Assembly (NCBI GenBank): GCA_934130285.1 | Contig: CAKOXT010000001.1 | Span: 165,082 to 229,081, forward strand | Source: an uncultured Clostridia bacterium | Lineage (GTDB): Bacteria; Bacillota; Clostridia; TANB77; CAG-508 | Direction: 5' to 3' | Length of the DNA: 64,000 bases | In this document: piece by piece, positions 1 to 64,000 of the stretch | Layout of the letters: every line of letters starts with the position of its first letter | Position numbering within the stretch: position 1 is the stretch's first letter | Translations under genes and position numbers: made by a program | The notes under the pieces: generated by a model | Told to the model about the DNA's origin: nothing | The model's input: the letters and a program-made list of their open reading frames with translations, nothing else | The model's database searches: none

Positions 1-2
1 AA

Positions 3-614
3 GATGAAATAAAGGATTTAGAAAAAGAAACTGAATTTCCAGAAATGGCACTTGCAGGAACAGAATATAATTGGTATTTAAATGATAATATTCTATCTCT
101 AGTTTTTTGTACAAAAAATTATCATGTTGAAAATTACTATGTATATAACGTAGATGTTTATACAGGTGAAACTGTAGAAAATCAAGAAATTTTAGATTCA
201 GCTAAAATGGAAGAAAAGCATTTTACTGAGAAATGTGTTGATGCTGTTAAGGACTATTATGAGAATATATTATATTCTTCAGAAGTAGAACAACAAGCTG
301 GATATTATTATACTGAAGCTTTAAATAAATCAATAGCGGAGAGTAATTTTAAAGTATCAAAATCAAAAATATATTTAAATGATAGTGGAGAGGTTTGCAT
401 AGTAGCTGAAGTTTATTTAGTGGCAGGAGCAACTTCTAATAACTTCCCTATAAACATTGAGAGTTTAAAAAAGAATAAAAGTAAAACTACTACAAAATCT
501 AATACAACTAATACAGTAAATACAAACACCACAAATAGCACAACAAATGCTACAAATACTAAAAATGAAGTGTTAAATAACACAACGAATAATGTAAAGA
601 ATACTACTTATTAA
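3..614 (+). CDS. hypothetical protein, 5'-truncated by window edge, with Asn/Thr-rich low-complexity C-terminal tail
   Basis: The frame is open from the window start; the ORF track starts at Met 45 but there is no in-frame stop upstream. The C-terminus is N/T-rich (TNTVNTNTTNSTTNATNT). A rho-independent terminator follows. Confidence 0.5.
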   Translation, partial: DEIKDLEKETEFPEMALAGTEYNWYLNDNILSLVFCTKNYHVENYYVYNVDVYTGETVENQEILDSAKMEEKHFTEKCVDAVKDYYENILYSSEVEQQAGYYYTEALNKSIAESNFKVSKSKIYLNDSGEVCIVAEVYLVAGATSNNFPINIESLKKNKSKTTTKSNTTNTVNTNTTNSTTNATNTKNEVLNNTTNNVKNTTY

Positions 615-640
615 TATATAGGATAATTGATTTTTGGAGA

Positions 641-686
641 AAAACCTCCTTGTTAGACTAAAAAGTTTAGCAAGGAGGTTTTATAT
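641..686 (+). terminator. rho-independent terminator (stem aacctccttg / caaggaggtt followed by a T-rich run)
   Basis: A perfect 10-bp inverted repeat with a U-run lies directly downstream of the first ORF. Confidence 0.7.
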
Positions 687-805
687 ATGTGTATTATTTA
701 AAAATTTAGAATATTAGTGTGATAAATGTAATTAAAATGAAATGTTTATATTGTTGTTATTGAAAAATTTTAATGATATACTTTTTATATATGGAGGAGA
801 ATTAG

Positions 806-1639
806 GTGAAAAAAAAACAAAAAAGAAGAAAAACAAAAAATAGTAAAGCAAATTCATTATTGTATTTTGCAGTAGTTTTAATTATAGTGGCTATTTTATT
901 GTATTTTGATATAAAAAACATGACTAATGTCGGAAAAAAAATAAAAGAAAGTAAAAGCGAAGATAATATTGAGGTCGTTGAAGAAGAAACAACTGCTCCA
1001 GAAGAAGAAAAAGGAAAAATATATGAATTTAATACTTTTGCGGATAAAGAATATACCAAAGAAGAAATAGAAAATATGAGTGCTTCTGAAGCGTCTAATA
1101 TATATAATTTAGAAAAAAATAATGATTTAAAAATCGATAAGGCTTTAGGAAGTGCTGGTGATGAGGATTATGCTTGTGTTGTGGCTTCATCAGCATATAG
1201 TACTGACAATCAATTTGTTAAAGCAACAGAAATTGTAGATGAAACAGATTTGTATTATATGGTTGGCGTTACATATGATTATATAAATCAAAATGTGGCA
1301 AAGAGGTATACTCAAAATGTACTTGTTTTTAAAAAGTTTTATTATAATTCAGAAACAGATACTTTTAATGTAGATGATGTGAAAAATGTTAAGATAATAT
1401 TGGATTTAAAGAATTATATAACTAACTATTCAAATGCGGGAAAAGTTTTGGTTCAATCTTTTATGGAAAAGAATGGTCAGCAATGTGAATATGTATTATA
1501 TTATTTAGATGTTAATTATGCTGAAGAAAATAAAAATACATCAGCTAATTTAATTAAAGAAGTTACAACTATTAATGCTGCTAGTGGTAAGGTTGAAGAG
1601 AAAACTACACAAACAGTTAAATCAAATTTAGTGTTATAA
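806..1639 (+). CDS. hypothetical membrane-anchored protein (Lys-rich N-terminus, one TM helix, extracytoplasmic domain)
   Basis: ORF with a GGAGG RBS at 793-797. The KKKQKRRK N-terminus is followed by a hydrophobic helix. No recognisable domain. Confidence 0.6.
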   Translation: MKKKQKRRKTKNSKANSLLYFAVVLIIVAILLYFDIKNMTNVGKKIKESKSEDNIEVVEEETTAPEEEKGKIYEFNTFADKEYTKEEIENMSASEASNIYNLEKNNDLKIDKALGSAGDEDYACVVASSAYSTDNQFVKATEIVDETDLYYMVGVTYDYINQNVAKRYTQNVLVFKKFYYNSETDTFNVDDVKNVKIILDLKNYITNYSNAGKVLVQSFMEKNGQQCEYVLYYLDVNYAEENKNTSANLIKEVTTINAASGKVEEKTTQTVKSNLVL

Positions 1640-1649
1640 GAGGTTATGT

Positions 1650-1808
1650 ATGAATAAAATTGGTGAAAAATTTATTGAGGGCAAAATAGTTAGCCTAGAT
1701 AAAGAATTAATAGAAAATCTTGAAAAAATGGCAAAAGATGTTGAACAAAAGGAACAAACCATGAAGATAGATTTAGATGGAATAATTAATCAAATGATAA
1801 ATGAATAA
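1650..1808 (+). CDS. small hypothetical protein (52 aa), not in the supplied ORF track
   Basis: ATG at 1650 lies 6 nt after an AGAGG RBS and runs in frame to TAA at 1806-1808. It fills the gap between two co-directional genes. Confidence 0.45.
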   Translation: MNKIGEKFIEGKIVSLDKELIENLEKMAKDVEQKEQTMKIDLDGIINQMINE

Positions 1809-1822
1809 GAGGGGTTAATGTA

Positions 1823-2245
1823 ATGACAAAGAAACAATTAAAGAATATGGCTAAAACAGGTGGTAAATATACGTTAAAAGGTGTAAAAATGCTTGGAAGA
1901 GGAGCCTTAACTGTTACAGAATTAGGAGCTAAAGCTACTGGAACAGTGGCAAATGGTGTGGCACATAATTATGATGTAAGAAGGTTTGTTACAGGTGTAG
2001 GTAGTATAGCTGCAAATGTTGCTTTTTTAGGGCCATCACTTGGAATTACAGCAATGAATTATTTGATTCAAAATTGTGTGATGGGAAGAAGTTATTATTC
2101 GCCGGTAGATGCTTTAAGGTCTACCTTAAGAATGACAGAAGGTGTTTTGAATGGTGCAATAGGGTTAGTTGCTGAACCAGTTGCAGCTGTTTCAAAAGGA
2201 ATAGAGAATGTATCTAAAAAAGGAAAAGATATATTAGAAAAATAG
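1823..2245 (+). CDS. hypothetical Gly/Ala-rich protein (glycine-zipper-like segments)
   Basis: ORF with a GAGGGG RBS. It has repeated small-residue motifs (GVGSIAANVAFLG, GAIGLVAEPVAAV). Confidence 0.55.
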   Translation: MTKKQLKNMAKTGGKYTLKGVKMLGRGALTVTELGAKATGTVANGVAHNYDVRRFVTGVGSIAANVAFLGPSLGITAMNYLIQNCVMGRSYYSPVDALRSTLRMTEGVLNGAIGLVAEPVAAVSKGIENVSKKGKDILEK

Positions 2246-2254
2246 GAGAAGATT

Positions 2255-3040
2255 ATGGGAGTACTTAAGACAACACAAGATCTAGTTACACTTATGGGTG
2301 ATTTGTCTGAAATAGAGGCAAACAAATTATTATTATGGGCAACGATTTATACTAGAAAAGTTGAAGAAATAAAAGAAAAAAAGTTGAAAGAATTAAAAAA
2401 ATATTTTGATGAACAGATAGCTTTTTATAAAAGAAGTTCACAAAAATATGCAAAAGAATATGAGAAATTGTATGCAAAATATGAAGAAAGTATTGACAAA
2501 TTATATCAACAATATAATGTATATTATCAATATATTCAAAATGAAAATGTTTTTGCTCAAACTAATCAAAAAATAGCAATTGCTAATTTTGTTGTTAGTA
2601 AAAGAGCTGCAACAAAGGCAAAAACTGATAATAATATTGTTTTGGAAGAAAAATCAAATAAAAAAGTATTTGCAACAGCTCAAAAGAAATTGAATTATGA
2701 TGTTGTTATTAATGAATGTAGTGCAAGATTGGAAAAATGTATGGAAGATACATATACTGACATGAATAAGATTTTTGATATTTCAAGTATGTTGATCTCT
2801 GTAAAAAAAGAGAAGTATTTAGATAAATTTTTTAATTTTTTCAAAATTAAATTTTCTGGAGAAAAGAGTTTTAAAGAGTTTGTTTTGGAACCATTAAAAG
2901 CAAGAATCGACAATATTGAAAAACTTTCTATTACAAGAGCTTCTGAAGTTAAAATCGATATGCTAGTATTTATAGGACAAATGGAGAAAATCAGAGGTGA
3001 TATTAATTTAGCTTTTAATGAAACTTTAAATAAGAATTAA
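2255..3040 (+). CDS. hypothetical coiled-coil protein
   Basis: ORF with an AGGAGAAG RBS. It is Lys/Glu-rich with heptad-like stretches and has no recognisable domain. Confidence 0.55.
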   Translation: MGVLKTTQDLVTLMGDLSEIEANKLLLWATIYTRKVEEIKEKKLKELKKYFDEQIAFYKRSSQKYAKEYEKLYAKYEESIDKLYQQYNVYYQYIQNENVFAQTNQKIAIANFVVSKRAATKAKTDNNIVLEEKSNKKVFATAQKKLNYDVVINECSARLEKCMEDTYTDMNKIFDISSMLISVKKEKYLDKFFNFFKIKFSGEKSFKEFVLEPLKARIDNIEKLSITRASEVKIDMLVFIGQMEKIRGDINLAFNETLNKN

Positions 3041-3060
3041 GGACGTTATATAGAAGATAT

Positions 3061-3789
3061 ATGAAAAAAATTATTTTTAGATTCATAATATTAATTATAT
3101 TAATTTGTATTGCTATTGTTGGAGTGTTTGGTGTAGCAGGTTATTCTATGTATAAAAATGCACTTAAAGAAACAAGTTTTGATGATAAAATTAATGAAAT
3201 TAGATCAGAGGCTAATTATACTAAAATTGATGATGTTACACAAACATATAAAGATGCTGTTGTAGCAGTTGAGGATCATAGATTTTATCAACATGGAGGT
3301 ATTGATTTATGGGCGATTATGCGTGCAATAGCAAGAAATATAAAATATTCTGAATTACTTGAAGGTGGTAGTACGATAACTCAGCAATTAGCTAAAAATA
3401 CATATTTTACACAAAGTAAAAAGATGACTCGAAAAGTTGCTGAAGGTTTTATGGCTATTAAATATGAAAAGAATTTGAGTAAGAATGAAATTTTGGAACT
3501 TTATATTAATACAAGTTATTTTGGAAATGGTTATTATAATATAAAAGAAGCAAGTTTAGGGTATTTCGGGAAATTGCCTTCTGAACTAAATGATTATGAG
3601 GCAACTATGCTAGCTGGAGTTCCGAATGCTCCATCTGTTTATGCTCCAACCGTTAATTTTAAATTGGCTTCTGAAAGACAAGTACAAGTTTTAAATAAAA
3701 TGGTTAAATATAATTATATAACTGAAGAAGAAAGAAAAGAAATTTTGAGTCAAACAGATTATTATGAAGATTATTTTAATAAAAAATAG
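3061..3789 (+). CDS. monofunctional biosynthetic peptidoglycan transglycosylase (GT51 family)
   Basis: N-terminal TM helix followed by the GT51 signature motifs EDHRFYQHGGID and GGSTITQQLAKN. Confidence 0.85.
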   Translation: MKKIIFRFIILIILICIAIVGVFGVAGYSMYKNALKETSFDDKINEIRSEANYTKIDDVTQTYKDAVVAVEDHRFYQHGGIDLWAIMRAIARNIKYSELLEGGSTITQQLAKNTYFTQSKKMTRKVAEGFMAIKYEKNLSKNEILELYINTSYFGNGYYNIKEASLGYFGKLPSELNDYEATMLAGVPNAPSVYAPTVNFKLASERQVQVLNKMVKYNYITEEERKEILSQTDYYEDYFNKK

Positions 3790-3818
3790 AAGATTAAATA
3801 CTATCTTCTATTTTTTTT
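3784..3818. terminator. bidirectional rho-independent terminator (tagaagat / atcttcta + T8)
   Basis: Hairpin flanked by an A-run and a T-run, between convergent genes. Confidence 0.6.
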
Positions 3819-4273
3819 ACTATATTTTTTAGATCGTTTTCAAATACTGTATTTTTTGAAAGTGGAATATACCATTCATAGGTTTCTTTTAAATATCGTG
3901 TTCTAAATGATTTATCAACATATATTGATTCTTCTAAATTATGAATTCTGTCAGCTAATTTTACATTTTTTGCGATATCATTTTTTGATATTCTTTCAAT
4001 ATATTCTGACTTATCATATCCGGACATTTTTGTTAATAGGATAGTTGCTTTTAATAATTCTGGAGATGATATTTGAAGAATTTCTGATTCGCTGGCATCA
4101 GTATCTTCTAATAGATCATGCATTAATCCAACTGCTTGATAATTTTCGTCAAAACCTTTTTGCTTTAATTTTTCAGCAACTGCAAATGGGTGAGTATAGT
4201 ATGGTGTTCCATGTTTTCTTTTTTGATTTTTGTGTTTTTCTTTTACAAATTCTCTGATTATTTCTAAATTCAT
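3794..4273 (-). CDS. small alarmone hydrolase (RelA/SpoT-homolog hydrolase-only HD-domain protein, Mesh1-like)
   Basis: Motifs TPYYTHPFAVA, HDLLEDT and KLADRIHNL parallel the Rel hydrolase domain in this same window (EPYIIHPVQVA, HDVVEDT, KLADRLHNM). Only 159 aa, with no synthetase domain. Confidence 0.75.
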   Translation of the reverse strand: MNLEIIREFVKEKHKNQKRKHGTPYYTHPFAVAEKLKQKGFDENYQAVGLMHDLLEDTDASESEILQISSPELLKATILLTKMSGYDKSEYIERISKNDIAKNVKLADRIHNLEESIYVDKSFRTRYLKETYEWYIPLSKNTVFENDLKNIVKKIEDSI

Positions 4274-4511
4274 TTTTTTCTCCTTTATATGTACATATTA
4301 TATTTTAGATATTAATTATTTTCAATAAGAAAATAATAGTAGCACTCTATAAAAATGATTGATAATAAAATTCAAAATTATATAAGAACAAAATTGAAAT
4401 TTGCTAAAGAAAAAGGATACATTTTATTAGCATAAGCTTATTTGCTATAACTCAAATAGTTGATATTTGTAAAGAGAGAAAATTAAAAGAAAAAGAAAAT
4501 TAAAAAATATA

Positions 4512-4548
4512 AAAACCTGGGATTTAATTTGAAATCCCAGGCTTTTTA
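4512..4548 (+). terminator. orphan rho-independent terminator (cctgggattt / aaatcccagg + T-run) with no upstream + strand ORF
   Basis: Perfect 10-bp stem plus CTTTTT. The nearest + strand ORF ends at 3789. Confidence 0.55.
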
Positions 4549-4573
4549 CGTTTTACTTAGAGAACAGAGGTTT

Positions 4574-4602
4574 TCTTGACTTTTTTTGTTATTATGTGTA
4601 GT
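4574..4602 (+). promoter_or_regulatory. sigma-A type promoter TTGACT-17-TAGTAT for the M23 peptidase gene
   Basis: TTGACT, then 17 nt, then TAGTAT, about 35 nt upstream of ATG 4638. Confidence 0.5.
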
Positions 4603-4637
4603 ATGAATTTGAAAATTTGTGGATTTAAGGGGTTTGT

Positions 4638-5846
4638 ATGAAACACATAGGAAGAAAAAAGATATTATTAGTCGCAGTTATTGTGATTTTTATTATGTTA
4701 GGAAGTTTTTTAAATGTTTTCGCTTCAACTACTTCAGAGTTAAGGCAGCAACAACAGCAAAATCAAAAAGAACTAAATGAAGCAAAAGAACAACAAGAAA
4801 AAATTAGAAGTCAAATGTCAGAGATTCAGAGACAAGTTGATGAATTAGATTCTAAGATTTCGGATTATCAAACAGAGATAAATGATCTAACATCACAAAT
4901 AGATGATATTTCAAAAAATATAGATTTAACTCAACAAGAACTTACAAGAACAGAAAATGAATTGAAAGAAAAAGAAGAATTGTTGGAAACACGATTAGTA
5001 GCTTCATATAAAGCAGGAGATACTACATATTTAGATGTGTTACTAAGTTCAGATAGCTTAACATCATTTTTATCTAATTATTATTTAGTAGAACAAATTT
5101 CAGAAAATGATACTAAATTAATAAATACAATAAAAGAAACAAAAGAACAAATAGAAGAATCTAAGAAACAATTAGAAGAAAATAAAGCAACTTTAGAAAT
5201 TGCTAAACAGACACAAGTTGACAAAAAAGCAGAATTGGATGTAGCTAAAAAGGAAAAAGAGCAAGCTGTTGCTAAGTTATCAGCAGAAGATCAAGAGGTT
5301 CAAAAGAAAATTGATGAAATGAGATCAGAAGATACTCGTATTCAAGCAGCAATAAAAAAAGCTGAAGCTGCAGCAAGTAGACCAAATGTTTCAAATAGAG
5401 GTAATACTTCTGGAACAAGTACAAGTTCTGATTCAAATCCTGGAGGGTTTATTTATCCAGTACCATCAAGGTATAGAACTATAACTACAGGAATGTATTA
5501 TGAGAAGTCAAAGAAATATCATGGTGCTGTTGATTTTGGTAGTGGAGGTATTGCTGGTCAACCAGTATATGCTGCAAAAGAAGGTACAGTTATTTTAACA
5601 GAAAACTTAAAGAGTAGTTATGGAACATACGTTATTATAAAACATAATAATGGATTGTATAGTTTATATGCACATGGACAAGCTGGTTCAATATGTGTAT
5701 CAGAAGGACAATATGTTTCACAAGGGCAACAAATTATGAAAGTTGGTTCTACTGGAAATTCATCAGGTCCACATTTGCATTTTGAAATTAGAGTTAGTCC
5801 TGGAGGGTATAATAATAGAGTAAATCCTCAGAATTATTTAAAATAG
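4638..5846 (+). CDS. M23 family metallopeptidase with N-terminal coiled-coil region (LytM/EnvC-like)
   Basis: Signal/TM at the N-terminus, a Gln/Glu-rich coiled coil, and a C-terminal M23 domain with HGAVDFG and HLHFE motifs. Confidence 0.85.
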   Translation: MKHIGRKKILLVAVIVIFIMLGSFLNVFASTTSELRQQQQQNQKELNEAKEQQEKIRSQMSEIQRQVDELDSKISDYQTEINDLTSQIDDISKNIDLTQQELTRTENELKEKEELLETRLVASYKAGDTTYLDVLLSSDSLTSFLSNYYLVEQISENDTKLINTIKETKEQIEESKKQLEENKATLEIAKQTQVDKKAELDVAKKEKEQAVAKLSAEDQEVQKKIDEMRSEDTRIQAAIKKAEAAASRPNVSNRGNTSGTSTSSDSNPGGFIYPVPSRYRTITTGMYYEKSKKYHGAVDFGSGGIAGQPVYAAKEGTVILTENLKSSYGTYVIIKHNNGLYSLYAHGQAGSICVSEGQYVSQGQQIMKVGSTGNSSGPHLHFEIRVSPGGYNNRVNPQNYLK

Positions 5847-5855
5847 GAGAATCAA

Positions 5856-6017
5856 ATGAAAAAAAAAATAGTTAAAACATCTATTGTTGAAAAGATTTGT
5901 GTACTTACATTAATTTTAGTAATTGCTTTTTTTGCATACCTAGGATATCTGCATTATGCGGAAAAAACATCTGAACAAGAAGAAAATACTACTAATATGG
6001 TAGATGAAGAAAAATAA
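5856..6017 (+). CDS. small hypothetical membrane protein (53 aa), not in the ORF track
   Basis: AGGAGA RBS at 5845-5850 and ATG at 5856. One predicted TM helix and an acidic tail. A hairpin with a T-run follows at about 6030-6080. Confidence 0.4.
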   Translation: MKKKIVKTSIVEKICVLTLILVIAFFAYLGYLHYAEKTSEQEENTTNMVDEEK

Positions 6018-6184
6018 TAAATTAATGAAATACTTTTTTTCTGATAAAAATAATACAGAAAAGAAGTATTTTTTATGTGTATATGAAAACAAAGCTTATA
6101 GAAACTTTTGTCGAATATTGACTCCTAGAGTTATTAAGAATATAATTTTGATAGTTTAATTTTTACAAAGAAAAGGAAAAAGAA

Positions 6185-7312
6185 ATGGGAAAAAAAGATA
6201 CAAATGTTAAAAAATCAAAGAAGGTGAAGCGTGCAAAAAGGAAGGGTACATTTGCAAAAATTTTACTTATTGTATTAATATTGGCATTGATAGGAATTAT
6301 ATCATTACTGTTTTTATTATATGGCCCATGGAGTGGATTTAGAGATTGGTTAATAACAACGGCAATGTCTTCAATGAGACACCAATATTTAGCTACATGG
6401 TTTTATGATGATAAAACTATTCAAGAGTGTTTAAATAAAAATAAGGTTGTAGAAGTTAGTGGCGTTACTGATGAAAACACAATTGAAATTGTTGATTATG
6501 ACAAAAAAGAAGAAGTTGTTTATGCCAATGAGTACGAAAGACAAATTTTAGAAAAAGATGAAAATAATAATGATTATAAAATAATAAAAATAGATGGCGG
6601 AAATGATTATGAAGGGTATATGGCAGTTATATATGATCCGTCTAGAATTGAAGTTGCTACATCATCTTATATAGGAAGAAGCGGAGAATATTTAACAGAT
6701 ATTTCAAAGAAGAATAATGCTTTGGTTGCTATAAATGGTGGAGGTTTTATTGATGAGAATAATAAAGGAAGTGGAGCTACTCCACTAGGAATTACTATGA
6801 GCAAAGGAAAGTTATTAAGTAATTCCGGTGGTACATTCGGATTGATAGGATTCAATAATGAAAATAAATTGTTGTTGGGTAAGATTACTTCAACTCAAGC
6901 TAAACAAAGAGGAATACGTGATTGTGTTTCTTTTGGACCATATTTAATATTAAATGGTGAAAAATCGCAGATATATGGAAATGGTGGTTGGGGAAAAGCT
7001 CCAAGAACTGCTATTGGACAAAGAGCAGATGGAATAGTTCTATTCTTAGTGCTTGATGGAAATAGAACATTAGGAAAAGGTGCTACAATTAAAGATATGA
7101 TTGAAATATTTGAAAGATATGGTGCGATAAATGCTTCAAATTTGGATGGAGGAACATCTACATCTATGACTGTAAAAGGAAAGACTGTTAATAATCCAAC
7201 TAATTTGTCAGGTGGAAGTGGAACAAGACCTATACCATCAGCATTTATATTAAAAGCAGATGATTCTGATGATGGTGATTATAGCGCAGTAAAAAATAAG
7301 GTAGATAAATAA
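6185..7312 (+). CDS. phosphodiester glycosidase family protein (NAGPA-like, DUF2233)
   Basis: N-terminal basic/TM anchor. Conserved NGGGF and DGGTSTSM motifs typical of this family. Confidence 0.65.
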   Translation: MGKKDTNVKKSKKVKRAKRKGTFAKILLIVLILALIGIISLLFLLYGPWSGFRDWLITTAMSSMRHQYLATWFYDDKTIQECLNKNKVVEVSGVTDENTIEIVDYDKKEEVVYANEYERQILEKDENNNDYKIIKIDGGNDYEGYMAVIYDPSRIEVATSSYIGRSGEYLTDISKKNNALVAINGGGFIDENNKGSGATPLGITMSKGKLLSNSGGTFGLIGFNNENKLLLGKITSTQAKQRGIRDCVSFGPYLILNGEKSQIYGNGGWGKAPRTAIGQRADGIVLFLVLDGNRTLGKGATIKDMIEIFERYGAINASNLDGGTSTSMTVKGKTVNNPTNLSGGSGTRPIPSAFILKADDSDDGDYSAVKNKVDK

Positions 7313-7372
7313 AGATATAAAATAGGTATTTATGATTTCTGTATTGCGTTATTATAAATAGAATAAGTGATT

Positions 7373-7407
7373 AAAAAATAGCAGATTAATAGTCTGCTAT
7401 TTTTGTG
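7373..7407. terminator. bidirectional terminator (agcaga...tctgct) between convergent genes
   Basis: Hairpin flanked by an A-run and a T-run. Confidence 0.55.
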
Positions 7408-7717
7408 TGTTACGATAGTTATTTCCCCATTTAACCATTGAATCTAAAATTGGTTGTAAACTCCAACCAGTATCTGTAAGAGAATATTCTACTCTTGGAG
7501 GAACTTCTGCAAAAACTTCGCGATGAACCAAACCTGATTTTTCCATATCTCTTAAATTATTGGTTAGAACCTTTTGACTTATTCCAGTAAGGGATTTTCT
7601 AAGTTCACCAAATCTTTTTTTACCAGTTAATAAGTCACGAATAATTAATATTTTCCATTTATCTCCTATAAGTCCCATTGTAATTTCAACTGGACAAGCT
7701 GGCAATTCAGTTTTCAT
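7397..7717 (-). CDS. HxlR-family (DUF24, MarR-like winged helix) transcriptional regulator
   Basis: CPVE...GDKWK...FGEL...ISQKVLTNNLR...GLVHREV...VEYSLT signature. Confidence 0.85.
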   Translation of the reverse strand: MKTELPACPVEITMGLIGDKWKILIIRDLLTGKKRFGELRKSLTGISQKVLTNNLRDMEKSGLVHREVFAEVPPRVEYSLTDTGWSLQPILDSMVKWGNNYRNTQK

Positions 7718-7875
7718 TATAATTCAACTCCATTCTTTTTATCTATAAAAAGTATAACAAATTAATTTCGAAATGTAAACAAAATACTGTAAAATCAGCG
7801 ATACTTTCTTTTGGAATGTAATAGCAATATAAGTATACAATAAAATTTTATAAAGCGGAACTATTGAAAATACAT

Positions 7876-7946
7876 AAGAGTTACTTTAAGGTAACTATGA
7901 AACAAAAAAGTGCCTACTTTACAAGTGCTTTAGGTAAAATTAAAAT
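7876..7946 (+). promoter_or_regulatory. copy 1 of a 47-bp regulatory module: inverted repeat AGTTAC-N6-GTAACT (7879-7896) plus TTTACA-17-TAAAAT promoter (7918-7946)
   Basis: Near-identical to the copy at 8842-8909. It lies in the divergent region between the hxlR-like gene and gene 8010. Confidence 0.6.
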
Positions 7947-8009
7947 GGTTTTAGAAATTGAAAATAGAGTAGCTACTAATTCAATAAATATAATAAGGAG
8001 TGAATAAAA

Positions 8010-8804
8010 ATGGAGAATAAAAAAATAAATTTAGGAAAAGGAATTATTGAGATTTATGATTTTGGAGACATAAAATTACATTGCTATCAAACAAATGATT
8101 TTATGAATGATGAAAGTTACATTTTAGAAAATGCTGAAAATGTTTTATTAGTAGAATTCCCTGCATTTTATGATAATTTGGAAGAGTTTGAAAAATATGT
8201 TATAGGATTAAATGAGAATATAGTTGGAAAAGTATTTTCTGATCATCCAAATGGAGCTACTATTTTAAAAGATGTTAAAGGATATGCTTCAGAAGGTACT
8301 ATAAGATCAATGAAAGCAGGAACAATTCATAATTTAGTAACTGGATTTGAAAAATCTTTTAATGGAGCGTTTGCTAAAGAATTGCACGAGATTACTGATG
8401 TATTAAAAGATGAACATGTTAATATAGGAGGCTTTGAATTAAATTTAACTTATCATGATGAGAACGTAGAAATTGAATTTCCTCAAATAGGATGTGTATA
8501 TACTCATATGCTAGGACATGATTGTCATTCAATAGTTGCAGGAGAAGAACATGCAAATGCAATTATAAATCAATTGAAAGAATATAAAAATAAGGGATAC
8601 AGATTGGTTTTATCAAGTCATTATGTACCAGAGACTTTGAAAGATGTTGATACTAAGATTGATTATCTTGAAAATTTAAAAGAATTGGCAAAGGAAAGTG
8701 AAAATGCTGAGGTGTTTGAGAAGAAGGTTAAGGATAGATATCCTGAGTATAGTGGTTTAAATTATTTGGATATGACAGCTGGATTTTTCTTTCCAAATAA
8801 ATAA
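8010..8804 (+). CDS. hypothetical protein (His-rich motifs, possible metal-dependent hydrolase fold)
   Basis: ORF with an AGGAG RBS. Contains YTHMLGHDCH and SSHY motifs but no canonical HxHxDH. Confidence 0.5.
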   Translation: MENKKINLGKGIIEIYDFGDIKLHCYQTNDFMNDESYILENAENVLLVEFPAFYDNLEEFEKYVIGLNENIVGKVFSDHPNGATILKDVKGYASEGTIRSMKAGTIHNLVTGFEKSFNGAFAKELHEITDVLKDEHVNIGGFELNLTYHDENVEIEFPQIGCVYTHMLGHDCHSIVAGEEHANAIINQLKEYKNKGYRLVLSSHYVPETLKDVDTKIDYLENLKELAKESENAEVFEKKVKDRYPEYSGLNYLDMTAGFFFPNK

Positions 8805-8841
8805 TTAAATATAATTTTGCTATTTTGATATATATGCTAAA

Positions 8842-8909
8842 AGTTACTTTAAGGTAACTATGGAACAAAAAAGTGCCTACTTTACAATATGTAAGGTAGG
8901 TTTTAAAAT
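8842..8909 (+). promoter_or_regulatory. copy 2 of the 47-bp module: inverted repeat (8842-8859) plus TTTACA-17-TAAAAT promoter (8881-8909)
   Basis: 46 of 47 bp identical to copy 1. Upstream of the macrodomain-sirtuin operon. Confidence 0.6.
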
Positions 8910-8938
8910 ATATCTTATAGAAAATTAAGAGGTAGTAA

Positions 8939-9730
8939 ATGGATAATTTGGATTATTTAATAAAATATTTGTTAGAAGAAAACAAAAATATTGATATTGA
9001 AGAGATTCCTAAAGATTTGAAAGAAAAACAAAAGTTATATCGTTCATTATGTAATGTTAGAGATGCTATGCCAATATCAGAGAAGTATTTGGAAGTTGAG
9101 AATGAATATTTACAAGAAGAAATTAAGAAAAGAGATATTGTTGATTTAAAAGGTATATCTAGTAGTATTGTTGATGGTAGCACGAAGATTAGTTTATGGA
9201 AAGGTGATATTACTTTGCTTAAAATTGATTGTATTGTTAATGCTGCTAATTCTCAAGGGTTAGGATGTTTTATCCCTTGCCATAAGTGTATTGATAATAT
9301 TATTCATTCTACTGCTGGAGTTCAGTTAAGAATTGCATGTAACGAAAAGATGAAGAATATCGGTATATTAAAAACTGGAGAAGTGTTTTTAACAAAAGGA
9401 TATAATTTACCAGCAAGATTTGTTATTCATACAGTAGGACCTATTATTCATAATGTTGTGACAAAAAAGGAAAAAGCAGAATTAGAGAAGTGTTATATTA
9501 ATTCATTAAAGATAGCTAAAGATGCTGGAATAAAAAATATAGCTTTTTGTTGTATTTCAACAGGTGAGTTTAGATTCCCAAAAGATTTAGCAAGTGAAAT
9601 TGCTGTGAAAGCGGTAAAAAAATTTTTAAAACAAAATGAAGATTTTTTTGAAATGATTATTTTTGATGTATTTTCAGATGAGGATTATGATATTTACTTA
9701 GAAAAATTAGGTGATGTATATGGAATATAA
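8939..9730 (+). CDS. macrodomain protein (ADP-ribose binding / ADP-ribosyl hydrolase, MacroD-like) with about 80-aa N-terminal extension
   Basis: Macro motifs IVNAANSQGLGC and ISTGEFRFP. Overlaps the next gene by 20 nt. Confidence 0.8.
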   Translation: MDNLDYLIKYLLEENKNIDIEEIPKDLKEKQKLYRSLCNVRDAMPISEKYLEVENEYLQEEIKKRDIVDLKGISSSIVDGSTKISLWKGDITLLKIDCIVNAANSQGLGCFIPCHKCIDNIIHSTAGVQLRIACNEKMKNIGILKTGEVFLTKGYNLPARFVIHTVGPIIHNVVTKKEKAELEKCYINSLKIAKDAGIKNIAFCCISTGEFRFPKDLASEIAVKAVKKFLKQNEDFFEMIIFDVFSDEDYDIYLEKLGDVYGI

Positions 9731-10556
9731 AGATAGAATTTTAAAAGTAAGAGATTTATTAAAAGAAGCGGATTATGTTTTAATTGGCGCTGGTGCAGGT
9801 TTATCTACAGCTGCTGGTATGGAATATAGTGGAGAGAGCTTTGAAAAAAACTATAGAGAATTTATTGATAAATATTATTTCGATAATTTGTATTCTGCAT
9901 CTTTTTATGATTTTAAGACTCAGGAGGAAAAGTGGGCTTTTTTTGCGAAGATGATTAAATTGAATAGATATAATGATAAGCCTTTACAGTTATATCAAGA
10001 GCTTTATGAATTAGTTTGTTCAAAGGATTATTTTGTGTTATCTACGAATGTTGATGGACAATTTTATAATAGTGGGTTTGATGCTGAAAGAGTGTTTGAG
10101 ATTCAGGGAGATTACTGCTTTTTACAATGTGAAAATGCATGCCATGATAAATTGTATTATAATAAAGAATTAGTAGAGAAATGGATACAAAATACAAAAG
10201 ATTGTAAGATTCTGTCTGACTTGGTTATGAAATGTCCAGTTTGTGGCGGAAATATGGATATGAATTTAAGAAAAGATGCTAATTTTGTGCAAGATAAGAA
10301 TTGGCATGTTCAAGCAAAAAAATATGAGGAGTTTATTAATAATGCTAAAGATAAAAAAATGGTGTTGTTAGAAATAGGAGTTGGATTTAATACTCCTGGT
10401 ATTATTAGGTTTCCTTTTGAGAGAATGGTAGAAGAAAATGAAGATACATATTTAGTTAGAATTAATAAAGAGTATCCTTCTGCAATATTAGATATAAATG
10501 ATAAGTTAGTTTCTTTTAATGAGAATGTAAGTAAAATAATAGGAGATTTGAAATGA
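9711..10556 (+). CDS. SIR2-family protein, SirTM-like (macrodomain-linked sirtuin, predicted protein ADP-ribosyltransferase)
   Basis: Rossmann motif GAGAGLSTAAG, TNVDGQF motif and a Cys-rich zinc ribbon (CFLQCENAC...CPVCGG). The operonic link with the macrodomain is the class-M hallmark. Confidence 0.7.
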   Translation: MMYMEYKDRILKVRDLLKEADYVLIGAGAGLSTAAGMEYSGESFEKNYREFIDKYYFDNLYSASFYDFKTQEEKWAFFAKMIKLNRYNDKPLQLYQELYELVCSKDYFVLSTNVDGQFYNSGFDAERVFEIQGDYCFLQCENACHDKLYYNKELVEKWIQNTKDCKILSDLVMKCPVCGGNMDMNLRKDANFVQDKNWHVQAKKYEEFINNAKDKKMVLLEIGVGFNTPGIIRFPFERMVEENEDTYLVRINKEYPSAILDINDKLVSFNENVSKIIGDLK

Positions 10557-11491
10557 TTATAAATACTGGTTGCAGAACTGATATACCAGCTTTTTATTCA
10601 AAGTGGCTGATGAATAGAATTCATGAGGGCTATGTTTTAGTACGAAATCCTTATTATCCTGAACAGGTTATAAAATATAGATTAGATCCAAGTGTGGTAG
10701 ACGGTATGGATTTTTGTACGAAAAATCCAAAACCAATGTTGAAATATTTAGATGAATTAGATAAGTTTAGACAATACTGGTTTGTAACGATTACACCATA
10801 TGGTAAGGATATAGAACCTGTAGTACCGGATAAAGAAGAGGTAATAGAAAGTTTTAAAAAGTTGTCAGAACATGTTGGTGAGAATTGTGTTGGTTGGAGA
10901 TATGATCCAATTTTTATGAACGAAGATTTTGATGTTGATAAGCATATAGAGTGTTTTGAAAAAATGGCAAAACAGTTAAATGGATATACACATAATTGTA
11001 CAATTAGTTTTTTAGATTTGTATGAAAAAGTAAAAAGAAATGCGCCTGATTTAAGACAGCCTACTAAAGATGAGCAAATTAGAATCGCTAAGGCTTTTTA
11101 TAAAATAGGGAAAAAGAATAATATGGTGATATATAGCTGTTGCGAAAATAGTTATTTGGCCCAATATGGACTTAATTGTGAAGGTTGCAGAAGTCAAAGT
11201 TTAGTTGAGAAATCATTAGGTGTAAGCCTAAAACCGCCTAAGAGAAAGAGCTTGAGACAGCAATGTAATTGTTTAATGGGAAATGATATAGGTGCATATA
11301 ATACTTGTGGACATATGTGTAAGTATTGCTATGCAAATGAAAATAAGAAATTGGTTGTAGAGAATATGAAAAAACATGATGATAATTCACCTTTTTTAGT
11401 TGGAAGATTAAATAATGATGATATAGTTACAGAAGCTAATCAAAAGAGTTGGATTGTAAATAGGAATGAACAAATTTCTTTTTGGGGTTAA
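10553..11491 (+). CDS. DUF1848-like protein with C-terminal Cys cluster (CxxxCxxC)
   Basis: Start overlaps the sirtuin stop (ATGA). The N-terminus MIINTGCRTDIPAFYSKW is typical of DUF1848. C-terminal CNC...CGHMCKYC. Confidence 0.55.
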   Translation: MIINTGCRTDIPAFYSKWLMNRIHEGYVLVRNPYYPEQVIKYRLDPSVVDGMDFCTKNPKPMLKYLDELDKFRQYWFVTITPYGKDIEPVVPDKEEVIESFKKLSEHVGENCVGWRYDPIFMNEDFDVDKHIECFEKMAKQLNGYTHNCTISFLDLYEKVKRNAPDLRQPTKDEQIRIAKAFYKIGKKNNMVIYSCCENSYLAQYGLNCEGCRSQSLVEKSLGVSLKPPKRKSLRQQCNCLMGNDIGAYNTCGHMCKYCYANENKKLVVENMKKHDDNSPFLVGRLNNDDIVTEANQKSWIVNRNEQISFWG

Positions 11492-11524
11492 AGTCAAAAT
11501 GGTGATATGTTTGATAGGTGAAAT

Positions 11525-11555
11525 AAAAGTAGACTAAAAGAGTCTACTTTTATTT
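11525..11555. terminator. bidirectional terminator (gtagact...agtctac)
   Basis: Hairpin with flanking A-run and T-run between convergent operons. Confidence 0.65.
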
Positions 11556-12146
11556 TTAGTTATAATTATTCATATAAAATTTCTTTTGGGCTAATTTTTC
11601 TTGAACACCATTTAATGCTTCACCAAATCTTTGGAAGTGGACTACTTCACGCTCTCTTAAGAAACGTAATGGATCTACGACGTCAGGATCGTCTGCACAA
11701 AGATCAATCAATTTTTCGTATGTTGCTCTAGCTTTTTGTTCTGCAGCAAGGTCTTCAGTTAAGTCGGTTACTGGATCACTTGTTACTTGAAGTGTGGCAG
11801 CACTAAAAGGTGTTCCACTAGCAGCTTGAGGATATGTTCCCCAACCATGATCAGTAAAGTAAGCACCTAGTCCTGCTTTTTCTAATTCTTCGGGACAAAC
11901 GCCGTCAGTTAATTGGTGAACCATACTACTTACCATTTCTAAGTGAGCTAGTTCTTCGGTGCCGATATCATTTAAAATGGCTTTTGATTTTTCATCTGGC
12001 ATACTTATTCTTTGAGAAATATATCTAAGAGCTGCGCCAATTTCGCCGTCTGGTCCACCATATTGTGAAATAATAAATTTGGCTAATCGTGGATTAGTGT
12101 TTTTTATTCTTACAGGATATTCTAATTTCTTTTGATATAACCACAT
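11556..12146 (-). CDS. cotJC: spore coat protein CotJC (manganese catalase-like)
   Basis: Mn-catalase fold residues (EELAHLEM, HFQRF). Third gene of a cotJ-type operon. Confidence 0.85.
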   Translation of the reverse strand: MWLYQKKLEYPVRIKNTNPRLAKFIISQYGGPDGEIGAALRYISQRISMPDEKSKAILNDIGTEELAHLEMVSSMVHQLTDGVCPEELEKAGLGAYFTDHGWGTYPQAASGTPFSAATLQVTSDPVTDLTEDLAAEQKARATYEKLIDLCADDPDVVDPLRFLREREVVHFQRFGEALNGVQEKLAQKKFYMNNYN

Positions 12147-12415
12147 TAGTAACTACCTCCTTTTTCCCAAGGCCATGGCTGTTCTAGCCAGCGCCATTTA
12201 TTACAAGGACATTCTATTGATAGAGGTCCATACATTTTTTGATAATTATCTGTTAACATTCTTAACTTGTTGGCATTTTCATTATGAAGACACAAAGCTC
12301 TTTTGTCATCTGGATTTATGTCTAAATATAGCCCAAGTTCAATAACGGTAAAGTTTACAGCTCGTATTTCATCTAACATTTCTGATCTTGTTTGTTGGCA
12401 ATTTCCGTCCATCAT
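12146..12415 (-). CDS. cotJB: spore coat protein CotJB
   Basis: Small protein with the CotJB-type sequence (VNFTVIELGLYLD...NPDD), overlapping cotJC. Confidence 0.8.
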   Translation of the reverse strand: MMDGNCQQTRSEMLDEIRAVNFTVIELGLYLDINPDDKRALCLHNENANKLRMLTDNYQKMYGPLSIECPCNKWRWLEQPWPWEKGGSY

Positions 12416-12777
12416 GAATTACAGCCACCTCCAATTGTATTTGAATTTTTTAAATAATTTATAGTTTCTAATGATTGATTTGGACAATATGGACTAACGA
12501 GTTCTGGGAAAATTGTGCCCATTTTTAATCCGATTTCTGGTGTGTATACTTGATTCATTCTTTGGTGAGGAACATAACAATGTCCATACATCCAATTTTG
12601 AGGGAATGCTGATGTGTTTGTAAAACCACATGAACATGTTGTGTCATTTTCCATATTTCCATAATTATAATTTTGAATCATGTTACAAGATTCTTCGTAC
12701 ATAGTATTTGACGTGAAACTATTGGTATCTGTATTGTTTGAAAGATTGTTATATGAACAATTACAATTTCTAAACAT
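12412..12777 (-). CDS. cotJA: spore coat-associated protein CotJA (with N-terminal Asn/Cys-rich extension)
   Basis: C-terminal CotJA-like motif (YVPHQ...GTIFPEL..PY). Overlaps cotJB by 4 nt. Confidence 0.65.
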   Translation of the reverse strand: MFRNCNCSYNNLSNNTDTNSFTSNTMYEESCNMIQNYNYGNMENDTTCSCGFTNTSAFPQNWMYGHCYVPHQRMNQVYTPEIGLKMGTIFPELVSPYCPNQSLETINYLKNSNTIGGGCNS

Positions 12778-12990
12778 TAAAATTCCTCCTTTTATAATAA
12801 TAAAATATGATTTTTTTTACAAAATGTGCTAAAAACATTTGCGATTATAAGAGTATGTGTTATAATTTGTTTGACAGAAATTACTATTTATTTACAAAAC
12901 AGTATAAAGAGAGTTAAAAATGATTGAAGTTAAATAAGTGGTAATATCGTATTAAAAAATTATAAAACCTAGGAGGATAAGGAAGAAAAT

Positions 12991-13287
12991 ATGAATAATA
13001 AAATGGTAATTACAGATGAAGAAAATGTTACTGGAGAATATTTGGTATTTTGTACTTTTGATTCAGGGTTAACAGGAAAAAGCTATGTAGTGTATACAAA
13101 TGAGCTAAAGGATAAAGACAATATGATGCTTTTGTTAAGTGGATCATACAAGAAGGTTGCAAGAAATCATCTAAGAGTTGATAAAAGATTAACTCATGAA
13201 GAGAAAGTAATGTTGGAAAAAATGGTGCAAATTATAATAGATCAAGCCAAAGCTAAAGAAATGAATGATGAAGATTCAATAGATTAA
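12991..13287 (+). CDS. small acidic hypothetical protein (DUF1292-like)
   Basis: 98-aa ORF with an AGGAGGA RBS and an acidic C-terminus. Family assignment is tentative. Confidence 0.5.
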   Translation: MNNKMVITDEENVTGEYLVFCTFDSGLTGKSYVVYTNELKDKDNMMLLLSGSYKKVARNHLRVDKRLTHEEKVMLEKMVQIIIDQAKAKEMNDEDSID

Positions 13288-13399
13288 GTTACTTGATTTT
13301 GTGAGTAATGAATATATCTAAAAGTATGTAATTTTATAGGGCATTAAGAAAAATATTATAAGCTCATTTTAGGTGATTTTTCTTGGTTATCTAGAAAGT

Positions 13400-13435
13400 A
13401 AAAAACTCAGTAAATTAATTTACTGAGTTTTTTTA
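13400..13435 (+). terminator. rho-independent terminator (actcagtaaatt / aatttactgagt + T7)
   Basis: Perfect 12-bp stem and a U-run. Confidence 0.75.
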
Positions 13436-13501
13436 AAACTATTTAAAAAAATAACAAAATAAGGTATAATAATGTGGAAATGTTTATTTTAGGAGAGAAA
13501 G

Positions 13502-15190
13502 ATGCGAAAAAAATGGGAATATAGAGAATTAGATGTAGAAAAAATAAAAGGAATTGCAGAGAAATTTAATGTATCAGAATTATTAGCAACAGTATTAGTA
13601 AATAGAGGAATAGTTGATGATGAAGAAATAAGAGTTTTCCTAGAACCAACGAGAAATGATTTTCATGACCCTTATTTAATGCCTGATATGGATATTGCAA
13701 TAGAGAGAATTATTAAAGCAATCAAAAACCAAGAAAAGGTTATTATATATGGAGATTATGATGTTGACGGAATTACAAGTATTACAGTTTTGAAAAAGTT
13801 TTTGAAAACATGTGGACTTGAGGTTGATTATTACATACCTAATCGTTTAAATGAAGGTTATGGCTTAAATAAGAATGCTATTGATAAAATTAGAGAAAAA
13901 GGATATACTTTAATAATTACTGTAGACTGTGGTATCTCTGGAATAGAAGAGATTGAATATGCAAATAGTTTTGGAATAGAAACTATAGTTACAGATCATC
14001 ATGAACCTATGGATGTATTGCCACCTGCTGTTGCGGTAGTTGATTTAAAGAGAAAAGATAGTAACACATATCCATTTAAAAGTTTAGCTGGGTGTGGTGT
14101 AGTATTTAAACTAACACAAGCACTTGGTATGAAATTAGGAATGGATGAAAAGGAATATTTGAAATATTTAGATATTGTGTGTGTTGGAACTATTTCAGAT
14201 ATAGTACCTTTAGTAGATGAAAATAGAGTTATTGCTAAACTTGGTTTGAAATTAGTTGAGGTTACACGTAATCCAGGACTTAAGGCTCTTTTAAATGCTT
14301 CTGGATATAAGCAAGTTAATTCTAATACTATTTCTTTTGGAATAGCACCTAGAATTAATGCTTGTGGCAGAATGGGCTATGAAGAAGAAGCTTTGAAGTT
14401 ATTTTTAACTGAAAATCTTGTTGAAGCTTCTAGCATAACGGAAAAGTTGAATAAATATAATAGAGAAAGACAAGAAATAGAAAAAAATATTTATGATGAA
14501 GCGATTGCAATGATTCAAGGAGAAAGTCAAGATGTTAATTCTATTGTACTTGGAGGGGATGATTGGCATCATGGTGTTATTGGAATTGTTTCTTCAAAAA
14601 TTACAGAAATGTATTTTAAGCCATCAATTTTGATATGTTTTGAAGGTGAAGAAGGCAAAGGTTCTGGAAGAAGTATACCTGGTTTTGATCTTCATGAAGC
14701 ACTAGTTAAATTGTCTAAGTATTTAGATAAATATGGTGGACATGAGATGGCTGTTGGATTAAGCTTGAAAAGAAAAAACTTTGAAGCATTTAAAAAAGCT
14801 TTTCAAGAATATGTTGCTGAAAAAGATATAAGTGATATTGTTCCAATAATTGAAATAGATAAGCAAATTGATTTAAAGGATGTTGATTATAATGTTGTTA
14901 AACAACTTGATTTATTGGAACCTTTTGGAGAAGCAAATAGAAGACCGGTATTTGTTTATAGAAATTTAAAAATAGATTCTATAAGAGCATTATCAGATGG
15001 AAAGCATTTGAAATTAACATTAAAAGATGGAAATTCTGTTGTTAATGCTATTGGATTTAATATGGGAGCTCTTTCTAAAGAATATATGATTGGAGATAAA
15101 ATTGATGTTGCAGGAACTCTTGAATTAAATTCATTTAATGGAAAAGAAATGGTACAAATAAATATTAAAGACATTATGAAATCTTTATAA
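13502..15190 (+). CDS. recJ: single-stranded-DNA-specific exonuclease RecJ
   Basis: DHH motifs (GDYDVDGITS, DHHE) and DHHA1 region. About 560 aa. Confidence 0.9.
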   Translation: MRKKWEYRELDVEKIKGIAEKFNVSELLATVLVNRGIVDDEEIRVFLEPTRNDFHDPYLMPDMDIAIERIIKAIKNQEKVIIYGDYDVDGITSITVLKKFLKTCGLEVDYYIPNRLNEGYGLNKNAIDKIREKGYTLIITVDCGISGIEEIEYANSFGIETIVTDHHEPMDVLPPAVAVVDLKRKDSNTYPFKSLAGCGVVFKLTQALGMKLGMDEKEYLKYLDIVCVGTISDIVPLVDENRVIAKLGLKLVEVTRNPGLKALLNASGYKQVNSNTISFGIAPRINACGRMGYEEEALKLFLTENLVEASSITEKLNKYNRERQEIEKNIYDEAIAMIQGESQDVNSIVLGGDDWHHGVIGIVSSKITEMYFKPSILICFEGEEGKGSGRSIPGFDLHEALVKLSKYLDKYGGHEMAVGLSLKRKNFEAFKKAFQEYVAEKDISDIVPIIEIDKQIDLKDVDYNVVKQLDLLEPFGEANRRPVFVYRNLKIDSIRALSDGKHLKLTLKDGNSVVNAIGFNMGALSKEYMIGDKIDVAGTLELNSFNGKEMVQINIKDIMKSL

Positions 15191-15238
15191 TTAGTAAGTT
15201 TTCTTAAATGTATTTGTGTAAGGAAGGGAATGAAAAAT

Positions 15239-17435
15239 ATGAAAGATGATACGATTGAAAGAACAATAGATGATGTAATAAAAATGGCTAAAGAAAAAAA
15301 TAGAAAAGTAGATACAAAAAAGATTACACGTGCTTATAATTATGCCAAAGCAAAGCATCGGAGATCAGAAGAGAAAATCAGGTGAACCATATATTATTCA
15401 TCCAGTTCAAGTTGCTTATACATTGGCTGGTTTGGAATTAGATACTGATACTATTTGTGCTGCCCTTTTACATGATGTAGTTGAAGATACTGATACAACT
15501 AATGAAGATTTGATTAGAGAATTTGGAGCACCTGTTGCTGAAATGGTTGATGGCGTTACTAAATTAGGTAAATTACAATATACAACCAAAGAAGAACAAC
15601 AAGTTGAAGACTATAGAAAAATGTTCTTAGCAATGGGAAAAGATATCAGAGTTATTTTAATAAAATTAGCTGATAGACTTCATAATATGAGAACATTAAA
15701 ATATTTAAGTAGAGAAAGACAAATAGCAAATGCAAGAGAAACAATGGATTTATATGCTCCATTGGCTAACCGTTTAGGTATTTATTCTTTAAAGTGGGAA
15801 CTTGAGGATTTATCTTTTAAATATTTATATCCAGATGAATATCATGAAATCGTTAAAGGACTTGATAAGAAAAGAGATGAAAGACTTGCGTTCATAGAAA
15901 AAATAATGGATGAAATTAGAGTTGAGTTGAAAAATGCAAAAATACAAGCAGAAGTTACAGGTAGAGCAAAACATATTTATAGTATTTATAGAAAAATGCA
16001 AAGAGATAATTCAACTTTAGATCAGGTCTATGATTTGTTTGCTCTTAGAATTTTAGTTAATTCTGTAAGAGATTGTTATGCTGCTCTTGGTATAGTGCAT
16101 GATTTATATAATCCAATGCCTGGTAGATTTAAAGATTATATTTCAGTTCCAAAAAAGAATATGTATCAATCAATACATACAACTTTAATTGGACCAAAAG
16201 GAACACCTTTTGAGGTTCAAATCAGGACTTGGGATATGCACAGGGTAGCTGAATTTGGTATTGCTGCTCACTGGGCTTATAAAGAACAAAGTTATAAAGG
16301 TAAAAAGAAAGCTGTTGTTGTTAAAGATGATAAATTAGCATGGCTTCGTGAAACTTTAGAGTGGCAAAGAAATACTGAAAATCCAGATGAATTTTTAAAC
16401 ACATTGAAAAAAGAATTATTTGAGGATGAGGTTCACGTATTTACTCCAAAGGGTGATATTAAAGTTTTACCTCGTGGAAGCACTCCTATTGATTTGGCTT
16501 ATGCAATTCACGAACAAGTTGGGCATAGAATGATTGGTGCTAAAATAAATAGCAAAATGATGCCAATTATTACGAAATTGGAAAATGGTGATATTGTTGA
16601 AATTATCACGTCAGATTCTGCTAAGGGGCCAAGTAGAGATTGGCTTAAGTTTGTAAAGAGTAGTGGTGCTAAAACAAGAATTCAGCAGTGGTTTAAAAAA
16701 GCACAAAGGGACGAGAACATTGAAAAAGGTAAAGATATTTTAGAAAAAGATATCAAAAAATTAGGAATGAAACATAGTGATTTGTTCAAACCTGAATGGG
16801 TTCAAATTGCTTTGGATAGATATAAATATAATTCAATTGATGATATGTATGCAAGTATTGGTTTTGGTGCTATTTCAGCTACTAAAATTATTGCTAGATT
16901 ATTAGAAGAATATAGAAAAGAACATAAAGAAGAGGATTTGGAAAAAACAATTACTGAACTTGCTAATAAAAAGACTTTAACAAAACCATCAAGAACGGGT
17001 GTTATTGTTGAAGGCATTGATAATTGTTTAGTAAAACTTTCTAAATGTTGTAATCCTCTTCCTGGAGATCAAATTGTTGGTTATATAACTAAAGGTAGAG
17101 GTGTTTCTGTACATAGAGCTGATTGTGTTAATGTTAAGGATTTACTTTCAGATGAAGGTAGAATGATTGATGTTTATTGGGCTGAAGAAGCTAAAACTCA
17201 TTATAGTGTTGAAATTGCTGTTTATGCTAATGATAGACAAGGTTTGCTTGCCGATGTTATTAAGGAAGTTACTGGTGCAAAATTTAATATTCTTGGTGTT
17301 AATACAAAGACTACTAAGGAGAGAATTGCTATTATTGATTTAACTATCGAACTTGAGAATTTGGAAGAATTGAAGAAAGTTATTAGAACGCTTAAGAGAG
17401 TGGATAGTGTCTATGACGTTAAGCGTAATAAGTAA
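15239..17435 (+). CDS. rel: bifunctional (p)ppGpp synthetase/hydrolase Rel (RelA/SpoT family), reading frame interrupted by an apparent +1 insertion near codon 40
   Basis: The N-terminal 48-codon ORF 15239-15385 (…ITRAYNYAKAKH) ends in TGA. The main ORF continues in the -1 frame from 15330 (GTG) with GDQKRKSGEPYIIHP, HDVVEDT, the synthetase, TGS and ACT domains. Removing C at about 15359 restores AKAKHGDQKRKSGEPY. Confidence 0.8.
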
Positions 17436-17606
17436 TGGCCCGAAAGATAATCATTGTTTGCGTTGATACATTTCAGTTTTAATTCTTGCAATGTATCAGC
17501 GTACGACTTGAAATATAATACTTCACGTACCTGGCAAAATAATAATTCTATTTCGAACGGAATAGTTTGAGAGTGATATAAAATTTACGAATGAGGAAGT
17601 GTAAAA

Positions 17607-18257
17607 ATGATTTTAAAAACTTTAAAGTTACATATTGGTCATATGAATCTTGTGACTAATTGCTATATAATAGTTGATGAAGAAACTAAAGAAACTATGG
17701 TTATAGATCCTGGTGCTGAGCCAGAAAAAATTATAGAGATGCTAGATATTTTAGATGCAAAATTAAAATATATATTTTTAACACATTGTCATGCTGATCA
17801 TATTGGAGCTGTTGATGCACTTAGAGATGCTAAAGGTGGAAAAATTTTAATAAGTAGAGATGATAGTACAGGTTTATATGATTCGTCTATCAGTTTAACT
17901 TATTATACAGAGACTCATAATCCAGAACTTGAGCCTGATTCAAGGGTAGACGATGGGGATTTGATTCATGTTGGAAATATAGAATTTAAAGTAATTGCAA
18001 CACCAGGACATACTAAAGGAGGACTTTGTTTATATTGTCCTTCTGAGGAAATGATTTTTACGGGTGATACTATTTTCTCAGGATGTTGGGGAAGAACGGA
18101 TTTACCTACTGGAAGCATGGAAGATATTATGGATTCAATTACTAGAAAAATTTTAGTTTTGCCGGATAATACAATTATTTATCCTGGACATGGAAAATCC
18201 ACAATGATAAAAGAAGAAAAACCTATATATTTAGAACTTAGAAAAAAAGATTATTAA
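17607..18257 (+). CDS. MBL-fold metallo-hydrolase (hydroxyacylglutathione hydrolase-like)
   Basis: HCHADHIG motif plus downstream His/Asp ligands. 216 aa. Confidence 0.8.
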   Translation: MILKTLKLHIGHMNLVTNCYIIVDEETKETMVIDPGAEPEKIIEMLDILDAKLKYIFLTHCHADHIGAVDALRDAKGGKILISRDDSTGLYDSSISLTYYTETHNPELEPDSRVDDGDLIHVGNIEFKVIATPGHTKGGLCLYCPSEEMIFTGDTIFSGCWGRTDLPTGSMEDIMDSITRKILVLPDNTIIYPGHGKSTMIKEEKPIYLELRKKDY

Positions 18258-18270
18258 GGAGTGAATAAAA

Positions 18271-19518
18271 ATGATACAAAAACCAAAAGGAACTAAAGAT
18301 ATATTGCCAGATGAAGTTTTTAAATGGCAATATATTGAAGAAAAAGTAAAGAAAATATTTGAAAATACTGGTATGAAAGAAATAAGAGTTCCTGTTTTTG
18401 AACATACAGAATTGTTTTCAAGAGGTGTTGGAGAAACTACTGATGTTGTTCAAAAGGAAATGTATACTTTTGAAGATAAGGGTGGTAGAAGTATTACTTT
18501 GAGACCAGAAGGAACTGCTGGTGTTGTAAGAAGTTATATAGAAAATGGTATGGCAAGTATGCCAACGCCTATTAAATTATGGTATGAGATGGCTATGTAC
18601 CGTTATGAGAATGTTCAAAAGGGACGTTTAAGAGAGTTTAGACAAATTGGTACAGAAATACTTGGAACGTCAAGTTATTTAGCTGATGTTGAAGCTATTA
18701 TGTTGGGTGTTAGAATATTCGAAGAATTAAATATTCCAAATGTTAAATTGAATTTGAATAGTATTGGTTGTCCTGAATGTAGAAAAAAATATCAGGATGC
18801 TTTGAGAGAATTTATAAGACCTAATTTAGATAAATATTGTGATACATGTAAAACAAGATATGAGAAAAATCCTATGAGAATCTTGGATTGTAAGGAAAAA
18901 AGATGTAAAGAAATGAATCAAGGTGCTCCTATAATATTAGATTATTTATGTGATGATTGCAGAGAACATTTTGAGAATGTAAAAACAATGCTTACAAAAC
19001 TAGGTGTTGATTATGAAATTGATGCTGGAATTGTAAGAGGATTAGATTATTATACTAGAACTGTTTTTGAATTTGTTTCAGAAGATGATGGTTTAACAGT
19101 TCTTGGCGGTGGAAGATATGATGGGCTAGTGAAAGAAGTAGGCGGACAAGATACTCCAGCTGTTGGGTTTGCAATGGGTGTAGAAAGATTACTTGAAGTT
19201 TTTGATAGATATAATAAAGATCTTGTTAAAGAGAAAAGTATGGATTTATATATTGCAAATATTGGTGAAAAAGCAAATGATTTTGCTACTAAACTTGTTT
19301 TAGAATTGAGAAATGCTGGAGTGTTTGTTGAGAAAGATATTTGTGAGAGAAGCTTAAAAGCTCAATTCAAATATGCAGATAAGAATAATGCTAAATTTGT
19401 CTTAACTTTAGGTGATGATGAGGTTGAAGCTAAAAAGGCTAGAATTAAAAACATGCAAAATGGTGAAGAAGTTGAAATCGAATTAGATGCAGAAAATATA
19501 ATTAAAGTTCTATTTTAA
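18271..19518 (+). CDS. hisS: histidine--tRNA ligase
   Basis: Class II aaRS motifs (RPEGTAGVVR, GGGRYDGL) and a C-terminal anticodon-binding domain. Contains a Cys-rich insertion. Confidence 0.9.
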   Translation: MIQKPKGTKDILPDEVFKWQYIEEKVKKIFENTGMKEIRVPVFEHTELFSRGVGETTDVVQKEMYTFEDKGGRSITLRPEGTAGVVRSYIENGMASMPTPIKLWYEMAMYRYENVQKGRLREFRQIGTEILGTSSYLADVEAIMLGVRIFEELNIPNVKLNLNSIGCPECRKKYQDALREFIRPNLDKYCDTCKTRYEKNPMRILDCKEKRCKEMNQGAPIILDYLCDDCREHFENVKTMLTKLGVDYEIDAGIVRGLDYYTRTVFEFVSEDDGLTVLGGGRYDGLVKEVGGQDTPAVGFAMGVERLLEVFDRYNKDLVKEKSMDLYIANIGEKANDFATKLVLELRNAGVFVEKDICERSLKAQFKYADKNNAKFVLTLGDDEVEAKKARIKNMQNGEEVEIELDAENIIKVLF

Positions 19519-19561
19519 AATTTTACTCATATATTATATAAAGTAGATATATGAGGTTAAA

Positions 19562-20668
19562 ATGGTTAATTTTAGAGTTATTAGAATAGGTGATATAGTA
19601 AAAAATCTAGTAAAAGTAGGAATACTAATTTTGTGTTTTATACTTTTTACTAGATTTTTTAGTGCTGTAAAACGAATCAATTTACAAGAATTTATTGAAA
19701 ACAGAAAAAAAGAGTTTGAGGGAAAAACTTTTATTGAGTGTTTAGATGAAAATTTAAATGATGGAGTAGTTAAAGAAACTGTTGATGAACAAAATTTGAT
19801 TTCTAAAGAATTAGATTTTATTCCTGATAGGTCTGTAAATGTTTTCAATGAAGATGAAATATTAGATACTCAAGGTGAAATTCAAACTGTTGGAAAGGTT
19901 GATAATGAAGTCCCCACTTCTGCTATAACACAAGTGGTTTCGGAACATAATAAAAAAGATATTTATAATGTTACATATTCTACAGTTCAAATTAGAAATC
20001 AGACTTCTTTTGAGTTAACACCAGAGATGCTAACACCAGATATTACCTTTGATAAGAGTAATATTGTTATTTTTCATACGCATACTAGTGAAAGTTATAC
20101 TTCGTCAGAGGCGTATCCATATGTTGCTAGTGGAAATTTTAGAACACTTGATACGAATGCTAATGTTGTTGGCGTTGGAAATGAACTTACAAGTAGACTT
20201 AACAAGAAGAATATAAATGTTGTGCATGATACAACGTTTCATGACTATCCTGAGTATAATGGTGCATATACAAGATCTTTGCAGACTGTTCAAAATATAT
20301 TAGCATCGACATCTGCGGATCTTGTTATTGATTTGCATAGAGACGCTATTGCTGATAGCAGTTATGGGCCAAGTGTTATGATTGGTGAAGAAAAAGCTGC
20401 ACAACTTATGTTTGTTATGGGAAGTAGTGAAGGTGGATTGAGTCATCCAAATTGGATTAATAATCTAAAAATTGCAGTGAAAATTCAAGAGAAGGCAAAT
20501 GAAATGTATCCTGGATTATTTAAGCCTATTTTGCTTAGTAAATACAGATATAACGAACATCTGGCGAAGGGATCTTGTATTATAGAAGTTGGTGCTACAG
20601 GGAATACTATGGAGGAATGTTTGACAAGTATGAAATATTTAGCTGAAGTAATTAATGCTATTGAATAA
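19562..20668 (+). CDS. spoIIP: stage II sporulation protein P (SpoIIP)
   Basis: N-terminal TM helix and the SpoIIP signature IVIFHTHTSESY. Confidence 0.75.
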   Translation: MVNFRVIRIGDIVKNLVKVGILILCFILFTRFFSAVKRINLQEFIENRKKEFEGKTFIECLDENLNDGVVKETVDEQNLISKELDFIPDRSVNVFNEDEILDTQGEIQTVGKVDNEVPTSAITQVVSEHNKKDIYNVTYSTVQIRNQTSFELTPEMLTPDITFDKSNIVIFHTHTSESYTSSEAYPYVASGNFRTLDTNANVVGVGNELTSRLNKKNINVVHDTTFHDYPEYNGAYTRSLQTVQNILASTSADLVIDLHRDAIADSSYGPSVMIGEEKAAQLMFVMGSSEGGLSHPNWINNLKIAVKIQEKANEMYPGLFKPILLSKYRYNEHLAKGSCIIEVGATGNTMEECLTSMKYLAEVINAIE

Positions 20669-20749
20669 ATAATTTATACTAAGTTGCAAAATGCCTTGAT
20701 TAATAATATTTTTATAATTATAATAAAAGCAGTTAAAGGAGGAGATACA

Positions 20750-22051
20750 ATGGTAAAATTTGATTTTAAAAATTCAAGTATTAATGAAAGAATGATATAT
20801 GAGATGGAAGAGACGGTTCTTAAAAATCATGAGATATTGCACGCAAATCCTGATGATGAGACACAATTTTTAGGATGGGTTAACTTGCCAGAAAATTATG
20901 ATAAAAAAGAATTTGAAAGAATAAAGAAAGCAGCAAATAAAATTCAATCTGATTCAGATGTATTAATAGTTATAGGAATTGGTGGTTCTTATCTTGGAGC
21001 TAGAGCTGTTATAGAAGCTATTACAAATTGTTTTTACAATATGCTTCCTGCTAAAAAGAGAAAAACACCAATGATAGTATATGCAGGAAATAATTTAAGT
21101 CCAAATTATTTAAATGATTTATTAAATTTAATTGGTGAAAGAGATATTTCAATTAATGTTATTTCAAAATCTGGAACAACAACTGAACCTGCTATTGCTT
21201 TTAGAGTTTTAAGAGAGGCAATAGAAACTAAGTATGGAGTTGAAGAGGCTAAAAAGAGAATTTATGTAACAACAGATAAGAAAAAAGGTGCTCTTAAAGG
21301 ATTAGCTGATGAAGAAAATTATGAAACATTTGTAATTCCTGATAATGTTGGTGGAAGATTTTCTGTTTTAACAGCTGTTGGATTATTACCTATTGCAACT
21401 GCTGGTGTTGACATTGATAAATTGATGCAAGGTGCTAAAGATGCAAGAGAAAAATATATGGATCCAAGTATTAAGTTTAATGATTGTTACAAATATGCGG
21501 TTGTTAGAAATCTTCTTTATAATTCTGGAAAGAAGATTGAAGTTCTTGCAAATTATGAACCACAATTACATTACTTCACTGAATGGTGGAAACAATTATA
21601 TGGTGAAAGTGAAGGTAAAGATGGTAAAGGAATTTTCCCAGCTGGTGTTGATTTAACAACTGATTTACATTCAATGGGCCAATACATTCAAGATGGCGAA
21701 AGACATTTATTTGAAACTGTTCTTGCTGTTGAAGAGTCAAAATCTGATATTGTTGTAAAAGAGGATTCAGAAAATGTTGATGGTTTAAATTATTTAGCTG
21801 GTAAAGGATTAGATTATATAAATAAAAAAGCTATGGAAGGTACTATTGAAGCTCATGTTAGTGGAAATGTTCCTAATTTAAAAGTTACTATTGATAAGCT
21901 AGATGAGGAGAACTTAGGTCATTTAATTTATTTCTATGAAAAAGCATGTGCTATGTCTGGATTGATTTTAGGAGTTAATCCATTTAATCAACCTGGTGTT
22001 GAAGAATATAAAAGAAATATGTTTAGATTACTTGAAAAACCTGGATATTAA
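20750..22051 (+). CDS. pgi: glucose-6-phosphate isomerase
   Basis: Firmicutes-type PGI (about 430 aa) with SIS motifs ([15 protein letters not shown]). Start chosen at the ATG behind AAGGAGGAG rather than the track's upstream Met. Confidence 0.9.
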
Positions 22052-22075
22052 TAGTTATGTGAGATAGTATATAAG

Positions 22076-22107
22076 ACGGTTACAAATGTTTTTGTAACCG
22101 TTTTTTA
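22076..22107 (+). terminator. rho-independent terminator (acggttacaaa / tttgtaaccgt + T6)
   Basis: Perfect stem and U-run after pgi. Confidence 0.75.
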
Positions 22108-22315
22108 CTTTAATGATAAACCCTCAGTTATACTGGGGATAGTTATATGTGGTAAGAAAATTTTCTGCATGAACAAAGATGTTACAATAAGTGCAAATGT
22201 TATTAATGTTTACTTTTGTTTTGTATTTTACTATGAATGCTTTGAAATGTGTGTTAAAGAGAAAGTGCTCATGCAGATTTGACGTGTATGTTATAATAAA
22301 AATATATCACATAGA

Positions 22316-23261
22316 TTGGAGGTTTCTATTATGCGGAAATCTAAAAGGAAAATTAGAATTCTCATTATAATATTTTGTCTCATTTTTCTTTTTATCTTTA
22401 GGTATGTTTCATTCTTTAACGGAGCTACAGTCAAAGCATATGAACATTTAGATTCAAATCTTGAAATTCATGTAATTGATGTTGGACAAGCGGAGTCTAT
22501 TTTGCTTGTTCAAGGCGAACATGCAATGTTGATTGATACTGGAAATATGTTTGATGGAAAAACAGTTACTAAGTATCTTAAAAGTAATGGCATCAATCGG
22601 TTAGATATGTTGGTTTTTACGCATTATCATGTTGACCATATGGGAGGAGCACATAAAGTTATTAGTTCTATAGATGTAAAAAAAATAATGTGCATGAATT
22701 GGAAGTATATTTCTACCTTTCAGGAAGCTTTTTGGTATACTGATATGCAAATTTCTAGGGTTACTAATAGCGTACTTCATGCAAAAAAAAATTTCTATAG
22801 AATCTCCATATGAAAAAAATGGTGTTCTTAAATCTTTTAAATTTGGAGATGCAAATGTTGAAATTTTGTCTCAAGAAACTCATGCAAATATTGTTAATGA
22901 CAAATCTTTGGTTATGAAAGTAACTTATGGTGATGTTTCTGCATTATTTACTGGTGATAGCCAGAATGAAGTGGAAAATTATTTGCTTGAAGCAGAGATG
23001 GATATTTCGGCTGATATTTTAAATGTTGGCCATCATGGAAGTAAAACATCTACAAGTATGGATTTTTTAGAGGCTGTTAATCCAATGTATGCATTAATTA
23101 GTTGTGGCGAAGATAATGCTTATGCTCATCCTAATTCTTTTGTAATTAAGAAATTAGAGAAGAAAAATGTTTCTATTTACAGAACGGATACGGATGGTTC
23201 GATTGTTGTGGTTACTGATGGAACAAAAGAGGGAATCAAAGTCAAGAAAATGGGAAAATAA
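22316..23261 (+). CDS. ComEC-C-terminal-like MBL-fold hydrolase, split into two ORFs by a frameshift in an A9 homopolymer (22783-22791)
   Basis: ORF 22316-22813 carries the TM segment and HYHVDHMGG. ORF 22779-23261 continues the same domain (GDS..., VGHHGSKTS). The frames meet in the A-run. Confidence 0.75.
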
Positions 23262-23277
23262 TGAGAATTCGAGCTTA

Positions 23278-23312
23278 AGGCTGTGTGTGAAATGTTGCAC
23301 ACAGCTTTTTTC
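23278..23312 (+). terminator. rho-independent terminator (gctgtgtg...cacacagc + T6)
   Basis: Stem-loop with a U-run. Confidence 0.7.
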
Positions 23313-23357
23313 TATGTTAGTATTATATGAGTAAATTAAAATTAGATAGAGGAAAAA

Positions 23358-25238
23358 ATGAATTATACAATTATAAATGGCGCTGTTGAATTCGGTGCTG
23401 AAACAATTTTAGAAGAAGTGAATTTTGAAATAAAAGGTAAAGACAAGATTGCAATTGTTGGTAGAAATGGTGCAGGTAAGTCTACTCTTTTAAAAGCTAT
23501 TATTAATAATGATATGTTTTCTGAAGGAATTGGTGATGAGAAGTTTAGTATTTATAAGGAAGGTACACCTGTAATTGGCTATTTAAAGCAGATTGAGTTT
23601 GAAGACGATTCTATTACAATGCTTGATGAGATTTTGAAGGTGTATAAGCCAATAATTGATTTGGAAAATAAGATTCAGAAATTAGTGGAGAAAATGCAAA
23701 TAGATAAGTCTGAGGAGATTGCGGTTGAGTATTCTAAAGCTATGGATAGGTATGAATTTTTAGATGGTTATACATACAAAAAAGAGTATGAGACAGTTAT
23801 TAATAAATTTGGATTTTCTGCTGATGATAAACTAAAAAAGATTTCTGAGTTTTCTGGTGGTCAGAGAACCAAGATTGCGTTTATGAAGTTGCTTTTAAGT
23901 AAGCCGGATATTTTACTTTTGGATGAGCCTACAAATCATTTAGATGTTTCTACAATTGAGTGGTTAGAAGGGTATTTGAGAAATTATCCGAGAGCTGTTG
24001 TGATAGTTTCACATGATAGAATGTTTTTAGATAAGATTGTTAATAAGGTTTATGAGATTGAATATGGAGCAATTACGAAGTATACTGGAAATTATGCTGA
24101 TTTTGAAAGACAGAAAAAAGTCAATTATGAGAAACAATTGAAGGATTATGAGTATCAACAAGCTGAGATAAAGAGGTTGATGAGAGTTGTTGAGAGATTT
24201 AGATATAAAGCTTCTAAGGCTAAAATGGCTCAGGCTAAGTTGAAACAGATTGAGCATATGGTTAAAGTAAAAGAGCCTAGTAAGTATGATTTGACTACGT
24301 TTAAAACAAATTTTGCGTTAGAAAAAGAAAGTGGAAGAGATGTTTTACATGTCAAAGATTTAGAGATTGGATATGATAGCCCGATTCAGAAGATTTCATT
24401 TGATTTATATAGAGGTCAAAAACTTGGCGTGATTGGTGAGAACGGAATTGGTAAGTCAACATTACTTAAAACTATTGTTGGAACGATTGAAAAGCTTGGT
24501 GGTGAGTTTGAATTTGGACATAATGTTCAAGTTGGTTATTTTGATCAGCAGATGGCTTTGCTTGATTCTGAGAAGACGGTTTTTGATGATTTTGCTACTG
24601 AGTTCCCAAGTTTGACTACAACAGAGATTAGAAATTCTTTGGCAGCATTTATGTTTTATGGTGAAGATGTTTTTAAGAAGATTAGTATGCTTTCTGGTGG
24701 CGAAAAGGTTCGACTAGAACTTGCGAAGATTTTGAAGAAGGGACCTAATTTACTTATATTGGATGAACCTACAAACCATATGGATATTGTTGGTAAAGAG
24801 AGTTTGGAGAGGTTACTTGAGGAATATAAGGGAACAATTTTGGTTGTTTCACATGATAGATTTTTTATAAATAAAGTTACTGATTCTTTGCTTGTGTTTT
24901 CTAAGCAGGGTGTTAAGTTTTTTGATGGTTCTTATGAGAAATACGAAGAGGAAAGAATTGAGGAACAGACGGAGAAGGTTCAGGCTGTTAAGAAGGAGAA
25001 GAGTTCTAATAATTTGTATTTGCAGCAGAAGGAACAGGCTAGAAAGGACGCTAGGATTAAGAAGATTGAGAAAGAGATTGATGCGAATGATAAGCAGATT
25101 ACAGATTTGAAGTTGGAGCTTCAGAAGGAAGAGGTTTATACAAATTACGAGAAATTGACTGAGGTTCAGGGACAGATTGAGGCACTTGAGGAGAAGAATA
25201 ATGGTTTGATGGAAGAGTGGGAGTCACTAGAGGGGTGA
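23358..25238 (+). CDS. ABC-F family ATPase (two ABC domains, no TM domain, C-terminal coiled coil; Uup/EttA-like)
   Basis: Two Walker A motifs (GRNGAGKST, GENGIGKST), two LSGG signatures, and a Lys/Glu-rich C-terminal tail. Confidence 0.85.
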   Translation: MNYTIINGAVEFGAETILEEVNFEIKGKDKIAIVGRNGAGKSTLLKAIINNDMFSEGIGDEKFSIYKEGTPVIGYLKQIEFEDDSITMLDEILKVYKPIIDLENKIQKLVEKMQIDKSEEIAVEYSKAMDRYEFLDGYTYKKEYETVINKFGFSADDKLKKISEFSGGQRTKIAFMKLLLSKPDILLLDEPTNHLDVSTIEWLEGYLRNYPRAVVIVSHDRMFLDKIVNKVYEIEYGAITKYTGNYADFERQKKVNYEKQLKDYEYQQAEIKRLMRVVERFRYKASKAKMAQAKLKQIEHMVKVKEPSKYDLTTFKTNFALEKESGRDVLHVKDLEIGYDSPIQKISFDLYRGQKLGVIGENGIGKSTLLKTIVGTIEKLGGEFEFGHNVQVGYFDQQMALLDSEKTVFDDFATEFPSLTTTEIRNSLAAFMFYGEDVFKKISMLSGGEKVRLELAKILKKGPNLLILDEPTNHMDIVGKESLERLLEEYKGTILVVSHDRFFINKVTDSLLVFSKQGVKFFDGSYEKYEEERIEEQTEKVQAVKKEKSSNNLYLQQKEQARKDARIKKIEKEIDANDKQITDLKLELQKEEVYTNYEKLTEVQGQIEALEEKNNGLMEEWESLEG

Positions 25239-25243
25239 TTGTG

Positions 25244-25276
25244 AAAAAAAGGTCTTTTTAATGAGACCTTTTTTGA
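25244..25276 (+). terminator. rho-independent terminator (aaggtctc...gagacctt + T6)
   Basis: Stem-loop with a U-run after the ABC-F gene. Confidence 0.7.
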
Positions 25277-25451
25277 TGTGTGGTATCTAATTAATGCAGG
25301 TAAATTTTAGAAAAACATTGTATTCTGATTTTGATGTGGTATTATATTAATGGGCTATGTATTTTTTGAAAGGAGGAGAGCGTTCTCAATATAGATAAAA
25401 TATTTCTTTTAAAATAGTAAGAAATAATAAATATAAAGGGGGAATTTTCTG

Positions 25452-25688
25452 ATGAAAGAAGTAAAAAAATATTTAGATTTGCCATATAATTATATTATTC
25501 AGCCGATTAATGATGAGAGTGGTTTTTATTATTATGCAAGGGTTTTGGAATTTGATGGGTGCCAGAGTACAGGTAATACTGAGAAAGAGGCTTATGAAAA
25601 CCTTAAAGATGCAATGAAAGGTTGGATTGAGGCAAAACTTGAGGGAGGCTTTGAGGTTCCGTTACCAATTAATAAAAATGAAATATAA
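25452..25688 (+). CDS. hicB: HicB-family antitoxin-like protein (UPF0150), with no adjacent HicA
   Basis: 78 aa with the HicB-like pattern (YYYARVLEFDGCQSTGNTEKEAYENLKDAM). Confidence 0.6.
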   Translation: MKEVKKYLDLPYNYIIQPINDESGFYYYARVLEFDGCQSTGNTEKEAYENLKDAMKGWIEAKLEGGFEVPLPINKNEI

Positions 25689-25775
25689 AAAAGGATTAGT
25701 AGTAGAGAAAATTTGTTATTTTTTCTTGATAATATTTGATATAATAAATATGTGATTGGAAAGGTGGGATTTATT

Positions 25776-25919
25776 ATGCAAAGAGAAATAATGGTTAAAG
25801 AACTTGAAATTAATGAAGTTTCTGAAATGTTAGAAAAAAGCGAAGAACAATATAAAAATGGAAAGACATATAAAGCAAGAACTGTATTTGAAGAACTAAG
25901 AAAAAAATATGGATATTAA
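25776..25919 (+). CDS. putative small antitoxin (47 aa) of the RelE/ParE toxin downstream, not in the ORF track
   Basis: GGTGGGA RBS and ATG at 25776. Overlaps the toxin start by 11 nt. Confidence 0.5.
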   Translation: MQREIMVKELEINEVSEMLEKSEEQYKNGKTYKARTVFEELRKKYGY

Positions 25920-26220
25920 AAAATTTGACATTATCTTAACAGAAATGGCCAAAAAAGATTTAGAGAATATATATGAATATATATATGGAAGTTTGAAAGA
26001 AATTAAAGTAGCAGATAGATTAATGAGAAAAATAGAAGCAGAGATATTTAGCTTAGAAATATCTCCAAGTAGATATATGAAAGTACATATAAAACCTAAA
26101 GATGATGTATATAGGAGATTGATTATAGATAATTATATTGTGTTATATAAGGTAAATATAAAATGTGAAGAAGTAATAATTTATAAGGTTTTATATGGGG
26201 GAATGGATTATTTAAAATAG
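25909..26220 (+). CDS. type II toxin-antitoxin system RelE/ParE-family toxin
   Basis: C-terminal motif YRRLIIDNYIVLYKV...EVIIYKVLYGGMDY. Confidence 0.7.
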   Translation: MDIKKFDIILTEMAKKDLENIYEYIYGSLKEIKVADRLMRKIEAEIFSLEISPSRYMKVHIKPKDDVYRRLIIDNYIVLYKVNIKCEEVIIYKVLYGGMDYLK

Positions 26221-26266
26221 GCATATCGAAAGATATGTCTATTTTTGCTTATTTTTCAACTTTTTC

Positions 26267-26296
26267 TTGCAATTCCTACTAAAATGGTAGTATAAT
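26267..26296 (+). promoter_or_regulatory. promoter TTGCAA-18-TATAAT of the rrf2 gene, with an ATTCCTACT...GTAGTA element in the spacer
   Basis: Near-consensus -35 and -10 boxes. The spacer motif recurs in the suf promoter. Confidence 0.5.
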
Positions 26297-26318
26297 AGAT
26301 AATGTTGGAGGAAATAAT

Positions 26319-26720
26319 ATGAAAGTATCAAGTAAAGGAAGATATGCTCTTCGTATAATGATAGATTTAGCGATGAATGATAATGGAAATTTTATTTCTC
26401 TTAAAGAAATTGCTGAGAGAAATGGAATGTCTATGAAGTATTCTGAACAAATTGTGTCTATGCTTAATAAGGCAGGTTATTTGCAGACTGCTAGGGGAAA
26501 TAATGGCGGTTATAAATTGAATAGGAAACCTGAAGAGTATAAGGTCGGTGATATTCTTAGAGCGTCAGAGGGAGATTTAGCACCTATTGTTTGTTTAGAA
26601 GAAGATGGTGCTTGTGATAGAAAGGATAAGTGTATTACTTTTTCTTTTTGGGAAGGTCTTGATAAGGCTATTAATGATTATGTTGATAGTAAGACTTTGG
26701 CGGATTTGATAAGAAAATAG
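26319..26720 (+). CDS. Rrf2-family transcriptional regulator (IscR-like)
   Basis: N-terminus SSKGRYALRIMIDLA with wHTH and a Cys-containing C-terminal half. Directly upstream of the suf operon. Confidence 0.85.
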   Translation: MKVSSKGRYALRIMIDLAMNDNGNFISLKEIAERNGMSMKYSEQIVSMLNKAGYLQTARGNNGGYKLNRKPEEYKVGDILRASEGDLAPIVCLEEDGACDRKDKCITFSFWEGLDKAINDYVDSKTLADLIRK

Positions 26721-26772
26721 TATTCCTATTGACTTGGTAGGAAATAGATGATATAATTCCTACTGCGTTAGT
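26721..26772 (+). promoter_or_regulatory. suf operon promoter TTGACT-17-TATAAT (26729-26757) overlapped by ATTCCTA / TAGGAAAT / ATTCCTACT repeats
   Basis: Consensus promoter. An inverted and direct repeat of the same 8-mer is also seen in the rrf2 promoter. Confidence 0.55.
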
Positions 26773-26816
26773 ATGAAAATGAGAAAATTTATAGATTAAT
26801 TAAAGGAGTTATTTTA

Positions 26817-27563
26817 ATGAAGACATTATTAGACATTAAAGATTTGTATGTAAATGCAGGAGAAAAACAAATTTTAAAGGGACTTGATTTACAGGTTAAT
26901 AAGGGTGAAATTCATGTTATTATGGGACCTAATGGCGCTGGAAAATCTACTCTTGCTAATGTTATTTTAAATAATCCAGAGTATACAAAAATATCAGGTG
27001 TGGTTGAATTTGAAGGTGAAAATATTAATGATTTGACTACTGATAAGATTGCTAAAAAGGGTGTGTTTATGTCTTTCCAATCTCCTGAGGAGATTCCAGG
27101 GATTTCTAATATGAACTTTTTAAAATATGCTAAGGGAAAAATTACAGAGAAACCTGTTAGAATTTTTGAATTTAAGAAACAGGTTATGCAATATGCTGAA
27201 GAATTGAATATGAACCCTAAATTGGTTGAAAGAAATTTGAATCTTGGTTTTTCTGGTGGAGAAAAAAAGAAAAATGAAATTCTTCAAATGCTTGTATTAG
27301 AGCCAAAACTTGCTATTCTTGATGAAACTGATTCTGGTCTTGATGTTGATGCGATTAGAACTGTTTCAAAGGGAATTGAAATGTATAAATCTGATGAGAA
27401 TGCGGTTGTTATAATCACTCATAATACTCGTATTTTACAATACTTAGACGTTGATTTTGTTCATGTTTTAGTTGATGGTAAGATTGTTAAGACTGGAAAT
27501 GCAGATTTGGCTAAGACTATTGAAGAGAATGGATATGAAGAATATAAGAGAAAAGAGGACTAA
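26817..27563 (+). CDS. sufC: Fe-S cluster assembly ATPase SufC
   Basis: Walker A GPNGAGKST, LSGGE signature, about 250 aa. Confidence 0.9.
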   Translation: MKTLLDIKDLYVNAGEKQILKGLDLQVNKGEIHVIMGPNGAGKSTLANVILNNPEYTKISGVVEFEGENINDLTTDKIAKKGVFMSFQSPEEIPGISNMNFLKYAKGKITEKPVRIFEFKKQVMQYAEELNMNPKLVERNLNLGFSGGEKKKNEILQMLVLEPKLAILDETDSGLDVDAIRTVSKGIEMYKSDENAVVIITHNTRILQYLDVDFVHVLVDGKIVKTGNADLAKTIEENGYEEYKRKED

Positions 27564-27568
27564 TTTTT

Positions 27569-28972
27569 ATGTCAGAAAAGACTAGAGTAGAAGATATAAA
27601 TAGAAATATATATGATATAAAAAATGTGGATGATTATGATTTTAAGATGCAGAAGGGGTTGAACAGAGAAATCGTTACTGAGATTTCTAAGATGAAGAAT
27701 GAGCCGGATTGGATGCTTAAGATTAGATTAGATGCTTTGGAAATGTATAATAAATTGGAACTTCCTACTTGGGGACCGGATTTGTCTGATTTGAAAATGG
27801 ACGAGATTGCAACTTATGTTAGACCTAAATCTGGATTGAATACTAATTGGGATGATGTTCCGGAAGATATAAAAAACACTTTTGATAAGTTGGGTATTCC
27901 TGATGCTGAGAAGAAGTCCCTTTCAGGTGTTGGTGCTCAATATGATTCAGAAGTTGTTTATCACAGCATAAAGGATGAATTAATTAAGCAAGGTGTTGTT
28001 TATACTGATATGGAGAGTGCGGTTAGGGATTATCCTGAGATTGTTAAGGAACATTTTATGAAGTGTGTTCCTATTAGTGATCATAAGTTTGTTGCTTTAC
28101 ATGCTGCTGTATGGTCTGGTGGTTCGTTTGTGTATGTTCCAAAGGGCGTTAAGGTTGATATTCCTTTGCAATCTTATTTTAGATTGAATTCACCTGAGTC
28201 TGGTCAGTTTGAACATACTTTGATAATAGTTGATGAGGGGGCAAGTTTACATTTTATTGAAGGTTGTTCAGCTCCTAAATACAATAAGGTAAATTTACAT
28301 GCTGGTTGTGTTGAGTTATATGTTAAGGATGATGCATATTTACGTTATTCAACAATTGAGAACTGGTCAAAGAATATGATGAATTTGAATACAAAGAAGG
28401 CTTTAGTTGGGAAAAATGCTCAGATTGATTGGGTTACAGGTTCTTTTGGATCTAAGGTTTCAATGTTGTATCCAATGAGTATTTTGAACGGAGAGAATGC
28501 AAAGACTGAATATACTGGTATTACTTTTGCTGGTAAAGGTCAAAACTTAGATACTGGTTTTAAGGTTGTTCATAATGCTCCAAATACATCTTCAGTTGTA
28601 AATTCTAAATCAATTTCTAAAGCTGGAGGTTCTTGTACGTATAGAGCTTTGGTTAGAATTGATGAGAATGCAAAGAATTCAAAATGTAGTGTAAGTTGTG
28701 AGTCTTTAATGCTTGATGATATTTCAAGATCAGATACTATTCCAGTTAATGATATTAGAACTGACGAAGTTGAGTTTTCTCATGAGGCTAAGATTGGTAA
28801 GATAAGTGATAAAGAGATTTTTTATTTAATGAGTAGAGGACTTTCTGAGGAAGATGCGAAGGCCATGATTGTTAGAGGTTTTGCTTATCCTATTTCAAAA
28901 GAGTTACCTGTTGAGTATGCGGTTGAGATGAATAATTTGATAAACTTAGAATTGGAGGGAAGTATTGGATAA
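27569..28972 (+). CDS. sufB: Fe-S cluster assembly protein SufB
   Basis: SufB/SufD-family beta-helix; 467 aa; follows sufC. Confidence 0.9.
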   Translation: MSEKTRVEDINRNIYDIKNVDDYDFKMQKGLNREIVTEISKMKNEPDWMLKIRLDALEMYNKLELPTWGPDLSDLKMDEIATYVRPKSGLNTNWDDVPEDIKNTFDKLGIPDAEKKSLSGVGAQYDSEVVYHSIKDELIKQGVVYTDMESAVRDYPEIVKEHFMKCVPISDHKFVALHAAVWSGGSFVYVPKGVKVDIPLQSYFRLNSPESGQFEHTLIIVDEGASLHFIEGCSAPKYNKVNLHAGCVELYVKDDAYLRYSTIENWSKNMMNLNTKKALVGKNAQIDWVTGSFGSKVSMLYPMSILNGENAKTEYTGITFAGKGQNLDTGFKVVHNAPNTSSVVNSKSISKAGGSCTYRALVRIDENAKNSKCSVSCESLMLDDISRSDTIPVNDIRTDEVEFSHEAKIGKISDKEIFYLMSRGLSEEDAKAMIVRGFAYPISKELPVEYAVEMNNLINLELEGSIG

Positions 28973-30018
28973 TGGAAAAAGTTGTTGTAAATGAAACACC
29001 TATTAGGACATCTAGAAATTTTAGAATTAATAATATAGTGTTAGAAAATATTGATTTGCCTGAAAATTCAAATAAGTTTGAGAATGTTGAGATTAAACAG
29101 AGTAGCTGCGAGGTTTCAGAGGTTAAGCCTGATGTGAAGATGGTTTATGGCATGAGCAGGGTTTTTGAAGAGAACATTGAGAAAAATTATAATAGTTCTT
29201 TGAAAATTGTTGCTGATAAAAAGGACGATGTTCAAATCGATTTTTGCTTTGATGATGACAATTTGGTATTGTCTAATTATTTAGAGATTGAGGCTAATAG
29301 TAATTTGAATGTTGTTATTAGATATGTTTCTAATACTGAAAAACAGTGTTTTCATAATGGTATTTTGAAGTTAAATGCTAAAAATGGTTCAAAAGTGAAT
29401 GTCGCTGTTATTAATTTATTGAATAATGTTTCTTTGAATTTTGAAGCTATTGAGAATGCTTTTGAAGATGGTGCGGATGTTAATTATACAATTATTGATA
29501 TTGGCGCAAAGACGAGTGTTTCTAATTATTATTCTAATATGCTAGGACAAGGTTCAAAAAATGATTTGAAGACTATTTATTTAGGAACAGATGAGCAAGT
29601 TAAAGATATTAATTATATTGCAGAGCTTAGAGGAGAAAAAACTGATATTAATATTGATGTACAAGGAGCTTTGAAGAATCATAGTAAAAAGAATTTTAAA
29701 GGTACAATAGATTTTAAGAAAGGCTGTAAAAAAGCTGTTGGTGATGAGAATGAGTATTGCATGCTTTTGACAGATGATTCAAAATCAATTGCGTTGCCAA
29801 TGCTTTTATGTACTGAGGATGATGTTGAAGGTAACCATAGTACAGCTTCTGGAAAAGTTGATGCAGAAGAACTTTTCTATATTATGTCTAGAGGGATTGG
29901 ATATAATGATGCAATAAAGCTGATTGTAAAATCTAGATTTAATAAGATATTAGAAAGAATAACAGATGAAGAATTAAGAACAGAAATTTTGGAAGAAATA
30001 GATAGGAGATTGGATTAA
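28972..30018 (+). CDS. sufD: Fe-S cluster assembly protein SufD
   Basis: SufBD-family paralogue (348 aa), translationally coupled. Confidence 0.8.
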   Translation: MEKVVVNETPIRTSRNFRINNIVLENIDLPENSNKFENVEIKQSSCEVSEVKPDVKMVYGMSRVFEENIEKNYNSSLKIVADKKDDVQIDFCFDDDNLVLSNYLEIEANSNLNVVIRYVSNTEKQCFHNGILKLNAKNGSKVNVAVINLLNNVSLNFEAIENAFEDGADVNYTIIDIGAKTSVSNYYSNMLGQGSKNDLKTIYLGTDEQVKDINYIAELRGEKTDINIDVQGALKNHSKKNFKGTIDFKKGCKKAVGDENEYCMLLTDDSKSIALPMLLCTEDDVEGNHSTASGKVDAEELFYIMSRGIGYNDAIKLIVKSRFNKILERITDEELRTEILEEIDRRLD

Positions 30019-31232
30019 TGGATTTTAGAGATGATTTTCCGATTTTTAAGAATAGAGATATTGCATATTTAGATAGTGGTGCGACTGCTCAAAAACCTCA
30101 AATGGTTATTGATGCAATAGATAATTTTTATGATAAGTTTAATGCGAATCCTCATAGAGGTGCGTATACTTTGAGTATTGAAGCTACTGCTATGTATGAA
30201 GATACAAGGGCTAAGATTGCAAAGTTTATAAATGCAAGACATGCTGAAGAAATTATTTTTTCAAAGAATGCGAGTGAGAGTTTGAATTTGCTTGCTTATT
30301 CTTATGGTTTAGACAATTTGAAAAAAGGTGATGATGTTGTTATTTCTATTATGGAACATCATTCTAATTTGGTCCCTTGGCAATTTGTTACTCAAAAAAC
30401 TGGTAGTGAATTGAAGTATATGTATATTAATGACGAGTTTGAACTTTCAAAAGAAGAGATTGAAAGCAAGATTACTGATAATACTAAAATCGTTGGAATT
30501 ACTCATGTTTCAAATGTTTTGGGAACTATAAATAATGTTAAAGAAATAATAAAGTATGCTCATAAAAAAGGTGCTATTGTAATTGTTGATGCTTCTCAAA
30601 GTATTCCTCATATGAAGATTGATGTTCAAGATTTGGATGCTGATTTTCTTGTATTTTCTGGACACAAAATGTTTGCTCCTCTTGGAATTGGTGTTTTATA
30701 TGGTAAGAGAGAGTTACTAAATAAAATGAATCCATTTTTAATGGGTGGAGATATGATTGAGTATGTTCATGAACAAAGTACAACATTTGCGCCACTTCCA
30801 AATAAGTTTGAAGCTGGAACTCAAAATGTTGAGGGCGTTGTTGGTTTAGGTGCTGCTATTGATTATATTAATAGTATTGGATATGATAAGATTCAAGAAC
30901 ATGATAGAGAAATTGTTGATTATGCTCGTGAAAAATTACTTAAGCTTGATTATTTAGATTTGTATATGACGCCTAATGCTGAAAATCATTCTGCTGTTAT
31001 TTCTTTTAATATAAAGGGAGTTCATCCTCATGATGTTGCAAGTATTTTGGATTCTGAGAATGTGTGTGTTAGATCTGGAAATCATTGTGCACAACCACTT
31101 ATGAGATACTTAGGAATTGATTCAACTTGTAGAGCAAGTTTTTATGTGTATAATACAAAAGACGATATTGATAGATTAGTTGCTGGAATTGAGAAGGCAT
31201 ATAAGATGTTTGAAAAATATATTAATAGGTAG
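30018..31232 (+). CDS. sufS: cysteine desulfurase SufS (class V aminotransferase)
   Basis: PLP-Lys region SGHKMFAPLGIGVLYG and active-site Cys region RSGNHCAQP. Confidence 0.9.
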   Translation: MDFRDDFPIFKNRDIAYLDSGATAQKPQMVIDAIDNFYDKFNANPHRGAYTLSIEATAMYEDTRAKIAKFINARHAEEIIFSKNASESLNLLAYSYGLDNLKKGDDVVISIMEHHSNLVPWQFVTQKTGSELKYMYINDEFELSKEEIESKITDNTKIVGITHVSNVLGTINNVKEIIKYAHKKGAIVIVDASQSIPHMKIDVQDLDADFLVFSGHKMFAPLGIGVLYGKRELLNKMNPFLMGGDMIEYVHEQSTTFAPLPNKFEAGTQNVEGVVGLGAAIDYINSIGYDKIQEHDREIVDYAREKLLKLDYLDLYMTPNAENHSAVISFNIKGVHPHDVASILDSENVCVRSGNHCAQPLMRYLGIDSTCRASFYVYNTKDDIDRLVAGIEKAYKMFEKYINR

Positions 31233-31241
31233 GATATTAAA

Positions 31242-31709
31242 TTGGATAATTTAGATGAATTGTATAATGATATTATAATGGAACATAGTATGAATTCTTA
31301 TAATAAGAAAAAGCTTGATGGTGCTGATTTTTCTGAAGTTGGTCATAATCCTAATTGCGGTGATGAGATTACTTTGGAAATGAATCTAGATGGAAATGTG
31401 ATTTCTGATATGGCTTTTTCTGGTCATGGGTGTGCGATTTCTCAAGCTTCTACATCTGTTATGATTGATACATTGAGAGGAAAAACTATTGATGAGGCAA
31501 AAGAGATAATTAAAACTTTTATTGAAATGATTAAAAGAGAAATTACTGATGATGCTGAACTTGAAAAATTGGAAGAGGCTATTGCTTTTAAGAATGTTTC
31601 TAATATGCCTGCTAGGGTTAAGTGTGCTTTGCTTGCTTGGCATACGCTAGAGGATATGATTGAGAAGGGCGAAACTGACGGAAAAATTTCTTCATCTTGT
31701 TGTCATTAA
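31242..31709 (+). CDS. sufU: SufU/NifU-like sulfur-transfer scaffold protein
   Basis: Conserved Cys motifs (NPNCGDEITL, GHGCAISQAS, CAL). Confidence 0.85.
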   Translation: MDNLDELYNDIIMEHSMNSYNKKKLDGADFSEVGHNPNCGDEITLEMNLDGNVISDMAFSGHGCAISQASTSVMIDTLRGKTIDEAKEIIKTFIEMIKREITDDAELEKLEEAIAFKNVSNMPARVKCALLAWHTLEDMIEKGETDGKISSSCCH

Positions 31710-31757
31710 GATGTTTAGTTGAGAAGTTTTAAAGTTGTCGTAAGAAGGGATTTTTAA

Positions 31758-32813
31758 ATGGAAGAAAAGAGAGTTCTACTTGGAATGAGTGGAGGTGTTG
31801 ATAGTTCTGTATCTGCACTTCTTTTAAAAGAACAAGGGTATGAAGTAATTGGAACGACTATGGAGCTGTTTGCTGGAAGTAGTTGTTGTAATACGAATAC
31901 ATATATTGATGCAAAAAATGTTTGTAATCAGATTGGTGTTCCTCATTTTATTTATAATTTTAAAGATGAATTTAAAAAGTATGTAATTGATGATTTTATA
32001 AATTGTTATTCTAATTGTTTGACCCCAAATCCTTGTATAGAGTGTAATAAGTTTATGAAGTTTGGACTTATGTATGAGAAAGCTAAGGAACTTGGTTGTG
32101 AGTATATTGCGACAGGTCATTATGCTAAAACAGAGTATAGTGAGAAGTATGATAGATGGGTTCTTAAGAAGTCTAAGGCTGGAAAGAAAGATCAGAGCTA
32201 TGTTTTGTGGAATATTCCAAAGAATTTAGTAGAACATGTTGTGTTTCCTTTGGCTGATTTTGAAAGTAAAGATGAGATCAGAAAAATTGCTAAAGAGAAT
32301 AATTTGAAAACGGCCAATAAGCCTGATAGCGAAGATATATGTTTTATTCCTGATGGAAACTATAAAAGATTCCTTGAGGAAAATTCTAATTTGAAGCCTA
32401 AGAAAGGCAATATTGTTCATGTGAATGGTACCGTTTTAGGAAAACATAATGGACTTTATAATTATACTATTGGTCAAAGAAAAGGACTTGGAATTTCGTA
32501 TAAGGAGCCTTTGTTTGTAGTTGGTTTTAATAGGGCTAAGAATGAGGTTATTGTTGGAGAAAAAGAGTATATTTATAAGACGGAAATGATTGTTAAAAAT
32601 ATTAATTTGTTGCTTGTTGACAAGATTGAGGACTCTATGAAGGTTTCTGTTAAAACAAGATATTCTAGCAAAGAAGAGATGGCTACAATTGAGATGGTTG
32701 ATGAGGATACTATAAAGGTAGTTTTTGAGAATCCTGTTGCCAGAATTACGCCTGGACAGTCAGCTGTGTTTTATTTGGATGACATTGTTGTTGGTGGTGG
32801 AAAAATTGTTTAG
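31758..32813 (+). CDS. mnmA: tRNA 2-thiouridine(34) synthase MnmA
   Basis: PP-loop SGGVDSS, catalytic Cys residues, 351 aa. Confidence 0.9.
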   Translation: MEEKRVLLGMSGGVDSSVSALLLKEQGYEVIGTTMELFAGSSCCNTNTYIDAKNVCNQIGVPHFIYNFKDEFKKYVIDDFINCYSNCLTPNPCIECNKFMKFGLMYEKAKELGCEYIATGHYAKTEYSEKYDRWVLKKSKAGKKDQSYVLWNIPKNLVEHVVFPLADFESKDEIRKIAKENNLKTANKPDSEDICFIPDGNYKRFLEENSNLKPKKGNIVHVNGTVLGKHNGLYNYTIGQRKGLGISYKEPLFVVGFNRAKNEVIVGEKEYIYKTEMIVKNINLLLVDKIEDSMKVSVKTRYSSKEEMATIEMVDEDTIKVVFENPVARITPGQSAVFYLDDIVVGGGKIV

Positions 32814-32948
32814 ATGATTAAAGCGTTTTGCATGATATTTTTTTCGACATTTTTTGATATTGCTGGTCAAATATGTAGCAAAAAAATATATTTGTGGTAT
32901 AATAATAACATTGTGGGGGATAAAATTTATAGAAGAATGGGGAGTATT

Positions 32949-33716
32949 ATGTTTTTCGCAAAACCCGGTGAATATAAGGCTTGTGGATTGTTTACACCAG
33001 AGCATTTTGCTTTAATTGTTGCAACTTTTTTATGTGTTGGGATTGCACTAAAAAAAACAGTTCATAAGAGTAAAGAGGAAGTCTATAAAATTATAAAAAA
33101 TTTAACTATTATTTTATGGGCTTTAGAAATTTTTAAAATATTATACACATTGCAAGATGTAAAAATTACTAATGTTAAAGAGTGGATGCCTTTATATTAT
33201 TGTAGTCTACTATTATATGCTGGTTTTTTGAGTTCTTTTACAAGAGGACATTTTAGACGAGCTGGCGATGTGTTTTTAGCAACAGGCTCAATAGTTGGTG
33301 GATTGGTATTTATTTTATTTCCAACGACTTCTTTGCCAACATATCCAGCATTTCATTTTATAAGTATTCATAGTTTCTTTTTCCATGGAACTATGGTGTA
33401 TTTGACTTTACTAATAAATAAAACTCATTATATTGAATTAGAGAAAAAAGACATAATTTATTTTGCTAGTCTTGTTGGTATTATTTGTTTGTTGGCTTTA
33501 ATTGTTAATGCGGAATTTAATAGTAATTTGATGTTTATATCAAAAAATTTCCCAAATACACCAATTGAATTTATATATGATGCAACTGGTAGATGGTTTA
33601 CGCCACTTATGATTTTGGGGCAAATGTTTTTACCATTTTATGTGGTATATGGGATTGTTAAAAAGTTCGAATCAATTAAAAGTGAACGTGGAGAATTAGC
33701 TGAAAAAGAGGCTTAG
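32949..33716 (+). CDS. polytopic membrane protein (YwaF/TIGR02206-like)
   Basis: Multiple TM helices. Start chosen at ATG 32949 behind GGGAG and an extended -10 (TGTGGTATAAT at 32895-32905). The track's longer ORF would overlap mnmA. Confidence 0.55.
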   Translation: MFFAKPGEYKACGLFTPEHFALIVATFLCVGIALKKTVHKSKEEVYKIIKNLTIILWALEIFKILYTLQDVKITNVKEWMPLYYCSLLLYAGFLSSFTRGHFRRAGDVFLATGSIVGGLVFILFPTTSLPTYPAFHFISIHSFFFHGTMVYLTLLINKTHYIELEKKDIIYFASLVGIICLLALIVNAEFNSNLMFISKNFPNTPIEFIYDATGRWFTPLMILGQMFLPFYVVYGIVKKFESIKSERGELAEKEA

Positions 33717-33760
33717 AAAAAAATCAATTAGGTTTAATTAAAATCTAATTGATTTTTTAT
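33717..33760 (+). terminator. rho-independent terminator (aatcaattag...ctaattgatt + T6)
   Basis: 10-bp stem and U-run. Confidence 0.7.
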
Positions 33761-33936
33761 ATGTAATATTTTCTTTACATTAAAAATTATTAGTGATAGT
33801 ATTATTATGTTGTAAGGGGGAGAAAATGAAGTTGCTAATATAAAAAATGATGAAAAGAATGTCGATTATATTTGAATTAAAGGATTGATAATAATAATAT
33901 TATTATAAATTAAAATTTATAGGAGGAGTTTTTAAA

Positions 33937-34644
33937 ATGAAAAACAAAAAAATCGTAATTGCAATTGTTATTATATTAATATTGGTTGCAGCTGCTGTTG
34001 CTGGAGTTTTAATCTTAAAACCTTTTGATAAAAAAGATGATGATAAAGATGAAAAAACAAATACAGCTAAAGTAGAAGAAAAAAATGATGAAGAAAAAGA
34101 AGAGGATGTTGATTATGAAGCAATTCTAGAGAAATTTTTAGCAGCATGTGCTTCTGAAGATGATATGAATGATTTCGTAGATGAATATGTTGATATAAAA
34201 TCAATGTATGTAGCTGATAAAATTGATGAACCATCAGAATTTGAGGATGAATACAAGAAAACTAAAGCAAAAGATTATGAAGATTATGCTGATGATGTAA
34301 AAGAAGTATATTCTAGTTTTGTTAGTGAAGATACTGAATTAACATTAAAGAAAGTTGGAAAAGCAACTAAAATGTCTGAAATTGGAATAGATATGTGGAG
34401 TGATGTAAGATTTACAGTTGAAAGTGATGGTGAAACTGTTAAATTAGCAGCTATTTTCTGCGGTGATAAATTAGTATTAATTTCTGATGAAGATACTGTA
34501 GATTCTTTATATGAAAATTTAAAGGAAAAAGAAGAAAATGTAACTAATACATCAAAAAATACTACTAATGATACATCAAATAATACAACAAACAAAACGT
34601 CAAACAAAACTTCAAATTCATCTTCAGATGATGAAGAAGAATAA
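33937..34644 (+). CDS. hypothetical membrane-anchored acidic protein with Asn/Thr/Ser-rich C-terminal tail
   Basis: N-terminal TM helix, Asp/Glu-rich body, and tail NTSKNTTNDTSNNTTNKTSNKTSNSSSDDEEE. Confidence 0.6.
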   Translation: MKNKKIVIAIVIILILVAAAVAGVLILKPFDKKDDDKDEKTNTAKVEEKNDEEKEEDVDYEAILEKFLAACASEDDMNDFVDEYVDIKSMYVADKIDEPSEFEDEYKKTKAKDYEDYADDVKEVYSSFVSEDTELTLKKVGKATKMSEIGIDMWSDVRFTVESDGETVKLAAIFCGDKLVLISDEDTVDSLYENLKEKEENVTNTSKNTTNDTSNNTTNKTSNKTSNSSSDDEEE

Positions 34645-34720
34645 AATATAATATTTTGATTTGAATAAAATTGAAAATAAGAAAGAAGCAATGTCAATAT
34701 GATACTGCTTCTTTTTTATC

Positions 34721-34749
34721 TTGACACATACCCTATGGGGGTATATAAT
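34721..34749 (+). promoter_or_regulatory. consensus promoter TTGACA-17-TATAAT with a CsoR operator (ATACCCTATGGGGGTAT, 34728-34744) in the spacer
   Basis: GC-rich pseudo-palindrome matching the CsoR box known from Bacillus copZA. Directly upstream of csoR-copZ-copA. Confidence 0.75.
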
Positions 34750-34770
34750 CTTGACTGAGGTGATAAGAAT

Positions 34771-35082
34771 ATGCCATGTGGTAAATGTGAGAAATGTCAA
34801 ATGTGTCAAAAATCCACACATAGAACAGATGAAGAAAAAAAGAGGCTTACTAAAAGACTTAATATTATTGAAGGTCAAGTAAGAGGTGTAAAACAGATGA
34901 TTGAAAATGACAGATATTGTGATGATGTTTTAACTCAATTATCTGCAATAAATAAGGCTTTAGAAAGTTTAGAAAATTCAATTTTAGAAAGTCATATAGC
35001 AACTTGTGTGACTTATGAAATTCAATCTGGCAATTTAGATATAATTGAAGAAGTTATGGATTTAATAAAAAGATTAAGATAA
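34771..35082 (+). CDS. csoR: copper-sensing transcriptional repressor CsoR (DUF156), with Cys-rich N-terminal extension
   Basis: CsoR/RcnR family (…IEGQVRGV..M…RYCDDVLTQL.A……H). Confidence 0.85.
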   Translation: MPCGKCEKCQMCQKSTHRTDEEKKRLTKRLNIIEGQVRGVKQMIENDRYCDDVLTQLSAINKALESLENSILESHIATCVTYEIQSGNLDIIEEVMDLIKRLR

Positions 35083-35145
35083 GGAAAGATTATAAATGTG
35101 GTTGATAATTAATCAATCATAAAATTAAGAAGGAAGGTATTTATT

Positions 35146-35352
35146 ATGGAAAATATTGAATTAAGAATTGAGGGAATGCATTGTACAGGATGTAGTGCAA
35201 GACTACAAAAGGTTTTGTCTAATTTAGATGGTGTATCAAATGCAGAAGTAAGTTTTGAAAAAGGTATGGCTAATATAGAATTTAATAAAGAAATAATTAC
35301 ATTAGATGAAATAAAAAATGCTATTGTTGATAGTGGTTTTGAAGTGGAATAA
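35146..35352 (+). CDS. copZ: copper chaperone CopZ (HMA domain)
   Basis: GMHCTGCS metal-binding motif; 68 aa. Confidence 0.9.
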   Translation: MENIELRIEGMHCTGCSARLQKVLSNLDGVSNAEVSFEKGMANIEFNKEIITLDEIKNAIVDSGFEVE

Positions 35353-35367
35353 AAGGAGAAAACTGTT

Positions 35368-37566
35368 TTGAAGAAAGTTTTATTAAAAATTGGTGGAATG
35401 ACTTGTAGTGCTTGTTCAAGCGGATTAGAAAAATATTTAAATAAACAGGATGGAATTAAAGTTGCTAGTGTTAATTTGGTTATGAACAACGCAAGTATTG
35501 AATATGATGATGATAAATTAAAGTTAGCTGATGTAGAGAAATTTGTTGACAAAGCTGGGTTTGAAAGTCTTGGAATTGATAATTTAGAAAGTGAAGAGAA
35601 AAGAAAGTCAGGAGAAAAAATAAAATTAGGGTTAATTTCAATCTTTTCAATTTTGACTTTATATATATCTATGGCTCATATGATTGGGTTGCCTGATATT
35701 CCTTTTTTGAGTATGATGACTCATCCATTGAATTACGCAGTTTCATTGTTAGTTTTAACAATGGTTGTATTAGGATTAGGATATAATGTTTTGAAAAATG
35801 GAGTTAAAAATTTAATTCATGGAATACCTAATATGGATACATTAGTTACTATTGGTGTTTTAGCAAGTTTTATTTATAGTGTTTATGGTACAATTAATAT
35901 TACACTTGGTAGAATGGAGTTTGTACATTCACTTTATTTTGAATCTTCTGCTGTGGTACTGTTTTTTATTAAAATAGGTAAATATGTTGAGGGGATAAAT
36001 ACGGATAAAACTAAGGAGGCTCTTCAGGAGTTAATGAGCATTACACCTAATTCTGCAACTGTTGAAAGAAATGGTAAAGAAATGACTGTGACATTAGATG
36101 AGATTGAAAAAGGTGATATTGTTGTTTGCAAACCTGGAGAGAAAATTGCAGTTGATGGAACAGTAATTGATGGAAGTTCACATATTAATGAGTCATTTAT
36201 AACTGGCGAAAGTATTCCTGTAAAAGTTGAAAAAAATTCTAAGGTTATTGCTGGAAGTATTAATTATGATGGAGCAATAAAGTACAAGGCTGAGAAAATT
36301 GGTAAAGAATCAACAGTGTCTGAAATTGTAAAGATGGTTGTGGAAGCTACAAATACAAAAGCTCCTATTTCTAAGATGGCTGATAAGGTTAGTAGTGTTT
36401 TTGTTCCAATTGTGATAACAATTGCAATAGTTACTTTTATACTATGGTTAATTCTAGGAAAAGATTTTGCTTTTGCAATTAATGCTTTTGTTACTGTATT
36501 AGTTGTTGCTTGCCCATGTAGTTTAGGTCTTGCTACACCTTTAGCAATTGTTATTTCTTCAGGTATATGCAGTCGAAAAGGTATTTTAGTCAAAAATAGT
36601 GAGAGTTTGGAAAATGCACATAAAGTAAAAACTATTGTGTTTGATAAGACTGGAACTTTGACTAAAGGAACTTTAAGTGTTTCTAAAATTTATAATTATA
36701 GTGAGCTTAGTGATGATGAACTTTTATCTATTTGTGCGAGTGTTGAGAAAAAGTCGGAACATCCAATTGCAAGAGCTATTATTGAAGAGGTAGAATATAG
36801 AAAAATAAAATTACAAGAAATATCAGATTTTAAGGCTATTTCTGGACAAGGTGTATCAGCAAAGGTTGATCAATACGAAGTTTTAATTGGAAATAGAAAA
36901 TTGATGGAACAAGCCAATATTGCTATACAAAAAGATGATTCGGAAGAATTAATGGGTGACGGAAATAGTATTTTATTTATTGGTTTAAATGGAAAATTGG
37001 CTGGTTTAATTGGAGTAAAAGATGTTGTAAAAGAAAACGTTGTAGATGTGATTGCAAAATTGAAAAAAAGAAATATTAATGTTGTTATGCTTACAGGTGA
37101 TAATGAAAAAACTGCAAAAAAAATAGCAGAATCTATTGGTATTGATAATATAATTGCTAATGTCATGCCAAAACAAAAAGCCGAACAAATTGATAAGTTT
37201 AAAAAAGATGGTCTTGTTATGATGTGCGGAGATGGAATTAATGATAGTGTTAGTTTAGTGAAAGCTGATATTGGTGTTTCAGTTTCTTCTGGTACTGATA
37301 TTGCAATGGATTCTGCACAAGTTGTTATTATGAATGATAATTTGGAGAGAATTAATGATTTGATTGATATTAGTGCAAAGACTATTAGAAATATTAAACA
37401 GAATCTATTTTGGGCATTTTTCTATAATGTTTGTATGATTCCATTTGCAATGGGAGTTTTTAAAAGTATAGGATTAAGTATGAATCCTATGTTAGCTGCT
37501 TTAGCTATGACATTAAGTAGTTTGTTTGTTGTTTTAAATGCACTTAGATTACGAGGAATAAAATAA
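35368..37566 (+). CDS. copA: copper-translocating P-type ATPase CopA (TTG start)
   Basis: N-terminal HMA GMTCSACS, CPC motif (ACPCSLGLATP), DKTGTLT phosphorylation site, GDGINDS. Confidence 0.9.
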   Translation: MKKVLLKIGGMTCSACSSGLEKYLNKQDGIKVASVNLVMNNASIEYDDDKLKLADVEKFVDKAGFESLGIDNLESEEKRKSGEKIKLGLISIFSILTLYISMAHMIGLPDIPFLSMMTHPLNYAVSLLVLTMVVLGLGYNVLKNGVKNLIHGIPNMDTLVTIGVLASFIYSVYGTINITLGRMEFVHSLYFESSAVVLFFIKIGKYVEGINTDKTKEALQELMSITPNSATVERNGKEMTVTLDEIEKGDIVVCKPGEKIAVDGTVIDGSSHINESFITGESIPVKVEKNSKVIAGSINYDGAIKYKAEKIGKESTVSEIVKMVVEATNTKAPISKMADKVSSVFVPIVITIAIVTFILWLILGKDFAFAINAFVTVLVVACPCSLGLATPLAIVISSGICSRKGILVKNSESLENAHKVKTIVFDKTGTLTKGTLSVSKIYNYSELSDDELLSICASVEKKSEHPIARAIIEEVEYRKIKLQEISDFKAISGQGVSAKVDQYEVLIGNRKLMEQANIAIQKDDSEELMGDGNSILFIGLNGKLAGLIGVKDVVKENVVDVIAKLKKRNINVVMLTGDNEKTAKKIAESIGIDNIIANVMPKQKAEQIDKFKKDGLVMMCGDGINDSVSLVKADIGVSVSSGTDIAMDSAQVVIMNDNLERINDLIDISAKTIRNIKQNLFWAFFYNVCMIPFAMGVFKSIGLSMNPMLAALAMTLSSLFVVLNALRLRGIK

Positions 37567-37596
37567 TAAATATATTAATGAAAAGGAGTAATGAAT

Positions 37597-38172
37597 ATGA
37601 TAAATAGAGATGAGGCGTGGAATCTTTTAAGAGAATATAATCAAGAGAGTTTTCATTTAAGACATGCATTAACTGTTGAAGGAGTAATGAAATATTTTGC
37701 TAAAGAATTAGGCTATGAAAATGAAGAAGAATTTTGGGGAATTGTTGGTTTATTACATGATTTAGATTTTGAAAAATATCCAGATGAGCATTGTCAAAAA
37801 AGCCAAGAAATAATGAAAGAAAAAGGTTTAGATGATAGATTAATTCGTGCAACAGCAAGCCATGGATATGGTATTCGTGTTGATATAAAACCAGAACATG
37901 AAATGGAGAAGGTTTTGTTTGCAACTGACGAACTTACTGGACTTATTGGTGCTGTTGCGATTATGAGACCTTCAAAAAGTACAAAGGATTTGGAAGTAAA
38001 ATCTGTTAAAAAGAAATTTAAAACTGAAAAATTTGCAGCAGGTTGTTCTAGAAAAGTTATATTAGATGGTGCTGAAATGTTAGGCTGGGAGTTGGATGAA
38101 CTTATTGAGAAGACAATTCTAGCAATGAGAAGTTGTGAAGATGAAATAAATGAAAAAATGGAAACTTTATAG
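37597..38172 (+). CDS. HD-domain phosphohydrolase family protein
   Basis: H...HD...D motif (HLRHALTVEG...LLHDLD). Start 37597 preferred over 37591 by RBS spacing. Confidence 0.7.
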   Translation: MINRDEAWNLLREYNQESFHLRHALTVEGVMKYFAKELGYENEEEFWGIVGLLHDLDFEKYPDEHCQKSQEIMKEKGLDDRLIRATASHGYGIRVDIKPEHEMEKVLFATDELTGLIGAVAIMRPSKSTKDLEVKSVKKKFKTEKFAAGCSRKVILDGAEMLGWELDELIEKTILAMRSCEDEINEKMETL

Positions 38173-38187
38173 AAAGGAATAATTGAA

Positions 38188-38940
38188 ATGAATCAATTTT
38201 CAAGAACAGAACTTTTAATTGGAAAAGATGGAGTGGAAAAATTACATAATGCAAAGGTAGCAGTATTTGGAGTTGGAGGTGTAGGTTCTTTTGTAGTTGA
38301 AGGGCTTGTTAGAGCTGGTGTAGGAAACTTTATTTTAGTTGATGATGATGAAGTGTGTTTAACTAATTTAAATAGGCAGATACATGCTACAAGAAAGACT
38401 ATTGGAAAGTATAAAGCTGATTTAATGAAAGATAGAATTTTAGAAATTAATCCAGATGCGAAAGTGGATGTATTTAAGGAATTCTTTATGCCTGATTCAG
38501 AAGTAAAAATACTTGATGAAAGTGTTGACTATATTGTTGATGCAATAGATACTGTTACAGGTAAAATAGAACTTGTTATGCAGGCAGATAAATTAAATAT
38601 TCCAATTATGTCTGCAATGGGAACTGGAAATAAACTTGATCCAACTAGATTTGAAGTAACTGATATTTACAAGACGAGTGTTTGCCCTTTGGCAAAAGTT
38701 ATGAGAAAAGAATTGAGGTCAAGAGGTATAAAAAAATTAAAAGTTGTTTATTCAAAAGAAGAGCCAATAAAACCATATGAGAGTGCAGAGAATAGTTGCA
38801 AAAATCATTGTGTTTGTCCTCCAGGAGCTAAGAGAACTTGTGCTGTTAAAAATCAAGTACCTGGAAGTATTTCTTTTGTACCAAGTGTAGCAGGTATGAT
38901 TATTGCTGGAGAAGTTATAAAAGATTTGATAAATGAATAA
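38188..38940 (+). CDS. tcdA: tRNA threonylcarbamoyladenosine dehydratase TcdA (ThiF/MoeB family)
   Basis: Nucleotide-binding GVGGVGS and the ThiF fold. 250 aa, TcdA/CsdL-like. Confidence 0.8.
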   Translation: MNQFSRTELLIGKDGVEKLHNAKVAVFGVGGVGSFVVEGLVRAGVGNFILVDDDEVCLTNLNRQIHATRKTIGKYKADLMKDRILEINPDAKVDVFKEFFMPDSEVKILDESVDYIVDAIDTVTGKIELVMQADKLNIPIMSAMGTGNKLDPTRFEVTDIYKTSVCPLAKVMRKELRSRGIKKLKVVYSKEEPIKPYESAENSCKNHCVCPPGAKRTCAVKNQVPGSISFVPSVAGMIIAGEVIKDLINE

Positions 38941-39002
38941 GAAGTTAACATAATTGAAAGAAGCCTCCAAATGTGATATAATATATAAGCAGACGCTTTA
39001 GG

Positions 39003-39617
39003 ATGGAGGTTGATATTTTGAGACACCATAGAATAAACGTAACTATATTCTTATGCGTAGCTTGTTTAATTTTTGGAACGGTTTGTACTCCTAAACAAGT
39101 AAATGCAAAGGAAGCTGACGTAGCAAAAGATGTGATTACAGCTACTGATAGCGCCTCAAAGGAAACTTTAAGTCAAGTTGGACTTTTTTCTTCTTTTTCA
39201 AATGCTAATATTTTGATGTTTAACCAAGTCTTAAAAGAGCAACAATTAAGTTTGGAAAAGCAACAAGATAAACTTAAAAAAGAGGAAAAGGAACAAGAAG
39301 CAAAAAAGCAAGAAGAAGTTAAAAAAGGTTGGACACATGAATTTCATGTTACAGCATATTGTGGATGTTATTCTTGTAGTGAAGGGTATGGAACCCAAAC
39401 TAGTACAGGCGTAACTGCCGAGGCTGGTAGGACTATAGCGGTGGATCCGGATGTTGTTCCGTATGGATCTAAAGTTCAAATAAATGGTCATACATATGTT
39501 GCAGAAGATTGTGGAGGTGCAATTAATGGGTATGACATTGACATATATATGGATGAGCATAGTTCAACTGATCGCTTTGGATCACAATATATTGTGTGCA
39601 CAGTTTATACTAAGTAA
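39003..39617 (+). CDS. 3D-domain (RlpA-like double-psi beta-barrel) cell-wall protein with signal peptide and coiled-coil linker
   Basis: C-terminal 3D domain (AVDPDVVPYGS...DCGGAINGYDIDIYMD). Confidence 0.75.
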   Translation: MEVDILRHHRINVTIFLCVACLIFGTVCTPKQVNAKEADVAKDVITATDSASKETLSQVGLFSSFSNANILMFNQVLKEQQLSLEKQQDKLKKEEKEQEAKKQEEVKKGWTHEFHVTAYCGCYSCSEGYGTQTSTGVTAEAGRTIAVDPDVVPYGSKVQINGHTYVAEDCGGAINGYDIDIYMDEHSSTDRFGSQYIVCTVYTK

Positions 39618-39636
39618 AACAAAAGAGTCTGCTTCT

Positions 39637-39678
39637 TAAGAGAACTTATGGATTTTTTCAATAAGTTCTCTTTTTTTC
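39637..39678 (+). terminator. rho-independent terminator (aagagaacttat...ataagttctctt + T7)
   Basis: 12-bp stem and U-run. Confidence 0.7.
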
Positions 39679-39731
39679 GGAATAGTATGACATTTTCTTT
39701 AAAATTTAATAGTATATATTGGGTGAATTTT

Positions 39732-40590
39732 ATGAAATTAGGATTATGTTTGGCTCGGTGGAGGAGTGAAAGGATTTGCTCATATAGGTGCTATAAAAGC
39801 TTTAGAAGAGGCAAATATAAAATTTGATTATATTGCTGGAACATCGTCAGGTAGTATTGTTGCAGCATTATATGCAGTTGGCTATTCTACTGATGAAATA
39901 TATGCTATTTTTATTAAGCATATAAAAGATATTAGGTATATTGATTTTGAAAATATAAAAAGAATTGCAAAAGATTTTGTGACAGGAAATGGATTAAGGA
40001 TTGATGGACTAAATAGTGGCAAGATTATTAAAAAGTTAGTGGATAAATATTGCTTGAAAAAAGGTGTTACTAATATTAATCAAATTAAGATGCCACTAGT
40101 CATTCCAGCAGTTAATTTGTGTACAGAAGAGTTGTATGTTTTTTCAAATAATATAATTGAAAATAGAAGTAGGGATATTAAGTATGTAAATGATATTAGT
40201 GTTGGTACAGCGGTACAGGCTAGCTGTAGTTATCCAGGAATTTTTTCACCGTGTAGATTTAATGATGATTTACTAGTAGATGGCGGAATCGCTGAAAATT
40301 TACCATGGAGAGAATCTAAAAAATCTGGTGCTGATAAAGTTGTAAGTATTGTATTTGTTGATAAGAATAAGAAAAAATGTGATAACATTTATGAAGTACT
40401 GAATAAGTCTTTTTCAATTTTGTGTTCTGAACTTGCTAATTATGAATGGGATGGTACTGATTATTTATTAAAATTATATATGCCTAAAGTTGGTTTATTA
40501 GCTAAAGGAAGGCAAAAAGAATTGTATGAATTAGGGTATAAACAGACTAAAGATAAAATTTCTGACATTGTTAGAAGTTTAAAAAATTAG
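39732..40590 (+). CDS. patatin-like phospholipase, 5' end disrupted by an apparent +1 insertion
   Basis: ATG 39732 encodes MKLGLCLA in one frame. GGGVKGFAHIG...GTSSGS (GxSxG) continues in the next frame from 39757. A single extra base near 39754-39756 separates them. Confidence 0.7.
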
Positions 40591-40600
40591 ATTTATTATT

Positions 40601-40630
40601 AATGTGAGTGATTTATATTACTCACATTTT
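40601..40630 (+). terminator. rho-independent terminator (gtgagtgat...attactcac + T4)
   Basis: Stem-loop after the patatin gene. Confidence 0.6.
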
Positions 40631-40710
40631 ATGTGTTGTTTTATTACATTGACTTTTGCTGAAAAAATTGATAAAAATATTATAGATAATGTATTTGGGA
40701 GAATGAAGAA

Positions 40711-42012
40711 ATGATTGATGTAAATGAGTATTTAAAAGGATTTTATAAAGGAACAAAGGATCCTTCTTTGAATGCTATGCAATATTTTATGGATAAATAT
40801 AATAACTTTGAGAAAAAAATGAAATTTATTCATATAGCCGGAACAAATGGAAAAGGTAGTTGCGTAGAGATAATATCTAATATATTAAGAGTTCAAGGGT
40901 ATCGTGTTGGTAAGTTTTTATCCCCTCATTTAATTAGATATAATGAAAGAATAAGTATTAATGGTGTAGAAATTTCAGATGAAGAAATGCAAGAAATAAT
41001 TGAGGAATTGAAGCCTTTAATTGATGAGTACGAAGAAAATGAAAATTCAAAAATTACTTTGTTTGAATTAGAAACAACAATGGCACTACTATATTTTTAT
41101 AGAAAAAATGTAGATTTTGTAGTTTTAGAGACTGGACTGGGTGGTTTATATGATTGTACTAATATTATAACTCATCCTTTGGTATCAGTTATAACTTCTA
41201 TTGGTTATGATCATATGCATCTTTTAGGTAATACATTACCTGAAATTGCTTTTCAAAAGGCTGGAATAATAAAAGAAAATTCAAATACTGTTATTTTTGA
41301 ACAATCACCTGATGTAAACGGTGTTTTTAAAGAGGTGTGTCATATTAAAGAAAATAAGCTTCATATTGTAAGAGAAAATGATATTTCAAATTATAGATAT
41401 GATAGTGATTTGCAATACTTCAATTATAAAAATATGATTGGTGTGGCTGTAAATTTGAAAGGAACGGTTCAAATAAAAAATGCCAGTTTGTGCATAGAAA
41501 CAATAAATATTTTAAGAGATAATGGTTATGAAATTTCTGAAGATAGTGTACGAGAGGGGTTAAAAACTGTTATTCATAAAGCAAGGATGGAAAAGTTATC
41601 AGATAAGCCTTTTATAGTTTATGATGGAGCACATAATGAACCTGCAATGGAAAATCTTCAGAAAATGGTTCCGATGTATTATTCAGAAATGAAAAGAGTG
41701 TATATTGTATCTATTCTTAAAAGTAAAGATTATAAAAAAATGTTGAAAATTCTTGCTAATGACAATGAAGCCAAATATGTTCTTACATCTGGAAATGATC
41801 CAGAAAGATATGTATCTGGAAATGACTTGTATGAGTGTATGAAAGGTTATGTAGGAGAAGGTAGAATAGAAATACAGCCTTTAGAGAGTGCAATATTAAA
41901 TACTCAAAATGATGAAGAAAATGTGGTAAATTTAGTAGTTGGTAGTTTTTATGTATATGGTGATGTTATTAATGCAGTAAGAAAAATGAATAAAGTGAAG
42001 GGTATTCAATAA
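40711..42012 (+). CDS. folC: bifunctional folylpolyglutamate synthase / dihydrofolate synthase (Mur ligase family)
   Basis: P-loop IHIAGTNGKGS and Mur-ligase middle and C-terminal domains. Confidence 0.85.
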   Translation: MIDVNEYLKGFYKGTKDPSLNAMQYFMDKYNNFEKKMKFIHIAGTNGKGSCVEIISNILRVQGYRVGKFLSPHLIRYNERISINGVEISDEEMQEIIEELKPLIDEYEENENSKITLFELETTMALLYFYRKNVDFVVLETGLGGLYDCTNIITHPLVSVITSIGYDHMHLLGNTLPEIAFQKAGIIKENSNTVIFEQSPDVNGVFKEVCHIKENKLHIVRENDISNYRYDSDLQYFNYKNMIGVAVNLKGTVQIKNASLCIETINILRDNGYEISEDSVREGLKTVIHKARMEKLSDKPFIVYDGAHNEPAMENLQKMVPMYYSEMKRVYIVSILKSKDYKKMLKILANDNEAKYVLTSGNDPERYVSGNDLYECMKGYVGEGRIEIQPLESAILNTQNDEENVVNLVVGSFYVYGDVINAVRKMNKVKGIQ

Positions 42013-42028
42013 TAGAATACCCTTTTTA

Positions 42029-42277
42029 TTAATTATTTGATTGAAACTTTTGCTTTACAGATGCTAGTTGCATTTGATCAACTTCTTGAGTTTGATACCA
42101 TCCTTTTTCTTTCATTAGATTATATATTTTGTTTTGAATATCTAAAGAAGTATTTAAAGCTTCTTTGAATGCACAGTGTACTTCTTGAGTAGAGGATTCT
42201 ATTGCGCCATGCAAGTATAAGTCACAAACTCCTTTTATTATTAATAATTCTTTTTCCATTAAATCTTTGTCTTCCAT
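42029..42277 (-). CDS. Coat_F domain (spore coat protein F-like) protein
   Basis: Conserved C-terminal ...MKEKGWYQ motif of the CotF family. Confidence 0.65.
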   Translation of the reverse strand: MEDKDLMEKELLIIKGVCDLYLHGAIESSTQEVHCAFKEALNTSLDIQNKIYNLMKEKGWYQTQEVDQMQLASVKQKFQSNN

Positions 42278-42289
42278 TTAAAACACTCC

Positions 42290-42463
42290 TTATAATAAAT
42301 TTAAAAATTTGTCAAAAAGTTCACAATGCTTTTGTTCTAATTCTCCAATATACTGAGAAAGTGCTGGATCTTGTATTTGAGAAGAAGTGTTTTTACTACA
42401 ACATTTCATAAATTTTTCGTGTCCTAATGCATCTTCAATATATAAAAGTTCTTTATTTGTCAT
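42290..42463 (-). CDS. small hypothetical protein (57 aa) upstream of the CotF-like gene, not in the ORF track
   Basis: ATG (complement of 42461-42463) behind AGGTGGTGA. Stop 13 nt before the CotF-like start. Confidence 0.45.
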   Translation of the reverse strand: MTNKELLYIEDALGHEKFMKCCSKNTSSQIQDPALSQYIGELEQKHCELFDKFLNLL

Positions 42464-42577
42464 TTTATATCACCACCTGAAATTATTATGTTCAAAAAAT
42501 ATTTTAATATTCAAATTTGTTTGACTTTTAGATAGGATTGATATAATCTATTGTTACAAAAGAAAGTGGGGATAAAA

Positions 42578-43561
42578 ATGAAGATTGATAATATGGTTAA
42601 ATTATTAAAAAAGCAATTGTTTATTGGAATTGTTTTAGTTATTATTTCTGTTTGTTGTTATTTTGGAGCTTTTAAAATTAAAGAAAGTGTAAATTCAAAA
42701 GTTCCTGAAAATTGGAACAATCTAATTGCAGATAATAATGATAGTGAAGGAAAATATGTTACTGTGACTACTCCATATATTCCGTATCAATTTGGCGAAA
42801 AAGAAGAAGATGAAGTTGTTAGTAAATATTATCTTATAATTGATACAAATTTTAATTGTTATGTTGTTAGATTGACTGATGATACATATAATGATATGAA
42901 AAATCAGTATGATGATAAGGGCGATAGTTTTTCTTATGAGTTGAAAGGGTATTTATATAGTACACCTGATGAGTTAAAGAATTTAGTTATAAATGCTTTT
43001 AATGAAGAGTTTGATAGTGGACTAACAACGGATAATTATAATGAATATTTTGGAAAATGTTATCTTGATGAAACAGAAACTCCACAAGATGGTACTATAG
43101 GTGTTTTAAATGCAGTAGGTATGATAATTGATGTATTTGCTGGAATTATTATAATAGTATTTTTTATTAATAATTCGAAGACCAATAAAACATTGCATAA
43201 ATATGATAAGAGGGATATTGAAGAAGAAATCGGAAAAGAAAGTGCAATATTTTACCAAAAACTTAAATTGTATATTACAGATAAATATTTGGTTAGTTAT
43301 GCAGGTGCAATTAATGTTATTGAGTATGCCGATATTTACTGGTCTTATATTGAGAAAGTGAGATATAGAGGAATTACTACTGGCAAGTATGTTGTTTTGA
43401 TTACGAAGGATAAGAAGAAAATTCAATTAACATCTACGTTTAGAAATGAGAAAATTTTAAATGAAGTTATTGGAAAAATCCATGATAAAAATGCTGATAT
43501 TTTGGTGGGATACAGCCCTGAAAATCAAAAGGCTTTTGCAGAGTTTAATAAAAACAAATAA
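42578..43561 (+). CDS. hypothetical membrane protein (two TM helices) preceding the two-component system
   Basis: Start at ATG 42578 behind GTGGGGA. No recognisable domain. Confidence 0.55.
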   Translation: MKIDNMVKLLKKQLFIGIVLVIISVCCYFGAFKIKESVNSKVPENWNNLIADNNDSEGKYVTVTTPYIPYQFGEKEEDEVVSKYYLIIDTNFNCYVVRLTDDTYNDMKNQYDDKGDSFSYELKGYLYSTPDELKNLVINAFNEEFDSGLTTDNYNEYFGKCYLDETETPQDGTIGVLNAVGMIIDVFAGIIIIVFFINNSKTNKTLHKYDKRDIEEEIGKESAIFYQKLKLYITDKYLVSYAGAINVIEYADIYWSYIEKVRYRGITTGKYVVLITKDKKKIQLTSTFRNEKILNEVIGKIHDKNADILVGYSPENQKAFAEFNKNK

Positions 43562-43621
43562 GTACAAAAGAGATTTTTGATAGTTTATGTCAAGAATCTC
43601 TTTTATGTATTAGGAGATTTT

Positions 43622-44293
43622 ATGAGTAGAATTTTATTAATAGAAGATAATGACTCTATAATATTAGGGTTAGAATATTTATTTAAAGAAGAAAAATTTG
43701 AATTTGAATATGTAAAGTGTAAAAAGGATGCAATTAATATTTTAGAAAATGAAATGTTTGATATTGCTTTAATTGATGTTGGTTTGCCAGATGGTAGTGG
43801 ATTTGAAGTGGGCAAATACATAAAAGAATATAGACCACAGTTGCCAATGATATTTCTTACTGCAAAAGATGAGGAAAAGGATGTTGTATATGGATTAGAC
43901 TTAGGTGCGGAGGATTATATTATAAAACCATTTAGAAATAGAGAATTAATTTCTAGGATAAAAAATGTACTTAGAAGAAATGGAAAACCAGACATAATTT
44001 CTTGTAAAGGAATTTCTATTGATACTGTACAGAGAAAAGTTTTTAAAGATGATGTGGAAGTTGATTTGACTAAACTAGAATATAGTATTTGCTTAAATTT
44101 ATTTAGTAATATTAATAAATTGATTACTCGTGAAGAGATTTTAAATGATATATGGGATTTGGCGGGTAATTTTGTAAATGATAATACTCTTACTGTGTAT
44201 ATAAAAAGAATCAGAGAAAAGCTTGGAGATAAGAGTGGCAAGATTATTGAAACTGTGAGAGGTGTTGGGTACAGAGTTAGCAAAGATAACTAG
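43622..44293 (+). CDS. OmpR-family response regulator
   Basis: Receiver domain (ILLIEDND, D at LIDVGLPDG) and winged-helix output. Start at ATG 43622 behind TAGGAGA. Confidence 0.85.
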   Translation: MSRILLIEDNDSIILGLEYLFKEEKFEFEYVKCKKDAINILENEMFDIALIDVGLPDGSGFEVGKYIKEYRPQLPMIFLTAKDEEKDVVYGLDLGAEDYIIKPFRNRELISRIKNVLRRNGKPDIISCKGISIDTVQRKVFKDDVEVDLTKLEYSICLNLFSNINKLITREEILNDIWDLAGNFVNDNTLTVYIKRIREKLGDKSGKIIETVRGVGYRVSKDN

Positions 44294-44378
44294 TGGTAAT
44301 GTGTGTCTTTTTTTATATAGTATTTAGAATGGTTTAAATAAGTAGTTTATAAATTGAATTTTAAGAGAAGGTTTTAGT

Positions 44379-45593
44379 ATGAAAAATTTGGTAGCACGAA
44401 GATATTTAATATTTTCTGTTGTTGTTATTTTAATATGTATGATATGTATGTTGGGATTTAATATTTATCAAGATGTTGAGTATAAAAATTCATTAAATCG
44501 ATATGCATACACTATGGTTGAAATGGTTAAGGAGAAATATCCAGAGGTTAGTGAAGAAGAGATTGTTGAGCTTATTAATGCGGATAATATAGAAGGTTCT
44601 AATGATGTACTTGCTGATTATGGAATTTCTGATGATCTATATGTTTTTAGAAAAATGGAACATACAAGAAGAGTAACAGTGATTGGTAATTTGGCTATTT
44701 TAACTGGATTAGGTGCTTTGTTATTAGTTGTTTTTTGCATTTATACTAGCAAGAGAAAAAAGAAAATAGATGAGTTAGATAGGTATATTCAAGATGTTTC
44801 AAACAAAATGTATGAGATTGGAATTGATAAAGAGTCTGAAGATGAACTTAATAGGTTAAAAGATTCTTTGTATAAGATTACTGTTATGTTAAAAGAGGAT
44901 TCAGAAAGTAAGAGAAAGCAAAATGAAGCTATTTTGGAATTGGTTTCGGATATTTCTCATCAGCTTAAAACACCAATTACATCAATTCAAATATTGCTTG
45001 ATAATATCTTAGAAAATGATGATATGGATAGCGATACTAGAAGAAAATTCACTTTAGAGATTTTAAGACAAGTTAAGGGAATGAATTTTTTGATTTTTTC
45101 TTTGCTTAAGTTGTCAAAGTTGGATGCGTGTGTAGTTGAGTTTGATAATGAAAAAATTAATGTAAATGCGATGATAGCAGATGTTTTGGCTGACTTAGAT
45201 GTACTTATTGAATTGAAATGTCTTGATGTTCATGTTGATATTTCTGATGAGATTTTCTTTGATGGGGATTATAGTTGGAATAAAGAAGCGGTTTTGAATA
45301 TTGTGAAAAATGCTGTTGAATACACAGCTGAAGGAAAAAATATTTTTATTAGTGCCGAGGAGAATGATTTATATACTAAAATTGTAATTAGAGATGAAGG
45401 AAAGGGCATTGATGAGAAGAATTTACCTCATGTTTTTGAGAGATTTTATAAGAGAAATAATTCTGCAGAGGATAGTTTTGGTATTGGCTTAGCACTTTCA
45501 AAGTCGATTATTGAAAAACAGGATGGGTTTGTTAGTGTGGATTCGAAGGTTGGAGTTGGGACGGTGTTTACGATTAAATATTTTAGACGTTAG
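44379..45593 (+). CDS. sensor histidine kinase (two TM helices flanking an about 70-aa extracytoplasmic loop)
   Basis: HisKA H-box DISHQLKTPITSI and HATPase_c G-boxes (GIGLALSKS, GVGTVFT). Confidence 0.85.
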   Translation: MKNLVARRYLIFSVVVILICMICMLGFNIYQDVEYKNSLNRYAYTMVEMVKEKYPEVSEEEIVELINADNIEGSNDVLADYGISDDLYVFRKMEHTRRVTVIGNLAILTGLGALLLVVFCIYTSKRKKKIDELDRYIQDVSNKMYEIGIDKESEDELNRLKDSLYKITVMLKEDSESKRKQNEAILELVSDISHQLKTPITSIQILLDNILENDDMDSDTRRKFTLEILRQVKGMNFLIFSLLKLSKLDACVVEFDNEKINVNAMIADVLADLDVLIELKCLDVHVDISDEIFFDGDYSWNKEAVLNIVKNAVEYTAEGKNIFISAEENDLYTKIVIRDEGKGIDEKNLPHVFERFYKRNNSAEDSFGIGLALSKSIIEKQDGFVSVDSKVGVGTVFTIKYFRR

Positions 45594-45732
45594 AAAGTAC
45601 AACTTTATTGGCAACCAAAATAGACGATAAAAAGCAGTGGCGTATATGCATATGCATCTTTGTTAAAATTTTTTTTTATGCAGATATAGAGTAAAAAAAA
45701 TTATATTAAAAATTTAAAATTATTGTGCAACG

Positions 45733-45891
45733 CATAAAAAGTATATATTATTTTTTAAACATCTTGCTGTCGCAATCTTGATGAGCCTTCGGCTCTTTCA
45801 TTTGAAAAGATTGCTTCAATCGCAGTCACAAAGCTATGCTTTGTTCCTTTGATCGCTGCGCGATGTCTTAAAAATAGTATATACTTTTATG
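45733..45891. repeat. MITE-like palindromic repeat, copy A (AT-rich terminal inverted repeats, GC-rich structured core)
   Basis: About 95% identical to the core at 54507-54630. Ends CATAAAAAGTATATATTATTTTTT / AAAAATAGTATATACTTTTATG are inverted repeats. Confidence 0.7.
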
Positions 45892-46034
45892 CTATCGAAT
45901 ATTAAAAAATGATATACATGTTATACTAAGTAAAATTTATATTGAATATTTATAAAAAACTAAATGAGTCATTTGATTGTCACTTTTGATTTATATAATG
46001 TGTTTAGTAAATTTAAATAAGAAAGGATTTTGTT

Positions 46035-46703
46035 ATGGAAATATTAAGAGTTGAAAATTTAACAAAAAGATATGGAAAAGGTGATAATCAGGTTATTGCG
46101 GTGGATGATGTTTCTTTTTCAATTGAGAAGGGCGAGTTTGTTGCAATAGTTGGTAGTTCTGGAAGTGGAAAGTCTACATTGCTTCATTTGATTGGTGGTG
46201 TTGATAGGCCTACTTCTGGTAAGGTTTTTATTGAGGGGAAGGATATATATTCTTTGAATGATGATGCTTTGGCTATTTTTAGAAGAAGACAGGTTGGGAT
46301 TATTTATCAGTTTTATAATTTGATTCCTATTTTAAATGTTGAGGAGAATATTACTTTGCCTTGTGAGTTGGATGGTAAGAGACCTGATCAAAGACAGTTG
46401 AATGAGTTGATTGCGACTTTAGGTTTGGCTAATAGAAGAAAGCATTTGCCTAATCAATTATCTGGTGGTCAACAACAAAGGGTTTCAATTGGAAGGAGTC
46501 TTATAAATAATCCAAGTATTGTGCTTGCTGATGAGCCTACTGGAAATCTTGATTCGAAAGCTAGTGAAGAGATTGTAGAGTTGCTACGTTTGTCTAATAA
46601 AAAATATAATCAAACAATTGTTATGATTACTCATGATTTAGAGATTGCAAAGACTGCTGATAGGATTATAAAAATCGAAGATGGCAGAATTGTAAAAGGG
46701 TAG
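46035..46703 (+). CDS. ABC transporter ATP-binding protein (MacB/LolD-type)
   Basis: Walker A GSSGSGKST, LSGGQQQR, Walker B; 222 aa. Confidence 0.9.
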   Translation: MEILRVENLTKRYGKGDNQVIAVDDVSFSIEKGEFVAIVGSSGSGKSTLLHLIGGVDRPTSGKVFIEGKDIYSLNDDALAIFRRRQVGIIYQFYNLIPILNVEENITLPCELDGKRPDQRQLNELIATLGLANRRKHLPNQLSGGQQQRVSIGRSLINNPSIVLADEPTGNLDSKASEEIVELLRLSNKKYNQTIVMITHDLEIAKTADRIIKIEDGRIVKG

Positions 46704-49304
46704 GTGAGTAATATGAATTTGTTGAATAGATTGACTTTAAAGAATTTGAGGCTGAACAAAAAGAGAACTTTGGTTACTATAATTGGTATTATTTTGTCTA
46801 CGGCTTTAATTACTGGTGTTGCAACTCTTGTTAGTAGTTTTAGGAGTACGATTATTGAATATGAAAAGCAGCATTCTGGGGATTATCATTATGTGTTTTA
46901 TAATGTACCTGCTGATGATTTGAAGTACATAAGAAATAATAGAAATGTTGAGGATGTATATTTAAATGAAGATTTAGGTTATAGTTTATTGAATGGCGGA
47001 AAGAATGAGGATAAACCTTATTTGTATTTGAAAGCATATTCAAAAGGTTCTATTGAAAAATTGGGCATTAGTTTAGTTGATGGACGTTTGCCAGAGAATG
47101 ATAATGAAGTTGTAATTTCATCTCATATAAAATCTAATGGTGGTGTTGAATATAAAATTGGTGATGAACTTGATTTGAATTTAGGAGAGAGGATTAGTGA
47201 TGGTGAAAGCTTAGGACAAGGTGTGGCTCTGAAAGATGTTGAAAATGAAGAATTTGTTCCTAAAAGTGAGAAAACTTACAAGATTGTTGGAATAATTGAA
47301 AGACCTAATTTGGATATTGAACCTTATAGAGCACCTGGATATACGGTGTTAACAATATTAAGTGACAAATATGTCACAAATAATTTGAATGTGTATGTAA
47401 GGTATAAAGACGTAAAGAAACATATTACTACAACTGCTCAAATTATAGGAATTGATGAACAAGTAATGAAACGTATAACAGATCCATCTAATGGAATGAT
47501 TAGTGAGTCAGATGCTGAAGCTTTTGGAAATGCTAAATATTCATTTTCTGAAAATGATGGTTTATTAAGATGGGAAAATTTAGAGTTTAATGAAAGTACT
47601 ACAAATACATTATATGCAGTTAGTGCTGTTGTTATAGTTATTATTATTGTTACTTCTGTTTTTTGTATTAAAAATAGTTTTGAAATTTCTATTACAGAAA
47701 AAACAAGACAGTATGGTATGCTTGCCTCTGTTGGTGCTACTTCAAGACAGATTAAAAAGAATGTTTTGTATGAAGGTTTAATCCTAGGACTTATTGGAAT
47801 TCCTGTTGGAATATTAAGTGGTTTAGTAGCTATTTTTATTTTACTTAAAGTTATTTCAAATATTTTAAAAGACTTTTTAGGCATAGAATTTATATATACA
47901 ACAAGTTTTTTAGCAATAGCAATTTCAATTGTTATTGCTAATATTACTATTTATTTATCTGCTAGAAAGTCTGCGAAGAAGGCTAGCAAAATCTCACCAA
48001 TTGAAGCTATTAGAAATGCAGATGATATAAAAATTAAAGCTAAGAAATTAAGAACGCCAAAGATTATAAAAAGATTATTTGGTATAGGTGGAGATATTTC
48101 ATATAAGAATTTAAAAAGAAATAGAAAGAAATATAGAACAACAGTAATTTCAATTATTGTTAGTGTTTCAATTTTTATTGCGATGAGTGCATTTGTACAA
48201 TATGCATTTGGTGCTACATCCGTATATTACAAAAATTACGATTATAATCTTGTGGCAATTGCGAGTGAAAGTGATATTAATCAGTTATTAGAAATTGCAA
48301 AAAATGATACTGTAAAAAAATATTCTATTGCTAGACAATTAGTGCTTGATGTTTCTGGAAAAGAGCTTACAAATCATTATACTAATGAAAAAAAGAGTGC
48401 TGATGAGAGTATTGGTGTTATAAATCCTGATAATGAAAAGGATTACATAACAATTGTTGCAGTTGGAAAAGAAGAATATATGAGATTTTTAAATAAGAAT
48501 GGTTTAAAGTATGAAGATGTAAAAGATAAAGTTATTTTAAAGGATTCGACTAAAACGTATATTGATAGTAAGAAAGTATATTCTATGTATAGAATTTATG
48601 ATTATAAAAAAGGTGATCATATTAGTGCTAGTATAGATGATAAGAGTATTGATTTAGAAATTGTTGCGATTGTTGATTCAGTGCCTATGGGACTTCAAAA
48701 TGATTATTATTCAAATGGAATGTTTATAGTTAGTGATGAGTTTTTTGATAAATATAAAACAAAAGATGATATGAATGCAAGTTTGTATGTTGATTCTAGT
48801 GCTCCAAGTGAGCTTGAAGAAATTGCCAAGAAGTCAAGTGGAGTAAAATATGTGGAAAATATTGAAACTATGGCTAAAACACAAAGTGCAATCTGGTTGG
48901 TTATTTCTATTTTCTTGTATGGATTTATTGCTGTTATTTCTTTGATTGGTATTACAAATATATTTAATACTATTACAACTAATATGGAGTTGCGCCAAAA
49001 GGAATTTGCTAATTTGAAATCAATTGGTATGACGAAAAAAGAGTTTAATAGAATGATTAGACTTGAGAGCGTGTTATATGGTGGTAAGGCTTTGATTATT
49101 GGTATACCAATTGGAATTGGTTTGTCTTATTTATTATTTAAATCTTTTGGTATTGGATATGAGATGACGTACGAGTTACCATTAAAAGCAATTGGCATTT
49201 CAATTATTGCTGTTGTTGTTTTAATTTGGGTTATTATGAGATTTTCATTGAAGAAGATTAATAAGCAAAATATTATTGAGACAATAAGGAAGGATAATAT
49301 ATAG
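46704..49304 (+). CDS. ABC transporter permease with duplicated FtsX/MacB-type modules (two large extracytoplasmic domains, 8 TM)
   Basis: Repeated architecture of TM, large loop, then 3 TM, twice. 866 aa. Follows the ATPase with a 1-nt gap. Confidence 0.8.
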   Translation: MSNMNLLNRLTLKNLRLNKKRTLVTIIGIILSTALITGVATLVSSFRSTIIEYEKQHSGDYHYVFYNVPADDLKYIRNNRNVEDVYLNEDLGYSLLNGGKNEDKPYLYLKAYSKGSIEKLGISLVDGRLPENDNEVVISSHIKSNGGVEYKIGDELDLNLGERISDGESLGQGVALKDVENEEFVPKSEKTYKIVGIIERPNLDIEPYRAPGYTVLTILSDKYVTNNLNVYVRYKDVKKHITTTAQIIGIDEQVMKRITDPSNGMISESDAEAFGNAKYSFSENDGLLRWENLEFNESTTNTLYAVSAVVIVIIIVTSVFCIKNSFEISITEKTRQYGMLASVGATSRQIKKNVLYEGLILGLIGIPVGILSGLVAIFILLKVISNILKDFLGIEFIYTTSFLAIAISIVIANITIYLSARKSAKKASKISPIEAIRNADDIKIKAKKLRTPKIIKRLFGIGGDISYKNLKRNRKKYRTTVISIIVSVSIFIAMSAFVQYAFGATSVYYKNYDYNLVAIASESDINQLLEIAKNDTVKKYSIARQLVLDVSGKELTNHYTNEKKSADESIGVINPDNEKDYITIVAVGKEEYMRFLNKNGLKYEDVKDKVILKDSTKTYIDSKKVYSMYRIYDYKKGDHISASIDDKSIDLEIVAIVDSVPMGLQNDYYSNGMFIVSDEFFDKYKTKDDMNASLYVDSSAPSELEEIAKKSSGVKYVENIETMAKTQSAIWLVISIFLYGFIAVISLIGITNIFNTITTNMELRQKEFANLKSIGMTKKEFNRMIRLESVLYGGKALIIGIPIGIGLSYLLFKSFGIGYEMTYELPLKAIGISIIAVVVLIWVIMRFSLKKINKQNIIETIRKDNI

Positions 49305-49310
49305 TTTGAA

Positions 49311-49357
49311 AAAGTAAAGGAAAAGGGGTCATATGACCCCTTTTCCTTTACTTTTTC
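49311..49357. terminator. bidirectional terminator (aaaggaaaaggggtcatatgaccccttttccttt, perfect palindrome)
   Basis: Long perfect hairpin between convergent genes. Confidence 0.8.
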
Positions 49358-49578
49358 TTTAACTTGCACCGGCGCACCTGAATTGCTTTAACAGAATGTT
49401 GAATGATTTTTGACAACTCAGTATCAGAAATAAGATGCTCTAAAACCATTTTATCTTGTTCAACAGTCCAAGTGTTCGGACCGTAAGAACCGGTTTTGCC
49501 ATAGTATCTTTTTTTCTGAGCATTTGTAGTTTTCCGAAACTTTTTCATATCGGCATACGCATATTTTCTGTTTGGCAT
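49348..49578 (-). CDS. Myb/SANT-like DNA-binding protein (RsfA-like small regulator)
   Basis: WTVEQDKMVLEH...SVKAIQ.R Myb-like repeat. Start at 49578 behind AAGGAGAG (the track's longer start includes the RBS). Confidence 0.55.
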   Translation of the reverse strand: MPNRKYAYADMKKFRKTTNAQKKRYYGKTGSYGPNTWTVEQDKMVLEHLISDTELSKIIQHSVKAIQVRRCKLKKK

Positions 49579-49720
49579 ATTTGCTCTCCTTATCAAATTA
49601 TTGTTTGCAAGTTACCAAAATAACTTGAGAATCTCAAGTTGAAAAGATTATAACACATATTAGCTATTTCTCCAATCTATATTTTTATAAAAAGAAAAAA
49701 AGACTGCAACAAGTCCTTTT

Positions 49721-49978
49721 TTAGATTTTAGATTTCATACCAGCAAAAAGATCAATAATATCAATTTTTAAAATATGTGCAATTCCATATAATTCATAAT
49801 CTTTTACTGTTCTTTTATTGTTTTCAATATCATATAAACTTTGCTTATGAATGCTTATACCAAGTAATTCGAGTTTGGCTGATAATTGTTCGTAGGATAG
49901 ATTATTTTTTAATCTATATTTTTTTATATTTGCACCAGTTACATTCATATTTCTATTAAATTTTGCAATCAAAGACAT
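49721..49978 (-). CDS. XRE-family (Cro/C1-type HTH) transcriptional regulator
   Basis: HTH_3 signature (IKKYRLKNNLSYEQLSAKLELLGISIHKQSLYDIENNKR). Confidence 0.8.
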   Translation of the reverse strand: MSLIAKFNRNMNVTGANIKKYRLKNNLSYEQLSAKLELLGISIHKQSLYDIENNKRTVKDYELYGIAHILKIDIIDLFAGMKSKI

Positions 49979-50091
49979 ATTTAATCACTCCAAAATTATT
50001 TTATGTATTGATTTTATAATTTATTGATGTTACACTTATAAGGGTTAACACTTTAAAGTGGTTTGAATATTTAATGATGGAGGGAGAAAAA

Positions 50092-50391
50092 ATGATTATC
50101 GATGAATTAGCGGTGTATGTAATTGTTGCATTTATTATTTTAATTACGTGTGGAATAATTACAGATGCTATAGGAGAAGCAAAAGGATATAAAAAAAGCT
50201 TTTTTTATATAGGATATTTACTTGGAATATTTGGTATAATTATTGTTGTTTGTTTACCAGATAATTCTATGCAAGTAGTAAATAATGAAAAATGGGAAAG
50301 GTATGAGAAAATAGAAAGATTATATAATTTGAGAGAAAAAAATATTATATCTCAAGAAGAATTCGAAGAGGAAAAAACAAAAATTATTTGA
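50092..50391 (+). CDS. membrane protein with C-terminal SHOCT domain
   Basis: Two TM helices and a C-terminus LYNLREKNIISQEEFEEEK typical of SHOCT. Start 50092 behind GGAGGGAG. Confidence 0.65.
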   Translation: MIIDELAVYVIVAFIILITCGIITDAIGEAKGYKKSFFYIGYLLGIFGIIIVVCLPDNSMQVVNNEKWERYEKIERLYNLREKNIISQEEFEEEKTKII

Positions 50392-50598
50392 TGGAGTTTT
50401 TATTTTTGAAAAGACTACAACTTTAAAATAGGTGTATTTATTTGTATTGAAAACAAAATAAATTTAAAAAGAAAGAGAAAAAATTTTATAACGAATTTTA
50501 GAATTGGTTTTGGAGTATTTCAAGGCCAATTTTTTGTGCTTGACAATGAGTAAAATATAACATAAGTTCTAAGAATGTTAAAAGATTGGAGAAAATAA

Positions 50599-50760
50599 AT
50601 GGAAAGATTTAAAATAATAACAGCAGTACATTTAATTTTGATAAAAAATAGACCTGAAATTGAGCTGATTGAAATGGAAGGCATGAATTACCATATGGAA
50701 ATTGAGGAGTTAGAAATTGTTACGAATAAGATGATTGAGAAAATAAAAGTAGAAATATAA
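50599..50760 (+). CDS. small hypothetical protein (53 aa), not in the ORF track
   Basis: ATG 50599 behind TTGGAGA. Stop overlaps the (AAATAT)5 microsatellite. Confidence 0.35.
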   Translation: MERFKIITAVHLILIKNRPEIELIEMEGMNYHMEIEELEIVTNKMIEKIKVEI

Positions 50761-50782
50761 ATATAAATATAAATATAAATAT
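50753..50782. repeat. hexanucleotide microsatellite (AAATAT)5
   Basis: Five perfect tandem units. Confidence 0.8.
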
Positions 50783-50942
50783 ATTTTTATGAGTGCTGTT
50801 TTTTATTTAATAAACATTATATTATTGAAACGATACGAATGATATTATATAAAATATAGTATAAACTTTGATAAAAATAATATAATAATATTGACTTATG
50901 TATTACAATGTAGTACAATTATTTTGGAAGGAGTTGATACTT

Positions 50943-51161
50943 ATGACAATTTCTGTTAGATTAAGTGAAGAAGATACGGAATTAATAAAAGCATACGCTA
51001 CTCTTAATAATATATCAGTATCTGAATTAATAAGAAATGCTGTATTAGAAAAAATAGAAGATGAATACGATTTGGAAAGTTATAAAAAAGCAATAAAAGA
51101 GTATAAGAATAATCCTAAAACTTATACATTAGATGAAGTAAAGGAGGAACTAGGCTTATAG
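50943..51161 (+). CDS. RelB/DinJ-type ribbon-helix-helix antitoxin
   Basis: MTISVRLSEEDTELIKAYA... behind GGAAGGAG. Precedes and overlaps the toxin gene. Confidence 0.65.
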   Translation: MTISVRLSEEDTELIKAYATLNNISVSELIRNAVLEKIEDEYDLESYKKAIKEYKNNPKTYTLDEVKEELGL

Positions 51162-51427
51162 TGAAATATAGAATCGTGTTTACAGATAAAGCAAAAAAAC
51201 AATTAAAAAAATTAGATAAATATACTGCATCACTTATAATTGGATGGTTGGAGAAAAATGTTGAGGGGTGTGAAAATCCTAGATTACATGGAAAAGGATT
51301 AATTGAAAATCGAGCTGGTCAATGGAGATATCGTATTGGTGATTATAGAGTAATTTGTGAAATAAAAGATGATGAAATAATTGTACTGATATTGGATGTA
51401 GGACATAGAAGAAATATATATGGATAA
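51161..51427 (+). CDS. RelE/ParE-family toxin (GTG start)
   Basis: …WRYRIGDYRVICEIKDDEIIVLILDVGHRRNIY RelE/StbE-like C-terminus. Confidence 0.75.
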   Translation: MKYRIVFTDKAKKQLKKLDKYTASLIIGWLEKNVEGCENPRLHGKGLIENRAGQWRYRIGDYRVICEIKDDEIIVLILDVGHRRNIYG

Positions 51428-51455
51428 ATTTAGAAGTGATGAAAATAATAAACTT

Positions 51456-51489
51456 AACAAATAGTCTACTTTATGGTAGACTATTTGTT
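51456..51489 (+). terminator. rho-independent terminator (aacaaatagtctac...gtagactatttgtt)
   Basis: Perfect 14-bp stem. Confidence 0.7.
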
Positions 51490-51509
51490 AGTTTAGGGAG
51501 AAGAATATT

Positions 51510-53192
51510 ATGAAAGATTTTTTGAAAGTAAATTATAAATATATTATTGTGATCTTTATTATTAGTCTTGTTATGACATTTTTTATGACTAAAAAGGAAG
51601 GTTTTCATGAGGATGAAATGTTTTCTTATGGTTCATCTAATTACGCTTATGACAATGTTTACAGACCTTATGGCAAGGAAGATGAAACGAATATTTTCGT
51701 TAAAGAAAAAATCATGAATGGTAATATTATTCAGAATTTGAAGTATTATTTAATTGATCATAGAGACATAAAAGATGAAACCTTGGCTAATATTAAGTCT
51801 GAGTTTGTTCCAACATGGAGAAGTTCGGATGAGGCAAATGATTATTTAACTATTCAGCCCAAAGACGCATTAAATTATGGAATGGTTTATTATAATCAAT
51901 CTCGTGATATTCATCCGCCACTTTTTTATTTTTTAGTACATACAGTTTCAATATTTTTTATGGGGCATTTTTCAAAGTATATTATTTTTAGTATTAATCT
52001 TGTTTTTATGATTTTAAGTTTGTGGATTATAAAAAATATTTTTGAAAAATTGGATAAAAAGTATTTAATAATTCCTGCTTTAATTTTGTACGGATTCAGT
52101 ATGGGAGCAATTTCAACAGTTATTTTTCAGAGAATGTATTCTATGCTTAATTTCTTTGTTTTAATGTTTATTTCAGCTAATATTGATATTATAAAAAAGA
52201 ATTTTGAAATAGATAGAAAGTTATGGAACAAACTTACTTGGATTGTTTTACTTGGATTTTGGACTCAATATTATTTTTGCATTATTGCTGGAATGATTGC
52301 AGTTTTAGTCTTTATAGGAGTAATAAAAAAACAAGGAAAACAGGGAGTTATATCATATATTTTGAAATATTTAAAAATGGCTGTGATAGGTGTATTACTG
52401 TTTCCTTTAAGTATTAATCATATTTTCTTCTCATATCGTGGTGTTGGAAAAGCTGAAATGGTTAGAGGGTTTGGAGAAAAGCTAGTAGAATATTTGAATA
52501 TAATTGGATATTCTTTTTCAGTTCCTATTTTAGCAATTGGCATATGCTTGCTTGTGGTAATTATGGCAGTTGGAATTAAGGCTTTAATTGAAAAGAAAAT
52601 TGATAAAAATGCTTTGTGTGCAGGTGCAATTATATTTTCTGTAGTTGGCTATATTTGTATTATTGTAAAGGTTTCACCAGAATTACAAGATTCGAATATT
52701 ATAAGATATATAATGTGTATATTACCATTGATTGTTATTTCAATTTTATTGTTAATTGATACTGTTATTAAAAATAAAATTGTGTTAAAATATAGTTTAG
52801 TTGGAATTTCGTTTGTAGTTTCAGTGTATGGATTAATATTTAGCCAACCAGCTTTTCTTTATAAGGGTTATGCTAAATATTTAGAAATTGCTGAAGAAAA
52901 CAAGGAAGATAAATTTGTATATGTTGGAGATACAGTGTTTAATCATATTCAAAGCATGCCTGAATTCGCAACATATAGTGAGAGTTTGATATTGAATGAA
53001 AATCAATTAGATGTTTTAGAAAAAGATTCTAAACTTTCAGAAGAAAATGAATTTATTTTGAGCATAAAAAAATATAAAGGTGCTGATGAGATTTTAGCTA
53101 AAGTTATTGAAAAAACTGGCTTTTCAAATTATGAAGTTTTGCTTGATGATGATGGAGATGTTGGTTGTAAGATTTACAGAGTGATGAGGTAG
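51510..53192 (+). CDS. polytopic membrane protein, putative GT-C-type glycosyltransferase (ArnT/PMT-like)
   Basis: At least 10 predicted TM helices with an acidic motif (HEDEMFSYGSS) in the first loop. Assignment is tentative. Confidence 0.45.
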   Translation: MKDFLKVNYKYIIVIFIISLVMTFFMTKKEGFHEDEMFSYGSSNYAYDNVYRPYGKEDETNIFVKEKIMNGNIIQNLKYYLIDHRDIKDETLANIKSEFVPTWRSSDEANDYLTIQPKDALNYGMVYYNQSRDIHPPLFYFLVHTVSIFFMGHFSKYIIFSINLVFMILSLWIIKNIFEKLDKKYLIIPALILYGFSMGAISTVIFQRMYSMLNFFVLMFISANIDIIKKNFEIDRKLWNKLTWIVLLGFWTQYYFCIIAGMIAVLVFIGVIKKQGKQGVISYILKYLKMAVIGVLLFPLSINHIFFSYRGVGKAEMVRGFGEKLVEYLNIIGYSFSVPILAIGICLLVVIMAVGIKALIEKKIDKNALCAGAIIFSVVGYICIIVKVSPELQDSNIIRYIMCILPLIVISILLLIDTVIKNKIVLKYSLVGISFVVSVYGLIFSQPAFLYKGYAKYLEIAEENKEDKFVYVGDTVFNHIQSMPEFATYSESLILNENQLDVLEKDSKLSEENEFILSIKKYKGADEILAKVIEKTGFSNYEVLLDDDGDVGCKIYRVMR

Positions 53193-53194
53193 AA

Positions 53195-53920
53195 ATGATA
53201 TTTGTTGATAAAGTAAAAACAGGATTAAAAGATGTTGGAAAAGATTGTTTAATAAAAAATGAGTCAATTCTCGAAATTCTTGAAAATGTTGGAGGAGAAC
53301 ATTCAAATTTAGCTGGGTATGGAATATTAGATATTGAAAGAACAAAGCTTAGTTGGATTTTACTTGATTGGAAAGTTAAGGTTTTAAAAAGACCGTTATA
53401 TGCTGATGAGTTGGAAGTTAAAACTTGGGGGAGATGTTTTCAAAAGGCGTACACATATAGAGATTTTGAAATTTATAATTCAAAAGGTGAGTTATGTGTT
53501 ATTGCTACTTCAAAGTGGGCTATGATTAATATTGAAACTAGAAGAATTGTTAGAATGGGTGATGAAATAAAAGGTGCATATTTACCGGAAGAGCATTATG
53601 CTTTTGAAGAAGAAGTTTTATCCAAACCAGAAGTTCCCATTGAATTTTCAAATGAGTTCAAATATACTGTTTCTAGAAAAGATATTGATATTAATGGTCA
53701 TATGCATAATACATATTATTTGAATTTGGCTTATGAAGTCTTACCAGAAGAGGTTTATAACGAAAGACCGTATGATTCTTTTAGAATAACATATAAGCAT
53801 GAGATTAAATTAGGAGATACTGTTGTTTGTAAGTATGCTTATTTTAATAATAAACATGTTGTTGTTGTCATGAATGAGGATGGAAGTGTTGTTAATTCTA
53901 TAATTGAATTAGCAAAATAG
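53195..53920 (+). CDS. acyl-[acyl-carrier-protein] thioesterase
   Basis: Two hot-dog halves with the catalytic region DIDINGHMHNTYYLN. 241 aa. Confidence 0.75.
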   Translation: MIFVDKVKTGLKDVGKDCLIKNESILEILENVGGEHSNLAGYGILDIERTKLSWILLDWKVKVLKRPLYADELEVKTWGRCFQKAYTYRDFEIYNSKGELCVIATSKWAMINIETRRIVRMGDEIKGAYLPEEHYAFEEEVLSKPEVPIEFSNEFKYTVSRKDIDINGHMHNTYYLNLAYEVLPEEVYNERPYDSFRITYKHEIKLGDTVVCKYAYFNNKHVVVVMNEDGSVVNSIIELAK

Positions 53921-53944
53921 AATGTAATTACAAAGGATTTTAAG

Positions 53945-54412
53945 ATGAAGTTAAATAGTAAAATGGAGTTTTATAAATATATTTATAAGTTGACTAAATA
54001 TAGGTATATTAAAAATTTGCTTAAAAATTATAAGCAACATGGAAAAACGTCTGTATGGGAACATTCTAGGAATGTGGCATATAGAAGTTTTATGCTAGCT
54101 AAGAAATTGGAGAAGAGGTACAATATTCAATTCAATTATGATGATTTGCTTGTTGGTGCTTATTTACATGATTTTTTCTTGTATGATTGGCACGAGAAGG
54201 ATAAATCTCATAAATGGCATGGATTTAGACATCCACGAACTGCTGCTAAAAATGCGAAGGAGATGTTTGATATTTCTGAGAGCGAGCAGAAGATTATTGA
54301 GTCTCATATGTGGCCTCTTACTATAACGAAGTTGCCAAAGTCTAAAGAGGCTTTGCTTGTTTGTATGGTTGATAAGTATTCGGCTATACTTGAAACTGTT
54401 AATAGAAAATAA
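53945..54412 (+). CDS. HD-domain protein
   Basis: H...HD motif ([15 protein letters not shown]...H). Confidence 0.6.
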
Positions 54413-54475
54413 AGTAAAGGAATGCAATAGCTTTTAAAGTTATTGTATTTTTTTGCATTTGGAAACATAGAATAT

Positions 54476-54659
54476 ACAAAAAAGAAAATATATATTATTT
54501 TTTCATACCTTGCTGTCGCAATCTTGATGAGCCTCTGTTCTTTCAGAACAACGGCTCTTTCATTTGAAAAGATTGCTTCAATCGCAGTCACAAAGCCTTG
54601 CTTTGTTCCTTTGGTCGCTGCGCGGTAGTTCAAAAATTAATATATATTTTCTTTTTTGT
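54476..54659. repeat. MITE-like palindromic repeat, copy B
   Basis: Core matches copy A apart from an 18-nt hairpin-extending insertion. Terminal inverted repeats ACAAAAAAGAAAATATATATTATTTTTT / AAAAATTAATATATATTTTCTTTTTTGT. Confidence 0.7.
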
Positions 54660-54796
54660 TATCTAAGTTCAAAGAATATAACTGTTAAAAGCTATTTTTT
54701 GTACTGACCCGCCAGTCTAATGATTTTGTTCTTCAATAATGTTATAAAAGTTATAGGAATTTTTGGGGATAGAAATAAGGAAAGGGTTTATAAAAT

Positions 54797-56518
54797 ATGG
54801 CAAACGGGTTATATGAATATATAGAGATTTCTGATTTGAAAGATATGCTTGAAAAATCAGGAGAGTTGTATGGAGAAAATATAGCATACAAAATAAAAGA
54901 TGATGATAAATATATAACATTTACACATAAAGAAGTTAGGAAAATGATAAATGGATTAGGAACTGCACTTATTAATATGGGGCTTAAAGGCAAAAGAATT
55001 GCGGTAATTGGCGAAAATAGATATGAGTGGGAAATTGCTTATTTGGCAATTGCAACTGGAACAGGTATAGTTGTTCCACTGGATAAATCATTACCAGAAA
55101 ATGAATTAAGAAATTTGATTGAACGTTCAGGTGTTGAAGCAATTTTTTATACACAAAAATATGAAGATTTATTAATAAAAATGAAGCATGAGGCTGTCGG
55201 AAAATTAAAACATTTAATAAATATGGATTTAAAAGCTCATACTGATGGAATTTATTCTGAAGTTGAACTTATTCAGTATGGAAAAAATTTGCTTGATGAT
55301 GGTAATAAAGAATTTGTAAATGCAAAGATTGATGCTAATAAAATGGGTATAATGCTTTTTACATCAGGTACAACATCTGCTTCAAAAATTGTTGCATTAT
55401 CTCATAAAAATATATGCTCAAATTTGATGGATATTGCTTCAGTTTTAGACATTAATGAACATGATGTGTTTTTATCCTTTTTACCTTTACATCATGTATT
55501 TGAATGTACAGTTGGATTTTTATTTTCTCTTTATAAAGGAGCTCAGACTGTTTTTGCAGATGGAATAAGACATATTGTAGAAAATATGAACGAATATCAT
55601 GTTACTGTAATGGCTTCTGTTCCAGCAATTTATGAAAGAATTTTTAAAATTATTTCAAAGCAAATGGAAAATAGAAATATGAAAGAAAAAATTGTTGAAT
55701 TAGAAGAAAAATATTCAAATGCTTCTATGGAAGAAAAAAAGGAGGTTTTCGCTGAGATTCATGAAATGCTTGGTGGTAATGTTAGATTACTAATTTCTGG
55801 AGCAGCTAGTTTAGATCCAACTGTTGAAGCTAAGTATAGAAAACTTGGATTGAATTTGGTTCAAGGATACGGATTGACAGAAACGTCACCAGTTGTTGCT
55901 GTTGGAAATAAAGTTTATAACAAAGTTGGTTCTGTTGGCAAAACAGTTCCACATGTAAAAGCTAAAATAGTAAATGCTGATAAAGATGGAATGGGTGAAC
56001 TTATTGTTTCAGGACCTAGTATTATGCTTGAGTATTATGAAAATAGTGAAGCTACCAAGGATGCATTGGTTGATGGTTGGTTTTACACTGGTGATTTAGC
56101 AAAAATCGATGATGAAGGATATATTTTCATATGTGGCAGAAAGAAGAGTGTTATTGTTTTAAAAAATGGAAAAAATATTTTTCCAGAAGAAATGGAGAAC
56201 TTATTAAATAGAATTGAGGGGATTGAAGAATCTTTTGTATATGGAAGACCAGTTTCTGATGATCCGAACGATTTAAAAATTTTTGCTGAATTAGTATATA
56301 ACGAAGAAACTGTTATGAAAGCATATAAGGTTAATAATTTTGAAGAAATACATGATGTGATTTTTCAAAAAGTTAAAGAAATAAATAAAACAATGCCTCC
56401 ATATAAGGCTATTAAAGGAATTATATTAACAAAAGAAGCTTTGATAAAAACTACTACTGGAAAAATAAAAAGAAATGAAAATTTAAAAAAGGTTTTGAAA
56501 AAATATGAAGTTAGATAA
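54797..56518 (+). CDS. long-chain fatty-acid--CoA ligase (AMP-binding family)
   Basis: AMP-binding motif LFTSGTTSASK and an adenylate-forming C-terminal domain. Confidence 0.85.
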   Translation: MANGLYEYIEISDLKDMLEKSGELYGENIAYKIKDDDKYITFTHKEVRKMINGLGTALINMGLKGKRIAVIGENRYEWEIAYLAIATGTGIVVPLDKSLPENELRNLIERSGVEAIFYTQKYEDLLIKMKHEAVGKLKHLINMDLKAHTDGIYSEVELIQYGKNLLDDGNKEFVNAKIDANKMGIMLFTSGTTSASKIVALSHKNICSNLMDIASVLDINEHDVFLSFLPLHHVFECTVGFLFSLYKGAQTVFADGIRHIVENMNEYHVTVMASVPAIYERIFKIISKQMENRNMKEKIVELEEKYSNASMEEKKEVFAEIHEMLGGNVRLLISGAASLDPTVEAKYRKLGLNLVQGYGLTETSPVVAVGNKVYNKVGSVGKTVPHVKAKIVNADKDGMGELIVSGPSIMLEYYENSEATKDALVDGWFYTGDLAKIDDEGYIFICGRKKSVIVLKNGKNIFPEEMENLLNRIEGIEESFVYGRPVSDDPNDLKIFAELVYNEETVMKAYKVNNFEEIHDVIFQKVKEINKTMPPYKAIKGIILTKEALIKTTTGKIKRNENLKKVLKKYEVR

Positions 56519-57089
56519 TTTACATACAGAGATTTTGGGAAAACAATTTGAATATTATGATGAAATTAATTCAACTCAAAAAGAAATTTGGAAAAGAATT
56601 AATTGCAATCAGATAGAAAACGGAACTGTAATTTGTGCAGGGGTTCAAACAAATGGAATTGGAACTCATGGAAGAGTGTGGCACACTGACGAAAAAAATA
56701 ATATTGCTTTTTCATTTTTTATAAATGCTAATACTGATGTGAAAAATTTAGATGGTATTACAATAGAAATTGCTCGAATTATATTACAAGTATTTAAAAA
56801 CTTGTATAACATTGAACTTCAGATTAAGGAACCAAATGATATTGTGTATGATAATAAAAAGATAGGTGGAATTCTTACAGAGACTAATTTAGTTGGAAGT
56901 TTAGTTAAAAATTTAGTTATTGGTATAGGAATAAATACAAATCAGTTGTATTTCTCAGATGATATAAAAGAAATCGCAACTTCAATAAAAGAGAAATTTG
57001 GTATTGAAATTGATAATGAATTAGTAATTTCAGAGATTTGTAATTTATTTGAAAAAGAATATTTTAAAAGGATAGGAAAAGAAGTATGA
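56505..57089 (+). CDS. birA: biotin--[acetyl-CoA-carboxylase] ligase, catalytic-domain-only (group I BirA)
   Basis: NSTQ motif and QTNGIGTHGRVW (GRGRxGRxW-like). 194 aa, no HTH domain. Confidence 0.7.
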   Translation: MKLDNLHTEILGKQFEYYDEINSTQKEIWKRINCNQIENGTVICAGVQTNGIGTHGRVWHTDEKNNIAFSFFINANTDVKNLDGITIEIARIILQVFKNLYNIELQIKEPNDIVYDNKKIGGILTETNLVGSLVKNLVIGIGINTNQLYFSDDIKEIATSIKEKFGIEIDNELVISEICNLFEKEYFKRIGKEV

Positions 57090-58030
57090 AAATAGGTTTT
57101 TTATTTCCGGGGCAAGGTTCACAGGCAACAGGTATGGGAAAAGATATTTATGATAAATATGAGGTTGCCAAGGATGTATATGATCAAGTAAAAAAAGTGA
57201 CTGGGATTGATGTGGCTGATATTACTTTTAATCAGCCTGCAGAGATTTTGAATCAAACGAAATATACCCAAATAAGCATTTTAACAATGAGTTTAGCTAT
57301 TTTAAAAGTGCTTGAACAACATGGAATTAAAGCAGATGCTTCAGCAGGATTAAGCTTAGGTGAATATTCAGCTTTAGTTTATGGAAATATTTTAAGTTTT
57401 GAGGATGGAGTAAGTATTGTAAAAAATAGAGGAACATATATGCAAGAAATGCTTCCAAAGGGCGAATGGTCAATGGCTGCAATAATGGGATTGGACGAAA
57501 AGGCTGTTGAGGAAGCATGTGCAAAAGTTACAAAAGGATTTGTTAGACCTGTAAACTTTAATACCGTAGGGCAAATTGTTGCTTCTGGAGATAAAAATGG
57601 AATTGAGGAATTACAAAAAATTGCATTAGAAAGTGGAGCAAAAAAAGTAAGATTATTAAATACTGCTGGTCCTTTTCATACAGAGAAATTGGAAAAGGCA
57701 TCAGAGGCTTTAAGAAATGATCTTGAAAAGATTAAATTTAAAAAAGCTAGTTCTAAAGTTTTTAAAAATATTGATGGAACAGAATATACAGAAAGTAATG
57801 ATATGCCTGATATATTGGCTAAACATATAATAAGTCCAGTGAAATTCACAAAGGTATTAAAAAGCATGTATGATGATGGAATTGATACTTTTGTTGAGAT
57901 TGGACCTGGAAAGACATTATCTGGATTTGTTAAAAGAATGAATTTTGATAAAGATGTTTTAATTTTAAATATAAATAATGTCGAATCATTAGAATCTACA
58001 ATTGATTATTTAAAAAAGGAGGAAATTTAA
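57086..58030 (+). CDS. fabD: malonyl CoA-ACP transacylase
   Basis: FLFPGQGSQ and the GLSLGEYSAL active-site serine. Confidence 0.9.
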   Translation: MKIGFLFPGQGSQATGMGKDIYDKYEVAKDVYDQVKKVTGIDVADITFNQPAEILNQTKYTQISILTMSLAILKVLEQHGIKADASAGLSLGEYSALVYGNILSFEDGVSIVKNRGTYMQEMLPKGEWSMAAIMGLDEKAVEEACAKVTKGFVRPVNFNTVGQIVASGDKNGIEELQKIALESGAKKVRLLNTAGPFHTEKLEKASEALRNDLEKIKFKKASSKVFKNIDGTEYTESNDMPDILAKHIISPVKFTKVLKSMYDDGIDTFVEIGPGKTLSGFVKRMNFDKDVLILNINNVESLESTIDYLKKEEI

Positions 58031-58031
58031 T

Positions 58032-58760
58032 ATGGCAAAAGTTGCTTTAATAACAGGTGCTACAAGAGGAATTGGTAAGGCAATAGCATTAAAATTGGCT
58101 AGTAGTGGTTTTAATATTGCTTTGAATTATAGAAAAGAAAATGATGATTTAGTTGCAACAAAAAAAGAGATTGAAAAGCTAGGTGTTGAATGTTTGCCTG
58201 TTCAAGGAGATATTTCATCTTTTGAAGATTGTGAAAGAATGACTAAAGAAATAATTGCTAAATATGAAGGAATTAATGTGCTGGTTAATAATGCGGGTAT
58301 TACAAAAGATATGTTACTTATGAGAATGAAGCCAGATGATTTTAAATGCGTAATTGATGTTAACTTAGTTGGTACTTTTAATATGACAAGAAATGTTATT
58401 CCATATATGATAAAAGCAAGAGAAGGTCGAATTGTTAATATTTCTTCTGTTGTTGGTGTTAATGGAAATGCTGGACAAACTAATTATGCTTCATCAAAAG
58501 CTGGTGTTATTGGATTTACTAAAAGTCTAGCAAGAGAGCTTGGTTCTAGAAATATATTGGTAAATGCTGTTGCACCTGGTTTTATTGAAACAGATATGAC
58601 TGCTGTTTTAAATGATACTGTTAGAGATGAGATTGCTAAGAAAATTTCTTTGAAAAGAATGGGATCTGCTGAGGATGTTGCAGGAGTGGTAGATTTCCTT
58701 TGTGGAGATAGTTCTAGATATGTTACAGGAACGGTTATTCCTGTTGATGGTGGAATTTAA
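58032..58760 (+). CDS. fabG: 3-oxoacyl-[ACP] reductase
   Basis: SDR motifs TGATRGIG and YASSKAG. Confidence 0.9.
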   Translation: MAKVALITGATRGIGKAIALKLASSGFNIALNYRKENDDLVATKKEIEKLGVECLPVQGDISSFEDCERMTKEIIAKYEGINVLVNNAGITKDMLLMRMKPDDFKCVIDVNLVGTFNMTRNVIPYMIKAREGRIVNISSVVGVNGNAGQTNYASSKAGVIGFTKSLARELGSRNILVNAVAPGFIETDMTAVLNDTVRDEIAKKISLKRMGSAEDVAGVVDFLCGDSSRYVTGTVIPVDGGI

Positions 58761-58797
58761 CAAATATATGAGAGTAAATTGTAAGAGGTGAATGTTA

Positions 58798-60042
58798 ATG
58801 GATGGTAGAAGGGTAGTCGTTACTGGCTTAGGAAGTATTAACCCAATCGGTAAAAATGTTGAAGAAACATGGAATGGAATAAAAAATAAAGTTTGTGGTA
58901 TTGATGTTATGAAGTTAGTTAATCCTGAAACTTTTAAAACTAAAATGGATGCTGAAGTCAAAGATTATAATGCTCAAGATTATTTTGATGTAAAACAGAC
59001 AAGAAGATTAGATAGATCTTCACAGTTTGCTTTAATTGCTGCTAAAGAAGCTTTTGCAGATTCTGGAATTTCAAAAGAAAATACAGATTTCAACAAAGTT
59101 GGTATTTTTGTAAGTTCTGGGATAGGTGGTTTAATTACAATTCAAAATCAATGTGAAGTTAATTTTGAAAAAGGTCATAATAGAATTTCTCCTATGTTTA
59201 TTCCAATGTCAATAGCAAATATGCCTGCTGGAAATATTGCTATTGAATTAGGTTTAAAAGGTGAATCAATTTCAATTGTTACTGCATGTGCGTCTTCAAC
59301 TCACGCCATTGGTGAGGCTTATAGAACAATAAAACATGGATATGAAGATGTAATTTTAGCAGGAGGTGCAGAGGCTTCTATTTGTGAAGTTGGTATAGGC
59401 GGATTTGAAAATATGAAAGCTTTATCTAGTGCGACTGATAAAAATAGAGCGAGTATACCTTTTGATAAAGAGAGAAATGGATTTGTAATGGGTGAAGGTG
59501 CTGGTATTTTAGTTTTAGAAGAATATGAACATGCTATAAAAAGAGGTGCAAAGATTTATGGAGAAGTGATTGGATATGGTGCAACATCAGATGCATATCA
59601 TATTACATCTCCTTGTCCTGATGGCGAAGGTGCTATTAATGCAATGAATAGAGCAATTAAGGACGCACATATAAATCCAGATGAAATTGATTATATTAAT
59701 GCACATGGTACATCAACACATTTAAATGATTCTTGCGAAACAATGGCAATAAAGAAAGTTTTAGGTGATTATAGTAAAAAGGTATTAGTTAGCTCTACAA
59801 AAGGAAATACAGGACATTTACTTGGAGCTGCTGGCGGAGTAGAAGCTGTTATATGTTCTAAAGCGATAGAAGAAGGAATTGTTCCTCCTACGATTAATTA
59901 TAAAGAAGCTGATCCAGAATGTGATTTGAATGTTGTTCCAAATGAGTTTATGAAAAAGAATTTGAATATTGTTATGTCAAATTCATTAGGTTTTGGCGGG
60001 CATAATGCTAGTATAATTTTGAGAAAGGTTAAGGAGAACTAA
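58798..60042 (+). CDS. fabF: beta-ketoacyl-[ACP] synthase II
   Basis: Active-site Cys (TACASS), His-His (HGTST, GHLLGAAG). Start at Met of MDGRRVVVTGLG. Confidence 0.9.
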   Translation: MDGRRVVVTGLGSINPIGKNVEETWNGIKNKVCGIDVMKLVNPETFKTKMDAEVKDYNAQDYFDVKQTRRLDRSSQFALIAAKEAFADSGISKENTDFNKVGIFVSSGIGGLITIQNQCEVNFEKGHNRISPMFIPMSIANMPAGNIAIELGLKGESISIVTACASSTHAIGEAYRTIKHGYEDVILAGGAEASICEVGIGGFENMKALSSATDKNRASIPFDKERNGFVMGEGAGILVLEEYEHAIKRGAKIYGEVIGYGATSDAYHITSPCPDGEGAINAMNRAIKDAHINPDEIDYINAHGTSTHLNDSCETMAIKKVLGDYSKKVLVSSTKGNTGHLLGAAGGVEAVICSKAIEEGIVPPTINYKEADPECDLNVVPNEFMKKNLNIVMSNSLGFGGHNASIILRKVKEN

Positions 60043-60044
60043 AA

Positions 60045-60482
60045 ATGGAGTATGAAAAAATCAAACAATTAATGGATGATATGGGAAATTCAAAATTATC
60101 TTCAATTGATATTGATTTTCCTGATGGTACTAAGATTAGTATGAAGAAAAATGAAAATGTTGAGGCAGCAATAAAAACAGTGGTTGTTGAAAATAAAGAG
60201 GTTAAAACGGAAGAATCTGAATCAACAAAATTAAGTGATGAAAATGCAGGAAATATTGTAAAATCTCCTATGGTTGGTACTTTTTACATAAAGCCTAATC
60301 CTAGTGCAGAGCCTTATGTTGAGGTTGGAAAGAGAGTTAAAAAGGGTGATGTTCTTTGTATAGTTGAGGCTATGAAGCTTATGAATGAGATTGAGTCTGA
60401 GTTTGATGGGGAAGTTGCTGAAATTCTTGTTAAAGATGGTGAGGCTGTTGAGTATGCTAAACCTTTATTTAGGATAGTTTAA
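60045..60482 (+). CDS. accB: acetyl-CoA carboxylase biotin carboxyl carrier protein
   Basis: Biotinyl-lysine motif EAMKLMNEI. Confidence 0.9.
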   Translation: MEYEKIKQLMDDMGNSKLSSIDIDFPDGTKISMKKNENVEAAIKTVVVENKEVKTEESESTKLSDENAGNIVKSPMVGTFYIKPNPSAEPYVEVGKRVKKGDVLCIVEAMKLMNEIESEFDGEVAEILVKDGEAVEYAKPLFRIV

Positions 60483-60488
60483 TATAAT

Positions 60489-60666
60489 GAAGTTTGATAG
60501 AAAAATAAAATTTATTTTACCTTGTTTCGTGGTTTAGAAGCTCTAGCGAAAATCAATCAGCGCCCTCATTGCTGTTTGCTGTGAGATTCCCTAATTGATT
60601 TTCTTAAGACCTTCTACTACCACTCTCACTGCGCAACCATAAATTTTATTTTTCTAGTCAAACTTC
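60489..60666. repeat. MITE-like palindromic element, copy C, inserted between accB and fabZ (27-bp terminal inverted repeats, GC-rich core)
   Basis: GAAGTTTGATAGAAAAATAAAATTTAT at the 5' end pairs with ATAAATTTTATTTTTCTAGTCAAACTTC at the 3' end. The core shares its ACCTTG start and CTGCGC end with copies A and B. Confidence 0.6.
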
Positions 60667-60697
60667 AAATAATAAAAATCAAAAGGAAGGATTAGAT

Positions 60698-61120
60698 ATG
60701 TTAAACAAAGAAGAAATAGAAAACATTATTCCTCAAAGAGATCCATTTTTAATGATTGATGAGGTAGAACAATATATACCAGGAGAATCAGCTATAGCAT
60801 ATAAACATGTAAAAGAAAGCGAATGGTACTTCAAAGGACATTTCCCTGGAAATCCTATAATGCCAGGAGTACTAATAACTGAAAGCTTGGCACAAACAGG
60901 AGCTATTGCAATATTAAGCTTAGAAGAAAACAAAGGAAGAAATGCATTATTTGCAGGAATAGACAAAATCCGCTTTAAAAAACAAGTTGTTCCTGGAGAT
61001 ACATTAAAATTAGAAGTTAAAATTATTAAACAAAAAGGACCAATTGGAGTTGGAGAAGCACTTGCAACATGTGAAGGAAAAATTGTTGCTAAGGGTGAAT
61101 TAACCTTTGCAATTGTTTAA
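60698..61120 (+). CDS. fabZ: 3-hydroxyacyl-[ACP] dehydratase FabZ
   Basis: Hot-dog fold with HFPGNPIMPGVL. Confidence 0.9.
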   Translation: MLNKEEIENIIPQRDPFLMIDEVEQYIPGESAIAYKHVKESEWYFKGHFPGNPIMPGVLITESLAQTGAIAILSLEENKGRNALFAGIDKIRFKKQVVPGDTLKLEVKIIKQKGPIGVGEALATCEGKIVAKGELTFAIV

Positions 61121-61155
61121 GAAATTAGAAAATTATTATTTTTAGGAGAATAAAA

Positions 61156-62499
61156 ATGAACAAAATATTAATTGCTAATAGAGGAGAAATTGCTGTTAGA
61201 ATAATAAGAGCATGCAAAGAAATGAATATAAAAACAGTAGCAGTATATTCAGAAATCGATAAAGATGCAATGCATACACACCTAGCAGATGAAGCTGTAT
61301 GTATAGGTCCAGCAAATGCAGGAAAAAGTTATCTGAACTATAAAAATATTATAGAAGCAGCTAATATTACTGGTAGTGATAGTATCCATCCTGGATTTGG
61401 CTTTTTATCTGAAAATAGTCAATTTGCTAAGATGTGTGAAGAATCAAATATAAAATTTATAGGACCATCATATAAAGTAATTGAATTTATGGGAAACAAA
61501 TCTAACGCTAAAGAATTTATGAAGAATGCAGGAATACCTGTTATACCAGGTTCTGATGGAAGTGTAAAAGGATTAAAAGACGCGTTGTCTGTTGCAGATA
61601 AAATAGGATATCCAGTTATGTTAAAAGCTGCTGCTGGAGGTGGCGGAAAAGGAATTCGTATAGCTAATACACCAGCTGAATTAGAAGAAAATTATAATAT
61701 TGTTAAACAAGAAGCAAAAATTTCCTTTAACGATGATGAAGTATATATAGAAAAGTTCATTAAAAATCCTAGACATGTTGAAATTCAAATACTTGCAGAT
61801 GAACATGGAAATGTTGTTCATTTGGGTGAAAGGGATTGCTCTATTCAAAGAAGAAATCAAAAAGTTATTGAAGAAACTCCATCAACAGCAATAGATGATA
61901 AACTAAGAAACAAGATGGGTGAAGTTGCAGTTAAAGCAGCTAAATTGGCGGGATATAGTAGCTGTGGGACAATAGAATTTTTAGTAGATAATGACAAGAA
62001 ATTTTATTTTATGGAAATGAATACAAGAATTCAAGTAGAACATCCAATTACTGAAATGAGAACTGGTATTGATATTGTGAAACAGCAAATAAAAATTGCT
62101 GCAGGTGAAGAAATGAAATTAAAACAGAAGGATATTGATTTTAGAGGACATTGTATTGAATGTAGAATTAATGCTGAAAATCCAAGTAAAAATTTTATGC
62201 CATGTCCAGGAAAGATCACAGGGTTAAATTTACCTGGTGGAAAAGGAATCAGAATTGATTCTGCAATATATGAAGGATATTCAATACCACCTAATTATGA
62301 TTCTATGATAGCTAAAATTATTGCATTTGGAGATACGAGGAATGAGGCTATTAGCAAGATGAAACGAGCACTTGAAGAAACTGTTATAGAAGGAATAGAT
62401 ACAAATATAGATTTTCTTTTTAAGATAATAAAGAATCAAAATTTTATAAGAGGCAATTTTGATACGTCTTTTATAGAAAAAGAAATTTTAAATAAATGA
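61156..62499 (+). CDS. accC: acetyl-CoA carboxylase biotin carboxylase subunit
   Basis: ATP-grasp fold; MLKAAAGGGGKG. 447 aa. Confidence 0.9.
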   Translation: MNKILIANRGEIAVRIIRACKEMNIKTVAVYSEIDKDAMHTHLADEAVCIGPANAGKSYLNYKNIIEAANITGSDSIHPGFGFLSENSQFAKMCEESNIKFIGPSYKVIEFMGNKSNAKEFMKNAGIPVIPGSDGSVKGLKDALSVADKIGYPVMLKAAAGGGGKGIRIANTPAELEENYNIVKQEAKISFNDDEVYIEKFIKNPRHVEIQILADEHGNVVHLGERDCSIQRRNQKVIEETPSTAIDDKLRNKMGEVAVKAAKLAGYSSCGTIEFLVDNDKKFYFMEMNTRIQVEHPITEMRTGIDIVKQQIKIAAGEEMKLKQKDIDFRGHCIECRINAENPSKNFMPCPGKITGLNLPGGKGIRIDSAIYEGYSIPPNYDSMIAKIIAFGDTRNEAISKMKRALEETVIEGIDTNIDFLFKIIKNQNFIRGNFDTSFIEKEILNK

Positions 62500-62591
62500 T
62501 AATGATTTATAGAATATTATTTTTATGTGCTTTTTAATATTTTATAAAAAATTAAATTTATTGTGTATTAGAAGAAAGGAATAAGGTTATT

Positions 62592-63440
62592 ATGATTGTT
62601 GATAAAATAAAAAAACGACCACCAACTGCAAAAAATGTAAAACCCCAAATTGATATTCCTGTCGGTAAATGGATTAAGTGTGATAAATGCAAAGAAATTG
62701 TTTATAAAGAAACTGTAAGAGAGAATATGAGTATTTGTCCAAATTGTGGAGCATATTTCAGAATGCATATAAATAAAAGACTTGAAATGATTATTGATGA
62801 AGGTTCATATAAAAAGTTCGATTTAAATATTGATACAGTTAATCCATTAAACCTGGAAGGATATGAACAAAAAATAAAGACACTTAGAACTAAAACAGGT
62901 ATACCAGAAGCAGTTAGTGCAGGCATTGGAAAAATTAATGGTGAAGATGTTGTAATTTGTGTGATGGATAGTGGATTTTTAATGGGAAGTATGGGAAGTG
63001 TAGTAGGCGAAAAAATTACATATTCTATGGAAAAAGCTATTGAATTAAATGTTCCTTTTATAATTTTCTGCACATCTGGTGGAGCAAGAATGCAGGAAGG
63101 AATTATTTCATTAATGCAAATGGCAAAAACTACATCTGCTGTTGCTAAAATGAATAAGGCTGGAATCTTATACATTTCTGTTTTAACAGATCCAACGTAT
63201 GGAGGAGTTACTGCTTCTTTTGCTAGTATTGCTGACATAGTTTTAGCAGAGCCTGGGGCTATGATTGGGTTCGCAGGTCAAAGAGTAATACAACAAACAA
63301 TTGGACAATCTTTGCCAGAAGGTTTTCAAACTGCTGAATTTTTATTAGATCATGGATTTATAGATAAGATTGTAGAAAGACAGAATATGAAAAAAACTAT
63401 ATTTGATTTAATTCAGTTCCATAAAAGGAGGGATTCATAG
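62592..63440 (+). CDS. accD: acetyl-CoA carboxylase carboxyltransferase beta subunit
   Basis: N-terminal Zn finger CDKC...CPNC and the carboxyltransferase domain. Confidence 0.9.
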
Positions 63441-64000
63441 TGAATAATATAACTGCATGGAAAAGAGTTGAAATTGCAAGATCACCTGATCGAAAGACAT
63501 CATTAGATTATATTGATTATATTTTTGATGATTTTATTGAACTTCATGGAGATAGATTAGGCAAAGATGATAAAGCTATGGTATGTGGACTTGGAAAAAT
63601 TGGTGAACAAAGTTTTACAATAATTGCGGAACAGAAGGGAAGAAATACTAAAGAAAATATCGAGAGAAATTTTGGAATGCCTAATCCAGAAAGTTATAGA
63701 AAAGCAGTAAGATTTATGAAACAAGCAGAAAAATTTCATAGACCTGTTATTACTTTTATTGATACAAAAGGTGCTTATCCTGGTATTGAGGCTGAAGAGA
63801 AAGGACAAGGAGAGGCTATTGCTAATTCAATGTTAACAATGGCTGGACTTAAAGTTCCTATTATTTCTGTTGTTATTGGAGAGGGATCAAGTGGCGGTGC
63901 TTTGGCTATTGGTGTTGGAAATAAAGTGCTTATGCTTGAAAATGCCATTTATTCAATTCTTTCTCCTGAGGGATATGCTAGTATATTATGGAAGGATGCT
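63440..64000 (+). CDS. accA: acetyl-CoA carboxylase carboxyltransferase alpha subunit, 3'-truncated by window edge (GTG start overlapping accD stop)
   Basis: AAAAGGAGGG RBS and GTG at 63440. Motifs [15 protein letters not shown] and [10 protein letters not shown]. The frame is open to the window end. Confidence 0.8.

Follow-up and report, generated by a model that had tools for sequence, protein, structure and literature searches.

A duplicated two-box promoter module upstream of a metallo-beta-lactamase-fold protein gene and a minimal SirTM/Zn-Macro operon is a candidate operator of a divergent one-Cys HxlR-type regulator

An HxlR-type regulator gene, a gene for a 264-aa protein and an operon encoding a macrodomain protein, a sirtuin and a DUF1848 protein lie side by side in the window (the whole 64 kb stretch of DNA that was analysed), and the same short sequence precedes both the 264-aa gene and the operon. 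This raises the question of whether the repeated sequence is the element through which the regulator acts and, if so, in which direction. An earlier note on this DNA had described the sequence as a promoter/operator module present twice, and a repeat search of the window bore this out with a 50 nt direct repeat whose copies are offset by 963 nt (Table 1). Only one further pair of long direct repeats was found in the whole window. The two copies are the same at 48 of 50 positions, with G/A at 7878/8841 and A/G at 7900/8863. Over the 49 nt string considered in the earlier note there are two mismatches rather than the single one reported, and the second copy of that string lies at 8839–8887, the original coordinates (8841–8889) being 2 nt too high. 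Each copy contains the 18 bp palindrome AGTTACTTTAAGGTAACT, an AGTTAC-N6-GTAACT inverted repeat (box 1), and leads into a TTTACA-17-TAAAAT promoter, as had been claimed. With up to one mismatch, AGTTAC-N6-GTAACT was found at two sites in the 64 kb, both in the module, against 0.11 expected from shuffles. A third exact copy of the core, GTGCNTACTTTAC, at 11854–11866 on the minus strand was attributed to chance; it falls in the coding part of cotJC (Mn-catalase; residues GAYFT), and no boxes accompany it.

A second palindrome (box 2), missed at the first reading, is located 19 bp downstream of box 1 and abuts the −35 hexamer, with 3 bp between the end of the box and the hexamer. Both boxes have the same 5-6-5 geometry with unlike half-sites (GTTAC/GTAAC in box 1 versus GGCAC/GTGCC in box 2), and the family consensus of box 2 is GGCAC-AATATT-GTGCY (GGCAC-N6-GTGCY). 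The class-I activator-like position proposed in the earlier note holds for box 1 but fits only half of the site, because the second palindrome abuts −35.

Table 1. Coordinates of the genes and regulatory features of the locus within the window
Feature	Position	Strand	Details
hxlR-type regulator gene	7397–7717	−	106 aa; one-Cys (Cys8, motif ACPVE); Pfam HxlR
Predicted hxlR promoter	7751–7779	−	TTTACA-17-TATACT, TG before −10; consensus scan; outside module
Module copy 1	7875–7924	+	50 nt repeat unit
Box 1, copy 1	7879–7896	+	AGTTAC-TTTAAG-GTAACT; centre about −65.5
36-codon ORF opening inside module	7897–8007	+	Annotated by gene callers; probably not a gene
Box 2, copy 1	7899–7914	+	GAAAC-AAAAAA-GTGCC; centre about −46.5
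Promoter P1	7918–7946	+	−35 TTTACA 7918–7923, 17 nt spacer, −10 TAAAAT 7941–7946; predicted transcription start A7953
10 bp perfect palindrome	7970–7979	+	AGTAGCTACT; predicted 5′ UTR of 264-aa gene; read from sequence
Gene for 264-aa protein	8010–8804	+	Predicted divergent metallo-beta-lactamase fold; AlphaFold2 and Foldseek
Module copy 2	8838–8887	+	Box 1 8842–8859; box 2 8862–8877
Copy-2-specific hairpin	8875–8901	+	−35 region pairs with its own inverted copy in the spacer, then UUU
Promoter P2	8881–8909	+	−35 TTTACA 8881–8886, 17 nt spacer, −10 TAAAAT 8904–8909; predicted transcription start near 8916–8917
Zn-macrodomain protein-ADP-ribose hydrolase	8939–9730	+	NF003163, 323 bits (cut-off 272)
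SirTM-class sirtuin	9711–10556	+	PDB 5A3A, 3e-57; gene callers start at ATG 9720
DUF1848 protein, last gene of operon	10553–11491	+	Pfam PF08902, 1.4e-98

Both module copies carry sigma-70/sigma-A hexamers with a spacer within the 16–18 nt range, and the promoter is near consensus (5/6, 17 nt spacer, 5/6 or better). Candidate promoters upstream of box 1 (TTGAAA or TTGATA with TAAGGT) were rejected on reading, their register shifting by 2 nt between the copies and their sequences being unconserved. The hxlR gene has a predicted promoter of its own, both hexamer blocks of which are conserved in a three-species alignment. With roughly 100 bp between this promoter and box 1, autoregulation of hxlR is not evident in the window, and a search for extra boxes near it in the window gave two-mismatch matches only. 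Upstream of the 264-aa coding sequence, in what is predicted to be its 5′ UTR, the palindrome region GTAGCTAC is conserved in most Clostridia-type loci. The hairpin specific to copy 2 gave an RNA fold of −14.7 kcal/mol (z=−4.9, with 0 of 200 shuffles as stable), and no such fold forms in the corresponding part of copy 1. Its stem is followed by 3–4 U, and a terminator scan made no call.

Phylogenetic footprinting and gene linkage were applied to more than 150 related loci. In the three-species alignment, the half-sites and a 23 nt block were invariant while the N6 spacer and the spacer between −35 and −10 were free to vary. A 20-mer from the module was matched in species-representative genomes of several phyla, in 114 stretches in all; two of these matches, judged by eye to lie in a pyrB-type gene, were read as coding coincidences. 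No locus among the genome-scan matches had two modules 963 nt apart, and the source species was not among them. At 88 module sites a divergent ORF was obtained on the left flank, and at 76 of these it is a divergent HxlR ortholog (46–92 % identical). Across 108 distinct modules, a −10 element TAnnAT was found exactly 17 nt past TTTACA (T94 A92.. A89 T90), followed by a conserved A 7 nt downstream of −10, and the position of −10 was invariant across families despite divergence of the spacer sequence. The −35 hexamer of the profiled modules was always TTTAC(A/G) and never TTGACA.

A sample unbiased with respect to DNA was obtained by picking 80 loci by their HxlR protein, of which 77 had usable upstream sequence. 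The core was located upstream and in divergent orientation in 55 of these 77 loci. In the resulting profile (52 distinct modules), box 2 was a near-perfect palindrome at the fixed 19 bp offset from box 1, and no indels were found among box 1, box 2, −35 and −10 in the loci of this sample. Both sets of distinct modules (108 and 52) had the two boxes at fixed positions, with conserved half-sites and a free spacer, and no conserved box covered the −10 element, the spacer or the start site in these approximately 160 modules. The motif is not a dispersed repeat, the outcome that the earlier note had named as a refutation, and its position relative to the promoter is rigid; it has the form of a DUF24-type operator, an inverted repeat in a divergent intergenic region that is conserved along with the regulator. 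Some macro–SirTM operons are preceded by the module without an adjacent hxlR; for example, one metagenome-assembled genome contributed two loci on different contigs (L032 and L052), one of which was a module–macro–SirTM operon of this kind. Compact relatives have both boxes inside the hxlR leader. The hxlR and cargo promoters of these relatives share one −10 element on opposite strands. The cargo of the module across loci included the 264-aa protein, Zn-Macro/SirTM, DUF1848, cupins and reductases. With its cupins, NmrA-like NAD(P)H-binding proteins, a nitronate monooxygenase and a quinone-oxidoreductase-like Zn-ADH, this cargo is typical of thiol or electrophile stress regulons.

The gene assignments of the earlier note (HxlR, the 264-aa ORF, macrodomain, SIR2-like and DUF1848) held in profile searches. 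The regulator is an HxlR-type winged helix-turn-helix protein (PF01638, 1.2e-34, positions 1–89 of 91). Its best NCBIfam model was RrpB (NF047364; 136 bits, 5e-40), and since this score is below the 175-bit cut-off the regulator is not an RrpB equivalog. The closest PDB sequences were HypR (4A5M, 8e-29) and HxlR (7BZE, 2e-27). Cys8, in the motif ACPV, is the sole invariant Cys among 14 orthologs and aligns with Cys14 of HypR. The second Cys of HypR-type proteins (Cys49) was not found, the aligned stretch being KSLTGIS here versus RICPSIT in HypR. The Cys-x-Lys pair of the HxlR formaldehyde switch was likewise not found in the ACPVE motif, and the Val two positions after Cys makes a switch of this type unlikely. 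Aldehyde stress, one of the signals suggested previously, is for the same reason less likely than thiol oxidation or alkylation. A weakly supportive correlation links the residues just ahead of the recognition helix (ITQ or ISQ) to the right half-site (GAAAC or GTAAC).

No Pfam, NCBIfam or PDB sequence match was found for the 264-aa protein, although it has 2582 homologs; comparison of folds alone was informative. In a comparison of its AlphaFold2 model (pLDDT 87.6) with the PDB by Foldseek, the top 50 chains were all of metallo-beta-lactamases or their superfamily (E 7e-10 to 1e-8, TM 0.45–0.66). The model has the alpha-beta/beta-alpha sandwich of a predicted metallo-beta-lactamase fold. The HxHxDH motif was not seen on reading the sequence and there was no match to Pfam Lactamase_B; the invariant residues are D78, H166, H170, D171, C172, H173 and H204.

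The first operon protein matched the Zn-Macro structures 8RSI (2e-71) and 5KIV (2e-65). The sirtuin, whose match to Pfam SIR2 was weak, was assigned from PDB 5A3A, which we take to be the SirTM structure. The two genes overlap at 9711–9730, placing a predicted Zn-macrodomain hydrolase beside a SirTM-class sirtuin as in a SirTM/Zn-Macro pair. GcvH-L, LplA2, OYE and luciferase-like monooxygenase genes, which mark the extended SirTM operon, were absent, so the operon consists of macro–SirTM–DUF1848 and corresponds to a ‘minimal’ pair; its neighbours are cotJ genes and recJ. No PDB sequence relative was found for the DUF1848 protein. The targets and physiological role of minimal pairs have been stated as unknown (PMC11490716), and a literature search returned no SirTM paper that also mentioned HxlR or DUF1848.

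Control of the module by HxlR, within a small regulon, is well supported. The regulon put forward in the earlier note, namely the 264-aa gene and the macro–sirtuin–DUF1848 operon under the divergent HxlR, gains strong support from footprinting and linkage across the more than 150 loci. In the fuller reading that we favour, with a probability of roughly 0.5, the repeat would be the cognate operator-plus-promoter of the divergent one-Cys HxlR/DUF24 regulator, with two boxes and activation through Cys8. HxlR binding at both boxes is inferred, as are the start sites, a thiol switch and which way regulation runs. Two regulator dimers would sit on the tandem boxes directly ahead of −35; once oxidants or electrophiles had modified Cys8, the bound protein would switch and promote recruitment of RNA polymerase, with activation as in HypR and HxlR of Bacillus subtilis. 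Duplication of the module would have generated two separately started units under one sensor, with P1 serving the 264-aa gene and P2 the Zn-Macro/SirTM/DUF1848 operon. The arguments for activation are that all conserved boxes are strictly upstream of −35 at invariant spacing, that −35 departs from TTGACA in every profiled module and that HypR and HxlR, the nearest relatives of solved structure, both activate their targets. Against it, HypR relies on a Cys14–Cys49′ disulphide, and the equivalent of Cys49 is absent here.

The same module and regulator could, as a tentative but realistic alternative, operate with the opposite sign. Reduced HxlR on boxes 1 and 2 would then repress P1 and P2, either by looping or by blocking access to the −35 or UP region, until modification of Cys8 released it, as for regulators of the RrpB/YodB type. 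The closest curated family, RrpB, is a repressor; with a single Cys8, it represses the divergent nfrA gene and itself, and H2O2 weakens its complex (PMC8765430). The regulator of this locus is likewise a one-Cys, Cys8 protein. The promoter is near consensus with an optimal 17 nt spacer, which an activator-dependent promoter need not be, and with 3 bp from box 2 to −35 a MarR-type dimer centred on −46.5 might just as well block the −35 or UP-element region. However, the −10 element, spacer and start site are free of conserved boxes, the invariant spacing between box and −35 is more in keeping with stereospecific activation, the homologs nearest in solved structure activate and the RrpB score is under the curated cut-off. 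Direction apart, box 2 might bind something else, given that its half-sites differ from those of box 1 (GGCAC versus GTTAC). HxlR would in that case read box 1 only, and box 2 with GTGC-N-TACTTTAC would be read by another factor, be it a further regulator or a specialised contact with RNA polymerase, giving the promoter two inputs. TACTTTAC is indeed more invariant than an ordinary −35. Such an arrangement is improbable, as box 2 co-occurs with the HxlR orthologous group across phyla at its fixed offset and no second regulator gene is linked. B. subtilis HxlR itself is reported to have two tandem upstream sites, which also counts against a separate reader of box 2, as does the 43 bp protected by HypR, far beyond one inverted repeat.

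Two readings in which the repeat is not an operator were also weighed. It is very improbable that the conserved block is an RNA or coding leader, whether a structured 5′ element made from a promoter further upstream or a leader peptide (MKQKSAYFT...). Both copies do have an ORF that begins at an ATG preceded by a weak AAGG, annotation pipelines predict a 36-aa gene, and a small hairpin can form from box 1 (−5.9 kcal/mol, z=−2.6). Among relatives, however, the ORF has 13, 23, 28 or 36 codons or runs into the call for the 264-aa gene, and its frame also changes, with frame-breaking indels; the leader peptide was rejected on this basis. Rfam searches returned nothing relevant, either for 7300–9300 at E up to 1 or for the whole window at gathering thresholds, and the RNA element was therefore dropped. 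Moreover, conserved promoters are lacking upstream of box 1 and, judging from the −10 element at fixed downstream spacing and the conserved A at +1, the transcript would start only after the block. There is, to a similar degree, little likelihood that the repeats are primarily recombination sites or the ends of a mobile cassette with the 264-aa gene as its content. In a variant of the same species, precisely the 963 bp from one repeat to the other are missing, a presence/absence polymorphism of the 264-aa gene that the repeat pair mediates. Such a deletion is an ordinary product of homologous recombination between 50 bp direct repeats, and the closest relatives have the 264-aa gene in the same place with a single module. 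No recombinase is linked, and the module, with its promoter, precedes many unrelated cargo genes. A megablast match limited to the module and the 264-aa gene in one locus (L010) was a sensitivity artefact, as sensitive blastn gave contiguous similarity (77–81 % identity) extending through hxlR.

The closest relatives carry one module and have a 57–66 nt hairpin-containing gap in place of copy 2, which identifies copy 2 as a recent, lineage-specific duplication. In the proposed sequence of events, the 50 bp module would have duplicated into the space that separates the 264-aa and macrodomain genes, and homologous recombination between the two copies would then have removed the 264-aa gene in some strains.

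If the module is an HxlR-controlled operator-plus-promoter, this bears on minimal SirTM/Zn-Macro pairs. These would gain a predicted sensor, a one-Cys HxlR/HypR-like regulator, and a defined, mutable cis-element; the recurrent partners, the metallo-beta-lactamase-fold protein and DUF1848, would become candidate substrates or pathway members, and the role of SirTM/Zn-Macro would be directly testable in a handful of experiments. The two-box operator/promoter model with its rigid spacing could predict regulon members in many uncultured gut anaerobes. The locus is also a natural promoter duplication, in which a 50 bp module would split an operon into two units and provides a substrate for gene-deleting recombination in part of the population. 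On a broader and more speculative view, which we think rather unlikely, the module may define a redox/electrophile stress regulon common to anaerobes of several phyla, probably horizontally spread, in which minimal SirTM/Zn-Macro works with the 264-aa protein and DUF1848. If this were true, the ADP-ribosylation target that has been missing, or a partner in the pathway, could be the 264-aa protein or DUF1848, and the rigid architecture of two boxes and −35 would be a promoter switch.

Systems of this kind, with a MarR/DUF24 regulator, a divergent target and a palindromic operator, are well known, and to a specialist the locus is useful more than surprising. The closest solved homolog is HypR (YybR), which controls hypO in B. 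subtilis and is of the MarR/DUF24, i.e. HxlR, family. The HypR operator, GTATC-AAAATT-GATAC, has the same 5-6-5 inverted-repeat geometry as the boxes found here; its 43 bp footprint lies wholly upstream of the target promoter and a box also occurs in the leader of the regulator gene (PMC3351151), mirroring the compact relatives with both boxes in the hxlR leader. The systems differ in that HypR is a two-Cys sensor (Cys14–Cys49′), whereas the Cys49 position is not Cys here; that the HypR footprint spans −95 to −53, whereas the conserved block here spans about −78 to −30 and abuts −35; that a second, sequence-distinct palindrome is present here; and that the target of HypR is a nitroreductase rather than a metallo-beta-lactamase-fold protein and Zn-Macro/SirTM. 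RrpB (Cj1556) of Campylobacter jejuni, the best-scoring curated model, shares the single Cys8 and the divergent arrangement of regulator and target (nfrA), and its regulon is redox-responsive and related to oxidative stress (PMC8765430). Its reported site, TTATAA-N17-TTATAA, has no resemblance to the boxes described here, and RrpB, a repressor, is not an equivalog of this regulator (136 versus 175 bits). HxlR of B. subtilis, which controls hxlAB and is of the same Pfam family, exerts positive control over an operon in divergent arrangement and senses formaldehyde by a Cys11–Lys13 crosslink in helix alpha-1 (PMC7835342), unlike the regulator of this locus, which has Val rather than Lys at Cys+2. 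The described SirTM/Zn-Macro systems have been tied to oxidative stress (Rack et al. 2015; PMC4518038, PMC11490716). The macrodomain and sirtuin genes here overlap as in the described pairs but, unlike those operons, are linked to DUF1848, a metallo-beta-lactamase-fold protein and an HxlR-type sensor.

A repeat search of the window identified a 50-nt direct repeat (48 of 50 positions identical, spacing 963 nt) whose two copies each contain the palindrome AGTTACTTTAAGGTAACT (box 1) and are followed by TTTACA-17-TAAAAT. The earlier note had described this module as present twice with a single mismatch; the duplication was confirmed, but the string that it gave has two mismatches and its coordinates for copy 2 were about 2 nt too high. 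No third site for AGTTAC-N6-GTAACT (at most one mismatch) was found in 64 kb, with 0.11 expected. An exact match to the module core within cotJC encodes GAYFT and was rejected as chance; cotJC belongs to a cotJA-cotJB-cotJC (Mn-catalase) spore-coat operon convergent with DUF1848. One other pair of long direct repeats was present (37 and 86 nt, ~90 % identical, 8.75 kb apart). It is intergenic, with G+C above its surroundings and one frame resembling a protein-coding remnant, and gave no Rfam match.

Coordinates of features in the window and in related loci (L handles)
Feature	Sequence	Position	Strand
Module copy 1 / copy 2	window	7875-7924 / 8838-8887	
Box 1, copy 1 / copy 2	window	7879-7896 / 8842-8859	
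Box 2 (GAAAC-AAAAAA-GTGCC), copy 1 / copy 2	window	7899-7914 / 8862-8877	
Predicted hxlR promoter, separate from module	window	7779-7751	minus
5' UTR palindrome	window	7970-7979	
Module ORF, 36 codons / 23 codons	window	7897-8007 / 8860-8928	
Copy 2 hairpin	window	8875-8901	
cotJA-cotJB-cotJC	window	11556-12777	minus
Chance core match	window	11854-11866	
Second repeat pair	window	45752-45875 / 54498-54637	
Interval between the copies, compared with L004	window	7925-8837	
Hybrid module	L004	5794-5843	
Extra genes	L004	2397-3011 and 9348-12030	
Intergenic hairpin	L006	5796-5852	
Transposase-like ORF	L052 / L075	1289-2188 / 1499-2371	

The gene list proposed previously was borne out, comprising a divergent HxlR-family gene (Pfam match 1e-34), a 264-aa ORF, a macrodomain gene, a sirtuin-like gene and DUF1848. 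The macrodomain gene scored above the NCBIfam cut-off for protein-ADP-ribose hydrolase and matched Zn-Macro structures in a PDB sequence comparison (2e-71), while the sirtuin matched PDB 5A3A (3e-57), which we take to be the S. pyogenes SirTM structure. Family-model searches gave no match for the 264-aa ORF; in Foldseek, all matches to the AlphaFold2 model of its protein (pLDDT 87.6) were metallo-beta-lactamase-fold chains (E ~1e-9, TM 0.45-0.66, identity ~12 %). Short ORFs start from an ATG inside each module, and the longer is annotated as a gene by pipelines; in some relatives the module ORF and the 264-aa gene are called as a single gene, with products of 291 or 302 aa. Neither the frame nor the length of these ORFs is conserved.

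Contigs of two other species carried the same block upstream of a 264-aa homologue, with hxlR divergent in both. Alignment of the three species showed the half-sites GTTAC/GTAAC kept around a variable N6 spacer, the 23-nt stretch ACAAAAAAGTGCCTACTTTACAA invariant, and TAAAAT fixed in position with a diverged 17-nt spacer. A scan of one genome per species with the 20-mer AAAAAAGTGCCTACTTTACA returned 114 stretches, only two of which were coding coincidences, from records titled Clostridia, Ruminococcus, Oscillospiraceae, Elusimicrobia, Spirochaetes, Leptotrichia, Megamonas, Gastranaerophilales and others. The divergent left-flank ORF was an HxlR orthologue (46-92 % identity) at 76 of the 88 module sites yielding such an ORF. 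Among 108 distinct sequences, the -10 (T94 A92.. A89 T90) lay exactly 17 nt past TTTACA, and an A 7 nt beyond it, the likely transcription start, was conserved in 93; with the start taken there, box 1 is centred at ~-65.5. On these alignments the module is a putative cis-element that is conserved, beyond a local curiosity. HxlR orthologues in MAGs labelled Elusimicrobia, Spirochaetes, Gastranaerophilales and Alphaproteobacteria (L014-L127) were 56-67 % identical to the window protein, with the 20-nt DNA block 100 % identical, which suggests that the hxlR-module unit spread horizontally among bacterial lineages. Some MAG labels, e.g. Muribaculaceae, may be binning errors.

Because the 20-mer scan was biased by construction, a second sample of 80 metagenome loci was picked solely by HxlR protein similarity (64-89 % identity). 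The core GTGCNTACTTTAC, with at most two mismatches, was found divergent from hxlR in 55 of the 77 loci with usable upstream sequence. In the 52 distinct sequences among these, the stretch from -5 to +10, numbered on the 20-mer, formed a near-perfect palindrome, GGCAC-AATATT-GTGCY (box 2, centre ~-46.5), which lies 19 bp downstream of box 1 and shares its 5-6-5 geometry. Directly after box 2 came TACTTTAC(A/G), containing the -35, and the intervals between box 1, box 2, -35 and -10 were free of any indel. The single inverted repeat described before corresponds to box 1; this profile showed that box 2 had been overlooked. A further palindrome, AGTAGCTACT, perfect over 10 bp, occurs where the 5' UTR of the 264-aa gene is predicted and is kept in Clostridia-type loci; the corresponding place in Ruminococcus-type loci (e.g. 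L037, L054, L087), ~20-30 nt past the predicted start, has CAGCGCTG, AAGCGCTT or CAGTACTG. Its maintenance despite these base changes suggests another site or an RNA stem.

Among the loci of the 20-mer scan, the gene downstream of the module encoded the 264-aa protein (41 loci), a cupin of ~145 aa (20), an NmrA-like NAD(P)H-binding protein (12), Zn-Macro (7), a radical-SAM/SPASM protein (5), a nitronate monooxygenase (1) or a quinone-oxidoreductase-like Zn-ADH (1). Where enough downstream sequence was available, the module preceded the 264-aa gene, macro and SirTM (+/- DUF1848) in 20 cases, macro and SirTM (+/- DUF1848) in 15, and the 264-aa gene alone in 15. Several modules upstream of macro-SirTM had no adjoining hxlR, and one MAG carried hxlR with the 264-aa gene on one contig and macro-SirTM on another (L032, L052). 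This indicates regulon behaviour. By eye, some modules were flanked by transposase-like genes in place of cargo, namely a 427-aa protein (L040), a 153-aa helix-turn-helix protein (L026) and an ORF of ~290 aa immediately before the macro module (L052, L075).

The closest relatives have one module, with 77-81 % nucleotide identity across hxlR, module and 264-aa gene, and 57-66 nt with a hairpin between the 264-aa and macro genes. Copy 2 is thus specific to this lineage and arose by duplication. The copies match even where the sequence is unconstrained, the N6 spacer included, and their similarity ends abruptly past TTTACAA. In copy 2 the -35 region is repeated in inverted orientation within the promoter spacer, and the two pair as a 12-bp hairpin followed by UUU (-14.7 kcal/mol, z = -4.9) that has no counterpart in copy 1; it may be left over from the duplication, possibly as a snap-back relic, and possibly now serves to terminate P1 transcripts of the 264-aa gene weakly. 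The hairpin that the relatives have at this intergenic position is a different one. A different lineage (L027, L075) has two modules independently, one on each side of an aldo-keto-reductase-like gene. Within the species of the window, the metagenome variant L004 (98-99 % nucleotide identity) is shorter by precisely the 963 bp that separate the repeats. Its one remaining module is a hybrid, matching copy 1 in its left flank and variants and copy 2 in its right flank, as homologous recombination between the repeats would be expected to leave it. Presence of the 264-aa gene is thus polymorphic within the species, the deletion form occurring in 2 of 24 contigs read. Two further features of L004 are absent from the window, a Nudix hydrolase gene lying between DUF1848 and cotJC, and a pair made up of TetR and an ABC2/DUF3533 membrane protein; they point to further strain-level differences in gene content around the locus.

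The operator/promoter regulon proposed in the earlier note is supported, with corrections to mismatch count, coordinates and box 2. Control of both promoters by the HxlR protein, the core common to either sign of regulation, is judged probable from sequence (about 0.85). Activation of P1 and P2 by the regulator would be about an even bet: the conserved boxes are all upstream of the -35, box-to-promoter spacing is rigid and the -35 is always TTTAC(A/G). Repression of both promoters is a somewhat doubtful alternative to which the near-consensus module promoter lends weight, as does RrpB, a one-Cys repressor (PMC8765430) and the best-scoring curated model for the regulator, though under its cut-off. 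In compact relatives (e.g. L143, L153, L158, L179, L187) box 1 directly adjoins the ribosome-binding site of hxlR, and a minus-strand TTGNNN-17-TATAAT has its -10 in common with the cargo promoter in 29 of 169 modules. In such compact loci only one of the two promoters could be used at a time, and the hxlR leader would contain both boxes.

In the papers searched, those that name SirTM had no mention of either HxlR or DUF1848. For minimal SirTM/Zn-Macro pairs the literature gives the targets as unknown, and it connects extended systems to oxidative stress (PMC11490716). A MarR/DUF24-type regulator-operator pair, as predicted here, is an already known kind of system. HypR, the closest solved homologue of the regulator, is an activator with a protected region of 43 bp upstream of hypO (PMC3351151). 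The sole invariant cysteine among the orthologues, Cys8 (ACPV), is aligned to Cys14, the sensing residue of HypR, whereas the partner Cys49 of HypR and the Cys-x-Lys formaldehyde pair of HxlR (PMC7835342) are absent, so the input is likely a one-Cys thiol oxidation or alkylation switch. The HypR box, GTATC-AAAATT-GATAC, has the same geometry as the module boxes, and the position of the boxes in the hxlR leader of compact loci resembles that of the HypR box in hypR.

Follow-up and report, generated by a model that had tools for sequence, protein, structure and literature searches.

To our knowledge, GcvH-L is the sole substrate so far known for the macrodomain-linked, class-M sirtuins (SirTMs). 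In the window analysed here (the whole 64-kb stretch of DNA) the genes for a SirTM and a macrodomain protein share an operon with a gene of the DUF1848 family, and this arrangement raises two questions: what would such a sirtuin modify, and does the DUF1848 protein belong to the system or does it lie there by chance?

Locus layout and the shared promoter module

The features of the locus are as follows.

7397 to 7717, minus strand: gene for an HxlR/DUF24-family regulator (Pfam HxlR match), divergent from the operon
7875 to 7924, plus strand: module copy 1, preceding the 264-aa gene (palindrome 7879-7896; -35 TTTACA, 7918-7923; -10 TAAAAT, 7941-7946)
8010 to 8804, plus strand: open reading frame of the 264-aa protein
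8838 to 8887, plus strand: module copy 2, upstream of the operon (palindrome 8842-8859; -35 TTTACA, 8881-8886; -10 TAAAAT, 8904-8909)
8939 to 9730, plus strand: Zn-Macro gene, an open reading frame with Pfam Macro, NCBIfam NF003163 and PDB matches
9720 to 10556, plus strand: SirTM gene (PDB 5a3a match), with an alternative GTG start at 9711
10553 to 11491, plus strand: DUF1848 gene (Pfam DUF1848, PF08902), in ATGA overlap with the SirTM gene
11521 to 11555, strand undefined: inverted repeat with perfect 15-bp arms, a 5-nt loop and flanking A/T runs

The Zn-Macro, SirTM and DUF1848 genes are coupled and form a three-gene operon. Public gene calls start the SirTM gene at ATG 9720 (278 amino acids), which is preceded by AGGTGA and gives an overlap of 11 nt with the macro gene; the 20-nt overlap of the original prediction holds only with GTG 9711 as the start (open reading frame 9711-10556). 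The ATGA overlap that it placed at the SirTM/DUF1848 junction is present in the sequence, with a ribosome-binding site, AGGAG, 7 nt upstream. No terminator was found within the operon by a terminator scan and a search for inverted repeats. The hairpin at 11521-11555, which the G+C-based scan missed because it is AT-rich, stands 3' of the DUF1848 gene and is probably a bidirectional terminator that serves both the operon described here and the cotJ operon convergent with it. The genes around the operon in the window are housekeeping and sporulation genes, and the nearest relatives among genomes are MAGs of uncultured gut Clostridia.

The operon had been proposed to share its promoter module with the upstream 264-aa gene, and this is borne out by a 50-nt direct repeat, 48 of whose 50 positions are identical in the two modules; copy 1 (7875-7924) contains the element AAAGTGCCTAC. 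The palindrome AGTTAC-N6-GTAACT occurs in the 64 kb only at the two module sites, which were scored as four matches (two sites on both strands) against a chance expectation of 0.16. In an alignment of 15 promoter regions of related loci, the bipartite element of the module is conserved ahead of the first gene. The box is present at Methanobrevibacter loci too, whose SirTMs are 49-55% identical, and two of these (L024 and L074) have an HxlR gene together with the same box. Small open reading frames within the repeated modules (M[K/E]QKSAYFT...) were considered as genes and rejected, since the promoter alignment shows that their ATG is not kept.

The divergent regulator gene product matches Pfam HxlR (1.2e-34) and an RrpB-like NCBIfam model (5e-40, below the cut-off of that model). 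Its N-terminal Cys8 lies in a "CPV" motif, the cysteine of which is kept in 45 of 52 linked HxlR proteins. Among the 80 loci whose SirTM comes closest to that of the window, HxlR homologues are the commonest shared neighbour (within 4 kb of the SirTM gene in 42), and redox-type neighbours (Rrf2, NmrA-like, PNPOx-like and flavin-reductase proteins) recur at related loci. Known members of the HxlR/DUF24 family, such as HxlR, YodB, CatR and HypR of B. subtilis and RrpA/B of C. jejuni, are like the window's protein small winged-helix regulators with an N-terminal sensing-type cysteine, and they too are divergent from redox or detoxification genes and have a palindromic operator at the promoter. 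We infer that HxlR acts on the duplicated module, which is its candidate operator.

The 264-aa protein has a divergent metallo-β-lactamase (MBL; αβ/βα sandwich) fold. H79, H166, H173, H204, E49 and E208 are conserved; the canonical HxHxDH motif is absent, and HMLGHDCH stands where it would be expected. Pfam, including Lactamase_B, gave no match to this protein.

The SirTM/Zn-Macro pair and its known relatives

The sirtuin matches SpySirTM (PDB 5a3a) at 2.9e-57 across residues 13-278, with 36% identity in our alignment (A1), and Pfam SIR2 only weakly (6e-4). Its translation contains GAGAGLSTAAG, TNVDG, FEIQGDY and the four cysteines of a zinc ribbon, as had been noted earlier, and GAGAGLS agrees with the NAD-binding pattern GAGxS. 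FEIQGDY aligns with FHIQGEY of SpySirTM, so the tentative earlier reading of QG at the position of the catalytic HG was right, but it is no oddity, as replacement of HG by QG is what defines class M (Rack 2015, PMC4518038). Q129, G130 and R184 are invariant in alignment A1, and N110 of TNVDG aligns with the asparagine of SpySirTM TNADN (a fungal sequence in the alignment lacks this Asn). The catalytic trio of SpySirTM, Asn118/Gln137/Arg192 (Rack 2015, PMC4518038; PMC8120803), is thus kept entire as N110, Q129 and R184. The window's protein is therefore classed as a class-M sirtuin and predicted to be a protein mono-ADP-ribosyltransferase; characterised SirTMs modify protein.

The macro gene product matches Pfam Macro (6.3e-36) and the NCBIfam model NF003163 "protein-ADP-ribose hydrolase" (323 bits, above the equivalog cut-off of 272, covering model residues 2-258). 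PDB 8rsi is its closest structure (2e-71, residues 3-255), and SauMacro 5kiv matches at 1.9e-65. Zn-Macros are defined by a Cx(4)HxC Zn-loop, which replaces the glycine-rich catalytic loop, and by NAAN, Dx3H and an N-terminal three-helix extension (Ariza 2024, PMC11490716). The Zn-loop is intact here as C110-x4-H115-x-C117 (C110-FIPC-H115-K-C117), with the same residues in 8rsi, and the protein also carries VNAAN (NAAN at 101-104), the predicted STGxF motif as ISTGEF, and D119-x3-H123 (DNIIH). The NF003163 and 8rsi matches include its N-terminal 80 residues, and so the helical extension. Judged by its sequence, it is a Zn-dependent MacroD-type macrodomain, with a predicted protein-ADP-ribose hydrolase activity. 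A macro gene adjoins the SirTM gene in 73 of the 80 SirTM loci.

These matches uphold the original prediction of a macrodomain-linked class-M sirtuin operon. It had also remarked that GcvH-L and LplA2 are missing, and this too stands: E. coli GcvH and LplA probes, validated against Pfam, found no match in the window or in 181 related loci by tblastn and phmmer, and neither family is in the Pfam listing for 10 kb on either side of the operon. The oxidoreductases LLM and OYE are likewise absent from the window and the 181 loci, and the sole lipoyl/biotinyl-type domain in the 64-kb window is that of AccB (60045-60482). The label "non-canonical" does not follow, however, as QG is the class-M motif and pairs that lack GcvH-L/LplA2, called "operon" or "lone pair" types, have been described before, among them pairs of Clostridiaceae and of Methanobrevibacter oralis (Rack 2015; Ariza 2024, PMC11490716). 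The locus is a normal member, of the lone-pair type, of the known SirTM/Zn-Macro protein ADP-ribosylation system.

The lone-pair operons of Methanobrevibacter oralis, Clostridium bolteae, Veillonella parvula and Enterococcus faecalis (Rack 2015; Ariza 2024) resemble the window in their co-oriented, adjacent Zn-Macro and SirTM genes, the absence of GcvH-L/LplA2 and their identical catalytic motifs; the window differs from them in its translationally coupled DUF1848 gene, duplicated HxlR-type operator module and MBL-fold gene. None of HxlR, DUF1848, radical SAM, such an operator or an MBL-fold gene is mentioned in the main texts, or in the supplements searched, of Rack 2015 and Ariza 2024, and the targets of lone pairs are given as unknown in PMC4518038 and PMC11490716. 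[quoted passage not shown] It has in common with the window the motifs of writer and eraser, tight packing with gene overlaps, a link with redox enzymes and a function proposed to lie in oxidative stress, to which the known SirTM operon responds (PMC4518038, PMC11490716), whereas in the window GcvH-L, LplA2, LLM and OYE are lacking and the partners are DUF1848 and the MBL-like protein.

DUF1848 and its linkage to the pair

DUF1848 is a widespread family for which we know of no structure or function. The window's member matches the Pfam model (1.4e-98) over positions 1-262 of 262, and nine of its cysteines are invariant, three in a C-terminal CX3CX2C motif (C252-x3-C256-x2-C259) and six others. 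It looks like a circularly permuted radical-SAM-like Fe-S enzyme; the CX3CX2C motif, which in the radical SAM superfamily follows β1, is here at the C-terminus, in a region modelled at pLDDT <50. Pfam Radical_SAM does not match it, and nothing significant was found in the PDB for DUF1848 or the 264-aa protein by single-sequence and profile searches. Genes for flavodoxin, FMN-reductase, nitroreductase and Fer4 proteins are recurrent neighbours of DUF1848.

The linkage was surveyed from both sides, in each case with the 80 loci that came closest to the window's own protein, and the frequencies below apply to these sets and not to the families at large. SirTM and/or macro genes are directly adjacent in 27 of the 80 metagenomic DUF1848 loci (50-76% identity), and these two are by far the commonest neighbour families of the window's DUF1848 subfamily. 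The linked genes (M, macro; S, SirTM; D, DUF1848) are usually less than 100 nt apart or overlapping; they are found in at least five orders, M-S-D, D-M-S, M-D-S, S-D-M, S-M-D and D-M, and the linked loci are scattered over several clades of both the DUF1848 and the SirTM trees. The linkage that the original prediction had put forward as its test is thus conserved and recurrent, and DUF1848 probably works with the pair instead of lying beside it by chance. It is not simply, as had been proposed, a replacement for GcvH-L/LplA2: a DUF1848 gene lies within 4 kb in 9 of the 80 related SirTM loci and is missing from the other 71, and close DUF1848 relatives (about 75% identical) are found in contexts of the kind HxlR/264-aa/DUF1848 or Tag/DUF1848, where no intact SirTM/macro pair is present. 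In some strains a deletion fuses and inactivates the macro and SirTM genes and leaves DUF1848 intact, and at distant DUF1848 genes (30-42% identity) SirTM/macro is not adjacent.

Such loci bear on a second reading, that the genes are co-regulated and nothing more, DUF1848, the MBL-like protein and SirTM/Zn-Macro being independent cargo of a modular HxlR stress regulon, grouped by their joint induction, while the SirTM target is encoded elsewhere in the genome. HxlR is, as noted above, the commonest shared neighbour of the SirTMs, yet at some linked loci (L126 and L128, for example) it is missing within 3 kb; one operator box does precede varied cargo, with HxlR/264-aa/DUF1848 loci that lack macro-SirTM and HxlR/macro/SirTM loci that lack DUF1848, and the deletion kills the pair and spares DUF1848, but close spacing that persists through at least five arrangements, across separate clades of the two trees, and the predominance of SirTM/macro beside this DUF1848 subfamily, argue for more than a common regulator. 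We take co-regulation alone to be a rather improbable explanation.

Sister operons carry further genes. With an HxlR gene, they comprise acgA, acgM (TIGR04340, 606 bits), a nitroreductase gene, PNPOx/Fer4, Zn-Macro, SirTM and DUF1848; acgA encodes an ACGX-repeat Cys-rich peptide and acgM an rSAM-SPASM maturase. The two acg genes are found in loci L175, L113, L120, L121, L124 and L131, and a six-frame pattern search found neither in the window. The cultivable strain Roseburia sp. 831b has a sister operon at 49.0-54.7 kb of NZ_CP135163.1. The linkage to DUF1848, HxlR and its operator, the MBL fold of the 264-aa protein and these sister-operon additions appear to be a new context for SirTM: in our literature search (the 2012 NAD-systems comparison of de Souza and Aravind lay outside it) no paper was found that connects SirTM to DUF1848, to radical SAM or to HxlR, and "ACGX" was met only in unrelated uses.

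A possible mechanism and its alternatives

The reading that we prefer, and consider probable, is that the locus is a stress-regulated reversible ADP-ribosylation module in which DUF1848 is the partner and possibly the target. HxlR, as a thiol-based sensor, would act on the duplicated module to drive two units, the gene for the MBL-fold protein and the Zn-Macro-SirTM-DUF1848 operon. SirTM would mono-ADP-ribosylate a specific protein at the expense of NAD+ and Zn-Macro would strip off this modification, and the pair would in this way toggle DUF1848, or the protein that is the substrate of DUF1848, under oxidative or electrophile stress. That the SirTM target is DUF1848 itself is possible but somewhat doubtful. 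More tentative still is a fuller version, in which DUF1848 as a permuted radical-SAM-type enzyme would be the SirTM substrate, the modification, possibly on cysteine, from which Zn-Macros alone are reported to remove it, would disable or protect it under HxlR-sensed stress, and the ACGX peptides would be the carriers in the sister operons, as GcvH-L is in staphylococci.

There are two precedents for the mechanism, namely the operon-encoded target GcvH-L, for whose predicted complexes with Zn-Macro an ipTM above 0.8 is reported, and the regulation of the nitrogenase Fe protein by DraT/DraG. The latter is a functional analogy: there, as in the window, genes for reversible mono-ADP-ribosylation lie beside an Fe-S enzyme (O2-sensitive in DraT/DraG, predicted to be Fe-S in DUF1848), although the window's writer and eraser belong to families unrelated to DraT and DraG.

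In a further alternative DUF1848 would be, like LplA2, the modifier of a carrier that SirTM then ADP-ribosylates; the carrier would be the ACGX peptide in the sister operons, and in the window the MBL-like protein or one encoded elsewhere. The known system, in which lipoyl modification must precede ADP-ribosylation (PMC4518038), lends itself to this comparison, as do the ability of Zn-Macros to cleave Cys-ADP-ribose (PMC11490716) and the co-encoding of acgA, acgM, Zn-Macro, SirTM and DUF1848 in the sister operons, but the obvious maturase of an ACGX peptide is AcgM, not DUF1848, and the window has neither acg gene, which leaves this alternative unlikely. Very improbable, finally, is a role in which DUF1848 would repair or modify DNA or RNA and nucleic acids would be the substrate of SirTM/Zn-Macro, or the pair would be a toxin and its antidote like DarT/DarG: DUF1848 accompanies the defence-associated UG25 reverse transcriptase (Mestre 2021 preprint) and matches the PADLOC model of that partner (7.8e-42), and its neighbours elsewhere include Tag, thymidine kinase, AlkB and an endonuclease, with Ogt and Tag upstream in L002, but none of SirTM, macro and the 264-aa protein matches a PADLOC model, the Pfam lists of operon-flanking genes hold no reverse transcriptase, the window holds no defence island, redox-type neighbours predominate, and protein is what characterised SirTMs act on.

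If the preferred reading of a stress-regulated module holds, DUF1848 would gain its first functional context. Its tie to the pair recurs in many gut microbes and makes it a first candidate for the target of a lone pair that can be put to the test. The locus and its relatives offer co-encoded candidate targets (DUF1848, the divergent MBL-fold protein and, in the sister operons, the ACGX peptides), as well as HxlR as the candidate regulator, with its operator. Should DUF1848 and the ACGX peptides both prove to be targets, they would be the second and third classes of SirTM target, and control of a radical-SAM-like enzyme by ADP-ribosylation would be the first of its kind. An ADP-ribosylglycohydrolase of the DraG family also adjoins DUF1848 in one other lineage and in L131, and we give this neighbour little weight because it is limited to these.

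Gene layout and identity of the writer and eraser

The operon and its surroundings, which are about 27–32% G+C throughout, are organized as follows:

7397-7717, minus strand: HxlR-family regulator, divergent from the operon
8010-8804, plus strand: 264-aa open reading frame (ORF call)
8939-9730, plus strand: macrodomain gene
9711/9720-10556, plus strand: SIR2-like gene (two candidate starts)
10553-11491, plus strand: DUF1848 gene
11556-12777, minus strand: cotJC/cotJB/cotJA spore-coat operon (cotJC is of the Mn-catalase family), converging on the DUF1848 terminator
17607-18257, plus strand: Lactamase_B/ODP-type MBL protein (5.3e-34), downstream of relA

The motifs originally listed for these proteins are all found in the translations, and the ATGA overlap of the SirTM and DUF1848 genes was confirmed, with AGGAG 7 nt upstream. 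The proposed 20-nt overlap of the macrodomain and SirTM genes holds if GTG 9711 is the start, but it is more probably 11 nt, since public gene calls start SirTM at ATG 9720 and AGGTGA precedes that codon. Downstream of DUF1848, a perfect 15-bp hairpin (11521-11555) probably terminates the operon; the adjacent cotJ arrangement is not kept in related loci. The closest genomes are uncultured Clostridia MAGs, and many human-gut metagenome contigs carry identical copies of the region's proteins.

The sirtuin matches Pfam SIR2 weakly (6e-4), the Streptococcus pyogenes enzyme SpySirTM (PDB 5A3A) over nearly its full length (2.9e-57) and the SirTM portion of the fungal macro-SirTM fusion 8RSN (1.5e-26). 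The QG that the original prediction had tentatively read at the catalytic HG position is not an anomaly: FEIQGDY aligns with SpySirTM FHIQGEY, and the HG-to-QG change defines class M (Rack et al. 2015, PMC4518038). SpySirTM Gln137, Asn118 and Arg192, which are required for ADP-ribosylation (Rack et al. 2015, PMC4518038; PMC8120803), align with Q129, N110 and R184, and the GAGxS NAD motif and four zinc-ribbon cysteines are also present. The macrodomain scores 323 bits (cut-off 272) against the NCBIfam equivalog "protein-ADP-ribose hydrolase", matches Zn-Macro structures over its whole length (8RSI, 2e-71; 5KIV/8RSL, about 2e-65), and has the Cx4HxC Zn-loop, NAAN and Dx3H that define Zn-Macros (Ariza et al. 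2024, PMC11490716). Given these structure and profile matches and the defining motifs, both proteins are standard members of their families.

The carrier GcvH-L and ligase LplA2 of the extended SirTM operons are indeed absent, and in this the window differs from that operon type. E. coli GcvH and LplA probes (family membership confirmed by Pfam at 1.5e-50 and 9.8e-62) gave no match in the window by tblastn/phmmer, nor were these proteins found with them in any of 181 related loci; the window's sole domain of a related kind belongs to the biotinyl carrier AccB (60045-60482). Lack of the two genes is not the novelty it was taken for. SirTM/Zn-Macro pairs have been published as independent "operon" or "lone" units, in carriers that include Clostridiaceae, Veillonella, Enterococcus, Treponema and Methanobrevibacter oralis (Rack et al. 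2015, PMC4518038; Ariza et al. 2024, PMC11490716), and their targets are stated to be unknown (Ariza et al. 2024, PMC11490716). By its sequences the window locus is thus a genuine class-M system of the described lone-pair type, and the core of the finding is therefore known. Three features seem to be undescribed in the literature searched: the recurrent DUF1848 partner, the HxlR operator architecture, and the accessory genes (an MBL-like protein in the window and an ACGX system in sister loci).

Recurrence of the DUF1848 partner

Linkage was surveyed from both sides, each time among the 80 loci most similar to the window's proteins. Within 4 kb of SirTM in 80 species-level genome loci (SirTM identity 42–74%), a Zn-Macro gene is present in 73, HxlR in 42, the 264-aa protein in 13 and DUF1848 in nine. 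Among 80 metagenome loci chosen by DUF1848 (50–76% identity), SirTM and/or macro directly adjoin it in 27, and these are the commonest neighbour families of this DUF1848 subfamily. The predicted linkage is accordingly recurrent but not obligate. Writing M, S and D for macro, SirTM and DUF1848, linked loci run M-S-D in two clades, one of them that of the window, and otherwise D-M-S, M-D-S, S-D-M, S-M-D or D-M; they are spread over several clades of the DUF1848 and SirTM trees alike. Because adjacency outlasts rearrangement in separate lineages, these sequence comparisons argue for a functional tie and disfavour simple shared descent.

The best explanation is that the window genes would form an HxlR-controlled stress operon, whose SirTM and Zn-Macro would add ADP-ribose to, and remove it from, a target with a functional tie to DUF1848. 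That this target is DUF1848 itself is conceivable, if rather doubtful. The main rival, co-regulation with no direct biochemical link, we consider unlikely. Several loci show that the tie is not obligate. At about 75% identity, some DUF1848 relatives belong to HxlR/264-aa/DUF1848 loci without macro or SirTM, and others adjoin Tag with a SirTM remnant only. Among close relatives with a decayed or partly deleted cluster, such a remnant lies upstream of DUF1848 in L088-L090, and a truncated SirTM abuts hxlR in L097/L098. An in-frame deletion seen in two independent metagenome samples joins macro residues 1–133 to SirTM residues 58–280 (L092 4944-5999 and L094 4334-5389, compared with L091 4306-5999; flanks about 99.8% identical), so that macro lacks its C-terminal half and SirTM its NAD-binding N-terminus, with DUF1848 left intact. 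Judged by these sequences, the module is evolutionarily unstable at the level of strains. No adjacent SirTM/macro pair was found beside the 30–42%-identity DUF1848 of Planktothrix, Parabacteroides, Methanosphaera and "phage" contigs. A Subdoligranulum variabile locus (L180, OY725880.1) has a distant DUF1848 (34% identity) and, some 5.3 kb away on the other strand, a Zn-macro homologue (12261-12920, 44% identity) that borders the end of the compared stretch; this may represent a looser linkage in Oscillospiraceae.

Proposed HxlR control and the ACGX sister operon

The promoter module said to be shared by the operon and the upstream 264-aa gene consists of two direct-repeat copies of 50 nt (7875-7924 and 8838-8887) that agree at 48/50 positions. 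Each copy has a -35/-10 pair (TTTACA-17-TAAAAT, promoter scan) and the palindrome AGTTAC-N6-GTAACT, which occurs at these two sites only in the 64 kb (0.16 matches expected by chance). Short ORFs starting M(K/E)QKSAYFT open in both copies (7897-8007 and 8860-8928), one of them (36 aa) listed among the genes of a public assembly; they are probably not genes, since related promoters do not keep the ATG. A bipartite element, AGTTWCTTT-N2-GGWAACT ... AAAGTGCYTACTTTAC, occurs in the region that separates hxlR from the first cargo gene, reaches into the -35, and is kept across loci with SirTM identity of just 45–74%, including two of Methanobrevibacter.

The window HxlR homologue has an N-terminal cysteine in a CPV motif, typical of thiol-sensing DUF24 regulators, and 45 of 52 linked homologues keep it. 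Further recurrent neighbours of the SirTM/Zn-Macro pair are Rrf2, NmrA-like NAD(P)H-binding, PNPOx-like, flavin-reductase and SnoaL proteins. HxlR together with these redox-type neighbours points to a regulon for redox or electrophile stress, in agreement with the reported oxidative-stress induction of the staphylococcal SirTM operon (Rack et al. 2015, PMC4518038).

In Methanobrevibacter hxlR/macro/SirTM loci, SirTM is 49–55% identical to the clostridial protein. Two of these also retain the AGTTAC-N6-GTAACT box (L024 7105-7122; L074 6675-6730); L011, L012, L017 and L043 are related Methanobrevibacter loci. This suggests transfer of the regulated cassette between gut Clostridia and methanogens.

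Roseburia sp. 831b (L175, NZ_CP135163.1, 49000-54720) carries a sister operon, annotated in RefSeq as an HTH regulator (minus strand; an HxlR homologue by tblastn), then acgA, acgM, nitroreductase, 4Fe-4S protein (PNPOx+4Fe-4S), protein-ADP-ribose hydrolase, Sir2 and DUF1848. acgA encodes an ACGX-repeat Cys-rich peptide and acgM a rSAM/SPASM maturase (TIGR04340, 606 bits); both are absent from the window. Parts of this operon occur in eleven further loci: L120, L124 and L131 have the complete set, as does L113 with split PNPOx/Fer4 and SirTM matches, L121 lacks only the nitroreductase, and L051, L107, L159, L129, L013 and L075 are variants. Peptide and maturase parallel the carrier and ligase of the GcvH-L/LplA2 system in logic, and by that analogy the peptide may act as carrier or target; Zn-Macros have been reported to cleave Cys-ADP-ribose (Ariza et al. 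2024, PMC11490716). We regard this as a putative second "extended" SirTM operon type.

DUF1848 and the 264-aa protein

DUF1848 has no solved-structure relative by PDB sequence search. Its nine invariant cysteines, including a C-terminal CX3CX2C, and its recurrent flavodoxin, FMN-reductase, nitroreductase and PNPOx/ferredoxin neighbours lead us to infer a permuted radical-SAM-like Fe-S enzyme. The window protein matches the PADLOC model for the DUF1848 partner of UG25 reverse transcriptase. Away from SirTM, DUF1848 lies near genes linked to DNA or nucleotides, namely AlkB (one gene away), a DNA/RNA endonuclease, Tag, thymidine kinase and, in L002, Ogt several genes upstream (L176, a Planktothrix plasmid; L177, Parabacteroides; L087-L090, L002 and L114-L116); flavodoxin also adjoins it there. 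DUF1848 itself may thus act on nucleic acids. A DraG-family ADP-ribosylglycohydrolase (PF03747, 1.3e-73) lies upstream of DUF1848 in one further lineage (L153, L154, L166 and L173), and one also lies 1 kb downstream of the M-S-D operon of L131 (7985-8935); such neighbours would be a second, weaker link to ADP-ribose metabolism.

The 264-aa protein matches nothing in Pfam, NCBIfam or, by sequence, the PDB; it has conserved histidines but lacks the canonical HxHxDH motif. The canonical MBL protein at 17607-18257 is unrelated to this divergent MBL-fold protein. A 32%-identity DUF1848 homologue (H6/H7) lies at 319196-319948 of LR756501.1 and LR756503.1, 735-kb "uncultured phage" records of megaphage size.

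Follow-up and report, generated by a model that had tools for sequence, protein, structure and literature searches.

Introduction

Palindromic repeats that are dispersed through genomes tend to be regarded as static remnants of transposition, and invertons are usually viewed as promoters that flip before genes for surface structures. The families ERIC, Correia/NEMIS, RUP and REP/BIME are imperfect palindromes of 100–200 bp that are transcribed within or after operons in either orientation; their variants arise by internal insertions and deletions at fixed points, and they can affect mRNA stability and termination. They possess conserved terminal inverted repeats (TIRs), and Correia elements have TA duplications. 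To our knowledge, flipping of the centre in situ has not been described for any of these families, to which the elements reported here are likened.

The invertible switches of Clostridioides difficile are intergenic segments bounded by inverted repeats (IRs) and served by the recombinase RecV; such master invertases, which Bacteroides has too, are often encoded far from their target sites (PMC5903667). The cwpV switch is a promoter-free invertible segment whose RNA forms a hairpin followed by a U-tract in just one of the two orientations (PMC2784873) and, judged by analogy, it is the closest mechanistic precedent for the present elements. Like the C. difficile switches (cwpV/Cdi1, flgB/Cdi4 and others, RecV), the present family consists of short intergenic segments with AT-rich imperfect IRs that invert in situ. 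Unlike them, it is multi-copy with a conserved structured core, its segments measure 105–130 bp as against 154–230 bp, it sits at the 3′ ends of housekeeping genes rather than in the 5′ leaders of surface and signalling genes, its breakpoints are not fixed, and no recombinase was found among the ORFs scanned. The inverton families of gut Bacteroidota (Mpi-type; PhaseFinder groups) occupy many loci per genome, share related IRs and a conserved internal motif, and have been detected as orientation polymorphism in metagenomes (PMC11892184). The present family resembles them in its many loci, related IRs and conserved internal part; the conserved motif of the Bacteroidota families is, however, a promoter facing the regulated gene, whereas ours has no recognisable promoter, folds into a three-way junction and avoids divergent promoter regions. 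Finally, quasipalindrome template switching and the hairpin-loop ‘minute inversions’ homogenise the arms of short IRs and invert the spacer without a site-specific recombinase, as described in two reports (PMC8604942, PMC7202029). This is a mutational mechanism that leaves a conserved asymmetric core of 105–125 bp, present at more than 30 loci and across species, unexplained.

Here we report an undescribed family that combines invertons with palindromic intergenic repeats and so unites both ideas: a conserved, structured gene-end repeat that flips in place at many loci.

Two copies of the element in one window

The window is a stretch of 64,000 nt of DNA from an uncultured Clostridia bacterium. 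An earlier note on these letters had described a pair of dispersed palindromic repeats, both intergenic and in the same orientation. The pair is indeed present, copy A at 45732–45893 and copy B at 54476–54659, and the ORF context confirms that both are intergenic and lie on the same strand. A repeat finder run on the window aligns them in an 86-nt block of 91% identity (45790–45875 with 54552–54637) and a 37-nt block of 89% identity (45752–45788 with 54498–54534). Exact 20-mers and 25-mers of the core are exclusive to these two sites, where chance predicts 0 occurrences in the window. A covariance model scores copy A at 142 bits and copy B at 170 bits, with at most 21 bits anywhere else in the window, and finds no third copy there even with its filters off. 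Each copy comprises a GC-richer core of ~105–125 bp flanked by AT-rich IRs, the cores having a G+C content of ~46% compared to 29% for the window (Table 1).

Two minor details of the earlier description needed adjustment. The hairpin GAGCC/GGCTC is extended in copy B as had been claimed, P3 being lengthened there by CTGTTC...GAACA; the net length difference is nevertheless 16 nt and not 18, as 18 nt of copy B stand in place of 2 nt in copy A. The loop of copy A, given as TTCG, has 3 nt (TTC) if all five pairs form. IRs of 25–30 bp had been proposed to bound both copies; those of copy B measure 28 nt and are 96% complementary, and the arms of copy A are imperfect. Within the left arm of copy A the stretch AAAGTATATATTATTTTTT is 100% identical in L118, an ortholog from another species. 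The palindrome of copy B extends ~80 nt to each side when its left flank is aligned to the reverse complement of the right, and some loci, copy B included, are long degenerate palindromes with arms of ~80 nt. The arm sequence CATATTA(A/T) may resemble the −10 elements of sporulation sigma factors.

Table 1 Positions in the window of the features of copies A and B, with the corresponding features of the family
Feature	Position	Strand	Sequence	Remarks
Copy A left IR arm	45732..45756	+	GCATAAAAAGTATATATTATTTTTT	pairs with 45870–45893 in the minimum-free-energy fold
Copy A conserved asymmetric core	45760..45865	+		model R1, 142.4 bits on +, 10.4 bits on −
Copy A P1a	45760–63 / 45862–65	+	CATC / GATG	
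Copy A P2	45772–78 / 45808–14	+	GCAATCT / AGATTGC	
Copy A P3	45783–87 / 45791–95	+	GAGCC / GGCTC, then TTTCATTT	P3 and T tail flagged as terminator-like
Copy A junction	45815–29	+	TTCAATCGCAGTCAC	
Copy A P5	45821–26 / 45856–61	+	CGCAGT / GCTGCG	
Copy A P4	45829–34 / 45838–43	+	CAAAGC / GCTTTG	
Copy A loop	45843–54	+	GTTCCTTTGATC	
Copy A right IR arm	45870..45893	+	AAAAATAGTATATACTTTTATGC	from the minimum-free-energy fold
Copy B outer IR, left member	54426..54444	+	AATAGCTTTTAAAGTTATT	terminator-like hairpin 3′ of the HD-domain gene
Copy B left IR arm	54476..54503	+		28 nt, 96% complementary; crossover inside ACAAAAAAGAAAATATATATTA
Copy B invertible core	54504..54631	+		model R1, 169.7 bits
Copy B P1a	54506–09 / 54624–27	+	TACC / GGTA	
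Copy B right IR arm	54632..54659	+		from complementarity to the left arm and allele comparison
Copy B outer IR, right member	54678..54696	+	ATAACTGTTAAAAGCTATT	from flank-versus-flank alignment; outer repeats of this type served as inversion breakpoints at two other loci
Family, arms			roughly CATATTAAnTTTTT at the core-proximal end	general layout: A-run, 8–14 locus-specific bases, then this motif
Family, P1a			CACC / GGTG	covaries to CATC/GATG, TACC/GGTA
Family, P2			GCAATCT / AGATTGC	covaries to GCATTCT/AGAATGC, GCATTCC/GGAATGC
Family, P3				tip hairpin, highly variable in length and sequence, missing in some copies; U-rich stretch usually follows
Family, junction			TTCAATCGCAGTCAC	invariant
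Family, P4				hairpin; covaries or is lost
Family, loop			GTTCCTTTGGTC	invariant
Family, 3′ end			GCTGCGCGGTG	

Size, hosts and conservation of the family

The family amounts to ~100 matches, which are spread over more than 30 loci of uncultured Clostridia from the gut. Searches with an exact 20-mer of the core recovered 15 true copies, distributed as 4, 5 and 6 over three uncultured gut ‘Clostridium sp./Clostridia’ MAGs that represent three GTDB species, in addition to two chance matches. A degenerate 22-mer from the 3′ part of the core added ~70 copies on metagenome contigs of human-gut type, with up to 5–6 per contig, and the covariance model found 106 matches in the 768 kb of collected sequence, a divergent subfamily included. 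The description as a dispersed, non-coding and palindromic family with a structured core is upheld; its label of a MITE did not survive, for reasons given below. The note had also named the outcome that would speak against it, namely a known conserved RNA gene or leader present once per genome. The exact 20-mer counts 4–6 copies per related genome, and Rfam holds no match: neither the two window copies nor four variant loci yielded a hit at the gathering score or a relevant one at E < 10. ARAGORN detected no tRNA or tmRNA in the element, phage and plasmid collections held no match to the family, and viral contigs produced only a chance match. A literature search did not turn up the core sequence, nor did a search of an inverton supplement. 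A small ORF was considered and dismissed, its frame differing between copies A and B and its ATG being missing in other copies.

Copy A and its L118 ortholog are ~91% identical, their flanking genes share 83–89% nucleotide identity, and the remainder of the intergenic region is unalignable; a compensatory change distinguishes their P4 helices. In the orthologs L005 and L043 the conserved blocks are identical and the surrounding intergenic DNA is 70–77% identical. The core is more conserved than the flanking genes. Such orthologous copies and their high identity, together with the deletion remnants described below, indicate that the family is old, conserved beyond neutral expectation and sometimes lost.

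Fold and covariation

The earlier note had predicted from internal complementarity that the repeat would adopt a stable structure, and this was borne out: the plus strands of copies A and B fold at −56.5 kcal/mol (z −6.3) and −63.7 kcal/mol (z −9.5) relative to shuffled sequence, and the minus strand of copy A folds at −59.5 kcal/mol (z −7.7). The core forms a three-helix junction with variable hairpin tips. Compensatory changes, for which a covariation analysis had been suggested, occur in all ten pairs of P3, in P1a, in one pair of P2 (A-U to U-A) and in P4. Paired cells amount to 87% among 56 distinct copies and 94% among 81 distinct copies, compared to 30–50% when the 3′ partner is slid; none of 500 shuffles matched the observed values, the alignments having been chosen partly on conserved blocks. 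P5 is invariant, shows no covariation and is broken in the divergent subfamily. Template-switch correction of quasipalindromes, and not selection on RNA structure, could account for part of the covariation.

The hairpin tips range from 0 to ~90 nt across copies while the junction sequences stay constant, and the conserved nucleotides are concentrated at the three-way junction although their linear spacing shifts by tens of bases. This clustering in the face of variable spacing points to a folded single strand as the functional form. Which of the two RNA strands that might be is not betrayed by the mismatches in the helices, since outside one invariant U.G pair 35 G.U mismatches are balanced by 30 A.C mismatches and there is no sign of selection on one RNA strand. 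An apparent preference for plus-strand RNA, based on a few C-to-U changes, vanished once all pairs were counted. Two resemblances to known RNAs were discarded as well. A T-arm-like hairpin proposed by RNAalifold (GATTGC/TTCAATC/GCAGTC) clashes with the covarying P2 and shows no variation by which its pairing could be judged; a hammerhead-like core (CTTGATGAGCC...GAAA) fails since GATGAG varies between copies (L002, for one, has TTTTTGAG) and no ribozyme family matched. The cores of copies A and B also hold three direct repeats of the form TTG(N1-6)TCGC, each at the entry to a helix of the three-way junction; in copy A they lie at 45765–45775, 45811–45824 and 45848–45857 (TTGCTGTCGC, TTGCTTCAATCGC and TTGATCGC), and the third reads TTGGTCGC in copy B and most other copies.

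Inversion of the core

When the copies are oriented by their core, the flanks of some loci appear swapped and reverse-complemented between assemblies. Pairwise alignments of L005 with L026, L007 with L023, L028 with L094 and L075 with L077 reveal flanks that are 98–100% identical around an inverted inter-arm segment. Orientation is polymorphic at seven of the 19 loci represented by at least two assemblies, in ratios of 8:8, 3:5, 2:6, 4:2, 2:4, 2:1 and 2:1. Copy A was found in a single orientation (7:0 assemblies), and loci with long perfect arms can likewise lack an inversion (7:0 and 5:0). Copy B is one of the polymorphic cases. Via the adjacent HD-domain protein we retrieved its locus from a further seven assemblies belonging to the window's species; it is inverted in two of the eight assemblies (L103 and L106) and has the orientation of the window in L104, L105 and L107–L109. 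In the two inverted alleles the core is reverse-complemented between identical flanks and the asymmetric core-adjacent bases move along with it, which places the crossover inside a 22-bp perfect repeat. There are 17 SNPs in 6.2 kb between L103 (−) and L104 (+) and 87 between L106 (−) and L108 (+), compared to 325 between L103 and L106; the two inversions of copy B are independent. At the fba-smpB locus opposite orientations were found at a flank divergence of 0.2–0.3%. The inter-arm DNA flips recurrently in situ, and one locus occurs in either orientation in different strains. Bounded by IRs and present in both orientations at the same locus, the element shares these two features with invertons.

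Inverted repeats invite mis-joins in metagenome assemblies, and apparent inversions might be artefacts of this kind. Five contigs end in or beside an element and the hybrid copies described below could be chimeric contigs. On the other hand, the assemblers finished with k-mers longer than the arms (14–28 bp), independent samples from one lineage agree in orientation, inverted alleles bear private SNPs, and the data stem from several assemblers and projects. Short arms, reproducible orientation, private SNPs and the variety of assemblers render an artefact extremely improbable.

Genomic neighbourhood

Copy A lies between a response-regulator/histidine-kinase pair and the genes for an ABC ATPase and an FtsX-type permease. 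Copy B has an acyl-ACP thioesterase and HD-domain gene pair on its left, and on its right the genes for an AMP-binding acyl-CoA ligase, a lipoate-ligase-like protein and FabD. Among ~33 loci, ~13 are convergent, 19 tandem and one divergent; all are near a stop codon, with the elements just downstream of it. This position downstream of stop codons is that of terminators and 3′ UTR elements. Clustering of 634 neighbouring ORFs yielded housekeeping families only.

Between copy A and the ABC transporter genes, GTCATTTGATTGTCAC followed by TATAAT occurs at 45968–45999 and is kept in all relatives, including those without the element; a Bce-like module probably has its response-regulator box and promoter here, which would put copy A upstream of the ABC-transporter promoter and outside the transporter 5′ UTR. 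Upstream of the acyl-CoA ligase and fab genes, GTACTGACCCGCCAGTCTAATGA at 54701–54724 includes the dyad GACTG...CAGTC and has been kept in L112 and L113, where the rest of the intergenic region is unalignable; from its sequence it looks like an operator for a fatty-acid regulator.

Breakpoints and the mechanism of flipping

At most polymorphic loci the breakpoints fall in the inner IR, but two loci have used outer IRs of 9–25 bp. At both of these the inverted segment is larger: between L009 and L079 it is bounded by CACTTTTTT/AAAAAAGTG, ~33 nt outside the arms, and at fba-smpB (L042 versus L043) by terminator-like palindromes. The crossover site is not a fixed one, as the outer IRs used at these two loci are unrelated. 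Within a locus the two arms match at ~100%, but they have diverged from one locus to the next. Among those window ORFs that were scanned and the recurrent neighbours, neither a recombinase nor a transposase came to light.

Arms that match within a locus and differ between loci, combined with variable breakpoints, fit a repeat-driven inversion, and the variability of the breakpoints favours flipping driven by IRs or hairpins over one fixed recombinase site. We infer that repeat-driven flipping ranks ahead of a dedicated invertase. The IRs themselves would drive the process, either by intrastrand hairpin pairing and template switching or by recombination between the IRs, and the same process would keep the two arms of a locus identical; flipping by one recombinase at an invariable site would be less likely.

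Competing explanations

The reading to which we give an even chance is a joint one: the copies are old, vertically inherited and selected palindromic elements of 160–190 bp, flipped by their own repeats and acting as folded RNA at gene ends in gut Clostridia of an uncultured, AT-rich and spore-forming clade. The earlier note took the copies for MITE-like elements, and on that account they would have spread by transposition via terminal inverted repeats with inversion being incidental. They are small, non-coding, multi-copy and dispersed and end in inverted repeats; there is a loose consensus common to the arms, copy B is missing from the orthologous intergenic region between the HD-domain and acyl-CoA ligase genes in two related species, and one tandem pair and several hybrid copies exist. 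TIRs conserved between copies are, however, exactly what the family lacks: arms matched within a locus and diverged between loci are the reverse of transposase-constrained TIRs. The arm ends show no direct target-site duplications, related flanks continue as inverted and not as direct repeats, and neither a transposase nor an autonomous partner turned up when the window, the neighbours, phages, plasmids and viral contigs were examined. Copies occupy orthologous positions in three GTDB species, copy A being shared even with a species in which the flanking genes are only 83–89% identical. Empty sites in related strains, for which the earlier note had suggested looking, turned out to be something else, since seven alleles without copy A (L120, L122, L123 and L126–L129) retain arm and core fragments and are therefore deletions and not clean empty sites; in L097, from one strain belonging to the window's species, the 5′ half of copy A is gone. 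L112 and L113 lack copy B, and their flanks are unalignable there. Taken together this makes a MITE highly unlikely. The element may instead have inserted into a terminator loop and thereby acquired its locus-specific arms; the arms have a common ancestry-like consensus, however, and the ‘empty’ alleles are deletions.

Compared to the repeat-driven, vertically inherited elements that we prefer, a programmed inverton family would have a distant master site-specific recombinase flip all copies, which would act as phase-variable switches of read-through and termination: copy A between the two-component system and its ABC transporter, and copy B between the operon upstream and that for fatty-acid synthesis. 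In its favour, the inversions are recurrent and independent at very low flank divergence, distant master recombinases that invert IR-flanked intergenic segments are known in Clostridia (PMC5903667), and cwpV shows that a switch can do without a promoter and carry a terminator in one orientation only (PMC2784873). The core-proximal parts of the arms have a loose common motif (CATATTAAnTTTTT), and terminator-like features are strand-asymmetric (86% versus 31%). Yet the breakpoints are not fixed and extend to outer, unrelated short IRs at two loci, the invertible segment of 105–130 bp is smaller than the 154–230 bp of known Clostridial switches, and no recombinase was seen in the window ORFs scanned or in the recurrent neighbours. 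The genes concerned are housekeeping ones (fba, smpB, feoB, pseudouridine synthases, OGG) and not surface or signalling genes, and several loci lie between convergent genes with terminators of their own, where flipping has no obvious target. We consider such a programme somewhat unlikely. Alternatively, the copies might be paralogous genes for structured ncRNAs, either trans-acting sRNAs that use the CU-rich loop, protein-binding RNAs or ribozymes, in which case the long arms would form a stem for processing and would incidentally cause the DNA to invert. This would suit a three-way junction with invariant nucleotides and variable, dispensable hairpin tips, the covariation of P1a, P2, P3 and P4, a conservation between species that exceeds that of the flanking genes, and the resemblance of the unpaired GUUCCUUUGG to an anti-Shine-Dalgarno sequence. 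It sits badly with Rfam having no match even at E < 10, with the absence of a conserved promoter and of a terminator at the 3′ end of the core, with the symmetry of G.U and A.C mismatches and with the unsupported P5; frequent inversion relative to an external promoter is moreover hard to square with a constant function. Genes of this kind are a decidedly unlikely explanation.

Possible function and significance

Sigma-70 promoters are represented in the core by weak matches only (9 of 12 positions), which occur at the rate of shuffled sequence. A hairpin with a T-rich tail was found on the plus strand of 66 of the 77 copies and on the minus strand of 24 of the 77; the terminator-like feature at P3 is missing in ~11 of the 77, and many copies, both window ones included, have a weaker terminator-like site on the other strand too. 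Under the repeat-driven reading, the working form would be a folded single strand, most likely RNA, produced as part of a 3′ UTR or by read-through transcription. The two orientations would then give different transcripts, one of which would contain the conserved junction, a CU-rich loop that resembles an anti-Shine-Dalgarno sequence, and hairpin P3 followed by its U-rich tail; orientation would thereby change termination, processing or stability at the gene boundary. We infer an orientation-dependent element at the 3′ ends of transcripts, and the suggestions of the earlier note, a terminator, an mRNA stabiliser or a recombination hotspot, remain plausible.

A bolder extension holds that these are genome-wide structured cassettes, with ~10–20 per genome of 1.5–2 Mb, that are flipped by themselves or by a master invertase and serve as 3′-end switches of housekeeping operons. 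We think this unlikely. If it were true, the cassettes would provide heritable and reversible switching of termination, processing or stability, a phase variation that is post-transcriptional and not promoter-based, and the three-way junction would be either an active RNA or a recognition structure for the flipping machinery.

The hosts are abundant but uncultured Clostridia of the human gut. If the flipping is programmed, phase variation would gain a new layer, acting at the 3′ ends of transcripts. If hairpins drive it, the family would be a clear example from nature of bacterial spacers that invert recurrently between homogenised arms; it would also counsel caution in inverton surveys that equate every IR-flanked orientation polymorphism with regulation, and in RNA-covariation tests, whose signal palindrome correction can mimic. 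In either event the family is a practical marker of strain-level structural variation, and it possibly causes contig breaks and chimeras in assemblies of these genomes.

Variant copies and other features of the window

Contigs L011, L058, L073, L086 and L090 end inside an element or at the boundary of arm and core, which could be a weak hint of mixed orientations in the sample or reflect breaks caused by the repeat. L053, L054 and L066 are hybrids that join the left half and arm of one locus type to the right half of another; their junctions lie inside the conserved central block and would result from inter-copy recombination with chromosomal rearrangement or from chimeric contigs. L062 carries a tandem pair (1808–1934 and 1967–2092) in the same orientation, with a gap of ~30 nt and a common arm sequence.

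A third allele of the copy-A locus, seen in L121 at ~400–470 and also in L124 and L125, has 15-bp arms (AAAAAGATATCAAAA/TTTTGATATCTTTTT) around a 33-nt spacer that contains CGCAATC and CGTTCCTTTG, and looks like a drastically shortened member of the family. In alleles of this type the ABC genes are preceded by an insertion of two extra genes, which encode a 158-aa protein and one with a PHP domain. Candidate orthologs of copy A in OJKW contigs were rejected, the two-component systems beside them being merely paralogous (22–34% identity).

Directly 3′ of the stop codon of the FtsX-type permease, 49308–49357 form a perfect palindrome of 50 bp (25 + 25, loop-free) that is probably a bidirectional terminator; long perfect hairpins at gene ends would accordingly be normal in this genome. 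A 50-nt direct repeat of 96% identity (7875–7924 and 8838–8887) precedes the ORFs at 8010–8804 and 8939–9730 and may be a duplicated leader or promoter of paralogous genes. An (ATAAAT)n microsatellite occupies 50740–50792, and beside it, at 50898–51427, lies a ribbon-helix-helix antitoxin and ParE toxin pair that is present in some strains only.
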